Source of the DNA: Eledone cirrhosa
Lineage: Eukaryota
Direction of reading: 5' to 3'
NCBI GenBank assembly: GCA_964016885.1
Contig: OZ024741.1
Coordinates: 344,038,001 to 344,102,000, forward strand
DNA length: 64,000 nt
Both the position numbers and the translations under genes were made by a program. Numbering within the stretch: the stretch's first letter is position 1; the number at the start of each line of letters is the position of its first letter. This document shows positions 1-64,000 of this stretch, in pieces. Below the pieces are notes generated by a model. The model was not told where the DNA came from, made no database searches, and saw only the letters and a list, made by a program, of their open reading frames with translations.

Positions 1-1644
1 TCTGCTGTATTTATTCTGAGCTATTTCTAATAATCAATTCTAACCTGGCCAAGAGCCACGCAATTGGCGAGGGAAAATGTTATAGATTATATCAACACCA
101 CTAGTTTACTCATACTTGTTTTATAGATTCTAGGATGATGAAAAGCAAAGCTGACCTCGACAAGATTTCAACTAAGAATATCAGGAGACGTTACTAAATA
201 TTTGCTTTACCAATTCTGCTACTTAGATAAGGAAATATTTGGATGTTGTTGTATTCTATGATTCCCGGAATTTTGTTATACCATGTTAAACGAGTCAACG
301 AGAGAGCATCAGACCTGTCCACTCTGCCCGCCAGGTGGGAAGATCTGCCACCCACTTTCGTTCTCTTGTGAAAATGGGTATAGCTTTCGTTATGTAACAT
401 CTCCTTATTTAGCCTCATTTCTCCCCATTTTGGAGGCACTTTCTTTCATGGTACTCCCGTTTGGGTTTTTAGAGGTTAGCTTGTAATCTATCTCTCGACC
501 TGTTAGAAATATCAGCCAACTCCTCCTCAAATCACACTATGTTGAAATAGTCAAGCGCCATCAGAGTTGATCGGTTGCTAAATAACAACTAATATTTCTC
601 ATATTTTATTACATTTCATTTTATCATTCAAATAGTCTACCATTTTACAAGTACCGAGTGTTCAAAACATTTGGAATTAATAGTTTCAATAGTCAATGTT
701 GTTGCTGTTGTTGTTTAACTCTGGACAACTCTGACTAAGCAGATTCCTTATCAGTGATAATACCGTTTATTTCTATACCATATAACACATAGAACTACTC
801 GCCAATATAATAGGATTCGGAGAGGCTGCAATTTCCAGCAGCTTGAGAGACCATGCTGAGGATATTTCATTGGGGAATCCGACTGTCAAATTTAATTGAG
901 AATCTTTATATATTCTAGAAATCCGTATATTTGCAATGATTAATGTCTAAGATCTTAGATTTCTTGTGTTTAAATGTTCAGGCGTCTTTGAAGTTTGAAA
1001 TATGTAGTATTTAAATGTAATATTGAGAAAGTTTGGATTTCTAAATATGTAATTTTCTTAAATATAACTTTATCTGTACTGATATACAATAATAATAATA
1101 AATTAAATATAGAAGAATAAATAAAAGATAAAAAGATAAATGGTAGGAAGAAAAGTTTTTTTAAAGGAAGGACGAAAGGGAAAGTCAAACTCTATACTGT
1201 TGCCTGAGTGATACATCTCATGGAGATAGCTTTAGAGAGATGGAGAGGGCGAGAGAGATAGAGGCGATGACAGTGGGAGTTTGGCCCTTCCACATTCGGA
1301 CAATAGCCTTGTGGTTGTGTTCATTATCTATATAGAAAATTATGTATTTACCATATGGCAAGCTAAAAGACAAAATTAACCTCGGTAGTATTTGAAGTCG
1401 TCTGTTATTCTACATGAAGGAGCTCTTAATTTATGTTAAGTACATGCCTTCCTATTTTGCTAAAGAAAGACGGTAGTTCTGAGACTGAGGATACCAGTGG
1501 TCTCGATGGCATAAGACATAAACAGGAACTGTAACTTCGAATCCTAGTATTTTGTTATCATCCACTCCTCTGGAACCTTATATTTCCTACTATTCAAATA
1601 GTCCATGATTCTTTATGGTTGTATTTCTATTGTATTATGTTCCA

Positions 1645-1835
1645 GCGGTGGATTGGCAGTATCGGTAGAGGGTCGGACGCCACGCTTTGCAGCATAGAGT
1701 TACGGCCCTTTACAGCCTGAATTCAAATCCCACCGAGGTTAACTTTGCCTTTCATCCTTACTGAATTGGTAAAATAAAGTACCAGTAATGCACTGGATAA
1801 TTGCTGGCCTTGTGCCAAGGGTAGAAACAATTATT
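1645..1835 (+). mobile_element. tRNA-derived SINE, family 1 (dominant family in the window)
   Basis: A-box-like TGGCAGTATCGG, B-box-like ATTCAAATCC, central GCCTTTCATCCTT..AAAATAAAGTACCAG and GTAGAAACAATTATT tail; many similar copies in the window. Confidence 0.85.
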
Positions 1836-2072
1836 TTATGCTATGTTAAACGACGCTTTTGAATGAGTCGAAGGACATTTCTTGTGCCTTCGATCCCTGA
1901 AATACCTCCCTACTACCGTCAGTCATGCAAGACCGAACCTTATCAAATAAACTGACTGTTTTAGCTCATATTCCCCACCTTCAACCAGGGGAACATATTC
2001 GCCATCTTGTCTGCTGGGATCATAAAATATTTCCATGGAGCGTTGTGATGTTCTTTGTTTATTATATTCACA

Positions 2073-2256
2073 CGGTGAATAGGCAGTATCGGTAAAGGGT
2101 CGGACATGCTTTTTAGCAGAGTTATGTCCCTTTATGATCTGATTTCAAATCCCACCGAGGTTAACGTTGCCTTTCATCCTTACGGGGTCGATAAAATAAA
2201 GTACCAGTAATGTACTGGGTAATTTCTGGCCTTGTGCCAAAAGTAGAAACAATTAT
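2073..2256 (+). mobile_element. SINE family 1 copy
   Basis: Aligns by eye to 1645-1835 along its whole length. Confidence 0.85.
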
Positions 2257-3099
2257 ATTCACACAAAACCATTTCCAAAGTCAATTATTTTCTTTTTTCC
2301 TTCTAACGAATAATTGGCAAAATAGATTTTTATTTTATTAATGCACAATAAAGATATTCTAGAAATTGGGAATTTCTAATTTTTATATTTTCTAACATTC
2401 TATAAGTATAGAATATTTAGATTTCATGAACCGAAAGTTCAGAACTTCAAGGTTTTGGAAATATAATATTTAAAATTTGTTTAGCCTTCTAATGAGAAGG
2501 AAAATTTGAATTTTAAATTTTCACAAATAAGAATTTATAATTTTTTATATAATATAATATCCCTTATAATATTTCTGGTTTCTTTTATTCTTTTATTGTT
2601 TTATTCTTGTATTGGTTTATGTCATTAGGTTGCGACTATACTAGAGTACCGCTTACAACGGATTTAGGCAATCATATCGAACTCAGTACTTATTCTTTCA
2701 AGTCATGCATTTAACTTATTGATGTCTATTTGACTATTTGACGAACGGTCATGTTACGGAACATAATCAAACTGTTAATGTACACACATACACGCGCGCA
2801 CACACACACACACATACACATACACACTCACACACACACATATACACACACACATGTAAGCACGCGAAAAAATGGGATCAAACGCTAAAAAAGCTAATAA
2901 TTATGATGGGTATTAGACCGTTATTACGTAATGGTTACGTAAGTCAAATATGACATCCTCAAACAGATGTAAGGAATGTCTATGATATGCGAATGGTTGG
3001 GCGTAATATATTGCTTGACCATAGTCTAGTCGACTTATGATAGCAGAAAAGTCATTCAGTATCTCTTTGTTAGCAAAATGGCGGGTTTAAAAGTAAGGT

Positions 3100-5810
3100 A
3101 TGTTTCTTTATTAGCCACAGGGGCACAAAAGAAGGAGACAAATACAAAGGGGGAAGTTTACATACAATAAAAACGTGTAAAATACTATCACAAATGCAAT
3201 TTAAAAATCAATCGATTTTCCCCAATAGAGGGAGACATTACATATGGGTAACACCCCCCACCCCCACCCCCCGAAAAAATGTGCAACCCTCATCTCCAGG
3301 AGTACAGGCTGATATAGAGAGAAAGCCCATTCACTCGGGCCATTCTCGCCACTTTCACCCACCTTTCATAAAACTTGCTGGGTACAGTACCTCACTCTCC
3401 ATCCTGATTATTTGAAGAAAAGAATCAGTTGTTGGCCAGAGAGAAAGGTGTCTGACCTCAGCTCTTTTAACCTCGTCCAGCATACAACCTCTCTCGCCAT
3501 AGATATCACACAAAGGAAAACCGCCTCTCCTTCGTTTTTGAAGGAGGGTGGCGGTTTGATCATGACAATGTACTCGGTGGTCAACCGGATTGGTCCCACC
3601 CGCGACAATAGTCGTTCTACATAGCCCCACAGGTCGGTAACGCCCAGGAAGTGTACGAATGCGTGCGCGACTGTTTCTTCGTCTCGCACGCATCTCGGAC
3701 AGATCGTTTTCGAAGGGTCCCTGCCCGGGCGCCCGTGTCTGTAGAGCTTGTCTCGAACTGGTAGAGATCCTCGGTAGCACTGCCAGGCCAGGTACTTTTG
3801 GAAGTTGTCCATCGGTCTCGGGTGGAAGGTCCTACCGAACAGACTGGCCAGTTCGTCCTCCTCTACGGCTAGAGTTTCTCCGAACGCGTCGTCGCACTTG
3901 CTGCGGATCAACCCTCTATAGAATTACGAAGTGGAGTCTCCACTGATCGCCGGGTCCGCCTGCCAGAGGGCTGTGACGACCTGAGCACATTCGATGTGCC
4001 AGTCGCCCATTTTTCTCGGTCTTTGCTTGACCCAGGACTGCAGCTCGGTCAGCGAGACGAGTCGTGGGAAGGCTCGCCTCACGAACGGAACCCACACCGG
4101 TTGTCCGGTGAGGAATACGTGGAGGTACTGCAGCCTGAGCGCGTGTTGTGCATCGTCAGCCACGGCATCCCCAGCCCTCCGTTGGAAGGGTGTTGGCAGC
4201 AGATGGATCTTCTCACCAAAGGAGCCCGCTTCTTCCAAAGAAATTGGAAGAGCGCGCGCTCCATTTTGGTGAGCGTTTTGGCTGGACAAGGTACGACGGT
4301 CAAGCGGTAGTAGATGACGGACGCTATAGAAGTCTTCACCACCTCCGCTCGACCTTTCAAGGACAGTTTGCACTCGGCCCACTTCTTGGTGAGTGCAAAC
4401 ACCTTGGCCGTCACTTCGTTCCAGTTCTTCTCCACCTGGAAGTCTGGACCAAACCAGACCCCGAGTAGCTTCACCGGTCCTTCCGCCCAGCGTCCGACGA
4501 CGCCATCGGAAGGTATCGGTTTGCCTCTCCACAATCCGAGTTGCAAACCAATGAACTTGTCCCGGTTCAGCTTCGCTCCTGTGAACCTTTCGTATTCCTT
4601 CAGTAAGTAGCCGACTTCCTCGATTTGCGAGGTGCTCGAAACCATTACTGTCACGTCGTCGGCGTAGGCCGACTCCGCTTTCCGCAGTCCCGGTTCCAGA
4701 GGGATGCCCTGCAATAGCTCCAACTTCCGTAGTAGTGGCTCGAGAGTCAGTACGTACAGAAGGGAGGAGAGAGGGCATCCCTGTCGGATGGATCGCATGA
4801 TATGGAACGGCTCCGATAGGTAGCCGTTCACCTTGACCCTTGAGCAGATATTGCTGCTGTGCATTGCAGCGAGCGATCCAGCCCCTGAACACGGGTCCGA
4901 AGCTTGCCGCCTCGAGCACCGCATCCAGGTAACGATGGTCAACCCTATCGAAAGCCTTAGACTGATCCAAGTTGATCAGGGCCCCACCCTACCCTCTCTA
5001 CGATGTATTGCATGAGGTGGAGGTTGTCTTGTATGGAACTGATCAGGATTGCGCATGTCTGCGCTTTTCCCACCAGGTTTTCGACGACAAGCGCCAGCCT
5101 CTTTGCCAACACCTTGGCCACAATCTGTAACTGTGTTTAGCAGAGTTATGGGCCTGAAATTGCCTGTGTCATCCCCCTTATTCTCGTTGTTCCTGACTAG
5201 CGTGACTAAGCCATTGGTCACACAATTGGGAATTCTCCCGTTCTGCTGCCAGTTGCAGTAGACCGCTTCCAGGAGAGCAGAGAACAAGTCCGGCATTGCT
5301 ACATAAAATTCGTAGGGTAGACACACGAGACCTGGAGATTTGTTTTGCAGCATTGGCTCAGCGTGTCTCCTATCTCAGCAGCCGAAATCGACCTTTTACA
5401 GAACTTCGCCTCGTTCTCCGAGAGTCGCGGCAGGCCGTCGAGGTATGGACCGAAATCCATAGCCCCTCTCGGCGCGCCGCCCTGCTCGAACAGTTGAGCA
5501 AAGTGCCGCTGAAAGGCCGTGAACATCTGCTTCGGCTCACGTATCACGCGTGCGTCTTGGTCCTTCAAAGACCGAATCGTGGACATGTTGCCACTTTTCG
5601 CCTCCATCACTCGAGCCCAGCTAACAGCTTTGGCTCCCTCGTTACCCAGAGCACGTATTTTGCTTCTGACAACGCAGCCCTCGTGCTTTGCGTTGAAGAA
5701 CTGGTCCAAGGCCGTTCTCGTCGCTAGCACGCTGGCTACGTTGCCACTTCTAATTGCCTCTTCTACTTTATCTACCAGTTCCTTCTCGGTCCTATTTCTA
5801 TCTAACGTAG
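3100..5810 (-). mobile_element. 5'-truncated, frameshifted Tx1-like (L1 clade) non-LTR retrotransposon, ORF2 remnant
   Basis: Collinear minus-strand ORF pieces: NKSPG..LPYEFY and NFRPITLLNT (4976-5353); DQSKAFDRVDH (3924-4970 start); IRQGCPLSSLLY and AYADDV (4079-4942); CPRC..ETVAHAF zinc-knuckle remnant (3408-3911). Much more GC-rich than the flanks. AATAAA on the minus strand at ~3107-3112. No endonuclease domain seen. Confidence 0.9.
4079..4942 (-). pseudogene. Reverse transcriptase core fragment of the Tx1-like LINE
   Basis: QGCPLS and YADD motifs, then LLGVWFG and LSLKGR; frameshifted relative to neighbouring pieces. Confidence 0.9.
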
Positions 5811-6084
5811 GTAGTTGGCTCGTTAGTATTAGGAGTTATAAGAGATTAATTTGATTGCTTATAATTTAAGCTGTTATGTCCATCCAGTTATTTTGATGTG
5901 ACCGTTATCTAAACTAATGTAGCGGTTCTCTTTGGTTCTGTATTTTATCTTTTTTTTATTTTAGCTTTCTATTTTATGCCGTAGTATTTCAATGATGGCA
6001 ATTTTTCCTTCTCAAGTTTAAAGGTAAAACCTATCAAGATATCAGCAATGGGTTAATTCTAGTGTAATCCTAGTTTCTGATTCA

Positions 6085-6263
6085 GGCAATTTTGGGGGAG
6101 AGGAAAGTCGATTAAATTGATCCCAGTCGGTGACTGGTACCTTATTTTATCTACCTCGTAAGGATAAAAAGCAAAGCTAACTTCGGCGGAATTTGATCTC
6201 CGAACGTAAAGGAACGTAACTCTAAGCCGCGAAGCATATTGTCTGACGCTCTACCGATAATCC
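6085..6263 (-). mobile_element. Diverged SINE family 1 copy
   Basis: Reverse complement of the SINE core (ACTGGTACCTTATTTTAT..AGGATAAAAAGCAAAG..GGAATTTGATCTC). Confidence 0.7.
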
Positions 6264-6529
6264 ACAGATAAAAAATGTTGTGCTCGGTCCCTATGCGGCG
6301 TTGTTAAGGCTACAGACGAGGGCAGTCTGTGTCACCTTTTTTAATTGACCACCGGTCATTTTAGTATGCAGCGGTGGAAAGGTTCGGTCAATTATTTATT
6401 TATTTTTAAATGTGATATCTGTAGTATTTTATGCGTAAACATAAAGAGAAATAGTTGTATGAATATGTCATATCGTTGTGTGGTTCCGTAATTCCTGATA
6501 GAGTTGACATACAGCGTTTCTTGGGCATT

Positions 6530-6738
6530 TTAACTCTTTAGCATTTAAACCAGCCATATCCGGCTAGAATTCTCTCACCTCTTACTGCTCAAACTAAATG
6601 TAACTGGTCACTCATACTGAAATAAGTAATATCAAAATTTCTTAGATTCAATATTATGTGGAATAATTATGTGAGATAAAGCCTTTACCATGAAAATACA
6701 AAAGTAAATATAGGGTAATGTAAATGCTAAAATGTTAA
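6530..6738. mobile_element. TTAA-flanked (piggyBac-type) MITE
   Basis: TTAACTCTTTAGCATTTA at 6530 and TAAATGCTAAAATGTTAA at 6721-6738 form a 16/18 inverted match including the TTAA. Confidence 0.7.
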
Positions 6739-7012
6739 GCCTGGCGAAGCCCATCCCTCTCCAGGCCTGAGTACAGCAGATTTCTTCCAGGGAAAGATAG
6801 AAAGAGGGAGAGGGGAAAGGAGAGATACAGAGGAATAATCAACTCCAGTACTAGACTGGCACTTTTTTATCAACTTCGAAAGGATGAAAAACCAAGTTGA
6901 TCTCAGTGGAATTTGAAGTAAGAAAGCATTCTATCGGACGTTCTAACGACACACCCAATTCGTATACAGATATATAAATATATAAATGTTTAAATGTATA
7001 ATATTACTGTAT

Positions 7013-7345
7013 AAATAATTGTTTCTACTTTTGGCACAAAGCCAGCAATTACTCAGTACATTACTGGTACTTTATTTTATCGACCCCGTAAGGATGAAAG
7101 GCAAAGTTAACTATGCTGCAAAGCATGGCGTCCGACCCTCTACCGATACTGCCAATCCAAATAAATAATTGTTTCTACTTTAGGCACAAGGCCAGCAATT
7201 ATCCAGTGCATTACTGGTACTTTATTTTATCGACCCCGTAAGGATGAAAGGCAAAGTTAACCTCGGCGTGATTTGAACTCAGACTGTGAAGGGACGTAAA
7301 TATGCTAGAAAGCATGGCGTCTGACCCTCTACCGATACTGCCAAT
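7013..7345 (-). mobile_element. Tandem pair of SINE family 1 copies, one internally deleted
   Basis: Two head-to-tail copies (7013-7158, 7163-7345) flanked by the direct repeat TACTGTATAAATA (7005-7017, 7357-7369). Confidence 0.85.
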
Positions 7346-7689
7346 AAAATAAATAATACTGTATAAATATCAATACATTGTGCATTTGAGGTGCTAAATT
7401 ATCATACCGAGTGGCAGTAATCCTATTGAGTGAAATTGAAGGTGTGAGATATTTGAAGTTTTGTAGAGTGTAGGTGTAGCGTAAAAGCAAGAGTATGCAT
7501 GCATGTATGTGCATATGTGTGTATGCGCGCGCGCCTATGTAATCATATCAAAGAATATATACATGAATACCTGAATATATACATATATGTATATATGTAT
7601 ATATGTATATACACATACATGCATATACACAAAGAGCCGTACAGTAATTACTGTGAAGAGAAGGAAGGTTAGAAATTAGGTATTGGAAT

Positions 7690-7722
<33 letters not shown>

Positions 7723-7725
7723 CAA

Positions 7726-7852
<127 letters not shown>

Positions 7853-7939
7853 GAGGGTGAGAGAGAGGGAGATAGTGAGAGGAAGAGAGACGGCAACATG
7901 AATGGTCCTGTTATTTTTCTCTAAAAATCTTTTTTCCGA

Positions 7940-8108
7940 TCCACCCTGATCGTCCCTTAAATCTTTCTAATTATGCATTATTTCTTCTGATGAAGGACAA
8001 TCGTCCAAAACCTTACGGCCCTCTTCCTGCTATTTCAAGCGTTAACCTAATATATTCCTTCCATATTCTGTACCGATTGTGTTGTTATTTCTGTTTAACT
8101 TCTACATA
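7940..8108 (+). repeat. Hammerhead-bearing short repeat, family A (degenerate core)
   Basis: CTGATGA-AGGAC-AATC-GTCC-AAAA at 7987-8010, with downstream sequence shared with 15017-15200(-) and 51180-51360(+). Confidence 0.7.
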
Positions 8109-8184
8109 TGTATATATATATGAGGTAATATACAAGCCCAGTCACACTACACAAACACACACACACACTCACACACACAAACAT

Positions 8185-8218
<34 letters not shown>

Positions 8219-8880
8219 CAATGAAAACAATAGAAGTTATGTGCTTCATTACTGCATTGTTTCACGATTGTTCCAGAACGTTGATTGATCATAAATCAAT
8301 CTAGTGACTTATCGATAGTAGTTATGTAACTCCATTTTATTATTTTCAATATTTACATCCATATTACAGATATATCGCATACAGAACAAAGGGGGGGGGG
8401 GCACAGAAAATAACAACAGTACTATACACTGAGGAGGTCACAGAATGTGTGACGAAGGAGCCATCCAGTTATTTAACTAACCAATTGATAAATTGTAATA
8501 ATAAATTGAATTAAAACCTAACAAGTGCGTGTCTTTTTTATTGGCAGCATGACCCTCCGAAAGTATAACAATATATGTTTCAACACTCGTTTTCAGATAT
8601 AAAATTTTGCAAAACAAAGTAAAAACGAGGTATATATATGCAATGATACAGAAATTTATGTATTTTTTCATTTTAAATATGCTACCTTTTGGAATTAGAT
8701 ATATATATTTTCCATCGTTTTACGAAGTTTCTCCTGTTAACGCTTGATATATTTAAGTATATATCAATATGTTTTTTATTCCTATAAATCGGATTTATCC
8801 CGAGAGAAGGAATTACAGGTGATATGGTGCCTGTCTGAAAAGAAATTTTTTTTAGACTTTGACATTCTTATTATTGTTAG

Positions 8881-8928
<48 letters not shown>

Positions 8929-9544
8929 TAGCAGAGGTACTCGGCGTTGCCCGGTATAACTCTCAATGGAGTAGTCGTTCAAATGAAACGAAAGACTACT
9001 TCCGTTAAACACGACTATAGAAGTAACAATTTATAGGCGTTGGCCCTAAAGATGGCCTTTGAACGTTCACTTAGAAATATCTGCGGCGGTGCTGCCAGCA
9101 AAGACGAATCCGATGGTAGCAATTTAAAGTTGGTGGCCCTGAAGAGGGGCTTTGATCGTTCACTCTTAAAAGTCTCAGCGGCAGAGCTGTCAACAAACAC
9201 GACTCCGATTAGCTTGTTATTTGAGATTGTAACCTAGAAAAGCATGTAACAGTCGGTGGCCACAAAAACGGCCTTGGCAAGATCACGCTGGAATGTCAAA
9301 AAAATGTGTAAATAAGATGTAGGGAAAAGTAGATTAATTAGGTTAAAGCTACTGAACATCGATAGCAAAGCGGAATAGCAACATATAAAGGGGAAAATGG
9401 AGACATTGAACATTTATAACGTATAGGAAAAGCAACCTCAGAGGCGTACGTGGTATTTTCAAAAGGACAAAAATAGCAAATGGATACAGCAAATGTAAGA
9501 TACAAATAAAAAAAACAATGATTACCTGTTGGCGGATGGGGTAC

Positions 9545-11121
9545 TTACAAAACTTCCTTATAGACTATATTTTGGGTTTTCTCGCGAGCTGCAAAGGCAA
9601 ATAGGTTATGTTGGCTCCCCACTCGAGAGCAGCCAACATATAGTTGACCATGGGAGAAGCACGGTTCTTCTAAATTAAGCCCTACGACCGTCAGCGTCTG
9701 ACCCTGTGATTTGTTAATCGACATGGCGAAGCTGAGTCGGAGAGGGAATTGCAGCCTTCTGAATGTGAAAGGAATGTCTTTACCGGATGGAATGAGAGGT
9801 ATCCTTGTTATGAAGACCGTATCCCCCTTACCACATAATGTAAGTATTGTTGCCTCAATAACATGAGGCTTTGCCTTTTGCATGACCAGACGCGTGCAGT
9901 TGGAAAGCCTTCGGGGTTCCAAATTTCTGAAGAGCATGACAGGAACACCTTTCTTAAGTTGCAGTAAGTGTGGTGGCAATCCGGGAGGGTCTAGAGAGTT
10001 AAGAAATTCTGTGGGGGTAATTAACAACTTCGTCCGGATCAGCCATAGAGTCAAGGGACTTGTAGACGTGCAGGTTTCCAGACAAGCACAGCATGAGCTG
10101 TTCATTGATGCTTCCAACTATGTAGTTTTTCGAAGCCAATATTGCGCGTTCACACAACCACTATTGATTTGTGTAGTTCTCCTCAAGATTAGGAAAAACA
10201 GACGTCCGTAACTCAGCAATTGACTTAACGCATCTGAAAATCCCCGTGAGGTCCGCTGTACCATCTCCGTCGAGTGGGACTTTACCATCTCCCAACAACA
10301 AAATGGCAGCAGCAAAACCCGCTGATGTCTCATCACCTTGTAGCTGTGCTCTTATGTTTGTTGTAAGCGTCAGCTTTCTTACATAACGCCAAAGTGAGGA
10401 GGCCTGAAGGCATGCACCAACCCCATCAGCCTGCGTACCTTTTGGGATTACAGGCAGAGTCTGTCGGATGTCCCCAGATAACAGGAAAGTGACACCTCCC
10501 ATTGGTTTTTGACAGTCCCTGATGTCTCTGAGTGATCTGTCTAATGCCTCGAAAGCCGCCCTGTGGGCCATTATGCATTCGTCCCAAACAATTAGTAGGC
10601 AGTGCTTTTCCGGAAGACTTGCTGATTTTGCACGTGGGTGTCTCAGATGATGCCATGTTGAGAGGAAGACTGAAGGCAGAATGGTCCGTCCTGTCACCAT
10701 GCAGCAAAGTTGCTACAATGCCGGAAGGAGCCACGGCCAATGCGATGTTTCCGTGTTGTCTCACTGCAGCGAGTAAAAGTTTGATTACAAATGTTTTGCC
10801 CGTGCCTCCAGGTGCGTCCAGGAAGAATATACCCCCTCCCCGATTACGAATGGAATGAACGACAATGTTGTAGGCTTGTTTTTGATCCAGTAGAAGGTTT
10901 GGTTCATTCTCTTCAACATACCTCTTGAGTTCGTCGACATCATATGATGTTTCACGTATAATGTCGTTGGGAATGTCAGATGTCGCATCTCGAAGTGTTT
11001 GCGGATGCCCATATTTCTCCAAGACATCTCCGCCCATTGAAGCCACTCTGTCTTCAATATCGATCAGAGCTCTGTTATATATAGCGTCTGAAAAGCCGAC
11101 ATCTAAGTTTTGAGTTTGCAA
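9545..11121 (-). pseudogene. PIF1-family SF1 helicase domain of Helitron RepHel (fragmented)
   Basis: Walker A DAPGGTGKT, Walker B IVWDE, GDIRQTLPV, FAMSINKSQGQT and HGQLYVGCSRV across ORFs 10426-11121, 10161-10700 and 9545-10117. Confidence 0.95.
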
Positions 11122-11357
11122 TTAAGCGAGACGCCTATATTCGTCTGCGAAATCTTCTTTAAACTTTTGCCATAAAGAGTAAGGATCGCTCAATTCACAG
11201 ACGTGCAAGAGGATAGTAAAAAGTGCTCTTAGACTACAGGATGATTGTGAGATGGCAGCTTCCGTCAAGGTTGCATCCCATTGTGCGTCATCTTCTCAAA
11301 GTCCACGCCTCAAGCAGGCTTCCCTGTACGTTCCGCAGGCGTATCCATCGACGATTC

Positions 11358-13288
11358 TCAGATGAGTGAAGCTAGTCGCAGGTAGAAGCATTGGTGTTGA
11401 GTAGGCTGGACCGTATAAACTCGCCCAAGGCAATTTTCGAATTTGATGCCTGGATGTCCAACCACCTCTTGTCCTACCTTCCTTCGTAGCCATTCTCTCC
11501 GGTTCCATGTATAGTAAGACGGTATTTCAGAATACAGCTGAGTTCGAGCGAAGTCGTCGAGTTGACAAAGTTTGAAAAAAGCGGTGAGTGTAGTTTCCTT
11601 TGGTGAGATCGCTGGCTGAGCAGCTGTTGGATCATTGAAATACACCCGTTGGCCGTTTTCAAGGTGAACGGCAAGTTGTTTAATGACGGGGTGTCGTTGG
11701 TGCAGTGGGAAGCTAAAAACGCGCCAAAAGGCTTCATCGCTGCTAATGTATCGGCCTGCTTGGTAGTCAGATACCTCGTCTCTACTGTTTTCATGACGAA
11801 GACCAAAGACGGCAGCATCCGATCCCTTGTTTACGTACTTACAAACGTATTTAATTGATTTTACTGAGTTGCAAAATTCGACGTTTATATGGGTGTTGAA
11901 TGTTTTCAAGAGGAGGGGGAAATATGGCACTATTCAGCTGTTGTCGATTTCGTGTTCACCAACTTTTGCTGTGAACCCACTGTCTGCAGGTCTCCTGCGC
12001 CTATACAACGGATATCCGTCACCACCAGTCTGTGTTTCCTGTAAAAACGGCCTGGGATATCGTTTTGTACACTTTCCGTCGTGTATGCACGGGGACTTCA
12101 TATTGAGTCCATGTCCGCAAGGACCATGGACCATTTTGATGTGACTATAGAGAAGAGCTCCTTGTCAATCGACAGATCAGGTAGTTCGGCAGAAATGAAT
12201 TTGTCGATGTAGTTTGAACTGATTTTTGTAACCAACCAAATCAAGATATGGCCATGCGGCAGCCCTCGTTTCTGCCATTCAACCGTGTACATGTCGCATC
12301 TGACAGGCCCCAAAACCTGTCCTTTCTTTAATAAATCCATTAATTTGGATACTTTCAGGCGAAACACTCTTGCTATGAGATTGTGCCTGTGTCTTGGCGC
12401 TTGACTGTGGAACAGTTCGTTTGTAATCTCCTTCCACTTGGGATTGCATGTAAACGTTATGAAAAGGTCGGGGCGCCCATAATGTCGTACGTAAGTCATG
12501 GCGTCCTGAGTCCTCTCGTGCATGTATCGGGGTTCCCCTGTGAACGTTGAAGGCAAAATACACACTTGCCCTAAATTGTCTGGGGATACGTCGTTGTTAA
12601 TTCCATCGCGTAGATGAATGTCGCATTCAGATCGAAGTTTCTTTTGATTTAATTTAATGAACCATAATCTCTCGGACTCCATTTTAACGGCCATATTAAC
12701 AGCAAATTGTTGGAAAATGTCCCGAGAACGGTGTAGATGGTTGAATGAATTGTCCCTTACCATAAATTGGAAAGCGTAGAAATCCATGCAGGTGACAGTT
12801 TTCCTAAGATGTGCCTCACCATTGCCTGCCGAATGTTGAGGAATGCCGAAATGGTATCCGTCCTCGCCGTTGACAAATAGCAATGGATAGTGGAGTGCAT
12901 CGTTGGACCTGTGTGTCTCATTGATACGCTGTAATGTGATGTCTCGGTGCTTTAGAATGATATCTCTCTTGTTGTGCTGTTCACCACAAATAACCGCAGC
13001 AATCTCATTACATGCTGGTGCCTTGAACCGACCAGCGTGTTCTCCAGATGGCCTTCGGTCAGCATGTATGACCACACTAAAGTTTTGGTCGGTGGCTGTT
13101 TCCAAAGCATACTTGAAACTGCGAACATAGCTGTTTTTGTCGTGAAGCATTTCTTGAAGTTTTATTATGGTTCCAATGTTAGTTTCGGACGAAATAGAGT
13201 TTCGCACCCTGCCTGTCCTGATAGTTTCCAACGAAGTATAACTGAAGAAATTGAGGATCCTTTTCTGCCATAGGCTGAGTAGAACCAA
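11358..13288 (-). pseudogene. HUH/Y2 Rep endonuclease domain of Helitron RepHel (fragmented)
   Basis: PDLFITFTCNPKW, VEWQKRGLPHGHIL (HUH), MVHGPCG and KYVCKYVNKG (two catalytic Tyr). Confidence 0.95.
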
Positions 13289-13990
13289 TCAAGTGGTAGA
13301 TCTGCCCCAAGACCTTAAAAGTTGGCATGAACCCACGTTCCGGGGAAAGCTTTGCTCCGAAGGATGTCATCTGAAACGCGGAATTGTAGCGGTGGATATT
13401 ACGCAGAAACTTCGATGACTCCTCCGTCGTGTCTGTCAAAAGGAGTTGCAATGTCTCTGGAGGGTCTAGAATAGGAGGTAGTCTAACTTTACCATTTGAA
13501 CAGCACATTCCATGTCTCTTACCTGGCCACTTTGTCATACGACAAAACTGACAATTTGAATATCTGCATGGACGGCGTAGTCGGAGGAGGGGTCGTAGTT
13601 AAAAGCCTTCAACAACCATCGTGAATTGCAAGTCCTAGAAATGCCATGTAACGATGATCGCCTCTGTTCACTTTGCAGAAGTCGGCCACGTCGTTGCTCT
13701 ATGGTTTCAGTATTTCGTGCAGCAGCAATGGCAGTGGCGTCCCTGCTTCGTCGAACGGCACGTCGTCCATCATCATTTCGTGTGCGAGCAGCAGCAGTCG
13801 CGGCAGCACTTTTGTTCCGTCGAAGTTCACGCCGACTGTCATCCTCCTCCGCCCTTGCAGCTGCCGTCTGCACAACATTCTGTGAGAGCCTGATCGCAGT
13901 TGCACTTAAATCTTCGGTGAGACGCCTTCGCTTAGACCTACTTGCATCATTAGATAATCGACCAATGAGAGTTCTTTTCTTGGAGGGCAT
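13179..13990 (-). pseudogene. N-terminal part of Helitron RepHel: 23-aa repeats plus zinc-finger remnant
   Basis: MPSKKR start; AAAR-initiated 23-aa repeats ending ETIEQRRGRL; MCCSNGKVRLP and YNSAFQMTSFG in the next frame. Confidence 0.85.
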
Positions 13991-14274
13991 TGTTTTTAGA
14001 AAATTAACCAGGGAGAACGATAAATAGTGGACAAATAACGTTTACGTAAGCAAAAAAACACGGATATAAATTGTGAAAAAATGTGATAAATCTATGTGGT
14101 CTGAGAAAGTGGGTGTTTTGCAAGATTTTGTGTACCAGTCAAATTTCAGGTTTTAAGTTAGGGGCAACGAAAAGTAAGAACTAACCATTGAAAGGATAGA
14201 GGCAAAAATGGCTGAAAAATCACAGCATGATAAACTGGAACCTTATGACCATAAACACATTAACTAAACCTCCT

Positions 14275-14704
14275 TTAACCCTTTAGTGTTCAAGCCGGCC
14301 GAAATTATTTCCCCTTATTTGTTCAAACCGCCCAAAACCGCCGTAACACCCACACTTAAATATCGTTCTAAAAATAAACAATACCGTAAAAATCTCGTTA
14401 ATTCGAGTTAACTGCGAGATTAAGCCCTTTCCGCGAAAATTAACACTTAATATAGTGAAACAACTTAAAACAACACGTGTTTTTTTAAAGTTGAAAGTAG
14501 AACAGATTTTTTGTTTGTATCAACGTGGCTTATGAAAGTAGCGATACCGACTTTCAAGATTTTACACACGATGACATTCAAAATGAACAAGAAACAGAAT
14601 ATAATATTAGTGATTTATCTTCAAATGAATCAGATGTTTACATTTCTGAAATTTCATCCGACGATGATTGTTGTTTTGAAAGTGAAAACGAAGATCGAAC
14701 GTAA
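14275..14704 (+). mobile_element. piggyBac-like left end with acidic transposase-type N-terminus, inside the Helitron 5' region
   Basis: TTAACCCTTTAGTGTTCAAGCCGGCC at 14275 resembles the 6530 MITE end. Frame 14525-14704 reads VAYESSDTDFQDFTHDDIQNEQETEYNISDLSSNESDVYISEISSDDDCCFESENEDRT*. Confidence 0.5.
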
Positions 14705-14932
14705 ACTTCAAAAGTTATCAGGTGTTATACAGTGTTAATGTGAACTTCAATAGATAAGTCGAAGGGAGAGGCTGAAGGGGGCTACCTGCCCCTGGGGGCC
14801 CCCACAATCGATGTACGGAAAAATAAAATAGCCTCCGACGCGTAATAGGACTTCAGAAACCTATTTATGAACGTTGGTGCAAATCGCTTGTAAAATGTAG
14901 AAATGCATGCGGTTACACAAACAGACATCTTC

Positions 14933-15000
<68 letters not shown>

Positions 15001-15105
15001 CCGTGTGTGTGTGTGTATGTAAAAGATAAACAGAAATAACAACACAATCAGTACAGTATATGGAAGGGATTTATTAGGTGAGCGCTTGATATAGCAGGAA
15101 GAGGG

Positions 15106-15141
15106 TCTTAACGTTTCGGACGCTAGTCCTTCATCAGAAGA
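15106..15141 (-). ncRNA. Minimal type I hammerhead ribozyme (family A repeat 15017-15200)
   Basis: Minus strand reads UCUU-CUGAUGA-A-GGAC(UAGC)GUCC-GAAA-C-GUU-AAGA: stem I UCUU/AAGA, palindromic ACGU stem III, GUU site. Confidence 0.75.
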
Positions 15142-15465
15142 AAGAATGATAAATAAGATAGATTGAGGGGACGGGCGGGATGGAATTGGAAAATATGTCT
15201 TTAGATAAAAATAACAGGTCCATTCATGTTGACATCTCTTGCAAAACTGTTGGTGCTGGCGTTTGTGTATGATTTATTTTTTAGAAAACTGGATGATGGA
15301 GCGAGTCTACATGAAATGGAAAAAAAACCCTTTTGTAAAAAGAGCTATACGTGTGTATATGTAAGTAAAAGAGTGTGCGTGCATGTAAAAAGAGCTAGAC
15401 TTGAGTACGTGCGTAAGCATGTGTTTGGGTGTGTGTTTGTGTATACGTCCGTACGAAGCTAAGAT

Positions 15466-15564
15466 AGAGTCGGGACCCGCCGGCTGAGCTCCGGCCGTTT
15501 CGACAGTTCAGATTTAGCTGTTGAAATGGCCGGAGCTCAGCGGTCGAGGTCCTGGTCCTGACTC
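15466..15564. repeat. GC-rich inverted repeat (hairpin)
   Basis: GCTGAGCTCCGGCCGTTTCGACAG pairs with CTGTTGAAATGGCCGGAGCTCAGC; outer arms AGAGTCGGGACC / GGTCCTGACTCT. Confidence 0.8.
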
Positions 15565-15806
15565 TTTTCTTATTACCTACTCTGCTACCCTAATTATTGA
15601 GTACTCTGGTGCGTTATGGTCCTTACCACACCATATATATATGCAAGGAAGGTTCAGCAAGTCCGAAGGTCAGCACTCAATGCAGAGCAGAGGGTTTATA
15701 ATAAGAACAACTTGGAAGCGTTACAAATATGTAACCAGGATTGAGCAATAAATCTCCTATATAACGCCTCCACTTTGTCATTATATATGTATATATATAT
15801 ATGCAT

Positions 15807-15899
<93 letters not shown>

Positions 15900-16078
15900 A
15901 ACCGTGTTTCCCGGCGTCGAAGACGCTACTTTTTTCCTAAAATAAATCTCAATAATCTACCATTCGTCCTGGAGACTGAAGGTTGTTTATTATTTTTTTC
16001 AAATCTTTAGTTGATAAAATTAGGGTGCGTCTTCGGTGCCGGGAAATACGGTATATAAATGTAAGTATGCACACGCAC

Positions 16079-16188
<110 letters not shown>

Positions 16189-16193
16189 GTATG

Positions 16194-16928
<735 letters not shown>

Positions 16929-16943
16929 ATATATATATATATG

Positions 16944-17052
<109 letters not shown>

Positions 17053-17074
17053 AAGTACGGGCTATATCGAACAT

Positions 17075-17210
17075 TAATAATGATTTCTAGTATAGGCACA
17101 TGATCAGTAATTTGGGGGGAGGGGAAAGTCGATTAAATCGACCCAGTACGTGACTGGTACTTTATTTTATCGACCCCGTAAGGATGAAAGGCAAAGTTAA
17201 CCTTGGCGGG
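17075..17210 (-). mobile_element. Partial SINE family 1 copy
   Basis: ACTGGTACTTTATTTTATCGACCCCGTAAGGATGAAAGGCAAAGTTAACC core. Confidence 0.8.
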
Positions 17211-17400
17211 TCGAATATTAATAATAATGTTCGATTCGTTTTTAAACAAACGGCCCAAAATGAAGCTGTGCCGTGCCGGTGACCGATCGTCATACTTATA
17301 TTTATGTATCAGCTGTGCTAGGGCGAGAAATAAAATTCTAATTTATATATATATATATATAAATTACAGAATAATCAAAACTGTCTTCAAAACATTTTAT

Positions 17401-17447
17401 TGCTGACAATCGTTTCTTCCAAACTTTCGTTTGGATTCGTCGGAGCA
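17401..17447 (-). ncRNA. Type I hammerhead motif with a U4C core change
   Basis: Minus strand reads UGCU-CCGACGA-A-UCCAAAC(GAAA)GUUUGGA-A-GAAA-CGAUU-GUC-AGCA. Confidence 0.7.
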
Positions 17448-17741
17448 CTAGCAAAATTTAGACATATAATTAACCTCCTATTCTACAGAACAATCGTAGA
17501 GATACATAGATGTTAGTGTTGTCATTAACAGTGTCATATCTAAAGAGTGAAGATGATGTGGTCAGTATCAGTGGATGCGACAAAGAATATAAAAGAATAA
17601 TACAACAATTATAGAGGAATTAAAGAAGAAAGTTACTCGCAAAACGAGGACATTAGCAGTACATTTGCAAGCGTATAGAAAGAGTGCAGATGTGTTAGGC
17701 ATGTACAAAATAACCAGGTAAGAAACAAGCAATGGTACTAA

Positions 17742-17791
<50 letters not shown>

Positions 17792-17817
17792 CGTTTCTGA
17801 ATTTGTTTAGCAAGATT

Positions 17818-17906
<89 letters not shown>

Positions 17907-17927
17907 AAGAGAGAAAATGTCTACACT

Positions 17928-17995
<68 letters not shown>

Positions 17996-18138
17996 AAATA
18001 AGGTATGTGACTATTAGTTATAACTAATAGTCAAATAACCTACTGTTTCTCTATTACTCCTAAATATCTGCTGTTCTGATATTTTGATGTATAAGGTTTT
18101 CTTACTGTTCAAGTAAACACTCTAGTTGTCTAGAAATG

Positions 18139-18180
<42 letters not shown>

Positions 18181-18699
18181 GTTTGATTTTTGTGTTTTTT
18201 TTGTTTGTTTTTTTAAGTTTCGGGTTATAAAGGCTGGTTGATAGGTCGGCCATCTCATTGCAAATTACGTCGCAGCATCACCATTTACATTTTCATCTAC
18301 TTGACCGAAAGATGAAAACTAAATGGACACTCATACTTGTCTGCTCCAAAAAAAAAAAGAAAGAAAGAAAAAAAGAAAGGAAAGAAGAAAGATGAGAAAA
18401 ATTAAAAATAAAAGTAAATCCTAAATAGTCTGGAATTGCTTTCTAAGAAGTTCTTTGATCAACGATCTCGTCCAAATGAAAGCAATCTTTAGATGACTGT
18501 AGTAGTGAAAGTCAGACATATATATTTTTTTCTCGTTTCTATTAATGATTTTATTGTTTCTTTTCATTGGTTTTGTTATTGCTGTTTATGGTGGTTTGAT
18601 GTTGTTCATAGTTTATATGTCTTGTTGTTGTTTTGATTGTGGTTTACGATGATGCTGTTCTTATTGTTGTCTTTTGTTATTGTTATGTTCATTTCTTCT

Positions 18700-19050
18700 C
18701 TTTAACCCTATCTCTTTCTAATCTCTTTCTCTATCTCTTTCTCCCCCTATCTCTCTATCTCTTTTTCAATCTCTTTCTCTATCTCTGTCTCCCTCTCTCT
18801 CTATATATATCTTTCTCAATCTCTTTCTCTATCTCTTTCTCCCTCTTTCGCTACCTCTTTCTCCCCCTCTTCTCTCTGTCTTTCTCTAATTCTTTCTCCC
18901 TCTTTCTCTATCTCTCTCTCTCCCTCTTCTCTCTCTCTTTCTCTAAGTCTTTCTCCCTCTTTCTCTATCTCTTTCTCTCACCTTTTTCTCCTCTACATTC
19001 TTCGTTCCTTCTTATCTCCCTTCCATCCTTTCTCTTCTATTCTACTTCTT
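18700..19050. repeat. CT-rich degenerate minisatellite
   Basis: Recurrent TCTCTTTCTCTATCTCTTTCTCCC units. Confidence 0.8.
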
Positions 19051-19347
19051 TTTTCATTTTATTTTCCATTTGACTTTCAACTTCTTATTTCTATTTAAAT
19101 CTTCCTTCCTTTCAATCTCTCTCCTTTCAGTCCTACATTGTATTATTTTCTTTATTTTTATTTTCATTATTTCTCTTCTTTCCATTCTCTCTTTCTTTTT
19201 GTTATTATTTAAATTCTTTCGTCCTTTCTTTCCCTTGTTTTTCAAGCATTCATTCATAATTTATTTCCGGCTCTCTTTCTTTATATTTCCTCCTTTAATC
19301 CAATCGTTTCCTTTTATTCGTTTATTCATTTATTATGATTTCTCTAG

Positions 19348-20142
19348 GGCGGTGGATTGGCAGTATCGGTTAGCGTCATACGCCATGCTTTGAAGCATAG
19401 AGTTAGGACCCTTTACCTTCTGAGTTGAAATCCCACTTTCATCCTTACAAGGTCGATAAAATAAAGTACCAGTAATGCACTGGAATAATTGCTGGTCTTG
19501 TGCCAAAAGTAGAAACAATTATTATTATTTCTCTATTAAGGGCGGTGGATTGGCAGTATCGGTAGAGGGCCGGACGCCATTGTTTGCAGCACAGAGTTAC
19601 CGCGCTTTATGACCTGAGTTTAAATCCCGCCGAGGTTAACTTTGCCTTTCGTCCTTACGGGGTCATAAAATAAAGTACCAGTCATTGCACTGGGTCGATT
19701 TAATCGAATTTCCCCTCCTCCAAAATTGCTGGCCTTGTACCTATATAAGAAACATTATTATTTCTCTATTAAGTTACGGCCCTTGCCATTCTGAGTTCAA
19801 ATCCCGCCGAGGTTAACTTTGCCTTCCATCCTTACGGGGTCGAGAAAATAAAGCACCAGTAATGTACTGGGTAATTGCTGGCCTTGTGCCAATAGTAGAA
19901 ACAATTATTATTTCTCTATTGAGATCGATGAATCGTCGGAATCGTTAGAGCATCGGACAAAATACTTTGTGGCATATATGTTACGACTCTCCGTTCTGAG
20001 TTCAAAACACGTTGAGATCACCTTTGCCTTTCATATTTCCGGGTTTGATAAAATAAAGTACCAGTTAAGTATTAGGATCGATTTAATCGACTTTTCCCTT
20101 CTCTCAAATTGCTGGCTTTGTGGCCAAAACAGAAACAATTAT
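19348..20142 (+). mobile_element. Array of four SINE family 1 copies
   Basis: Copies at ~19348-19525, 19540-19760, 19773-19910 (5'-truncated) and 19925-20142 (older), separated by the repeated sequence ATTATTTCTCTATT. Confidence 0.88.
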
Positions 20143-20173
20143 TTTTATTTATCTATTTGTGAGTGTTGGAATG

Positions 20174-20440
20174 GTGAAGGCGTGTGAGCAAGGGGCTAGA
20201 GTGTTGGGTTTACAATCATAATTAGGGTTCGATTTTTGGACAAGGTTCCTGAGTAAAATGTTGCTCCAGTATACTCAACTGAAAATGAGAACCAACTATA
20301 GCTGGGGAGTTAACCCTACAATTGACTGTCACCCTGCCTATTTGGGATCCTGTTTGGGGTTTTGTACTCTTAGTCGCTTGACGTCAAGAAAACCACGATA
20401 AAAACCGATCAAATGAGTCTCCGGACTTGTGACAGACTTT
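20174..20440 (+). mobile_element. Diverged SINE family 2 copy
   Basis: GTGAAGGCGTGTG head, GGTTCGAT B-box and GTTGCTCCAGTATACTCAACTG; similar to 40327-40630(-). Confidence 0.55.
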
Positions 20441-21074
20441 GAACATGGAGATTTTAGGTTTGGGATTCACAGAATTGATTGAGCGTCAGACAAAATACCT
20501 TTGTGTTCTTTGTTCCCGCCCTCTGAGGTCTGGTTCAAAGCCTGTTGAGGTTAGCTTTGCCTTTAATCTTTCTAGATTCGATATAAACGATGTCCTGTCA
20601 CGGATATCTCTGGCCTTGTGCTCAAATCAAAAACCATCATTTATCCAGAAGATTGTTTATATATTGTCAAATCATTTTCGTCGCACATTCTGTGACCGCT
20701 TCAGTGACTAGGTTTTTATTTTGTGTCTTTCATTTGCTCTGTCCTCTTTTCATTTATTCCTTTCATTGTTTTTTTTCTTTCTTTCTTTTCATTCACACAC
20801 GTTTTATTTATTTTATTTATTTCATTTATTTATTTTATTTATTTATTTTGGATCCTTTCATGTATTCTTTCCCCATTTCGTTCATTCATTCATTCGTAAT
20901 TTCTTTCCCACTTACTTTTCCTTTCGTTCTATCTTACCCCTTGTTCTAATCAATTATTCGTTTACTATTTTTATTCATTTATTTTAACTTCATATCATTA
21001 AATAATTTCCTTCTTTCTTTTCCTTCCTTTCATAATTCATTCGTTCATTTCTCTTATTCTATAGCTCGTTTTTA

Positions 21075-21523
21075 GATCACTAGACGAAATGTTTTGTGAT
21101 ATATATTTCTATCCTTCGACCAGAGTTTCAACCCAACTGAGATTTTACTTTAGCTTTTATACTTTCATAGTCGACAAAAGAAAGTATGTTGGACTAGTGA
21201 TATTGTTAAAGAGCCAAATAAGGTTAACATCCTTACGGAGCCGATAAAATAAAGTACCAGTAACGCACTGGAATCGATTTAATCGACTTTGCCCTCCCCT
21301 TAAAAAAATTGTTGGCCTTGTGCCTAAAGTAGAAATAGTTATTATTCTCGTTATCGGTAGAGAGTCGGGCACCATGCTTTGCAGCATAGAGATACGGCCC
21401 TTTACGGTCTGAGTTCAAATCCCGCCGAGATTAGCTTTGCCTTTCATCGGAGTCGATAAAATAAAGTACCAATAATGTACTGAGGTAATTGCTGGCCTTG
21501 TGCCAAAAGTAGAAACAATTATT
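21075..21523 (+). mobile_element. Cluster of partial SINE family 1 copies
   Basis: Cores at ~21220-21335 and 21351-21523, plus a degenerate piece upstream. Confidence 0.8.
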
Positions 21524-22092
21524 ACTGTTATTGTTGTTGTTGTTTTCGTTATTGATGTCATTATAGTTATTCTCCCTATTGTTATTGTTCATATTATTGT
21601 TTTTATTCACATTGTTATAATTGTTGTATTACTGTTGTTGTTAGTCTCGTTATTGTTGTTATTTTTTTCTGTTGTTAATCGTATTATTATTGATTCTCTT
21701 GTTTATCTTCTAGTCGTTACTGACGATAAATGCATTGATCAATGATGTTCCAGCCGTGGCCATTCCAACTTTTTGGAGTTCATCTAGAAATAAGGCATCC
21801 AGTGAATTTGCCGGATTCTTTGGAGCCCAGGACATTATGATATTGTTGCGTTTAATTCCGGCTCTTTTAGAACTTGAGTTCAAATTTCCACGAATTTAAC
21901 TTTGCCTTTCATGTTGAGATCAATAAAATAAAGCACCAGTCAAGTATTGGTTTTGACTAACTGATCTACCATTTACCCTACCTGTGGTGGCGGTTGTGGT
22001 GGTAATTGTGTTGGCGATGATGTTGTTGGTATCGGTAGTATTGTGGTGAGTGTGGTGGTGGTGATAGTTGTGGCAGTGTTGTTAAATTCCGA

Positions 22093-22702
22093 TCCCGCCG
22101 AGGTTAACTTTTCCTTTCATCCTTACGGGGTCGATAAACTAAAGTACCAGTAATGCACTGGGTAATTGCTGGCCTTGTGCCAAAAGTAGAAGCAATTATT
22201 GATTATGTCCCAATGGAATGGCATTATCGGTAGAGCGTCGGACAATATGCTTTGCAGCATAGAGTTTACGTTCTGAGTTCAAATCCCACCGACATTAGCT
22301 TTGTCTTTCATACTTAAGGGGTCGATAAAATATAACACCAGCAATTCACTGGGGTCGATTTAATCGACCCCCCCCCCCCCAAAAAAAAAGAATTGCTGGC
22401 CTTATGCCTATAGTAGAAATCATTATGCTTTGCTGCATAGAGTTTACGTTCTGAGTTCAAATCCCACCGAGGTTAGTTTTACATTTCATCCTTATGGAGT
22501 CGATAAAATAAAGTACCAGTTACACACTGGAGTCGATTTAATCGATTTTCCCCTTCCACAAAATTGCTGGCCTTGTGCCTATATAAGACACAAATCCCAC
22601 CGAGGTTAACTTTGCCTTTCATCCTCACGTGGTCGTTAAAATAAAGTACCAGTAATGCAGTGGGATAATTGCTGGCCTTATGCCAAAAGTAGAAACCATT
22701 AT
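22093..22702 (+). mobile_element. Array of four SINE family 1 copies, mostly 5'-truncated
   Basis: Copies at ~22093-22200, 22216-22425, 22426-22588 and 22591-22702. Confidence 0.85.
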
Positions 22703-22979
22703 ATATAACTACTCAGTAGTACAATTGTTCAATTTCTCCAAACAGATCTGAAAACATTCCTCGAAACATTATAGGCCAAAATATTTTCCAAACAAATGGA
22801 CACAAACAATTATAAATTATAACTGTGTACACAATAATATTTACATTTAATTGATTAGTAATGAAATATCAACTTAATAAATACTATTTTCTGCATTCGA
22901 TCAAAGGTTACGAATATGATTGTATTTTTGACTGTAAATAAGATTAAATGCTATCAAACACCGATCTAGGGATAATATA

Positions 22980-23057
22980 CAGGGCGTCCCCCAAAATGTA
23001 TACATATATTCATTAGAATGTTGTGGAAGTATGTATATATTTTGTGGGGACACGCTG
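22980..23057. mobile_element. 78-bp Tc1/mariner-type MITE
   Basis: TIRs CAGGGCGTCCCCCAAAATGTATACATA and (reverse complement) CAGCGTGTCCCCACAAAATATATACATA; TA on both sides. Confidence 0.7.
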
Positions 23058-23564
23058 TAAATATACATGCTGATTAAATTATTGGATTCGTTAGATAACT
23101 GTTATAACGGAGGCTTACGAACCCAATGTGTGAGTATTTTCTGTAGATGGGATGGGAGAGCGGGTTATCGTATAAGAAATTATATTACAATAAAAATAAA
23201 AGCACAGATCCCCAAAAAAGACTGACGAAGTTAGAAGTAATTCTGGGCATCTTATAACACAAGATGAAAGAGACGTTTAGTTTCTTAAAATTACATCTAT
23301 TTGCTTAATTTAAAAAGAAATTAAACAGCCTGAAAATAAATTGAAAATATATTTAATTTTTTATAATTTGTTAGTGTCATTTTCAAATTACAATTAAACT
23401 ACAAAAAACAATTAATTTACAAGTAAATTCTGGTTTTCTATATTTTTAGAGGTAAGTGTGGTCGTACTACTATGTGCTTCGACCAATTAATTCATGATTC
23501 AACGTTTTCCATGTGTCTGATCTACCAACAAAACAGACGTGATACTTAGAAAAACACCATGTCA

Positions 23565-23722
<158 letters not shown>

Positions 23723-24024
23723 TACATTTAGTCGGAAAATACCAAAATCGTTACTGTGGAAGGAAAGAAGACAATTTACTTCTATTTACAAAATAATATA
23801 GAGTTAACTGGGAAAAAGATCTATACCGTTTTTACTATGATCAGAGAATTTACCCAAACACTGCCGTTAAATGTCACAAGGTTATGCTGCGACATCCGGC
23901 CTTTAAAAATTAGATGTGAAAAGTGTCTGTCTCTTGCAGTACGACATCGGTTGGTTAATATCTGAGTTCAAAACCATTAAGGGGCAACTTTACCTTACTT
24001 CCTTTCGGAGTTCATAATATAAAG

Positions 24025-24351
24025 CAGAAGTTCTCAAAGTGGGCGCTACTCGGGGGTGGTGGGGGTGGGGTAGAAGATCCAGTGGGTGCTGTGGCCTAAG
24101 GGGGCGGTAGAGATTATATAATAGTATATTCAATATCAAATGATACATATTATATATAAATATAGTCAAATAAAAAAATATCTAACATTTATTTATACAT
24201 AGTATATATTATATAATTTATTATGTATAAATTAACAATTTTATTTACAATTTGCGTGTAGGCAGGTCTCTCTGGTTATGGGGTTGTGGGGCGCTGAGGA
24301 TATTACGTGGCCATGAGAGAGGTGGTGGCTCAAAACGTTTGAGAACCGCTG
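24025..24351. mobile_element. hAT (Charlie-like) MITE inserted in an old SINE
   Basis: TIRs CAGAAGTTCTCAAA / TTTGAGAACCGCTG. 8-bp TSD ATATAAAG (24017-24024) / GTATAAAG (24352-24359). It interrupts the SINE core ..CCTTTCGGAGTTCATAATATAAAG|TATCA. Confidence 0.8.
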
Positions 24352-25699
24352 GTATAAAGTATCATCCTAGGACTGTAGATTGGCGGAATTGCTAGAATAT
24401 CGAATGCGATACTTCGTGGAATTAGTTCCAGCTCTTTGTAATCGGTGTTCAAATACTGGGAACAATTTGTCTCGCGTCTTTCTTTTATTATTTATTTGGT
24501 TTTGTTTTGTTTTGTTTTTTGGCCCTCTTTTTATCTTTTGGAATCGGCTGCATTGCGTCGTGTGAAGGGTCGTGGTAGAAACACTGACAGCACCACCTTC
24601 GCTAGAAATAAAGAATCTTTGAGTGAGGACATGGCAGTCCCTTCTCATAGAAACAAAACTGATGTGTTATTCAAACACTGCCAGAAGCAACTATTTTGCA
24701 ATACTGCAGGGAGCAGAAGTAAAAGAAATAACCTTATAGGGTATTAAAATCAACCTGAGAATGTGTGTAGTACTGTTTTTTGTCTACCTAATGAAGACGA
24801 AACGAAAACTTCAGCATCAACTAGATTTGAACTCAGAACATAAAAGTATATATGCACTAAGCATCAAGTGAAAAGGTATTTTCCAGCGCTCAACTGATTT
24901 AGACATTCACCACCCTAACACGCTCATATAACTTAAATATGAAGCGGTGGAATTGGTGAAGTCTTTAGAACGTCAAATTGAATGCTTTGCGGTATACATT
25001 CTGGTTCTCAACGTCTTGAGGTCAAAATCTGCTGAGGTCAACTTTACCATTCAAGCTTTCTAAGTCGATAAAGTGTCAGTTCCGTGCTGGATGTCGATTC
25101 TTTCTCTATAACTATTTGTCACTTCTTCTCTCACTCCTTTGTCTCCCTTTCTCTTGGAGAAATCGGCTGCTTTCAGACATGGAGAGGATATGTGCTCCGG
25201 CAGGTCTATAAATGCCAAAGACGCTCTTTATTTCACGAATCCACGAGCAGTTATCACGAACAAATATCACCATGGATAGCTTTGATGTTCATACTTAGGG
25301 AGTCGATAAAATAAATAGCAGTAACGCCCGGAGATAGATTTAATCGAATTTCCTCACCACAAATCTTTGGGCTTGTGCTTAAAATCAGAAAAAAAAAATA
25401 TATATTATTACAAGCTGTATATAACAGTAACGAGGAGAGAGAAAGATCGACTTAGGTGGTATTTGAAATCAGTTACGAAAGCAGATGTACTTGCATAAGG
25501 AATAATATTTTGTTGGAAGCCCTACCGCTGCAGCCACGATCTGAATTAAACATTTAGTAATGAGAATATTAGCCGTTTTCATCAAATAGGTTTAGACGAA
25601 GATTGATTTTCTACGAGACAACCAAAGAATTTAAGTATTAAGGAACTGTACGATGTTTTCCAGTTTAATCTAGAGGTGTGTGGGTGTTTGTGTGTGCCA

Positions 25700-31140
<5,441 letters not shown>

Positions 31141-31580
31141 TATACGTCAGTATGTGTGTGAGTTTCTCTGTGTTCCTATTTTTGGTTGAAAATAATATTG
31201 ACGTTACATACTTCTATATCTACAATAGCTCGCACATTAATTAGCAAATCTATACCGCCAAAAGATATGTTCTAAAACATTTACTGAGAAATCGACAGTG
31301 TAATTATCACACTATTGCATAGTTTTACTGAACCAGATGGCGTATCAGCTATCGAGATCTAAATCAAGATTTTTCTGTTTAAGAAGCCTATTGTACTCAC
31401 TGGTGTATAACTACACCATTACTTTAGATCATCCTCAAGAATAAGAATATTTTGCTGTTTATTAATTAGCGTTTTGGGGGTTATCACCGCCTTAAATACA
31501 CACACATACACACAAACAAACACACAAATACATACATCTATATCTATCTATATCTTTATATATATATGTATATGTGTGTC

Positions 31581-31855
31581 TGTCTGTATACGTGTGTGTC
31601 TGAGTGTATATGTATATATATATATATATATTCTCCAGTCACCTCAACAAGGAAGATGAAAAAAACTTACCTCTTAATTTTATATCATGAATTTTTAGCT
31701 TTTAATCCTTCATTAATTCTTTTTAATAAGAATTAAAAGCTAAAAATTCATGATATAAAATTAAGTGGTAAGTTTTTTTCATCTTCCTTGTTGAGGAGAC
31801 TGGAGAATATATATATATATATACATATACACTCAGACACACACGTATACAGACA
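31581..31855. repeat. Long near-perfect palindrome, ~125-bp arms
   Basis: TGTCTGTATACGTG..TTTTAGCTTTTAAT is mirrored by ATTAAAAGCTAAAA..CACGTATACAGACA with few mismatches. Confidence 0.92.
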
Positions 31856-32078
31856 CGTATTACACTTAATTCTTTTTAATTGTAATACCCAACATTTGAT
31901 AAGATGAATTTTAATAATACATCGAAACCGGTAATTATATTTTACATACATTATAAAACTCTTTTTTAAAAGAATTGTCCTTCTATTTTTTTAAATAATG
32001 TCACTTTGACGAATCAAAGAAAGGAAAAGAAAGAAAAACAGATCCTAAAATATATTTTCCGTGCTATTTCCATGTCCA

Positions 32079-32138
<60 letters not shown>

Positions 32139-32145
32139 CCTTTCT

Positions 32146-32185
<40 letters not shown>

Positions 32186-32484
32186 CTTCTGATGAATGAC
32201 CTATCGTCCGACATTTTAAGATACGTTTCCTACCCTATATGAAACTTATTTAGTCTATTTTATTTAGTCAAAAATAGGGCATAACCTTCCAATTCAATTT
32301 TCAAATTCCACTCGCCATTTTCTAAACACGTCCCTATATTTAGAGAGAGTGGAGGGAGTGAGAGCGAGAGAGAGAGAGGGAGAGCGTGTGTGTGTTTAGT
32401 ATATTGGTGTATAATGTTAAGTTACTATTGGTTCACCAGTTTGAGCACTTGATGCCTTAAGAAACATTGTGTTAATAATAGTAA

Positions 32485-32622
32485 TAATTGCTTCTACTTT
32501 TGGCACAAGGCCAGCAATTATTCCAGTACGTTACTGGTACTTTATTTTATAGATGCCGAAATTGATGAAAGGCAAGGTTAACCTCGGCAAGATTTGAACT
32601 CAGACCATAAAGGGCCGTAACT
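32485..32622 (-). mobile_element. 5'-truncated SINE family 1 copy
   Basis: Reverse complement of the tail, core and B-box. Confidence 0.8.
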
Positions 32623-33276
32623 CAATCTCTCTCTATTGGTAAACATTTATAAAATTATAAAATCAGAAGAACATACATACGTATTTGATTTAAACGAGTT
32701 GTTTTCTTGAAAGAAATTTCCACCTTTTGTCGAAGCTTCGCATTCTGCAAACGTTTGCTGATATACTTTGTTTAAGCTTTTTTTTTTCTGCTTCCCTAAT
32801 TAATTTTCTTTTTTAGTTATCTTTCTCTTGCTTATTTGGATTCATTTTTCTTTTTTTTTTTAATATTGAATCCCATTTTGCAATTTTGCTGAGTAAAAAT
32901 GGCGTTTTCTCTAATATACAATATACTCAATTTTATACAAAATACTGTTTTGTCTGAATGCTATCACTATGTGTATTGAACGGTAAATATAAAAAAAAAC
33001 TGATAATAATGTTGGGATGTTACCAGTCCAGTCCTTTATAGGTCCTTATATTTGTGGATAAAAAAACCCACTTTCCAAGTTCATAAAATGAAAGCTTAAG
33101 AGAAACAAAAATATACAACTAGTATCTTCTGTTTATCCTTTGATGAAGGGATTTTATCTCGAAATATAACTACCTATAGAGAACTGCAAGGTAACACCCC
33201 AACATTATTGTTATCATATTTGCAGTCCAATTTACCATCATATTGTGGTAGCTTTCAAATAAAACACTATTTTTTA

Positions 33277-33839
33277 TCATAATATAATAAAGCAAGGAGT
33301 GCGAGACTGTGTCTTGAATATATTTTTTTATCCCGTTAGTAAAATAAGTTGGATTACTTTGAATAAATAATTAATGAATATTACATAATTTATGTACTAA
33401 ATTTCGTAGCTGTTGATTAAACATAAATATTCTTATACATAATGATTGCTTATTTTAAGATTCACTTATTTTAATATTTTCAAATGTCAATACTTCCGGT
33501 TATGATATAACGGGCGCTAAATTATATCGCTTATATAAACGTTCATACATTTGCATTGTTATATCATAACGTTTATATTTCTGTCGCTAATTTTCTCCTT
33601 TTCCGTTTACATTACATTTCACCGTAATTCAGTTTATATATAATATAGTCTTTTTTAAATATATCATGGAATACAGAAGAGAGTGTAACACAGTCTCTCT
33701 TCAATATCTGTGCATATTGTCAATTACGATTTTATTTGACGTATCATATATATACATGCATATATATATTTGTATAATAACAATATGCACACTACACATG
33801 CTAGCAGAAAACCACCCTAAGGGTGTTTTTTTCTGTTAG
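33277..33839 (+). mobile_element. Non-autonomous Helitron
   Basis: A|TCATAATATAATAAAG 5' end; CACCC-TAA-GGGTG hairpin (33813-33825) followed by TTAG|T. The internal TTCAAATGTCAATACTTCCGGTTAT (~33479) is shared with the Helitron at ~61130(-). Confidence 0.65.
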
Positions 33840-34876
33840 TACATATAAAAAAGAGAAAACTCATCGATAGAATATCTGTTAAAACAGCAAAATGCTGTCA
33901 AAGACTGCGATGGGCAAATATGCCTCAGCGGACAGAGACTGTATTTTACACATTGCTTCAAGCAAACAACAGCAAACTATTTTCTATTCTGTTCATTTTT
34001 TAGCGTTGGTGTTTCGCTGCATATTGTTCAGTTACTTATGATCCCTATCAGTTACCTTCGATACTGGCCCAGCTATTGAACAGATCAAACCATTCAGTTT
34101 GTGGAAATTTCGTTTAGTATCATCTGTGGACAGAATATCTTGCAGGATTTTGTTATTTTATATTTATTTATATATTTATTTATTTATATATTTATTTATA
34201 TATTTATTTATTTATTTATTTATTTATTAATCTATTTATACTTATATGATGCTGCTCGTTCGTGTGTATCTTGAGTTGGTGTTTAGATTGATACATGTTC
34301 TCCATTTTGTTATGTTAAAGTATATTGCCTTTATTGTTTCTCTTATGGTTCCCTCAATATTAATTCCGGTTGTTCTAATATTATGTGTATTTTCATTCTC
34401 ATTGTTATTAAATGTGTGGTCAGGCGATCAATAGTGTACTGTTGTTGTGGTTGGGTATTTTATTTGGATGGGATCATCTTAGGGTTTAGATTGTGGTTCA
34501 TTTTCCTTTGTGACTGTTTTTATATGTAGTCATCTTTGTTTTGTTGTTTTCCTATCTTTTATAGAGACTTTACACTAGTTTTATATATGGTGTGTTCTGT
34601 TCTCATACTTCCATTGCTTTGTTGTTTTCTTTCGTTTTCACTGTTAATCATTTTATGACTTGCTCCCTTTCAATATTAGGGACTTGATTATTTTATTATC
34701 AATTTCAGTACATATGATAATGTATTTGCATTGATATTATCTTCCCGTTTACATAATCTTTTCTTCGTATCTGATATCCCTCGCTAATACAGAGCTCGTA
34801 TATGTTAGATATTGTGCTGGGGCGAACTAGAAAGGCAGAAATTCAATATACTGTTAATTGGTCCAACGTTCGCTTG

Positions 34877-34976
<100 letters not shown>

Positions 34977-34977
34977 C

Positions 34978-35040
<63 letters not shown>

Positions 35041-35106
35041 AGTGTGTGTGTGCATGCGTGCGTGTATATGTCTATATATATGTGTATATATACACATATA
35101 TATATA

Positions 35107-35167
<61 letters not shown>

Positions 35168-35543
35168 GTTTTGGAAACCTCAACAATGAAGATGAGTAAA
35201 TATCCAGGTAACGGAATCAGGTGGTAATGAGAGAGAGATGTAAGAGGAAGCGTAGAAAGAGACATAGAGAGCGTAAAGGAACGTAGGAAAAGTGACAAAA
35301 ATAATAACACGAGAGAGAGTTACCTTGGAAGTGATTTAATAGTCCCTATATTTCGGATTTCGCATCCATCACTGGGAGTTTTCTGAGGGGAAAAAGGTTG
35401 CGTCGGAGAAGGGCAACACGTGGCCTACGCTGTTTATCGTGTGCGTTTATCGCGCAGTTCATTAACACTAGAGAGGTTCTTGTGCCTCTGACACAAGTAA
35501 GTGTATATATGTATATACTTCTATATATGTATATATATATATA

Positions 35544-36226
35544 TAATAATTCTAAGGACATGATTTATGATATATTGCTCTGATTATTTAATTTATTAAT
35601 TCTTCATTGAGCCACATCGTGACCGGTTGCCACATATATATCTGTGACTTTATGTATATGTAAATCTTTATATTTAATAATCTCCCGTTGGGTTGAGATG
35701 CAATTGGGTGATATTGGGCTGCGTTTTCTAGCAACCAGCCTACTCGCCGTAAACAACTAATCACATTCTTTCTAACTTGACCACTGCCATGTCACGATTC
35801 TTAGACATTTTTTAAATCTATTTCTGGCGCGTTCCCTTTGGAAAATTAACTGTCCTATTGAGTTTGTCTCCTGATGAGTTCGATACTCGAGATTTATCCT
35901 TAATGATAGGATATCTCAAAATACGAACGAAACCATGGTAGAGATGTAATTACGGTATGTACACGTTTCTTCTAACTTTAAATTTATACCTAATTGTGTA
36001 TGGTTGACGGTATATTTAGTCAGTTTCTACATGCTGTTGAAATGTTGGGTAAATACTCTATTGTGGTCAACCGCGAAGAGGCCGCTTTCGGTTATTTATC
36101 AAATATTTCTTCATAGGAGCCTTTATTCTTATAGCCTGGTCTAATTGATTTTTTATGTGGTTAATTATGCTAATTGGGAGAGGAAATGGTATATATTTTA
36201 TCTAATAATTCTAAGGACATGATTTA

Positions 36227-36234
<8 letters not shown>
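35544..36234 (+). mobile_element. ~690-bp non-coding element with terminal direct repeats and one hammerhead (retrozyme-like or Penelope pLTR-like)
   Basis: TAATAATTCTAAGGACATGATTTATGATATAT at 35544 and 36203; homologous along its length to 43455-44163(-); flanked by (TA)n. Confidence 0.8.
35866..35945 (+). ncRNA. Type I hammerhead ribozyme with extended stem II
   Basis: GUCUC-CUGAUGA-GUUCG[hairpin insert]CGAAC-GAAA-CCAUG-GUA-GAGAU: intact core, palindromic ACCAUGGU stem III, GUA site. Confidence 0.85.
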
Positions 36235-36298
<64 letters not shown>

Positions 36299-37319
36299 TA
36301 TTTTGTGACAGGATCTACTACTTATCTACAAATTGTGTCTCGTTTTAGCAACTCCCAAAACACTTCACCTTCACCGCTGCCTTTCCGATTTCCATATCTT
36401 TCAATGCGTTCCTAATTTTGCCACCTGGTTGTGTTTTATCTTCATCAACAGCATTCATTTCTGATTTCCTTATATTTGTTTTGCTTTAGTATAAATCTTG
36501 ATAAAAATGTTCTACTCTATAAAAGATCTATCATTTAATGTTTCTATCATTTATCGCTTACCCTTCAGTAGATTTCAAAGCAATAATTTGTGATTTCCCT
36601 AAAACAAGATTTCTGTTAGTTCTCTTAATGTTTGTTTCTTTGTTTTTGTATTTGATCTGCATTGCTTGCTCAATTTTGCGCATGTTTACTTTTTGTATCT
36701 CTTCTTTTATCCTATTTTATGTTTTTACTAGTTTATGCATATTCCACCTAACTACTACTTTCCCTTTTCTCACCAGGCACTTCTCTTCGTCAGCATTTTT
36801 CTGGAGCAAATTTACTGAGGCAAATTTTCTTCTATTGGGTCGTCAAGTATGAAATTTGTAGAGTTGTAGTTTTTTTTTCTAGAAATTTCTACAAATTTCA
36901 TACTTGAAGACATAATAAAATGTGTTTCTTTCCTACTAATACTATGAAGACAGAATATCTGATAATGTCAACCATCAATTCACACTATCATTTTACCTTT
37001 TTTTAATTTCCAGTTCACTATTTCAAACTTCAAATGTACTTTGTATTTCAATTTCATATTCATATTTTTTATTGATACTATTTACAAGTGGTTTCATTTT
37101 ATTGACCAATATCATATTAACTTTACCGTTTTCCTTTTACCAGACGATGTTCGCATCCAGTATTAAGCTGTGAAAGAATTGCCTCGATTTTCACTAGTCT
37201 TAGATTATCCCTAATAAATCTCACTCTTTGCTTTTATTTCTCCCTTTGAGCTCTTCTTTGCCCAATTTACGTTCAATTTCTTCGTTAAAAATCTGTTCAT
37301 AAATTTAAATCGAATGAAA

Positions 37320-38400
37320 TCCGTAGCAGCTGGGAAAATGTCTCATCATACTTGTATACAAGAAAGATGACATTACTTATTTTTAAAACTAACGAGCCAT
37401 TAGCTACCTTGTACAAACTATTCACCAATTTACATATAAATGACATCAGTACTGTCTTAGACATCAATCATCTAAGAGGAAAAAAGGTTTAGAAGCGGAT
37501 TTTCAACAAAGGTCTTTTCACAAGTCATCTACCAAGTAATTTAGAAACAAGGAGAATGTAGAGAACTTATTGATTATCAGAATGCCTTCAATAGTGTTGG
37601 GATGCAAGCTTTGATTGAAATTTTATTATTCCGGGAATAGACCAAAATTATATACAAAATATGAATATAGCCGTGGGACGTATTGAAAGAGGTGTAAATC
37701 AAGGGATTATAATATCGCCCATACGTTTTAATGCTTCACAAGCTTCTTTAATAAGAAATAAAACATAAATGATGAATTTTAAATAATTTACACTTTGCTG
37801 ACTATATAGTCCTTGGTGGGACAACAAGTCATATTCAACAGTCATGCAACAAGGAAAGTCATACAACCATATAAAATAAGAAAAAAGAGACATCCGAACT
37901 AAATGGTGTGCCGTTGGTGAATGTAATGCTATGATAGAAATTATGCTTGAAGCGAGGAGTGACTTACCAGTGTATCATGCTAGCAATGGGTTATGGAGCA
38001 GAGACGTGTTTGTTGACTAAAAACATGGAAGAGAAAAACAAAGAAATCTTGAAAGATGCATGATAGGAATCGCTAAAAAGAACAGAAACACATTTCAATG
38101 GATAAGAGAGCTAAGAAAATGTATAGGACATCATAAATTATTAGAGAAAATGCAAGATGGCAAGGCATGCGGTGCAAATAACTGACAAGAGATGGGCAGT
38201 ACTATGTAATGGATGGACACTGAGTGAGGGCAGGTTCAAGTAATCGATAAAAACAAGGGATGAGATAGATAGATGAAATCAATATGTTTATGGGAGTTAT
38301 ATGGGTAGAAGCAGAACAGGATAAGAACAATTTGCGTTAGGCTGGAGAGGACATTGACTGACGCTGCAGTTGAAAGATAATGGCTGAAAATGATGATGTT
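37320..38400 (+). mobile_element. Highly decayed RTE-type LINE (RT and 3' end)
   Basis: Residual peptides IDYQNAFNSV (~37570), ERGVNQGIIISPIRFNA (~37685), YGAET (~37992) and MARHAVQITDKRWA (~38157); TGATGATG tail. Confidence 0.6.
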
Positions 38401-39036
38401 TATTATACAAGTATGTGTGTAAGTGTGTTTGTGTGTGTGTCTACAGATACGTAAGTGTGTATGTGTATGTGTGTGAGCATGTGTATTTGTATGTGTAAAC
38501 GTGTGTGTGTAAATGTGTGTGAATGTTTTGTTTAAATTTATACTGGAATAAAACCAGTTTGATTGTGATCTGTCTGTTTAGGTCCCGTAATTAGCGGATC
38601 GACAAATACCGATCGATAAAATAAGTACCAAACTAAGACTATTCAGATTAATGCGATCAACTTAAATAAAAAATAAAACAAATGCTACAGCATGGTCGCA
38701 GCCAAATTATCGAAACCAGTAAAGGAATTAATGAGTATATAAATCTTTAAATGAAAAATAAAATATATGCATGTGTGTGTGTGTATGTGCGTGTATGTGT
38801 GTGTTTGTGTGTGTGCGTGCGTGTTGTGTGTATGTATGTGTGTGTGTTTGTGTGTGTATGTTCGCGTGCGCGCGTCCAAATATTTATATTCTATTCACTT
38901 TCGAATATAAATATTTACACATACATTCTGCAAATGTTAGAATAAATATTCCACAGACTATCCGTATAGATATATAGATATTTAGATATATATACATGTG
39001 AATGTTCACATATGTGCGGGTCCTAATGTCCACACA

Positions 39037-39097
<61 letters not shown>

Positions 39098-39173
39098 TAT
39101 GTACATATATAATATATTATATATATATATGTAATATATATATAAATATTATATATATATATACATATAATAC

Positions 39174-39246
<73 letters not shown>

Positions 39247-39397
39247 TATATATGTATATATAATATATATATATATATATATATGATATATATATATATA
39301 TAATATATATATAATATATATATATATATATTATATATATATGTATGATATATATATATATAGAATATATATTATACAATGAAATATAAAACATAAG

Positions 39398-39484
39398 ACC
39401 AATGGACTCTAGAAAATAATATCCTGTCCTATATATATTTATTTTAATATATATAACATGATTTATTTTCTAGTGTCCATTGGT
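39398..39484. repeat. Short inverted repeat
   Basis: ACCAATGGACTCTAGAAAATAA / TTATTTTCTAGTGTCCATTGGT. Confidence 0.75.
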
Positions 39485-39916
39485 TTTAGCTATCATATCA
39501 TATACTATTGTTTTATAAAACGAATTCTTTTGCGTTTATAGAGGACTTTGTGAAGTTGCATAGCATGAAAAATGTATTTTGTTTATATATTTTTAATATA
39601 TTTTTCTAATCTACTGTGTTGAAAGTCAATATTGATTGTGTTCTATTGCTAAACTGCTCGGGAACAATATTGTATAAGGTTTCTGAATATTTGATTCTCT
39701 TTCTGTTACCTTCCGTTAGTTTCCGGTGATAATGTGTATACTTCACAGTATAAATATAGGTATACTTCATTATATACATACAGGTATGCCTCACCCAACG
39801 TTGCTAATTGGTCCCAGAGTCGAAAAACGTTGAATGACAAATTACACCCACCCCCCTCCTCCATAACCACCAACAGGCATTCCCTACATTAATTTATGAT
39901 ATATTTTAGCAGTTAT

Positions 39917-39995
39917 TTAACCTCTTCAGTGCCATAGAAAAGATAACGTGTCCTAACATTCCAGTGCCACAGACGAGATATCTCGTCCTAACATG
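39917..39995 (+). mobile_element. Solitary TTAA-type transposon end
   Basis: TTAACCTCTTCAGTGCC start, a ~36-bp internal direct repeat and a GACGAGATATCTCGTC palindrome; no partner end found. Confidence 0.4.
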
Positions 39996-40326
39996 TTTGA
40001 ACTCCTTTACAACAGTTCATGACTTCAAAGTTAGGATGTCGATAAAATAAAGCACCAGTAATCAACTAAGGTCGATTTAATCGACTTTCCCCTCCCCAAA
40101 AATTGCTTACCTTGTGCCTATAGTAGAAAACATTATTATGAGTTCAACAACCTAACCATTGTCACATTCTTCTATTAGTTACTATAAGGCAAATTTCTGT
40201 AAATTAATTTAATGTCTGTGTTAACATTGCTAAAAAACAAAAGCTGTATAACAGATTCCTCAATATTTTCCATTCTTGTTACTTCCTGGTCTTAATTTAT
40301 ATATACCATAGATTTTTCTAATTACT

Positions 40327-40630
40327 GGTACTCCGTCAGTAACGAGGACAAGTGTTCCTATCAACGGAACAACCTGCTCGTGATATTAGCATGTAAGTGA
40401 CTGATCACTACACAGATTAACGTAATTCTCAAAGAGATTCACCATGACACTGAATGTGACAAGGTCGGCCCTTCAAGGTACAGGTACACCTCATTTTTAC
40501 CCTTGGAGTGGAGTGGAAAAACGTGAAATAAAAAGTCTTGCTCAGGGACACAACGTGCCGCTAGGAATCGAACTCACGATCATACGATTGTGAGCCGAAT
40601 GCACTAACCACAAAGCCACACGCCTTCACA
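40327..40630 (-). mobile_element. tRNA-derived SINE family 2
   Basis: Minus strand reads GTGAAGGCGTGTGGCTTTGTGGTTAG (A-box) ..GAGTTCGATTCC (B-box) ..TGTGTCCCTGAGCAAGAC. Confidence 0.75.
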
Positions 40631-41209
40631 TCACAGATTTGTATAAAAGCTTCAATTTCTATTAGAGCTTCATAGTTTTGCTTTCCGCTGATCACGGCAT
40701 CGCACTATATATTTTACCTGGGTGAAGATAGAAACACATTTTTGAGTATGTAGAAAATATATTTAATATATGGTAATTTAATATTTATGAGATGATTTTA
40801 TATCGAAGTGTTCCTTCATTTCAGCAAATCTAAACATAAATTCCTTTCAATTTATTCGATCCATTTCAACCTCAATAAGCCCTTTAATGTGTATATATTT
40901 AGAAATTAAAAAAAACAATTTGGTTCTACCCAACCTTCTCGCTTGTAGTTACAACAAATTTAGGTAATAAATTATTGGCATTCCTATAAAAACACTTCCC
41001 TATAGGACATAAATACAGACCTATCTTTAATAGACACTGAGTGAAACTCGGATATTCCAGTGCTACAAATATGAAAGACCACATCACCACCAGCCCCGCG
41101 AGCTCTCCGCTACCCGTATGCTCTTTCAGAAAGCCTGAATAATGCACTCTTCAACAACCGTGTAACACACCCACTGTCATCTATGAGGCTGTAGTTCCAT
41201 CCACTCGTC

Positions 41210-41272
<63 letters not shown>

Positions 41273-41399
41273 AGAAGCAAAAAATTGCTTATTGTGATCC
41301 AGTTCTTGGTTAAGAAAGCCAGTTTCATGGATGGTTTCAACGTACGGTTAGGGGTAACTCCACAAGTTTGTAAGAATTCCGTTCAATGTTGGAGTATAA

Positions 41400-41712
41400 A
41401 GTATAAAAGAAAAAACACAGGTAAGCATTAAGAGAAAGATTTTATCCGGGTATTTACGACCGTTTCATTGGTAAGTGCAACCTTATATTGCTATACTGCA
41501 AATAGCAGCCACTCAATTATAATTGTTGTTCACAGTCCAAATTTTCAAAATATTTTGAAAATTTTGAAAATTTGGACTGTGAACAACAATTATAATTGAG
41601 TGGCTGCTATTTGCAGTGTAGCAATATAAGGTTGCACTTACCAATGAAACGGTCTTAAATACCTGGATAAAATCCTTCTTATAATGCTTACCTGTGTTTT
41701 CTCTTTTATACT
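41400..41712. repeat. Long near-perfect palindrome, ~150-bp arms
   Basis: AGTATAAAAGA..TCCAAATTTTCAAAAT is mirrored through to TCTTTTATACT with scattered mismatches. Confidence 0.93.
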
Positions 41713-41725
41713 ATATATATATATA

Positions 41726-41885
41726 AAAGTGGTTACACAACAGTTAGTTCACCATACCGAGAACAATTGTTTCATCTTAGCGGATTCTCAGTTGGTAATG
41801 GGCATTACGTCCATTACGAGCTGAGGATCCGCTAAGGTGAAACAATTGTTCTCGCTATGGTGAACTAACTGTTATGTAACCACTT
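41726..41885. repeat. Inverted duplication containing back-to-back hammerhead motifs
   Basis: AAGTGGTTACA..GAGAACAATTGTTTCATCTTAGCGGATTCTCAG mirrors CTGAGGATCCGCTAAGGTGAAACAATTGTTCTC..TGTAACCACTT. Confidence 0.88.
41817..41854 (+). ncRNA. Minimal type I hammerhead motif
   Basis: CGAG-CUGAGGA-UCC(GCUAA)GGU-GAAA-CAAUU-GUU-CUCG: palindromic ACAAUUGU stem III, weak stem II. Confidence 0.7.
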
Positions 41886-42279
41886 CTACCAAATTCGTCC
41901 ACCGGACTGAGTGCTCTACCTCTACGCATATTACCTTCCAGTGTTCTACCACTATATATATATATATATAGGAATATAAATAACAACAACAACAACAACA
42001 CAGGAGTAAAAGTTACAAATGGTATTAGGTTCACGCTTAGTGAGAGTGGAGGATGTGGGTGCGACGTTTCGAGCATAATCCTTTCATCGAGAGAGTGTGT
42101 GCGAACTCCGAGAAGAAAAATGGAGAAAAAGATAAAGCATGAAGTGAAAAATAAAAGTTGTAAAAGGATGTGAGGCGTGTAGGGGTGGTGATACGTGGAG
42201 GAGCGGGGATGCAGGCGAAGAGGGGGAGGAAAAAATAGGTCCGAGCGGGGATATATATATACATACGTATATGTATACA

Positions 42280-42330
<51 letters not shown>

Positions 42331-42423
42331 TATACACATATACATATATATATACATACATATATATATAAATATATATGTGTGTGTGTGTGTGTGTGTA
42401 TGTGTATATATATATATATATGC

Positions 42424-42454
<31 letters not shown>

Positions 42455-42642
42455 TGTAATCTGAGTTTTTCGAATATTAATAATTGTTTCTACTTTAGGC
42501 ACAAGGCCAGCAATTAACCAGTGCATTACTGGTACTTTATTTTATATATTAATAATAACATTCGATTCGTTTGCAATTACGCAAACAAGCCTCATTTTAA
42601 AAGCCATGTCGGTAGAATGAACACTTCATTCTTGCTCTTGTG

Positions 42643-42722
42643 TTGGCATGTGAACAGAACTGCAGACACTAATGTTTCTGGGTATCACCCTTCATCAGTA
42701 CAGCTCACTGTTCACCTGCCAA
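42643..42722 (-). ncRNA. Full-length type I hammerhead ribozyme
   Basis: Minus strand reads UUGGCA-G-GUGAACAG-UG-AGCUGUA-CUGAUGA-A-GGGU(GAU)ACCC-A-GAAA-CA(UUAG)U-GUC-UGCAGUU-CUGUUCAC-A-UGCCAA: intact core, GUC site, ~21-bp stem I with a bulge. Confidence 0.88.
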
Positions 42723-42770
42723 TTGTCAAAGCTAGTGAAAATATATGCTATTTTCTAAAATATACACTGA

Positions 42771-42870
42771 CTGATCGGCCTGATTTGCATATTAGCAGAC
42801 TGGCTGATCAGTCAGATCTGCATATTAGCAGATCCACTGATTAGCCAGATTTACATATCAGCAGACTGGC
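42771..42870. repeat. 33-bp tandem repeat x3 with octamer-like motif
   Basis: Unit CTGATCGGCCTGATTTGCATATTAGCAGACTGG, with variants ATTTGCAT / ATCTGCAT / ATTTACAT. Confidence 0.85.
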
Positions 42871-43053
42871 CAGTCAGCTTCATTATTAATATTCAAAAAC
42901 ACTCAGATTACATTTATTGTATTCAGCCATGTAGAGCGAAATTGTTTTTATATATATGCATATATATATATATGTTTATATATATATATGTACATATATA
43001 TGTATATAAATATCTACATATATATGTACATATATGTATACATATATAGATAC

Positions 43054-43197
<144 letters not shown>

Positions 43198-43216
43198 TCA
43201 TGGATATGTATATATT

Positions 43217-43316
<100 letters not shown>

Positions 43317-43366
43317 TGGAAATGGTGTATATATATTATCAAATGATTCTATGGACATACTTCATA

Positions 43367-43454
<88 letters not shown>

Positions 43455-43460
<6 letters not shown>

Positions 43461-44163
43461 CTATAAAGTATGTCCATAGAATTATTTGATAATATATATA
43501 TACCATTTCCTCTCCCAATTAACATAATCAACCGCACAAAAAAACAATTAAACCAGGCTATAAGATTAAAAGGCACCTATGAAGAAATAGTAGATAAATA
43601 AACGACAGCAATCTATTCGCGATCAACCGCTATAGGATATTTACCCAACATTTCAATAGCACGTGGAAATCGATTAAATATACCGTCAACCATACACAAT
43701 TAGGTATAAAATTAAAGTTAGAAGAAAAAATGCATATACACATACCAGGATTACGTTTCTATCCTTAGGGTTTCGTTCGCTTTCGGAAATATCCTATCAA
43801 GGATAAATTCTCGAGCTTCGAACTCATCAGGAAACAAACTCACTTGGACAAAGATATTTCTTAAATGATCCCCGCAGAAACGAATTCAGAATGGGTAAGA
43901 ACTGTGACGTGGCAGTGGTCAAGTCAGAAAGGATATGATTGGTGGCTTACGGCGAGTGGGCTGGGTGCTAGAAAGCGCAGCCCAATATTGCCCAAATTGC
44001 ATCTCAACCTTAAGGGAGATTATCAAATATAAAGATTTACATATACACAAACTAGACAAAGTCACAGATATATATGTTTTGGCAACAATTCACGATGTGG
44101 CTCAATGATGAATTAATAAATTAAATAATTAGACCAATATACTATAAAGTATGTCAATAGAAT
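43455..44163 (-). mobile_element. Second, diverged copy of the ~690-bp hammerhead element
   Basis: Reverse-complement homology to 35544-36234. It has its own terminal direct repeat AATATACTATAAAGTATGTC(C/A)ATAGAAT at 43455 and 44136, and an inverted copy of its 3' end at 43318-43370. Confidence 0.8.
43755..43835 (-). ncRNA. Type I hammerhead, homolog of 35866-35945
   Basis: Minus strand reads GUUUC-CUGAUGA-GUUCG[...]CGAAC-GAAA-CCCUAAGG-AUA-GAAAC: compensatory changes in stem I and one stem III mismatch. Confidence 0.8.
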
Positions 44164-44401
44164 CATATATACATATATATATATCAATGATATTAATAAA
44201 TGGAAACTATATTTATAAAACCATATTTATACTATTATATATAGTTTAAGGGTACCAAAACTTCGGTACGCTCTCATCAGATAAAATACAAAGTTTCATA
44301 AATATTGACATATCCAGGAATGAGACCGTTAAGTGTGAAAGCAACGATTCTTTGCTTAAACCTTGATCAGTTATTTTAATAAATATATATATATATATAT
44401 A

Positions 44402-44977
44402 TCACCGCGCCTTCCTGCGTTTCACACATTTCATTTTGTAAGAAAATGATGATGGATTTTGAAACAGTGATATAATTTATGGAAAAAAAATTAAGGGATA
44501 ATGTTAAAAAAGTAGATTATTCTAGTGATGTTTTGCCATAGATAAAATGTCTAAATTAGCCAAATTTTACTATAAAAGAGAGGTGCTTTTTTTTGTTGAT
44601 GTAAGTTTAATTAATAGAAAAACCCCGTGATAATAGAGGTTCCAATACTCAAGTTATGGGCTTCAAAAAACTTTCACTAATTAACCCCCATTGGAGTACC
44701 TTAATATCATTGAAATTTGTTGAAAGTTTGTGAATAGGCATCATATCTTGTCGTTTACCTATGGTTAAATTTCATATAAATCGAAGGGAAAAGATTTTCA
44801 CCGGGGATTGTGCCCCCGGAGAACCCTTTGATTAAAATGAAATATACTTATCCAAGTACTCTGGGCAATGTAGTTTCAGAATATATATATGGTTATGGGG
44901 GTCTATCTCCAAAACCCTAGGAGGAGTTCGTGAACAAACAAACAAACAGACAGGGACTACAACTTTATATATATAGA
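44402..44977 (-). mobile_element. Non-autonomous Helitron-like element
   Basis: Minus-strand 5' end A|TCTATATATATAAAGTTGTAGTCCCTGTCTGTTTGTTTG is typical of Helitron left ends; the 3' hairpin and CTAG are degenerate. Confidence 0.6.
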
Positions 44978-45019
44978 TATAGATATATACATACATATAT
45001 ACATACATATATACATACA

Positions 45020-45051
<32 letters not shown>

Positions 45052-45450
45052 ATAGGCATATATATATATCCTTATTGTATAGCAATATAACTATTCAGGT
45101 ATATCATGTGAACTCACATCTTACAAGGACGGTACACAATTCGGTACTCTATTAGATAAAACGAACTTATGCGTACGTATATGTATATATACATATATGT
45201 AAACGTGTATGCATATATGTTTGGCTATGTGTTTCTATGTATGTATGTACGAATGTTGACATTTAATATGTATGGAAAAAATAATACATTTCGTATCAAC
45301 TTTTTTCTCACGTTTTCGAGCTGTCAAATATAAGAAAATGGAGAAGTTGTATAGTCTAAGCTTGATATGTAGCATGTCTAGATAACTTTTACAATACTTT
45401 TATAGAGTTGGAAATTTCTGCATCAATTTTCTCCTCACGCATTGGTACTG

Positions 45451-45529
<79 letters not shown>

Positions 45530-45696
45530 CGATACACACACACACACATATATATAAATATATATATCTTATATACACGCACAATATGTATATAATATAT
45601 ATATATATATGTCGTATGGTTTCTATGATGCATCCATGGGCGTTATGCCGGTTGAATACTCTATGCTCCTACGGAGCAGAGTATGATAAAGTGGAA

Positions 45697-45986
45697 AACG
45701 AAGAATCAGTGATGCATCGGAACTCAATTTATTATGCATTACAATTGTTCCTCCGGCTCGGGGTGCGATCTGTTTGTGGATCGAACCTGACTGCGGATCG
45801 TTCCTCAGATACGTTTAGTGATTTCGAAGCAAATTCTCTTTCTTCGAAATCACTAGACGTATCTGAGGAACTTGCGAATCCAGAGTCAGGTTCGATCCAC
45901 AAACAGATCGCACCCCGAGCTGTTCGCCGGAGAAACAATTGTAATAAATAATAAATTGAGTTCCGATGCATCACTGATTCTTCGTT
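45697..45986. repeat. Palindromic duplication (~135-bp arms), each arm with a hammerhead-like motif
   Basis: AACGAAGAATCAGTGATGCATCGG.. is mirrored. Plus arm: GUAU-CUGAGGA-(long insert)-GAAA-CAAUU-GUA-AUA (45859-45946). The minus arm has GGAA in place of GAAA. Confidence 0.88.
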
Positions 45987-46000
45987 GTATAGTTTATATA

Positions 46001-46044
<44 letters not shown>

Positions 46045-46691
46045 TTTAGGTTTGTTAGTTCACCACTGGATTGAACTGGTCACTCCGTATAGTCAACCCT
46101 GATGTAATATTAGGGAGAGCACTCAACGTAATGCAACTCTTCGTTTGTGTTGGTGGTGATGCGAGTACAGAGTCACTGCTTATTGACCGCCAAACAGTAC
46201 TCTTAAACTTGGGCTTAATCTTACTTTTTTTAATCTTAACTTTATATTCTACCCTGAAACTTTATTATGACTATCAATAACACATTTAACCTTTTCATAA
46301 ATGCTTCTTTCTGTAAATTCTGTAACTAAATCTCCCAATTTTAAACCTAAATCTTACTTTTCTAATCTTATCTTAAGTTATATCTTTTAATTCTAAACAT
46401 AAATTTTACATTTCTAATCTTTAATCGTAATTTCTGACTCTACATTAAAAATCTACTGTACAGTCGCCCACTGTATATATATTTTTAAATATATTTCTTA
46501 GTACTTCTGACTAACTTCTATGTAACCTGATCTCACCGCTAGCATCTGTCCATGACGCGGTGGTATTAGTAATATACACTATAAACTTACGGACCCTGAC
46601 CAGACCGACAAGACAAAACTAAGTAGATTCCCCACTTGAAGGCGGCCACCCGGACTAGCAACTGCTAATTTTTGGCCGCCTTCTTGTCCTG

Positions 46692-46920
<229 letters not shown>

Positions 46921-46969
46921 TTTTCTGCCGCTTGTATCTATTATATTCCTTTGTCGGATAAATTTCGGA

Positions 46970-47027
46970 ATACCTGATGATGTCACCGGAATCATACTGA
47001 ACCCGGTCATTGAAATGTTCATAGTAT
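46970..47027 (+). ncRNA. Type I hammerhead motif
   Basis: AUAC-CUGAUGA-UGUC-ACCGG(13-nt loop)CCGGU-CAUU-GAAA-UGUUC-AUA-GUAU. Confidence 0.65.
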
Positions 47028-47066
47028 AATAAACCTTTAAGGAATTACACCAATCCAGCCTCCTGT

Positions 47067-47110
<44 letters not shown>

Positions 47111-47129
47111 GGTGTTGGATGCTTAAAGC

Positions 47130-47350
47130 GTCCGTAAGCGGTAGGCCGTATGAGCACTCGATGCACCCATAGAGCAGAGTGTGATATCACAGAAAAAAGA
47201 GAATCAGTGTTGCGACTAAAGGAATGTATTGGACATATTACAATTGTTTCTCGGGCGACCAGATCGAGGCACGATCGATGTTGTGATCAAACCTGGCTCT
47301 GAAATCGCGCGGTCCTCGGATACGTCTGGATTCTACGAAGCAGCAGATTT
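47130..47350 (-). repeat. Diverged homolog of the 45610-45830 hammerhead-like repeat
   Basis: Shares GAGCAGAGT.TGATA..AGAATCAGTG and TTACAATTGTTTCTC..TCCTCGGATACGT; the core is CCGAGGA. Confidence 0.7.
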
Positions 47351-47363
47351 TCCTATATATATG

Positions 47364-47453
<90 letters not shown>

Positions 47454-47476
47454 ATATATATATATATATACAATAT

Positions 47477-47523
<47 letters not shown>

Positions 47524-47527
<4 letters not shown>

Positions 47528-50400
47528 TCAACATTAACATCATCGTTTTTACGTCCACTTTTCCATGCTTGTATGGGTTGGACGAGTCCTTCTCAGCACG
47601 GCCTCTTTCAACACATCGCGATCCCCTTTGTCATCGCCTCTGTGAGTCTCAGTGATTGAATGTCAGCTCTTCCCAGATCTGTCTTGGTGTACCTCTACCA
47701 TCTCTTCCTTCCACTGGCATTTCCTGGTACTTGTCCACCCAACAATCATTGTCCATGCGCATCACATGTCCAAACCAATACAGTCTTCTCTCTTGCGCAC
47801 TACCTCGGATTCCTCTTAAACTCAGCCTCTTCTTCAACTCGTCCAAGCCCTATCTCTCTCTCACACTTACATTGCACATCTAACGGAGCATCGTCGCTTT
47901 ATTTCTCTCCAATCTAGGCACGTCCTCTGCAGTCATAACCTATCTTTCACTACAATGCAGCATCGGAATTCGCACACAGGCGTCGTACAGTTTTTGTACG
48001 TAAGGAGAAATATTTTGTGCTCAACAGCGGTAGTACCTCTCTGAACTTTTTCTCTCCTGTCCTTATTCTAGCTATTTCGTTGCCTAGAGAACAGAACCTA
48101 TCAACTACGTCTATGGGTCCTACCTGTAATTGGAATCACTAGTTATCCTCCTCTCGGTTACCTCTGTGCACCTTCTACAAATATTGTCTTCCTTTCCTGT
48201 TTAGCCTACTCGTTATTCCACTACATCTCTCGTGTACCCAAAATTTACATTGTGTACAACGTATGGTGTTTATGCCTACTTCCTTTCTTCATGATAGTAT
48301 CAGGGTCCTATCTTCTCTCCTACTCACTAACACTTTAGTTTTGGCTAAGTTTACTCTCAGCCATTTTCTAAATTCGGTTTCCATAGTCGAAATTTATTTA
48401 GTAGGCCTTTCATAGATTCCGCTATAAGGACCACATCGTCTGCATAGAGAATTTCCCATGGACAGCCAGTCTTAAACTCCTCTGCTATAGCCTGGAGGAC
48501 TATAATGAATAGTAGAGGGATCAGAACCGAACCTTGATGATCTCCTTCTTGTACCTTGAATTCCTCATTAAACTCATTTCCTACTCTCCTTTTGCTGACA
48601 TTGTACACGACTTGCACTGTCCCCACCAACCATTTTTCTACTCCAAATTTTCTTAAAGACCACCAAATAAAATATCGGGATACTCTGTCAAGCGCTTTTT
48701 ATAAGTCGATGAAATCTAGGTATAGTGGCTTATTTATTTTATTGTTTTTTTTATGTTGTCTCACTAGAAGGAGGGCGACTGTAGTTCTTTTCCCAGGTTT
48801 GAAACCAAACTACATCTCGTCTAATTTGACTCTTTCTGTAATTAGCTGTGCTATAACTCTTTCCATCACTTTCATAACTTGGTCCATTAGCTCTTTAATC
48901 CTCTATAGCTGCTCCTCTCAAGGGCATCTCCTTTGCTGTTGTAGCAATTTACAATTGTACTGCTGTACCAGTCATTGAGTGTGACACCATCTTGTATGAC
49001 CAGATTGACTATGTGGGTTATTAGCTTGAATCCTGTTTCTCCCAATGCTTTTAGCATTTCAGCAACTATCTCTAGTGATTTTGCTGCTTTACCATTTTTC
49101 TGTCATTAACCATATAACTATCAACTTCAATGGCTGGCCCTTCTATTGGATGGGTTGGGGGTAGTTTCACTTTCTCTCTTTCATTCTCTACATTCGTCAA
49201 TCTCTCATAGTAGGATTTCCAGGCCTGTCTTTTGAGCATTAGGGGTGTTAAATGCACTGGTGTCATTTCTAACACACTTTTCCCCAACATTCATGATTAA
49301 CACTGACACACTGCCTTGCAATGCAGAACACTTCGCGTCATTGACCCTCACGTCTCAGGACGTTGGCAGACTTTTTTTCTTCAGCCTCTCTCCTAGCTGT
49401 GTATACTTGTCGCCTAGCTTCTGTCTTAGCCACCTGGTACCGCTCTCTACTGCCCCCATCTTTCCAGTCTTAGCAAGCCTGTGTCTTGGCTTTGATGACT
49501 CTATCCACTGAGCTGTTCCGCTACCAGGTCACCCTCTGACTAGCTGGTGCTCTACTCCAGTCACAAGTCTCGTCAGTAGTTTGCAAAAGATTGTCGCATA
49601 AGAATTTCCAGTTGTGCTCTACGTCATAGCTCGTCACTTCTCTCATCAAATTCATCCCGTAGGGTCGTTCTGAACTTATATTTGAGCGAGAGGCCCTTTT
49701 ACTTGCTTATTTTTATGTGCTTATTTTTATGTGCTTATTTTTATGTCACTAATAACTACCTTATGCTGAGTGGCGCATTCCTCTCGAGAGAATGCATTAG
49801 TATTTATTACAGTCCGTTTGTCTGGTTGTCTAACAAGTAAATAGTCAATATGGCTTTTGTGTTCATTTGATCGATATGAGATTAGGTGGCTGGCTGATTG
49901 GCTGGCTGGTTGCCTGAAACTTGTGTTGCAAATGGTTAGTTCATTTGCGTCACAGAATTCCAGGACTCTGAAACCCTCTTCGTTCCTTGAGCCAAAGCCA
50001 TAGCCGCCGTGAAATTCACTGAATCCGTCCTGGTACTTGCCCACATATCCATTGAAGTCTCCTGCCAGGATGATGATGTCACATTTATCGGTACCTGAAG
50101 TCGTCTGTAAAAGTTCTTCATAGAACCCTTCATTTTGTTCTTTACTCGGTCCTGTCTGTAGAGCATAGATAAATGTAATTGTCACCATTCTATTTCATGC
50201 AGTTATTTTAAGCTTGATAATTATGTCGCTTAATCTAACTACTTCTATCACTTTATCTATCCATTTCACAGCCAGTAGTAAACCTATACACCACTTAGCT
50301 CATCATACCTATGCTGTTTGCCTGTCAGTAGGCACTCCTCCATTTCAACTCTTGTACACGGCAAATGCCCACTTCTCTCCTCTCCCTTCAGGGTGCTAAC
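47524..50400 (-). mobile_element. Decayed RTE-clade LINE (APE endonuclease plus RT)
   Basis: APE motifs IILAGDFNGYVG, SHIDYLLVR and QHKVVISD (49727-50188); RT motifs HQGSVLIPLLF and ILYADDVVL (48357-48629); C-terminal RRLYWFGHVMRM..GRGTPRQIW (47649-47846); short (GAT)-type tail. Confidence 0.9.
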
Positions 50401-51179
50401 AACGAGGGTGGCAATCCTGAGTTTTGTACCTTGCCAGTTGCTATTTTATGTATCTGAAAGGAAAAGGGGTTGTGTAATTGCTTGATGACGGTCAAGTGGT
50501 TCTCGTACATGACTACTCTAGCCATCCCACTACCGTGCACAGTACTAACATGACTAATCTTAGCCCTGTATACGCAATTTGTGGGAGTTATATTTGTAGT
50601 ACTGTTCATATTTTGGCAGGGCTTTTCTAGCTGGATGCTCTTTCTATCACCGACCACCTTACAGTATAGACTGGATGCATTATTCGTGCCACTAGCACTA
50701 GAGTGGTTGTCGTACTGGACTCAATATACCTCTCCAACCTGTTTTAGTTTTTATTTGGAGTGTCGACTCTCATGGACGATTTGCCGGCACTACGGCAATA
50801 GTCTTTAGTTGGAGTTACTGCCCTCATAAACGGGTTGCCTTTACTATCGCTTACGGAGCTCTACCCATGCAGTCGTTTCTAATCGGAGTCATTGCTCTCC
50901 TAGGCACGCTACTTTCCTTTCAGATACGGGGTAACGTCTGCTCCGGAAAATCATTTGTAGTTTATATATATATATAATTAGGAGACAAGTCTAGTCGAAT
51001 AGCTTCGGGGACACACAAACACACATGTATATATATATCCCTGGTTCACTACATAGTACACAACAAAAAAACCTATATCTGTAGGAAGAAAATGCGGTAC
51101 AGGTTAACCGGTTCATCTTTGTTATTTGTTGTGGGTTTGTTTATATATATTTACTTTATATATATATATATATATAAAG

Positions 51180-51362
51180 ACATTTTTTCCAACTACAACC
51201 CACCCGTCCCCTCAATCTATCTTATTTCTCATTCTTTTTTCTGATGAAGGACTAGCGTCCGAGAGGTTAAGACCCTCTTCCTGCTATATCAAGCGTTAAC
51301 CTAATATATCGTTTCCATAAACCGTACCAATTGTGTTGTGTCTGTTTACCTTTTACATACAT
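51180..51362 (+). repeat. Hammerhead-bearing short repeat, family A (GAAA changed to GAGA)
   Basis: CTGATGAAGGACTAGCGTCCGAGAGGTTAAGA at 51241, with shared downstream sequence. Confidence 0.75.
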
Positions 51363-51375
51363 ACATATATATATA

Positions 51376-51425
<50 letters not shown>

Positions 51426-51427
<2 letters not shown>

Positions 51428-51641
51428 GTATGTATAGTGTTTTTGGCAATATACCGTATGTTTTATTAAAAACATTTTGAAGACCTTGCGCTATTGTTTT
51501 AAAGTAGTGACTATGTCACTTACTTCTTTTTTCAGCAAAGTAAGTGACATAGTCACTACTTTAAAATGATAGCGCAAGGTCTTCAAAATGTTTTTTTAAT
51601 TAAAAGCATACGGTATATTGCCAAATATACTATACATACAT
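51426..51641. repeat. Palindrome with ~100-bp arms; a third diverged arm copy lies at 51736-51850
   Basis: ATGTATGTATAGT..GTCACTTACTT mirrors AAGTAAGTGAC..ACTATACATACAT. Confidence 0.9.
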
Positions 51642-51680
51642 TCATGTATACATCGCTATTTCAGAGCATCAATCCTAATT

Positions 51681-51735
<55 letters not shown>

Positions 51736-52233
51736 TGTATGTATAGTATATTTGATAATATACTGTATGTTTAATAAAAACAACATTTTGAAGACCATCT
51801 GCTATGAATTTTAATGTAGTGACTACATCACTTACTTATTCTCGGCAAACTATATATATGAACGCACATACATGAAGACTTTGAACAGTCTTGACTGTTA
51901 TAGTGTAAAGCAAGTCTAGCTACATTTCACCTTTTATAACGTTGATTTATATATAATTTATATAGGAATTTTGATGTCATAAAAGAAATACGACTTACTA
52001 GAGAAGAATTAGGGATGTTCTATTTTGATCTGAAATAGAAAATAAGATGAATATAAGTGAAATTACTGTAATAATGCATCTCGTTGATCCCTGGTTCACT
52101 ACATAGTACACAACAAAAAAACCTATATCTGTAGGAAGAAAATGCGGTACAGGTTAACCGGTTCATCTTTGTTATTTGTTGTGGGTTTGTTTATATATAT
52201 TTACTTTTTAACCTTTATATGTATTTATATATA

Positions 52234-52419
52234 GGCGGCAATTGGCAGAGTCGTTAGAACGTCGGATAGAATGCTTTATAATATTCTCTCCGGCTCTCTG
52301 CTCTCTGAGTTCAAATCCTGTCGAGGTCAACTTTGCCTCTCATCCTTTCGAGGTCGATGAAAAAAAAGTACCAGTCTAGTAATGGGATGGATTCTTCCTC
52401 TGCATCTCTTTCTCATTTC

Positions 52420-52455
<36 letters not shown>

Positions 52456-52583
52456 AAGAAATCTGCTGTACTGAGGCCTGGAGAGGGATGGGCTCTGCCA
52501 GGTTTAACATGCCTAATAAATGCTGTATATCAATACGGTGCCCCTACGACTCTATCAGAAGTTACGGGGCCATACATACATAC
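52234..52583 (+). mobile_element. Composite SINE: family 1-like head and core, distinct 3' tail ending in (CATA)n
   Basis: Same organisation as 59382-59721. Confidence 0.8.
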
Positions 52584-53064
52584 ATGGTGGCTGCAAACTC
52601 TGCTAAGAATATTGCAATCGCTTGTCAGCCACACGAACCTGTAACATATCCTGAACAAGCAATGTCTGTGCTTTGAAGGTTTTTTATAAGTGGGGAAGGG
52701 CCTTGCACTGGCTAATCCCACTCTCTGAGCATCGAAAACACTACCCGAAAAGGAGAACTAGTCAACATCATCGCATGCTTCCGAAGCCGCATGTTTTTTT
52801 TTCAGTGTCTCCCTCTCCTAGAAAGGTGTTGTGACAATAACTGAGGGCCTTTCATTCCAAGCTCAAAAAGAAAAAGAAAAATTTGGAAGGCCGTTGATTC
52901 TGCTGGCTTCCTCCACCCTTTGCCGGGTCCTGTATTTCATCCCGCAGGGTGTCCAAATATCACCCTCCTCACCAAGCTACCTTGGTGGTTTAGTCGTCGA
53001 CGACCCTACCATAAGACAGGTTGTGTTGGATTACGCGTTACTAATAGCACTCGAGAGCGACCTG

Positions 53065-53066
<2 letters not shown>
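52584..53066 (-). mobile_element. Diverged ~480-bp relative of the 608-bp (TATG)n-associated element
   Basis: Shares both termini (GTCAGGTC.. and ..GCAGCCACCAT) and the first ~130 bp; flanked by (CATA)n. Confidence 0.75.
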
Positions 53067-53151
<85 letters not shown>

Positions 53152-53260
53152 TACATACATTCATACATACATACATACACAGACACATACATACATACAT
53201 ACACACACATACATACATACACCCATACACACACACATACATACATACATACATACATAC

Positions 53261-53870
53261 ATGGTGGCTGCCAACTCGTTTTCGAGTACGGCCACTACTT
53301 TATATCCATGTAGGAGAACCCCTACCGATGGGCTGAACAAGTGTGACTTTTTAGTCCAGCCAGCGACTTGAAAACTCTGGTACAAACACTACACTTGTGA
53401 CAATTATTGACACATAGTGCTGGGCCCATGGTACCATGTGACGACAAGTGCAGAGAGATCTCCAGATATAAAGCAATGCCTGTGCCGTGAAGCTTTTATA
53501 GTGAGCAAAGGCATTGCACAAAGCCAGTCCCACTCTCTTAACCAAGATGATATTTACCAAAAAGAAGAACAAGTCAACATCATTGGATACCATCAGGGTT
53601 GCAGGCGTTACATCAGAGTTTTCCTTCTCCTAGAATTCTGCCTTGACAAAGGCTAAGGGGTCATCTTTCCCGGTGATTTTGGATGGCCATTGACTCTTAA
53701 GAGCTCCTTTGCCCTTTGAGAGGTTTTGTTTTTAGTCCTGTAGGATGTCCAAAGTCACCCTCCTCACCAAAAACCCTTGGTGGGGTTGCCAGTTTAGTCG
53801 CCAACGACCCGACCATGAGACATGTTGTACTGGGATACATGTTACCAGTAGCACCAACTGGTGAACTGAC
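53261..53870 (-). mobile_element. Second copy of the ~610-bp element
   Basis: Reverse complement of 16321-16928; (CATA)n on both sides. Confidence 0.88.
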
Positions 53871-54135
53871 ATACATAGATACATACATACATACATACAT
53901 ACATACATACATACATACATACATACATACATACATACATACATACATACATACATACATACATACATACATGTACTTATGCAATTGTATTTTTTCATTC
54001 CTACATGTGCTGCAGTTCTATTGAGAATGATTTGTCTCCAGTGGGCTGCCTACATGAAAATATGGTATAAAGATTTAATTATGTAGTTAGCTAAACAGAG
54101 AGAAAGAGTGATAGTGAAAATGCGAGAATAACGAG

Positions 54136-54207
<72 letters not shown>

Positions 54208-54218
54208 ACATGCATACA

Positions 54219-54259
<41 letters not shown>

Positions 54260-54648
54260 TGTTATTATTATCATTATTATTATATACATAGTTATGTTAA
54301 GTCTCTGTATAATAAATGGGCTATATATGCCGGAATGCATATATAAATACATTCACATATGCAGGCACACACGTACATACACACACAAATATACACATAT
54401 ACATATATATATGTGTCAGTGGTGGGGCGTATATATGTGTGTGCGTGTATATATAAGTAAATAATATATGCCCATGTACATATATTTACATATAACCATA
54501 TTTATATCTATTACATGTATATATTATATATATATATATTATATTAATATATTATATTATATCATATTATAGTATATATATATATAATATATTAATATAA
54601 TATTATATATTAATATAATATAATATATATATATATAATATATACATG

Positions 54649-54699
<51 letters not shown>

Positions 54700-54906
54700 T
54701 TGAAAATATGTAATAATATGTACGTATATATGTGTATAGATATGTGTGTATACGTGTGTATGTGTATGTGCCTAGCTATTTATATATATGCGTGTGTGTG
54801 TTTTGTGTAAGTTTTTGTACGTGTTCATGTGTTCGTGTTTGTTACTGAGTTCTTATTTACGCATTCATGCTTAGAAAGAGGGTTTTAGGTATATATATAT
54901 GTATAC

Positions 54907-54961
<55 letters not shown>

Positions 54962-55144
54962 CATATATAAACACATCTATCTGTACATGAATGTGTATGT
55001 GTGTGTACATGTATGAGTGTGCGGGTGTTTGAGAGTATGTATGACAGTATGTGTGATTGTGTGTATAGTTATGTGTGAGTATGTATGTCTGTGTGTGTGT
55101 GTGTGCAAGCCTGTGTGTACTATTAGAGATAAAACTCGTAGATA

Positions 55145-55330
55145 TAATTGTTTCTACTTTAGGCACAAGGCCAGCAATTAACCAGTGCATTACTGGTACC
55201 TTATTTTATCGACCCCGTAAGGATGAAAGGCAAAGTCAACCTCGGCGGGATTTGAACTCAGACTGTAAAGGGACGTAACTATGGTGGAAAGCATGGCGTC
55301 CGACCCTCTACCGATACTGCCAATCCACCA
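55145..55330 (-). mobile_element. Full-length SINE family 1 copy
   Basis: Complete reverse-complement match to the family; GATATAAT repeated at both flanks. Confidence 0.88.
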
Positions 55331-55603
55331 ATTGGATATAATGGCAAGTATTTCTTTGTGGAAAGATTATTAGGAAAGAACTCAATGATTATGAAAAATA
55401 TCGATATTCAGAGTATTATATATAATTTAATATAATATATAAATTAACCACACAAACATTATATATGTGGGTATATTTATATATATATATGTATATTTAT
55501 ATGTATATATATATATATAATGTATATATGTATAATTTATATCTAAATATTATTTGTATATAATAAAATTTATATAATATATTATATATATATATATATA
55601 TAT

Positions 55604-55677
<74 letters not shown>

Positions 55678-55930
55678 AGAGAGAGAGAGAGAGGGAGAGA
55701 AAGAGAGAGAGTGTGAGAGAGAGAGGGAGAGAGAGAGATAGAGAGAGAGATAGATAGATAGATAGATAGATAGATAAAACGTATATAATATATATATTAT
55801 ATATAGATAATTTATATATATAAAATGTATATAATATATATAAATATATTTATATATATGAGAGGTGGGTGAGACAGACAGAGAGACGGAGGTATGAATA
55901 GATAGATATAGATATATATATTTATATATA

Positions 55931-56014
<84 letters not shown>

Positions 56015-56360
56015 CGTATATCTGTATAGATTTGTTTTCATTCAGTTATACGTTTATTGTCCGCGACACACCAAAAAGGAAAAAAATTCTAAAACTAAAG
56101 AATAGAAAACTAAAAGCAATGAATAAGAACACAAGAAAACACCGAAAGAACATAAAATGAGTGTTGTAAACCATTCCTTTGAATGTGAAAAGCTGATAAT
56201 AATATGGTGCCAGTCACAGATCTTTTATTTTCTACAAAGTATGCTTTAGTATCGATGGTAACGTCAAATGCATTATAACCACATATATATGTATGTTTAC
56301 ATACGCGTACGGGCTTATATATATATATATATATATATAGATATAAATAAATATATATAA

Positions 56361-56391
<31 letters not shown>

Positions 56392-56511
56392 CGTGTGTGC
56401 GTGTGTGCGTGTGCGTGTGTATAGACACATTTATCTATATGTATAGAGAAAGAGTGGGGTTGAGAAAGAGGTGCACTTATGTATACATATATATATATAT
56501 GTATATATATA

Positions 56512-56586
<75 letters not shown>

Positions 56587-56692
56587 TTATATATATATAT
56601 ATATATATGGGGTGTGAGTGTTTGTATATATATATATATATATATATAAGTATATCCATCTCTATCTCTCGCCCTGTATATGGATGTATATA

Positions 56693-56731
<39 letters not shown>

Positions 56732-57259
56732 GTTTGCGAGATTTTTTATATGAAATCGTGTGTCGAAACAAATATTGTTATACTTTGGGAGGGTCATATT
56801 GTTGTAATAATATTGCCATGAATAATAACAGAACACACTCACTGTTTGGTTGGTTTTCGCTTCTGTATCTTTTATATCAGTTAATTTATTCGGTCCTCAA
56901 TGTTTACCATTGACTGACCAACGGTCAAAAATACAGATATAATATAGATATATACACATATATATAGTCTAACAAAGTTCTTTCGTTGCACATCTGCAAC
57001 ATTGTCAGTGGTGCTATTATGTTCCTCCTGTTGTATTGTATATCTACGCCATCTTTATTTAATCTGTTTATTTATTTATTTATTTTTGTCTTCTTCTCTG
57101 CGCATGCGTTTGCGTGTGTGTATAGTGTTTGATGTGTGTTCGTGTTTGGGTGACAGTGTTTTTGTTATTGTATTCTATCTTAGTTTACTAGTGTGTGCTT
57201 ATATGTGTTTGTTGTTATTGTTCTCGTGTGTATATTTATTTATTTATTTATATTTCCCT

Positions 57260-58250
57260 TAAGTCAGTATTGTTTGTTTGGGTGTTGTTGTTATTCCATT
57301 CATTTTTTCTGTTTAGCTTTGGCCTTCTAAGTTCTATTTCACTGGCCTCTCTGATTTGCCTATCTGCTAGGTCATTTCTATGTTTAGATATTATTTTAAT
57401 TTCTATGTTGTCTATCTTACCGTCGTGTTGTTGTCTGGCATGTTCGTATAGTACTGAACCGTTGTTTCATCCTTTTACTTCCCCCCAGTGTTGGTCTATC
57501 CTTTCACCTATGCTACGAGCTGTCTCGCCTATGTACGTTGTTGTCATGTTTCTGCAACTACCCTCTGTATATCTTATGCTATAGACTACGTTTCTAGTTT
57601 TACAGTTTATCCGGGGTTTACTTTACATATAATACATTTCCTATTAGTATAGTGGGTTTTCTTAAAAGGGTATGTTTTGCTGATCAGGGATTTTATGTAG
57701 TTCCTGGCTTTTCTACCACTTTAATCTTTAAGTGGGTCTTTCTCAGGGCCTTTCTACACTGGTTAGCTAATATCCCTCCAGGGGTAGCGTACACAAACAT
57801 GACACTCTGGTATCTCTGGTTGTCGTACCATGAGGTGGCTTTCCCTATCTCATGTCTTGTCCTATCTAAGCTATTCCATGATTAAAATACAATAGTAAAT
57901 ATAGTGTAATGTAAATGTTAAACAGTTAATCCCTTGTTTTCCCTATGCCCACTGTTTTTATGTATGTCAATGGTTTCCATGTTTTACTCTGCTTATAGTG
58001 TTATTATGTTTTTGTTTTCTATTTCTTTCTGATACATTGGATACTTTACTTTGTTCGTCACTGTTCCATATTTTCTCCTCCTATATCGGCTGTTTCATTG
58101 GTGTTTCTGTATCTTCGAGTGCTCTGGTGATGTTCCTGTAAAATATTTATGTTATTTGATTTGAATACTTTTCGTTTCTGGAGAAAATGTTTGCACTTTT
58201 TAAAGCTTCGTATTAGGCAGATCTCTTCTATGCTTTTTATAATATTTTGT
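57260..58250 (-). mobile_element. Penelope-like element remnant with GIY-YIG endonuclease
   Basis: Minus frame 57610 to 57482 reads INCKTRNVVYSIRYTEGSCRNMTTTYIGETARSIGERIDQHWG, followed by SVLYEHARQQHDG..DRQIREASEI. The upstream boundary is uncertain. Confidence 0.8.
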
Positions 58251-58379
58251 TTTACTTCATAAGTGTCCTCGCTTTATTGTCCCTGTCGTTTATTTATTTA
58301 TTTATTTATTTAGTATTCTTTCCCTGCCTCCAAATTGCTGGCCTTGTGCCGAAATTAGAGACCATTTTTTTATTTTAGA

Positions 58380-58570
58380 GCGGTGGATTGGTAGTATCGG
58401 TAGACGGTCTGACGCCATGCTTTGCAGCAAAGAGTTACGGCCCTTTATGGTCTGAGTTCAAATCCCGCCGAGGTTAACTTTGCCTTTTATCCTTACGGGG
58501 TCGATAAAATAAAGTATCAGTAATACACTGATTAATTGCTGGCCTTGTGCCAAAAGTAGAAACAATTATT
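58380..58570 (+). mobile_element. Full-length SINE family 1 copy
   Basis: Complete match; TTTTTATTTTAG repeated at the flanks. Confidence 0.88.
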
Positions 58571-59381
58571 TTTATTTTAGTTATTTTTATCCTTTTATAT
58601 TCTCATTTTAGATCTCTATTGTTCTCGTTCACAAAATATTTATAGGCATATATTTTTTTTCATTGCATTTCAATTCTGTGTACTATATTGTCTTTCTATT
58701 TTGGTGTGTTAGACTGGGGCTGGAGTTTTATCTTTATTTGTGTCATGTCCAGTTTCCAATGATATGATGTTCGGAGTAATAGATGGTGATGTTAGTGGTT
58801 GTAGCAACAAGTATTTTTTTTTTACCCTGTTTATTTTTTCCAGACACAGTAAATCTTATAGTCCTCGATGCATCAGAATAAATAGCTCCTGGGTCCTTTG
58901 CCTTTCACCATATCTAACGTTCACTTTATATGCGAATACGGTCAAGGAATAGTAATAGGCTTACAGATATTAATAGTATTTGTAGTGCATTCAATTTGGT
59001 ATCAATGATCTCTCGATGTTCTTCCAGGATCATTTATGATTCAGGGATGACTACCTCACGTATTTTGAACTCCCACATACTCACATATAAGATGCCACAG
59101 AAAAAAAAAACATACTATCGTTAACCTTCAGCTGTCTTCCTCTTTCTGGATAACTAACAGAAATACCCGGCCTGGTACTGCTGGCGCGTATCAGCCTGCC
59201 CCGTTCGAGAAAGAACCGTTGAGCAAGCGTTCATTCTGTGTATTAGCATTAATGACTAAACTATCATTATCCAAGATACTGTAGTGTTTATTTTAGTGTG
59301 GTAAGGGTGGGTTTAGCAGGAGTTAAGTTGAAGTATTACAAGGAGGGGTAAAATTTTAAAATTTTGTTCCTGTGATATAGA

Positions 59382-59721
59382 GGCGGCGAATTGGCAGAGT
59401 CGTTAGAACGTCGGATAGAATACTTCATGGTATTTGTTCCGGCTCTGTGCTCTCTGAGTTCAGATCTTGCCGATGCCAACTTTGCCTTTCATCCTTTCGA
59501 GGTCGATAAAAAAAGTACCAGTCTAGTACTGGGGTGGATTCTTCCTATTATCTCTTTCTCATTTCCTCTGTCTCTCACTATCTACCTTTCTCTGGAAGAA
59601 ATCTGCTCTACTCAGGGGCCGGGAGAAGGATCTGCTCTGCCAGGCTTAAAATGCCCAAGAAACGCCGTGTATCAATACGGCGTCCCTACGACTCTATCAG
59701 GAGTTACGGTACCATACATAC
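59382..59721 (+). mobile_element. Composite SINE (second copy, short CATA tail)
   Basis: Homologous to 52234-52583; TSD-like CCT(G/A)TGATAT at 59369 and 59721. Confidence 0.8.
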
Positions 59722-60011
59722 CTATGATATGCTGAATGGCGTGTTATCCATTATACTATTTTTGGCAGATCTTGATAGATTCTACATTTGGCACAAGGTG
59801 AGCAATTATGGGGTGAAGGGAAATTCGACTATATCGACCACAGTACTTGACTGGTATCTTATTTCATCAATCTGGAATGGATGGAAGGCAAAGTTGATAT
59901 CGGTGGGATTTGAACCTAGATCTTAACGATCAGTAACAAGTACTGCTAAGTATTTGTCTGTTACTATAGCGATTCTATCAATCCGCCGCTGTTTCCCGTA
60001 TTTATTAATTA

Positions 60012-61328
60012 CAATCCGGCCCGTCCGGCTGGCGCTCGGCTAGGTATATCGGCATTTTACCTTTTCAGGATTCCCCCATACACTCTAATGTACAGATAGC
60101 ACACGCCCTCTCAAGTCAGCGAGAGGGGGGGTAACGGGCTCTGATGTTGGGTTTGAATAGTTTTTAGGATTCCCCAGTTCAGCAGCCAGTACCTTAAAGA
60201 AAATTGATAGTCACAGCAATAAAGGCTCAACAGAGAACACATTTTTTAACAAACAATAATTTGTACAACCATAATGGAAATTCCAAATAACAGAAAATAT
60301 TTAAATTACATTGTTAGAGCCTCCGAGTATACAATATGTTTTGTTCGGCCCTCCGTAGCAAAGATGAAGAGATTGTTTGGCGAGCTAACCCTAGAGCATC
60401 CTACATATAATTGACCATGGAAGAATCACTGATCTCGTAGCTCGTCTCGCGGAGAAGGTCTGTAGACGTTGACCTCTGGACACTCTTGTCAGGAGCAGGT
60501 AAGCTGTAGTGACTTAGAGGCCTACCACCAATCTCCAGGACACTGTTTTCAAGACAAATGAACGCTCATTGAAAATGACATCGAATATTACGTTCGGATT
60601 GTGTCTGCGTGTGCGGTGGAGGATGTCCTCAGCTAGACTTTCGCGGTGGTTGTTCCGCATTGCGAGAGGGTCGGCAAGATCGCAGTTGTGCAGCATAATA
60701 GCAAAAGGTTTTCGCAGCTGAGAAGGGACTTTAGGGTGAGGTGCCAATGGCTGTCATCGTGTAACATACCACGCATCTGGCAAACCAAACGGTAAGTGGG
60801 ACATTGATGGCCATTGATGGTTCTCAGATCTTGGAAAGACTGTGGTCCTCTAACCACGAACAGTAACAATGACGATAAGCCGTCTGTGCTTTCGTGAAAT
60901 AAATAGATATTTGTTTTTGTGTATGCAAAAATATCTGTACACGAATATATATATTAAAATAACAGATTAAAGTTTAAGCAAAGAATCCTTAACGGAATCA
61001 TCTGAAACTAAAAGAACGCAGAAGTAAATATTTCGAAAAACGTTATCTAATGCAGACAGCCAGACATGCAGACTAAGAAAAAGAGGGGAATATTGTGCGA
61101 CGGCATAAGAAAAAGTGAGGAATGACGTATAACCGGAAGTGTTGACATTTGAAATTTTAAAGAAGTGAATATTTAAATAATGTCTTTAATCTTTTAACAA
61201 AATTTAGTAGACAAAAATACCCTCACTTGGAAAAGGTTACATCTATGGTGCAAATTTGGTGCTGTTTGGTCCAGCCGTTTGGCGGAAAGTTTGTTACCTA
61301 CATACGGCCGTCAGCTTTATAGTATAGA
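60012..61328 (-). mobile_element. Internally deleted Helitron of a second family
   Basis: 5' A|TCTATACTATAAAG at 61328. RepHel scraps VRGPQSFQDLRTING..CPTYRLVC (60633-60869) and HGQLYVGCSRVSSPNNLFIF..IVYSEAL (~60313-60420). GC hairpin near 60016-60040; the terminal CTAG is degenerate. Confidence 0.85.
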
Positions 61329-61995
61329 TGAGAACCTTCTTTACGAACTATCTTGAATTGTGTTTGAATTCACTTCAAAGTAATATATGAAAACAAATAT
61401 GCAATCTCTCATTGAAAAAATAAAATCGTGGTAAGATAGTAATTACGTGAGAATAATTTTAGTTACCTAAATATTTGTATATACTTCTTACCATTTTGAA
61501 TGGAAGCGTAGGTTACTCATGATATAAAATATGAAAACATTACTATATCTGATAAGTCCATATTCTCCAGCTAAACTTTCAGCAGTAAATTTACGTAGGA
61601 AGCACATTTAAAGGAAACCGACATGAGAATGTGTTCGATATTTCCTGTGCATTTAGACAAACATGTATTAAACATATCGAAATTATTAAAACTTTCTACA
61701 CCATATATGTATGTTCAACCATGTTTTATGCAGGTGCAGTCTGGCAAAATTTTATTTCACATAATATAAATCGAAAATTACAAAGATTGATGAATGAGAA
61801 GTCAGGTGTATCACCGGATATCGCTGCTGGACCTTATGAGTTTATTAATTCACGAAACTGGATTGTTACTAATAGACAACAATGTAAAATATTAGCCACA
61901 TAATATAGCAAAAATGCTATATAAAGAGATAATAACAAAAACATGTTCTAGGAAGACGATAGATATGGGAAACAACACATGTAAGTATCCATATC

Positions 61996-62151
<156 letters not shown>

Positions 62152-62198
62152 TTAAGGTACTCAATATATTAGTAGAGTGTAAACATCAAATGTAATAT

Positions 62199-62281
62199 AG
62201 AAATGGCTTCTACAGTACTAGAACTATTTCCTGGTGATTTCTTTCGAATCAAACACTTCTAGTCCTGTAGAAGCCATTTCT
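62199..62281. repeat. Inverted repeat upstream of the Penelope remnant
   Basis: AGAAATGGCTTCTACAGTACTAGAA / TTCTAGTCCTGTAGAAGCCATTTCT. Confidence 0.85.
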
Positions 62282-62284
62282 TTT

Positions 62285-62348
<64 letters not shown>

Positions 62349-62399
62349 AGTAAATCTACCAAAATATACGGTAGTATCCAATCCGTATGAAGAACTCAA

Positions 62400-63206
62400 T
62401 GTAATCCAAATGTAGAAGATATCATAAAGAGATGAAGAGAGGTGTATTCACAAGTTAATGATAAAAATCATAGGAAAACAGAGTCAAGATAAACGACAAT
62501 TCTTTGCTATCCTAGAGAAAAACTTCCCACCAAACCATCAAATTTTAAATAGATCTACTGTCAAATTTTCCTACTCCACTACCAAAAATATACAACAAAA
62601 TATAAGTGCGTACAATGCATATACATGTAAAAAAACCCATAAATATACCACCAACACATCAAACCAACCATAATAATACTAAAATAAACTGTAACAAACC
62701 ATCATCTGATTCACCTATAACAAGTCCTATAAACTCCACACCAAATTTGACTAACTCCCCTGATATAATATTTACGAATGGTTGTAACTGTAGAATCAAA
62801 GAAATTGCCCATTAAAAGAAAATTGTCTTATTAATAACATAGTCTATAAACGTAAAATCAGCACTAAGGACTCCACTCATTCATATATAGGAGCTACGTC
62901 TAACCAATTTAAAGTAAGATTTAATACCCACAAACAGTTTTAAAAATGCCGCATTAACTAATACAACATACTTGGCTGAAAAAAATTTATAATTATAGAA
63001 AGAAGAACATCGATTATAACCTGACCTGGAGCGTGCTCAAAAGGGCCACCCCTTATCAAAATAGCAGATACGAGTGTACGTTATGCTCCCAAAAACTTTT
63101 TGAAATCATGAAATCTAAGGATATCCTATTAAATAAGCGACAGGAATTAATTATATCTTACAATCATAGAATTAGAAGAACCTTCAAATATTATAAACCT
63201 AATTAA
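62400..63206 (+). mobile_element. Penelope-like element 3' remnant (linker plus GIY-YIG), frameshifted
   Basis: LNRSTVKFSYSTTKN, GCNCR, NCLINNIVYK..SYIGATSNQFKVRFNTH (62821-62937) and LTWSVLKRATPY..CTLC..LLNKRQEL. Confidence 0.85.
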
Positions 63207-63520
63207 TATATACCTTACTCTTATTTTTTACAAATTATTATAATTGTTTTTTTTTCTATTTAGTTAACCTATAATTAATATTTTACTAAAGAGAATTTTA
63301 TAATTTTATTACAGCTCTCTTTTCCTAAAATTACTTTTAACCACACTAGTTCAATTAATCGCATCGCCTATTTATCACATTTAATACCTATGATTATTAA
63401 ATATAATTATTATCTTTAATATCATCAATGTCCGTATAGATACAATACTCTTTATAAAAATGTTTATCTACTTCAGTTTTTCCATATATTTATTTTTTTA
63501 TTGCTTTAATTTCATACTTC

Positions 63521-63897
63521 TTTATTTATCACATTCATATGAATTAATATAATTTTATCCCTGTAAGTATACCTATAAATTAATTTAATTTCCTGTTATG
63601 AATCTAGAGTATTTTTAGTTTAAATAAGATTGGTATTTCTCACTAATACCCTTATCCCAAAATTTTATTTTCCTCGGTTCTTAACAACATTCTTTAATAA
63701 CATCAAATTTTTATTTATCACATTCATATGAATTAATATAACTTTATCCCTGTAAGTATACCTATCAATTAATTTAATTCCTTGTTATGTATCTAGATTC
63801 CTTGTGGTTTAAATAAGATTGGTATTTCTCACTAATACCCTTACCCCAAAATTTTATTTTCCTTCGTTTTTAACAACATTCTTTAATAATCAAATTT
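63521..63897. repeat. 189-bp tandem duplication
   Basis: TTTATTTATCACATTCATATGAATT.. starts at 63521 and again at 63710; the copies are mildly diverged. Confidence 0.9.
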
Positions 63898-64000
63898 TCA
63901 TGTACCCTTCACTATCTTCTTGACTTGACCTCATTTCATCCCCATTGTAGTCTTTTCATTCAAAGCATAAGTCTGCATTCCTCCACTCCTAGATTTAATT

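What the first reader, a model, noticed from the sequence alone, without database searches (positions are those of the whole stretch)
35544..36234. Retrozyme-like ~690-bp element: copy-specific terminal repeats, internal hammerhead, stem covariation
Seen: two diverged copies (here and 43455-44163, -). Each has a ~30-bp terminal direct repeat that matches within a copy better than between copies, yet the repeats are homologous between copies. They are therefore element sequence, not target duplications. Stem I covaries (GUCUC/GAGAU vs GUUUC/GAAAC), while the core and the GUUCG/CGAAC stem are invariant and the stem II insert stays a hairpin. Inference: reverse transcription slightly more than once around a ~660-nt circular or tandem RNA processed by the ribozyme, with insertion into (TA)n.
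Basis: partly seen in the sequence, partly recalled or inferred. Interest (0 to 1): 0.8.

Follow-up and report, generated by a model that had tools for sequence, protein, structure and literature searches.

The report
Ribozyme-bearing Penelope-type mobile repeat
This is one of well over a thousand copies of a roughly 660-base non-coding repeat that carries a hammerhead-ribozyme fold and sits in TA microsatellites with the end pattern of Penelope-like retrotransposons, so it is likely an animal 'retrozyme' copied by their enzymes, probably from a circular RNA, which is a known kind of element with an unusually clear footprint.

Summary
The two copies are real, but they are short cases of a large family: 1,851 exact hits of one 24-mer, at least four subfamilies. 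Copies are head-to-tail ~660-690-bp units with ragged 5' ends and two fixed 3' ends 101 bp apart, followed by (TA)n. The '30-bp terminal repeat' is just one unit plus 32 bp, and it is subfamily-specific, not copy-specific. In 28 of 30 classifiable two-armed insertions each arm uses a different end. Coding Neptune-type Penelope elements in this genome show the same pattern and share the TA tracts. A ~245-nt rod follows it. cDNAs run through the cleavage site (65 of 69 arms), so the template was continuous there: a circle (likely) or an uncleaved multimer. No RNA data; no coding partner with shared sequence found. Verdict: a non-LTR retrozyme, i.e. a non-autonomous Penelope-like element; known kind, new variant. 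The scan saw a similar footprint on another genome's tRNA-bearing repeat (e1-7810660).

The parts
35544..36234 (+). Copy A: one 659-bp unit plus 32 bp of the next; subfamily A
35544..35575 (+). 5' copy of the 32-bp overlap; the 5' junction lies at the unit's own TA-like tract
36203..36234 (+). 3' copy of the overlap, ending at fixed 3' end E1 (unit position ~32), inferred RT start site 1
35576..35676 (+). 101-bp 'tail' segment; its end (unit position ~133) is fixed 3' end E2 in other copies, inferred RT start site 2
35860..35863 (+). Pseudoknot 5' strand (GAGU), pairs with 35885-35888
35866..35945 (+). Type I hammerhead fold: stem I 35866-35870/35941-35945, core 35871-35877, stem II base 35878-35882/35924-35928 with a long extension, GAAA 35929-35932, palindromic stem III 35932-35939, predicted cut after 35940
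35885..35888 (+). Pseudoknot 3' strand (ACUC) in the internal loop of stem II
35954..36197 (+). Predicted long imperfect rod (~245 nt), conserved across subfamilies, ending ~35 nt before E1
36229..36294 (.). (TA)n target tract at the 3' end of copy A
35502..35545 (.). TA-rich tract at the 5' junction of copy A
43455..44163 (-). Copy B: one ~681-bp unit plus ~28 bp; subfamily B; ends at E1
43755..43835 (-). Hammerhead of copy B (core 43830-43824, predicted cut after 43760); A at 43762 breaks a stem III pair, so this copy is probably impaired
43318..43372 (+). 55-bp 5'-truncated B-type fragment ending at E1, facing copy B across the same TA tract
42949..43465 (.). TA tract that holds the 3' ends of copy B and of the 55-bp fragment

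Best explanation
The element is a high-copy, non-coding ~660-690-bp tandem unit with a covarying type I hammerhead fold, inserted into (TA)n with two fixed 3' ends and frequent inverted arms; it is likely a non-LTR retrozyme mobilised in trans by a Neptune-type Penelope reverse transcriptase/GIY-YIG endonuclease, probably from a ribozyme-made circular RNA. Shown: the copy anatomy, the covariation, selection on the ribozyme core, read-through of the cleavage site, and the same end pattern in coding Neptune-type elements of this genome. Inferred: a tandem copy is transcribed; hammerheads cut out the monomer (the palindromic stem III would favour cutting in multimers); a host ligase closes it; the Penelope protein nicks (TA)n and starts reverse transcription internally at one of two UAUAU-containing sites 101 nt apart. 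When both target strands are used, one arm starts at each site, giving back-to-back arms. Synthesis stops at variable points, often joining at a TA-like tract, which gives the 'one unit + 32 bp' copies in this window.
For: Family size: 1,851 exact 24-mer hits, 0 for the reversed control; 4,788, 4,573, 2,274 and 1,637 first-look candidates for four subfamily queries. Ends: (TA)5 follows 60 of 64 E1 ends, 42 of 50 E2 ends, 5 of 13 other ends, against 15% background. Of 41 two-armed insertions 28 are E1/E2, 2 E2/E2, 0 E1/E1 and 11 have an unclassed end. Coding partners: RT + GIY-YIG frames up to 938 aa with a CX4CxxC linker; their two-armed copies end early on one arm and late on the other (L186, L193; 7 of 7 two-armed L181-family and 2 of 3 L193-family copies), and 15 of 53 such 3' ends lie within 120 nt of a retrozyme arm end. 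Ribozyme: 94% of cells paired, 83 two-sided changes, 0 of 500 shuffles; 0 of 11 core positions versus 268 of 597 other positions carry a common variant, Fisher p=0.002. Template continuity: 69 of 108 arms reach the cleavage junction, 4 stop within 15 nt. Same template read repeatedly: private shared variants 2.6 versus 0.17 per kb (A) and 2.3 versus 0.23 per kb (B) within versus between loci, for within-locus pairs at least 2% diverged. Precedent: PMC7229834, PMC11167929, PMC8557442, bioRxiv 10.64898/2026.07.22.740005.
Against: No RNA, cleavage or circle was observed. No sequence link to a coding element: none in 50 GIY-YIG loci by blastn, HMM or covariance model, out of 10,596 candidates, so the partner is inferred from footprint only. 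Shared private variants could also come from a tandem source locus, later local duplication (L056, L146, L206 units differ by 1% or less) or conversion between arms. Only 3 of 114 arms in the unbiased sample cross two junctions. Both arms of L002 share a change at the stem I closing pair and both arms of L143 an A9 change. In PMC11167929 the hammerhead was dispensable and uncut RNA was the main substrate in vitro; 8 of 9 Xenopus retrozyme dimers did not cleave (bioRxiv 10.64898/2026.07.22.740005).
Confidence: 0.55

Rival explanations
1. Same element and same Penelope machinery, but the template is an uncleaved linear read-through transcript of a tandem genomic source; the ribozyme acts elsewhere in the cycle (for example trimming transcript ends) and any circle is a by-product.
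For: Read-through of the cleavage site fits equally well. Uncut RNA was the dominant substrate for the anole Poseidon protein (PMC11167929). Most arms are under one unit and only 3 of 114 cross two junctions. Two insertions share ribozyme-damaging changes on both arms.
Against: The core is under purifying selection across subfamilies 70-80% identical. Repeated 5' truncation should erode source arrays unless length is regenerated, yet insertions of three to four old, diverged units exist (L140, L141). Animal retrozymes accumulate largely as circles (PMC7229834).
Confidence: 0.3
2. The unit is the solo pseudo-LTR of a still unsampled coding Penelope element, and the copies are its truncated ends.
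For: Fixed 3' ends, tail, inverted arms and TA targets are those of coding elements. Only 50 loci of 10,596 GIY-YIG candidates were examined. Xenopus retrozymes resemble pLTRs (bioRxiv 10.64898/2026.07.22.740005).
Against: What lies 5' of a unit is another unit, an inverted arm or flank, not a coding frame. The longest stop-free frame in five natural multimers is 74 codons and Penelope proteins find no remnant in them (best E 0.88). An ancient pLTR origin stays possible.
Confidence: 0.07
3. The template is the cleaved linear monomer and the RT jumps from its 5' end to a 3' end to make tandem copies.
For: One copy (L024) has a 3-nt duplication at the cleavage site.
Against: No pile-up of 5' ends at the site (4 of 69, about the background of 4-5 per 33 nt); in the junction types printed for 156 copies (the 60 commonest) the cut site is clean apart from rare single events.
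Confidence: 0.05

Closest known systems
Non-LTR (animal) retrozymes (Cervera & de la Pena 2020, PMC7229834; Li, Clavereau & Pollet preprint 10.64898/2026.07.22.740005)
   Same: Non-coding tandem units, one type I hammerhead per unit, low GC, monomers to short multimers, co-occurrence with Penelope-like elements.
   Different: Unit 657-693 bp, above the 150-450 bp of the 2020 paper though inside the 51-972 bp of the preprint; long stem II with a Watson-Crick pseudoknot instead of the usual loop-loop contact; ~245-nt rod; fixed ends, tail and inverted arms are documented here; no pLTR homologue found.
EN+ Penelope-like elements, Neptune clade (Craig et al. 2021, PMC8557442)
   Same: 5' truncation, partial tandems, inverted arm, tail at one end only, microsatellite targets; coding members with a CX4CxxC linker here use the same TA tracts.
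   Different: No ORF; the tail is ~101 bp versus the 30-40 bp described (about 45 and 70 bp in two coding families here).
Poseidon from Anolis (PAc; Frangieh et al. 2024, PMC11167929)
   Same: Two internal RT start sites that define the tail; both target strands are nicked and extended; AT-rich targets.
   Different: PAc start sites are not homologous to the target and showed no strand preference in vitro; here both ends lie at short TATA-like tracts matching (TA)n and two-armed insertions use one end per arm.
Non-autonomous Chlamys elements such as MRC1 (PMC8557442)
   Same: Non-autonomous Penelope-type elements with multicopy head-to-tail insertions.
   Different: Those generally share 3' sequence with autonomous families, and most Chlamys lack canonical hammerheads.
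Pseudoknotted hammerheads (Perreault et al. 2011, PMC3088659) and U3-A8 core variants (Cervera & de la Pena 2014, PMC4209133)
   Same: A short helix joins stems I and II; the oldest subfamily here shows U3 with A8 in 9 of 11 copies.
   Different: Here the helix joins the strand 5' of stem I to an internal loop of a much longer stem II; no Rfam hammerhead model scores it.
Plant LTR retrozymes
   Same: Size range and predicted self-paired RNA (from PMC7229834 and the preprint's introduction).
   Different: Those have type III hammerheads in true LTRs, PBS, PPT and 4-bp TSDs; here the hammerhead is type I and internal, and the end overlap has no fixed length.

Membership tests
Non-LTR retrozyme | Head-to-tail repeat units, each with a type I hammerhead | tested here: met
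   Multimers L091, L140, L141, L056; intact core plus stem III in 77 of 109 loci, one copy per locus
Non-LTR retrozyme | No coding capacity | tested here: met
   Longest stop-free frame 74 codons; no Penelope protein remnant
Non-LTR retrozyme | No true LTRs | tested here: met
   End overlap varies continuously with 5' truncation; no tRNA gene in 5 loci; PBS and PPT were not searched
Non-LTR retrozyme | Conserved hammerhead structure | tested here: met
Non-LTR retrozyme | Self-cleavage of the transcript | not testable with these tools
   Needs an in vitro assay
Non-LTR retrozyme | Accumulation as linear and circular monomer RNA | not testable with these tools
   No RNA holder listed
Non-LTR retrozyme | Unit size | tested here: inconclusive
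   657-693 bp: outside 150-450 bp (PMC7229834), inside 51-972 bp (preprint)
Non-autonomous Penelope-like element | 5'-truncated partial tandems with inverted arms | tested here: met
   41 two-armed insertions in 75 loci
Non-autonomous Penelope-like element | Two 3' ends (tail at one end) | tested here: met
   28 of 30 classifiable two-armed insertions
Non-autonomous Penelope-like element | Microsatellite targeting shared with a coding element | tested here: met
Non-autonomous Penelope-like element | Sequence similarity to the pLTR of an autonomous family | tested here: inconclusive
   None in 50 loci out of 10,596 candidates
Autonomous Penelope-like element | RT + GIY-YIG ORF | tested here: not met
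Plant-type LTR retrozyme | Type III hammerhead inside long terminal repeats | tested here: not met
   Type I, mid-unit
Rfam hammerhead families | Score at a family's threshold | tested here: not met
   No hit at gathering score in the window, none to a hammerhead model at E<=10 in 35500-36300

The most novel reading that the evidence does not exclude
A genome-wide fossil record of Penelope enzymes copying a ribozyme-made circular RNA: a dimeric Neptune protein nicks both strands of (TA)n and primes one strand at each of two structure-defined sites on the same circle, rolling through the ligated ribozyme junction. This would close the proposed but unshown retrotransposition step of animal retrozymes and explain the Penelope tail and inverted arms in one mechanism.
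Probability: 0.3. Interest if true: 0.75.

Novelty: new variant of a known kind. Interest (0 to 1): 0.45.

Why it matters
That Penelope enzymes move animal retrozymes has been proposed from co-occurrence and sequence likeness (PMC7229834; preprint 10.64898/2026.07.22.740005), and the preprint says the mechanism is open. This family gives the integration footprint itself, beside coding elements with the same footprint, and names testable parts: two start sites, a rod, a pseudoknotted hammerhead that Rfam misses. With the in vitro Penelope assay of PMC11167929 the circle-versus-multimer question becomes a direct experiment. It is not a new class: the element type, the tail, inverted arms and pseudoknotted hammerheads are each in print.

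Tried and rejected
Rfam gave nothing at gathering score and only TA-repeat noise at E<=10. My first hammerhead pattern allowed 35 nt for stem II and missed both copies. Single-sequence folding of the hammerhead did not return the active fold and was weak for copy A (z -1.1; copy B z -2.6); RNAalifold on 62 copies returned only the pseudoknot helix, so stems I-III were counted on a structure I named, where the number of pairs with two-sided changes did not exceed shuffles (426 of 500) though cells and score did. Whole-monomer folding was only z -1.65 and the first 317 nt z -1.5. Rod covariation is mostly one-sided: 5 of 58 pairs two-sided, 59 of 500 shuffles as high. No phage match. Bacterial promoter scan is not applicable. 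No tRNA. Partner search by blastn, tblastn, HMM and covariance model was negative in 50 loci; hits in L159, L191 and L198 are separate copies of the family. Nearest-neighbour test was mixed: the partner unit was closer than every other-locus piece in 16 of 43 tandem and 10 of 44 divergent pairs (these totals include a few pairs of separate insertions), 0 of 4 convergent pairs. Shared G8 changes in L141 are probably parallel CpG decay; the 'unshared' count is inflated by subfamily B misalignment and was not used. Rejected: target-site duplication, true LTRs, copy-specific repeats, satellite-only origin. Literature: searches found no report of fixed ends and one-end-per-arm insertions for a retrozyme; the library lacks most subscription papers, and I saw no supplements, which could hold such data (notably those of PMC7229834, PMC8557442 and the preprint).

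Full report
Observation. Copy A has an exact 32-bp end overlap, copy B about 28 bp at 96%. Both lie in TA tracts. The hammerhead is as described, with the predicted cut after 35940. Rfam does not detect it.

Family. The window lies in a 3.0-Gb genome. Searches with copy A and copy B gave 4,788 and 4,573 first-look candidates, 40 scored each, with full-length copies at 93-97%. One 24-mer has 1,851 exact hits and its reversed control none. Copies near 70-80% identity form further subfamilies, and a distant, older one was found through an HMM hit.

Anatomy. I took 75 loci covering 98 of the first 100 pattern hits, a sample not selected for length. Copies are head-to-tail units with variable 5' ends. 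The 3' ends fall at unit position ~32 (E1) or ~133 (E2) and are followed by (TA)5 in 60 of 64 and 42 of 50 cases, against 15% background. There were 41 back-to-back two-armed insertions: 28 E1/E2, 2 E2/E2, none E1/E1, 11 with an unclassed end; independent choice would give about half mixed. The 49 single arms were 33 E1, 14 E2, 2 other; a few of these have short inverted partners below my score cut-off. Arm lengths run from ~60 nt to over two units; 28 of 114 exceed one unit. The window's two copies join at the TA-like tract ~30 nt before E1, which yields the apparent terminal repeat.

RNA structure. On 62 copies (one per locus, chosen across subfamilies from 109 loci) 94% of cells pair, with 83 two-sided changes and 0 of 500 shuffles as high; slid controls pair 30-53%. 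Stem I has two and stem II two pairs with two-sided changes. RNAalifold found a further helix, GAGY just 5' of stem I with RCUC in the stem II internal loop: 98% paired, 18 two-sided changes. The distant subfamily has GAGG with CCUC or a G-U variant in 7 of 11 matched copies, stem II GCUCG/CGAGC, a longer palindromic stem III and U3 with A8 in 9 of 11, a core covariation reported in PMC4209133 (part 1 of 4 read). Pseudoknots joining stems I and II are common in hammerheads (PMC3088659, passages; PMC10085705, passages). No core position (0 of 11) carries a variant in 10% of loci, against 268 of 597 others (p=0.002). A rod at 35954-36197 folds with z -6.3 in A and -3.5 in B and is 97% paired over 58 pairs in 18 copies, mostly by one-sided changes. 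Copy B itself has a stem III mismatch.

Template. A cleaved linear monomer would limit cDNA to 294 or 395 nt and pile 5' ends at position 398. Instead 69 of 108 arms reach that point and 4 stop within 15 nt, about the background; a handful of 5' calls near 494 are artefacts of the rod's self-complementarity and do not bear on this. Units of one insertion share private variants about 10-15 times more often than units of different loci, while neighbours facing each other across one TA tract are unrelated subfamilies. This fits a monomer read repeatedly, but also a homogeneous tandem source, local duplication (L056, L146, L206) or conversion, and two insertions share ribozyme-damaging changes on both arms. 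No RNA data were available.

Machinery. The genome holds 10,596 GIY-YIG candidates. Of 20 long-frame loci fetched, several carry RT plus C-terminal GIY-YIG frames up to 938 aa or more with a CX4CxxC linker, the Neptune hallmark in PMC8557442 (passages). They end in (TA)n at two sites about 45 or 70 bp apart. In one search, 7 of 7 two-armed copies of one family and 2 of 3 of another used one site per arm, a sample biased to the late end, partner arms were more mixed (3 early, 3 late, 1 other, 1 running on). 15 of 53 Neptune ends were within 120 nt of a retrozyme arm end. No sequence homology between the unit and these pLTRs was found, so the partner clade is inferred from footprint.

Comparison. 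PMC7229834 (parts 2-4 of 6 read) defines non-LTR retrozymes, shows their circles and proposes Penelope mobilisation. The preprint 10.64898/2026.07.22.740005 (parts 1-3 of 5 read) links them to pLTRs, reports units of 51-972 bp and cleavage in 1 of 9 dimers. PMC11167929 (parts 1-2 of 4 read) shows two internal RT start sites that define the tail, use of both strands, and a dispensable hammerhead in vitro. PMC8557442 describes inverted arms, a 30-40-bp tail often at one end, TA bias and non-autonomous head-to-tail elements. The element meets every testable retrozyme feature and the structural features of a non-autonomous Penelope-like element; expression, cleavage and pLTR homology are untested or unresolved.

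Verdict. Real, and well explained as a class (about 0.9 that it is a Penelope-mobilised retrozyme-type repeat); 0.55 for the full model with a circular template. New variant of a known kind; interest 0.45.

Noticed in passing
window 9545-14041 (-): Broken Helitron: Helitron_like_N (E 1e-53), PIF1 and Pif1 2B domains in separate frames.
   Followed up: partly
window 3355-5835 (-): Frameshifted non-LTR retrotransposon with an RVT_1 match.
   Followed up: partly
window 49727-50194 (-): Endonuclease fragment of a non-LTR element, weak Exo_endo_phos_2 match.
   Followed up: partly
window 57248-57881 (-): Short frames with a GIY-YIG-like motif (recognised from recall), possibly a decayed Penelope-like element; no Pfam hit and no tblastn hit from the coding families sampled.
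   Followed up: partly
window 15114-15137 (-), 41821-41842 (+), 42675-42698 (-), 44250-44280 (-): Other hammerhead-like cores; the one at 42675 recurs in L161 and L193, so it belongs to another repeat. The core pattern alone is barely above chance (6 versus 2.6).
   Followed up: no
L191:8068-9600 (+): Four hammerhead-like motifs spaced about 490-510 bp apart: probably a second, unrelated retrozyme family.
   Followed up: no
L186:33, L197:5462, L183:8089, L184:3885: Further repeats with hammerhead-like cores and long stem II.
   Followed up: no
L181, L193, L198 pLTRs: The coding Neptune-type families carry degenerate hammerhead-like folds (UUGAAAA-type cores, palindromic ACCGGU stem III) and share CCAAT-like and GAGCCAC motifs upstream; GAGCCAC also occurs in the retrozyme unit near position 67.
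   Followed up: no
L120:3198-3632: A Neptune 3' end joined to a 5'-truncated retrozyme copy with no TA tract between; nested insertion or template switch.
   Followed up: partly
L279, L270: In the distant subfamily the rod region is replaced by an internal ~140-bp duplication that has expanded further in some copies.
   Followed up: no
window 63521-63898: Two-copy 189-bp tandem repeat, 91% matches.
   Followed up: no

What the first reader, a model, noticed from the sequence alone, without database searches (positions are those of the whole stretch)
42643..42870. Canonical full-length hammerhead just downstream of an octamer-containing 33-bp triple repeat
Seen: this is the best ribozyme candidate in the window. 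It has an intact core, a GUC site, a closed stem III and a long stem I with a UG bulge seven pairs from the core, where type I tertiary contacts with loop II usually form. About 50 bp upstream on the same (minus) strand lie three 33-bp units, one with a perfect ATGCAAAT and two with variants. Established: the octamer is a POU-factor site used in snRNA-type promoters, and hammerhead-bearing newt satellite 2 is transcribed from an snRNA-type promoter. Inference: a self-contained promoter-plus-ribozyme unit that may be active as a monomer.
Basis: partly seen in the sequence, partly recalled or inferred. Interest (0 to 1): 0.75.

Follow-up and report, generated by a model that had tools for sequence, protein, structure and literature searches.

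The report
Hammerhead retrozyme carrying its own promoter
This is one truncated copy of a 440-base non-coding mobile element present more than a thousand times in a probable mollusc genome; it carries a predicted self-cutting hammerhead RNA and a likely snRNA-type promoter, and its insertion scars suggest copying from RNA circles by a Penelope-type retrotransposon, which would fill in steps so far mostly assumed for this known element class.

Summary
The hammerhead and the three 33-bp units are real. Both belong to one 440-nt circularly permuted monomer; 1,104 exact copies of the ribozyme core lie in this genome, 644 with the octamer unit in register upstream. Copies are dispersed, 0.2-2.5 monomers long, end at fixed points in (TA)n, and often have a 5' inverted arm with a ~40-nt tail at one end only (77 of 83), the Penelope-like signature. 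cDNA 5' ends pile up from the predicted cut onward (5 of 58 at the exact base), while 51 of 98 cross it, fitting cleaved plus circular templates. Profiles from this genome's own snRNA genes place a single PSE-like site that would start RNA at the ribozyme's stem I; the octamer sits where U6 genes have it (-77), not at a vertebrate-style distal position. The repeats also form an RNA rod. Verdict: a new non-LTR retrozyme. The window copy has one ribozyme and could not release a full circle. No cleavage, expression or partner element was shown directly.

The parts
42456..42948 (-). Whole insertion between two (TA)n tracts: 5' inverted arm + truncated monomer + SINE remnant + 3' end
42882..42948 (+). 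5' inverted arm (monomer positions 430-504, carries the ~40-nt tail); alignment runs on by chance into the TA tract to 42957
   Evidence: 89% to family majority
42546..42881 (-). 5'-truncated retrozyme monomer, positions 105-440 of 440
   Evidence: 95.8% to family majority
42766..42868 (-). Three 33-bp units built of quasi-palindromes; predicted long RNA rod with apex in unit 2
   Evidence: z -6.0
42783..42790 (-). ATGCAAAT, at about -73 to -77 from the predicted start, the position of the same motif in this genome's U6 promoters
42849..42856 (-). ATGTAAAT (ATGCAAAT in the family majority), unit 1
42816..42823 (-). ATGCAGAT variant, unit 2; forms the stem at the apex of the rod
42738..42779 (-). 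PSE-like site (ATCAGT at 42775-42770) plus AT-rich TATA-like stretch at 42745; best match to a profile of 16 host Pol II snRNA promoters
   Evidence: window copy scores 16.7
42713..42719 (-). Predicted transcription start (42719-42716 by Pol II spacing, 42714-42712 by U6 spacing); inferred
42643..42722 (-). Type I hammerhead: stem I 42722-42699 with 42664-42643, UG bulge 42707-42706, core 42698-42692 and 42678-42675, A·A at 10.1/11.1, stem II 42690-42680, stem III 42675-42666
42664..42665 (-). Predicted cleavage site, after C17 (42665)
   Evidence: cDNA-end pile-up
42485..42545 (-). 3' remnant of a ~190-bp tRNA-type SINE carried by a subfamily, flanked by a duplication of monomer 430-440
   Evidence: junction in 17 of 60 and 7 of 76 loci
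42456..42484 (-). 3' end at the main priming point (monomer ~464), joined to (TA)n

Best explanation
This is a 5'-truncated copy of a dispersed, non-coding 440-nt hammerhead-bearing repeat, a non-LTR retrozyme, that is likely transcribed from an internal snRNA-type promoter, is predicted to cut itself into monomers that would circularise, and is likely copied into TA microsatellites by a Neptune-type Penelope reverse transcriptase. Shown by sequence: monomer length and permutation, copy number, partial tandems up to 2.47 monomers, fixed 3' ends in (TA)n, 5' inversions, one-sided tail, ribozyme-promoter linkage. Inferred steps: (1) Pol II starts at about 42717, just inside the outer stem I (my odds 0.55-0.6). 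(2) The ribozyme removes a ~53-nt leader; in loci holding promoter plus two ribozymes (12 of 36 dimer loci) a second cut frees a 440-nt monomer (cleavage in vivo, 0.8). (3) The monomer is ligated and folds into a rod-rich circle whose core is mostly buried (0.65). (4) The Penelope enzyme nicks (TA)n and primes on both strands at UUUAU sites 40 nt apart, 143 and 183 nt past the cut. It stops at the cut or in stem I on linear RNA and rolls past it on circles (0.85 for Penelope as mobiliser). Only copies of about 1.6 turns or more regenerate a source locus. The window copy could be transcribed and cut but would yield no full monomer.
For: Copy number: 1,104, 1,498, 644 linked, controls 0. Permuted 440-nt monomer with partial tandems. 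39 two-core places, none adjacent at 440 spacing; the longest of 36 loci is 1,088 nt and still has a random 5' end and a fixed 3' end. 3' end into TA in 131 of 166 loci, 5' inversion in 109 of 166; of 83 inverted loci with both ends classifiable, 77 have the tail at one end only, matching the PLE description in PMC8557442 (passages). In 98 segments sampled blind to the ribozyme: 28 start at 318-343, 5 of 58 at risk exactly at 322 (0.23 expected from background, 0.84 from the local rate, P=0.002), 0 of 89 at the three other upstream TGCA sites (P=0.009); 51 of 98 cross the cut, 11 of 98 exceed one monomer. Circular fold -171 vs -105 +/- 6.4 kcal/mol, 60 shuffles; 2 of 14 common variants break predicted pairs vs 53% of rare ones, P=0.004. 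Promoter profile: one site, 11.4 vs next -5.0, shuffle P 0.0007-0.003 in 5 of 6 window choices. RT + C-x4-C-x2-C + GIY-YIG elements with open frames up to 938 and 1,096 aa are in the genome. A U6atac retrocopy is fused tail-to-tail to an inverted retrozyme arm (L338).
Against: No cleavage, circle or transcript was observed. No pLTR homology between the monomer and 47 PLE loci (best E 0.03), so the partner is not identified. A10.1·A11.1 and the buried core may make the ribozyme slow; in the Xenopus preprint 8 of 9 tested dimers did not cleave. All five exact stops have 1-4 nt of microhomology with the inverted arm, and two share a similar junction. The promoter match was seen by eye before the profile was built. 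It lacks the upstream AATTAAWT and the distal TTAYYTCCCTT elements of host snRNA genes, fails when 40 nt upstream are included (P 0.75), and weakens without the U2 promoters (3.1, P 0.075). TA-rich background reached 10-11 in 2 of 17 PLE 3' stretches. No pile-up of cDNA ends at the predicted start. Unlike described retrozymes, no long arrays were found.
Confidence: 0.72

Rival explanations
1. Same element and same mobiliser, but no covalent circle: the enzyme jumps across the nick of a cleaved monomer whose ends are held together by stems I and III, or copies uncleaved multimeric transcripts because the ribozyme is slow.
For: A·A at the base of stem II and a buried core; stops at and just past the cut show linear templates exist; L338 shows the enzyme can use two different RNAs in one insertion.
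Against: No long source array among 39 dimer places; linear copying from a promoter-containing locus loses the promoter each round; structure-preserving variants across the whole monomer; circles are shown for coral, mussel and axolotl retrozymes (PMC7229834, parts 2-4 of 6 read).
Confidence: 0.2
2. The promoter is U6-like and read by Pol III: octamer-like element at -77, start at about 42713, stop at the T4/T8 run (monomer 490-502), giving a ~230-nt RNA cut to ~180 nt; longer copies come from occasional read-through.
For: 4 of 4 retained U6/U6atac promoters have ATG[CG][AT]AAT at -76..-78 and the monomer's best match gives the same start region; tail ends cluster at 488-510, at the T run.
Against: Score 8.3 is below all four leave-one-out scores (11.4-23.6), about 5% per monomer by chance; 34 of 98 segments include the PSE and 51 cross the cut, which a Pol III RNA ending at the T run cannot supply; the TATA-like stretch is poor.
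Confidence: 0.12
3. The repeats are only an RNA structural rod; octamer and PSE matches are chance, and transcription comes from host read-through or from the captured SINE.
For: Rod z -6.0; units are quasi-palindromes; octamers diverge no less than their surroundings in any telling way (3.0-4.2% vs 4.9%; uninformative for dead copies); missing upstream and distal elements.
Against: One unique profile site per monomer at shuffle P<=0.003, placing the start within a few bases of stem I; an independent U6-type motif points to the same start. The SINE junction is in only 24 of 136 loci and is followed by a T run.
Confidence: 0.3
4. The insertion is a MITE with terminal inverted repeats and TA target duplication, or a solo pLTR of an autonomous Penelope element.
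For: The window copy has inverted ends in TA; PLEs are abundant here; retrozymes resemble pLTRs in Xenopus (preprint).
Against: Inverted arms vary from absent (57 of 166) to hundreds of bases and the two ends differ by the tail; the sequence upstream of a monomer is the previous monomer, never an ORF, in the loci mapped; no homology to 47 PLE loci.
Confidence: 0.06

Closest known systems
Metazoan non-LTR retrozymes (Cervera and de la Pena 2020, PMC7229834; parts 2-4 of 6 and passages read; supplement not readable)
   Same: Non-coding 150-450-bp unit, type I hammerhead with full stems, GC 39%, head-to-tail copies, strongly self-paired predicted circle, PLEs in the same genome; the mussel circle also has a blocked ribozyme; axolotl Amex2 has a mismatch (U·U) at the base of helix II.
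   Different: Here copies are dispersed 0.2-2.5-mers, not arrays up to 62-mers; the mismatch is A·A; an internal promoter and the insertion-end pattern were not described in the parts read; no cephalopod is mentioned in that text.
Newt satellite 2 (Coats, Zhang and Epstein 1994; seen only as cited in PMC2220036; originals not held)
   Same: Hammerhead repeat with an internal snRNA-type promoter read by Pol II; stem I extension with an internal bulge (PMC6155905 passages).
   Different: Newt stem III is a single pair; here 3 bp. That the newt promoter uses a distal octamer is recalled, not read; here the octamer is proximal and host Pol II snRNA genes have none. A recalled likeness of stem II to the newt ribozyme could not be checked.
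Neptune-type Penelope-like elements (Craig et al. 2021, PMC8557442, passages; Cervera and de la Pena 2014, PMC4209133, part 2 of 4)
   Same: 5' truncation, partial tandems, 5' inverted copy, 30-40-bp tail at one end, microsatellite targeting, an extra nucleotide between hammerhead positions 9 and 10.1.
   Different: No ORF; a full rather than minimal hammerhead; no pLTR homologue found among 47 PLE loci.
Vertebrate retrozymes as non-autonomous PLEs (Li, Clavereau and Pollet 2026 preprint 10.64898/2026.07.22.740005; parts 1-3 of 5 read)
   Same: Same proposed relationship; monomers dispersed, dimers rarer.
   Different: Their evidence is co-occurrence and pLTR homology in vertebrates; here it is insertion signature and cDNA ends in an invertebrate, without pLTR homology.

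Membership tests
Type I hammerhead ribozyme | Core CUGANGA, GAAA, UH and three helices, open helix I | tested here: met
Type I hammerhead ribozyme | R10.1-Y11.1 (usually G-C) pair closing helix II | tested here: not met
   A·A, family-wide; natural U·U variants exist (PMC3088659 passage; PMC7229834), so this lowers 'canonical', not 'hammerhead'
Type I hammerhead ribozyme | Match to an Rfam hammerhead model | tested here: not met
   no hit at E<=10
Type I hammerhead ribozyme | Self-cleavage | not testable with these tools
   indirect only: cDNA 5' ends at the predicted cut
Type I hammerhead ribozyme | Loop I-loop II tertiary contact | not tested
   UG bulge present 7 bp from the core; contact not modelled
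Non-LTR retrozyme | 150-450-bp non-coding, low-GC unit with one type I hammerhead | tested here: met
   440 nt, GC 0.39, longest sense ATG frame 57 aa
Non-LTR retrozyme | Tandem copies with at least two complete hammerheads | tested here: met
   39 two-core places in the genome, one 2.47-mer; not met by the window copy itself
Non-LTR retrozyme | No LTR/PBS/PPT organisation | tested here: met
   permuted monomer maps of 166 loci show no unique central region; PBS not searched separately
Non-LTR retrozyme | Expressed as circular RNA | not testable with these tools
   predicted circle z -10.3; copies cross up to three cut sites
Non-autonomous Penelope-like element | 5' truncation, partial tandem, 5' inversion, one-sided 30-40-bp tail, microsatellite target | tested here: met
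   109 of 166 inverted, 77 of 83 one-sided tail, 131 of 166 into TA
Non-autonomous Penelope-like element | Sequence homology to the pLTR of an autonomous PLE | tested here: inconclusive
   none in 47 of 50 fetched PLE loci (3 set aside because they hold retrozyme copies); only 150 of 10,596 GIY-YIG candidates were scored
snRNA-type (SNAPc) promoter | PSE at the host's spacing from a start | tested here: met
   single profile site, P<=0.003 in 5 of 6 window choices; weaker without U2
snRNA-type (SNAPc) promoter | Host upstream and distal elements (AATTAAWT near -88, TTAYYTCCCTT near -260) | tested here: not met
snRNA-type (SNAPc) promoter | Transcription start mapped at the predicted site | not testable with these tools
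   no stranded raw RNA reads offered
MITE | Constant terminal inverted repeats | tested here: not met
   arms absent in 57 of 166 and variable in length

The most novel reading that the evidence does not exclude
A 440-nt RNA circle that carries, in one unit, a host-matched snRNA promoter aimed at its own ribozyme, a self-blocking hammerhead and two priming sites for a Penelope enzyme: a minimal self-renewing replicon whose every step (start, cut, ligation, two-strand priming, rolling copy) can be read from genomic copies. If newt satellite 2 shares this plan, SNAPc-driven transcription would be a general, overlooked feature of animal retrozymes and would explain their constitutive high expression.
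Probability: 0.35. Interest if true: 0.72.

Novelty: new member of a known kind. Interest (0 to 1): 0.5.

Why it matters
Animal retrozymes are known, but how they are transcribed and what moves them are mostly proposed, not shown, in the papers read. This family gives countable genomic evidence on both: a Penelope-type insertion signature, cDNA ends at the predicted cut, and a promoter predicted from the host's own snRNA genes. It yields sharp, cheap tests (start at 42719-42713, cut at 42665/42664, a 440-nt circle) and a natural A10.1·A11.1 hammerhead. The same analysis also outlines snRNA promoter elements for a probable cephalopod. The window copy itself is an ordinary dead-end member.

Tried and rejected
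Rfam: no hammerhead hit; miRNA hits are simple hairpins and TA repeats. Sequencing runs: no RNA holder listed; three runs of unrecorded kind, contigs only, hold the family but say nothing on expression. Autonomous partner: 50 GIY-YIG loci fetched, no homology to the monomer; three loci held retrozyme copies, read as neighbours, not tested further. Master array: the C3 locus with four dimers is a tandem tRNA-Thr gene array carrying an inserted 1.3-mer. Octamer conservation across copies: no signal, and none is expected in dead copies. cDNA ends at the predicted start: no pile-up. First SINE count failed from a script flaw (0 of 137) and was redone. Rows dropped before counts: L157 as a duplicate of L156 (99 to 98 segments); near-identical tandem snRNA promoters collapsed; U6 loci L285 (SINE-interrupted), L292, L293, nine of ten U6atac loci and U4 L327 left out for lacking the shared motif, which favours a clean profile; L101, L131, L134 left out of backgrounds. 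Newt papers not held; the supplement of PMC7229834, with the axolotl and mussel sequences, was not readable and may show a close relative. Paper searches that found no description of this family; the O. vulgaris repeat paper has no 'ribozyme' or 'retrozyme' in its main text. Earlier scan notes: nothing by sequence or in this genome.

Full report
Observation. The minus strand holds a type I hammerhead at 42722-42643 with an intact core, GUC at 42667-42665, a 7-bp stem I, a UG bulge and two further helices. Positions 10.1 and 11.1 are both A, in this copy and in 179 of 181 and 178 of 185 aligned copies. The cut follows C17 at 42665, so it lies at 42665/42664. The predicted lowest-energy fold pairs the core with loop III; the active fold is 6.5 kcal/mol higher. 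Rfam does not recognise it. The three 33-bp units are at 42766-42868 with the octamer and two variants as described.

What it belongs to. A search of the window's own 3.0-Gb genome gave 2,376 candidates, 40 scored, at 93-96% identity. Exact patterns gave 1,104 copies of the ribozyme core, 1,498 of a 3' 37-mer and 644 with the octamer unit in register upstream of the core, all controls 0. Mapping copies shows a circularly permuted 440-nt monomer, GC 0.39, non-coding on the sense strand. Of 66 cores in 60 loci chosen only on the core, 48 have at least one repeat unit upstream and 27 have three or more; 18 are truncated before them. The window copy is monomer 105-440 (95.8% to the family majority), with a 5' inverted arm, a SINE remnant and a 3' end in (TA)n.

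How it inserts. In 166 loci, 131 end in TA and 109 have a 5' inverted arm. In 83 inverted loci both outer ends fall in one of two classes, near monomer 464-469 or near 488-510; 77 have one of each. PMC8557442 (passages) lists 5' truncation, partial tandems, a 5' inverted copy, a 30-40-bp tail at one end and microsatellite bias as PLE features. The genome has many RT + C-x4-C-x2-C + GIY-YIG elements, with open frames up to 938 and 1,096 aa. No pLTR homology to the monomer was found in 47 loci, so the partner is inferred from behaviour. A U6atac copy fused to an inverted arm (L338) shows the same process can use other small RNAs.

Evidence on cleavage and circles. I took the first 100 listed matches of the 3' 37-mer on contig 1 (of 1,498), a sample blind to the ribozyme, and recovered 99 segments, 98 after dropping one duplicate. 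Twenty-eight start at 318-343, twelve of them at 335-338 at the foot of stem I, which may be structural stalling. Five of 58 still extending stop exactly at 322, the first base after the cut: 0.23 expected from the upstream rate, 0.84 from the local rate (P=0.002). The three other upstream TGCA sites have 0 of 89 (P=0.009). All five junctions carry 1-4 nt of microhomology and two look alike, so the position is uncertain by a few bases. In 326 segments from all loci, a set biased towards long copies, 12 start at 321-324 and 5 at 312-320. Fifty-one of 98 cross the cut and 11 exceed one monomer. Thirty-nine places hold two cores 440 apart, none adjacent; the longest of 36 loci is 2.47 monomers and has the ends of a product, not of an array. 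The circular monomer folds at -171 kcal/mol against -105 +/- 6.4 for 60 shuffles, and 2 of 14 common variants break a predicted pair against 53% of rare ones (P=0.004). A circle is the simplest template; jumping across a nicked monomer fits equally on sequence alone.

The promoter. I fetched this genome's U1, U2, U4, U5, U6 and U6atac loci. None of 28 Pol II upstream rows has an octamer within 320 nt. They share a CAG-centred element at -54..-57 and a TATA-like stretch near -30. A profile from 16 non-redundant promoters finds one site in the monomer (11.4, next -5.0; 1.2e-5 per position in 604,320 background positions), above 4 of the 16 leave-one-out scores; the window copy scores 16.7. It predicts a start at 42719-42716, the 5' edge of stem I. 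Shuffle P is 0.0007-0.003 for five window choices, 0.75 when 40 upstream bases are added, and 0.075 without U2. Four retained U6-type promoters have the octamer-like motif at -76..-78; the monomer's octamer 3 predicts a start 4-5 nt further on, with a weaker score (8.3, below all four). The host's -88 and -260 elements are absent. I saw the likeness before building the profile, and dropped promoters lacking the motif. The same repeats form a long RNA rod (z -6.0). Pol II is preferred because Pol III would stop at the T4/T8 run at monomer 490-502, while 34 of 98 segments include the PSE.

Mechanism. Inferred cycle: start at stem I, removal of a ~53-nt leader, second cut 440 nt later in loci with promoter plus two ribozymes (12 of 36 dimer loci by my reading), ligation, then two-strand priming on (TA)n by a Neptune-type enzyme at sites 40 nt apart. 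Short copies stop at or before the cut; long ones roll past it and rarely rebuild a source. The window copy has promoter and one ribozyme only.

Comparison and novelty. It meets the sequence-level definition of a non-LTR retrozyme (PMC7229834, parts 2-4 of 6 read; supplement not readable) and fits the proposal that these are non-autonomous PLEs (preprint 10.64898/2026.07.22.740005, parts 1-3 of 5 read; PMC4209133, part 2 of 4). Newt satellite 2 has an internal snRNA promoter (seen only as cited in PMC2220036), so the plan has a precedent. Ten paper searches (listings and abstracts' starts) showed no description of this family; repeat databases were not searchable and may hold it as an unnamed repeat. 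Other papers were seen as passages only (PMC6155905, PMC3088659, PMC13282606, PMC13652810, PMC7936874, PMC5680766). Earlier scan notes on other genomes describe similar elements and were not checked. Verdict: a new member of a known kind, with unusually legible evidence for its promoter, cleavage and mobiliser, none yet shown at the bench. Interest 0.5.

Noticed in passing
L249-L343 (snRNA gene loci of G000): Host snRNA promoter grammar: Pol II genes share AATTAAWT near -88, (A/G)TCAGT near -57 and a TATA-like stretch near -30; U6/U6atac share ATG[CG][AT]AAT.AG at -76..-78 plus TATA at -30; most U1, U2 and U6 genes share TTAYYTCCCTT at -254..-288. Useful for building U6 vectors.
   Followed up: partly
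L338:1200-1625: U6atac retrocopy fused tail-to-tail to an inverted retrozyme arm between microsatellites: one insertion made from two different RNAs.
   Followed up: partly
L217-L218: About 2-kb tandem array of tRNA-Thr(AGT) genes; four units carry the same inserted 1.3-mer retrozyme.
   Followed up: partly
L068, L071, L237 and window 42485-42545: A subfamily carries a ~190-bp tRNA-type SINE with A- and B-box-like motifs inside the monomer and has been re-amplified with it (junction in 24 of 136 loci). The same SINE interrupts a U6 promoter in L285.
   Followed up: partly
window 15100-15150, minus strand: Minimal Penelope-type hammerhead (extra A before helix II, palindromic short helix III) in a probable pLTR remnant ending in (AC)n/(AT)n.
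   Followed up: no
window 42050-42100, minus strand: Degenerate minimal hammerhead of another probable Penelope terminal repeat, just beyond the 3' TA tract.
   Followed up: no
window 41503-41609 and 41730-41882: Two long near-perfect hairpins (MITE-like); the second contains CTGAGGA...GAAAC.
   Followed up: no
window 9548-14041 and 3358-5835, minus strand: Broken Helitron Rep/helicase (Pfam Helitron_like_N) and fragments that read like a LINE reverse transcriptase (no Pfam hit for the one piece scanned).
   Followed up: partly
L124, L125, L129, L135: A Neptune-like family whose minimal hammerhead has U·U at the base of helix II and whose 3' ends fall at two points about 50 nt apart, one straight into (TA)n: a candidate partner by behaviour, not by sequence.
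   Followed up: partly
family monomer, antisense strand: A 129-codon ATG frame on the antisense strand of the doubled monomer; probably chance.
   Followed up: no
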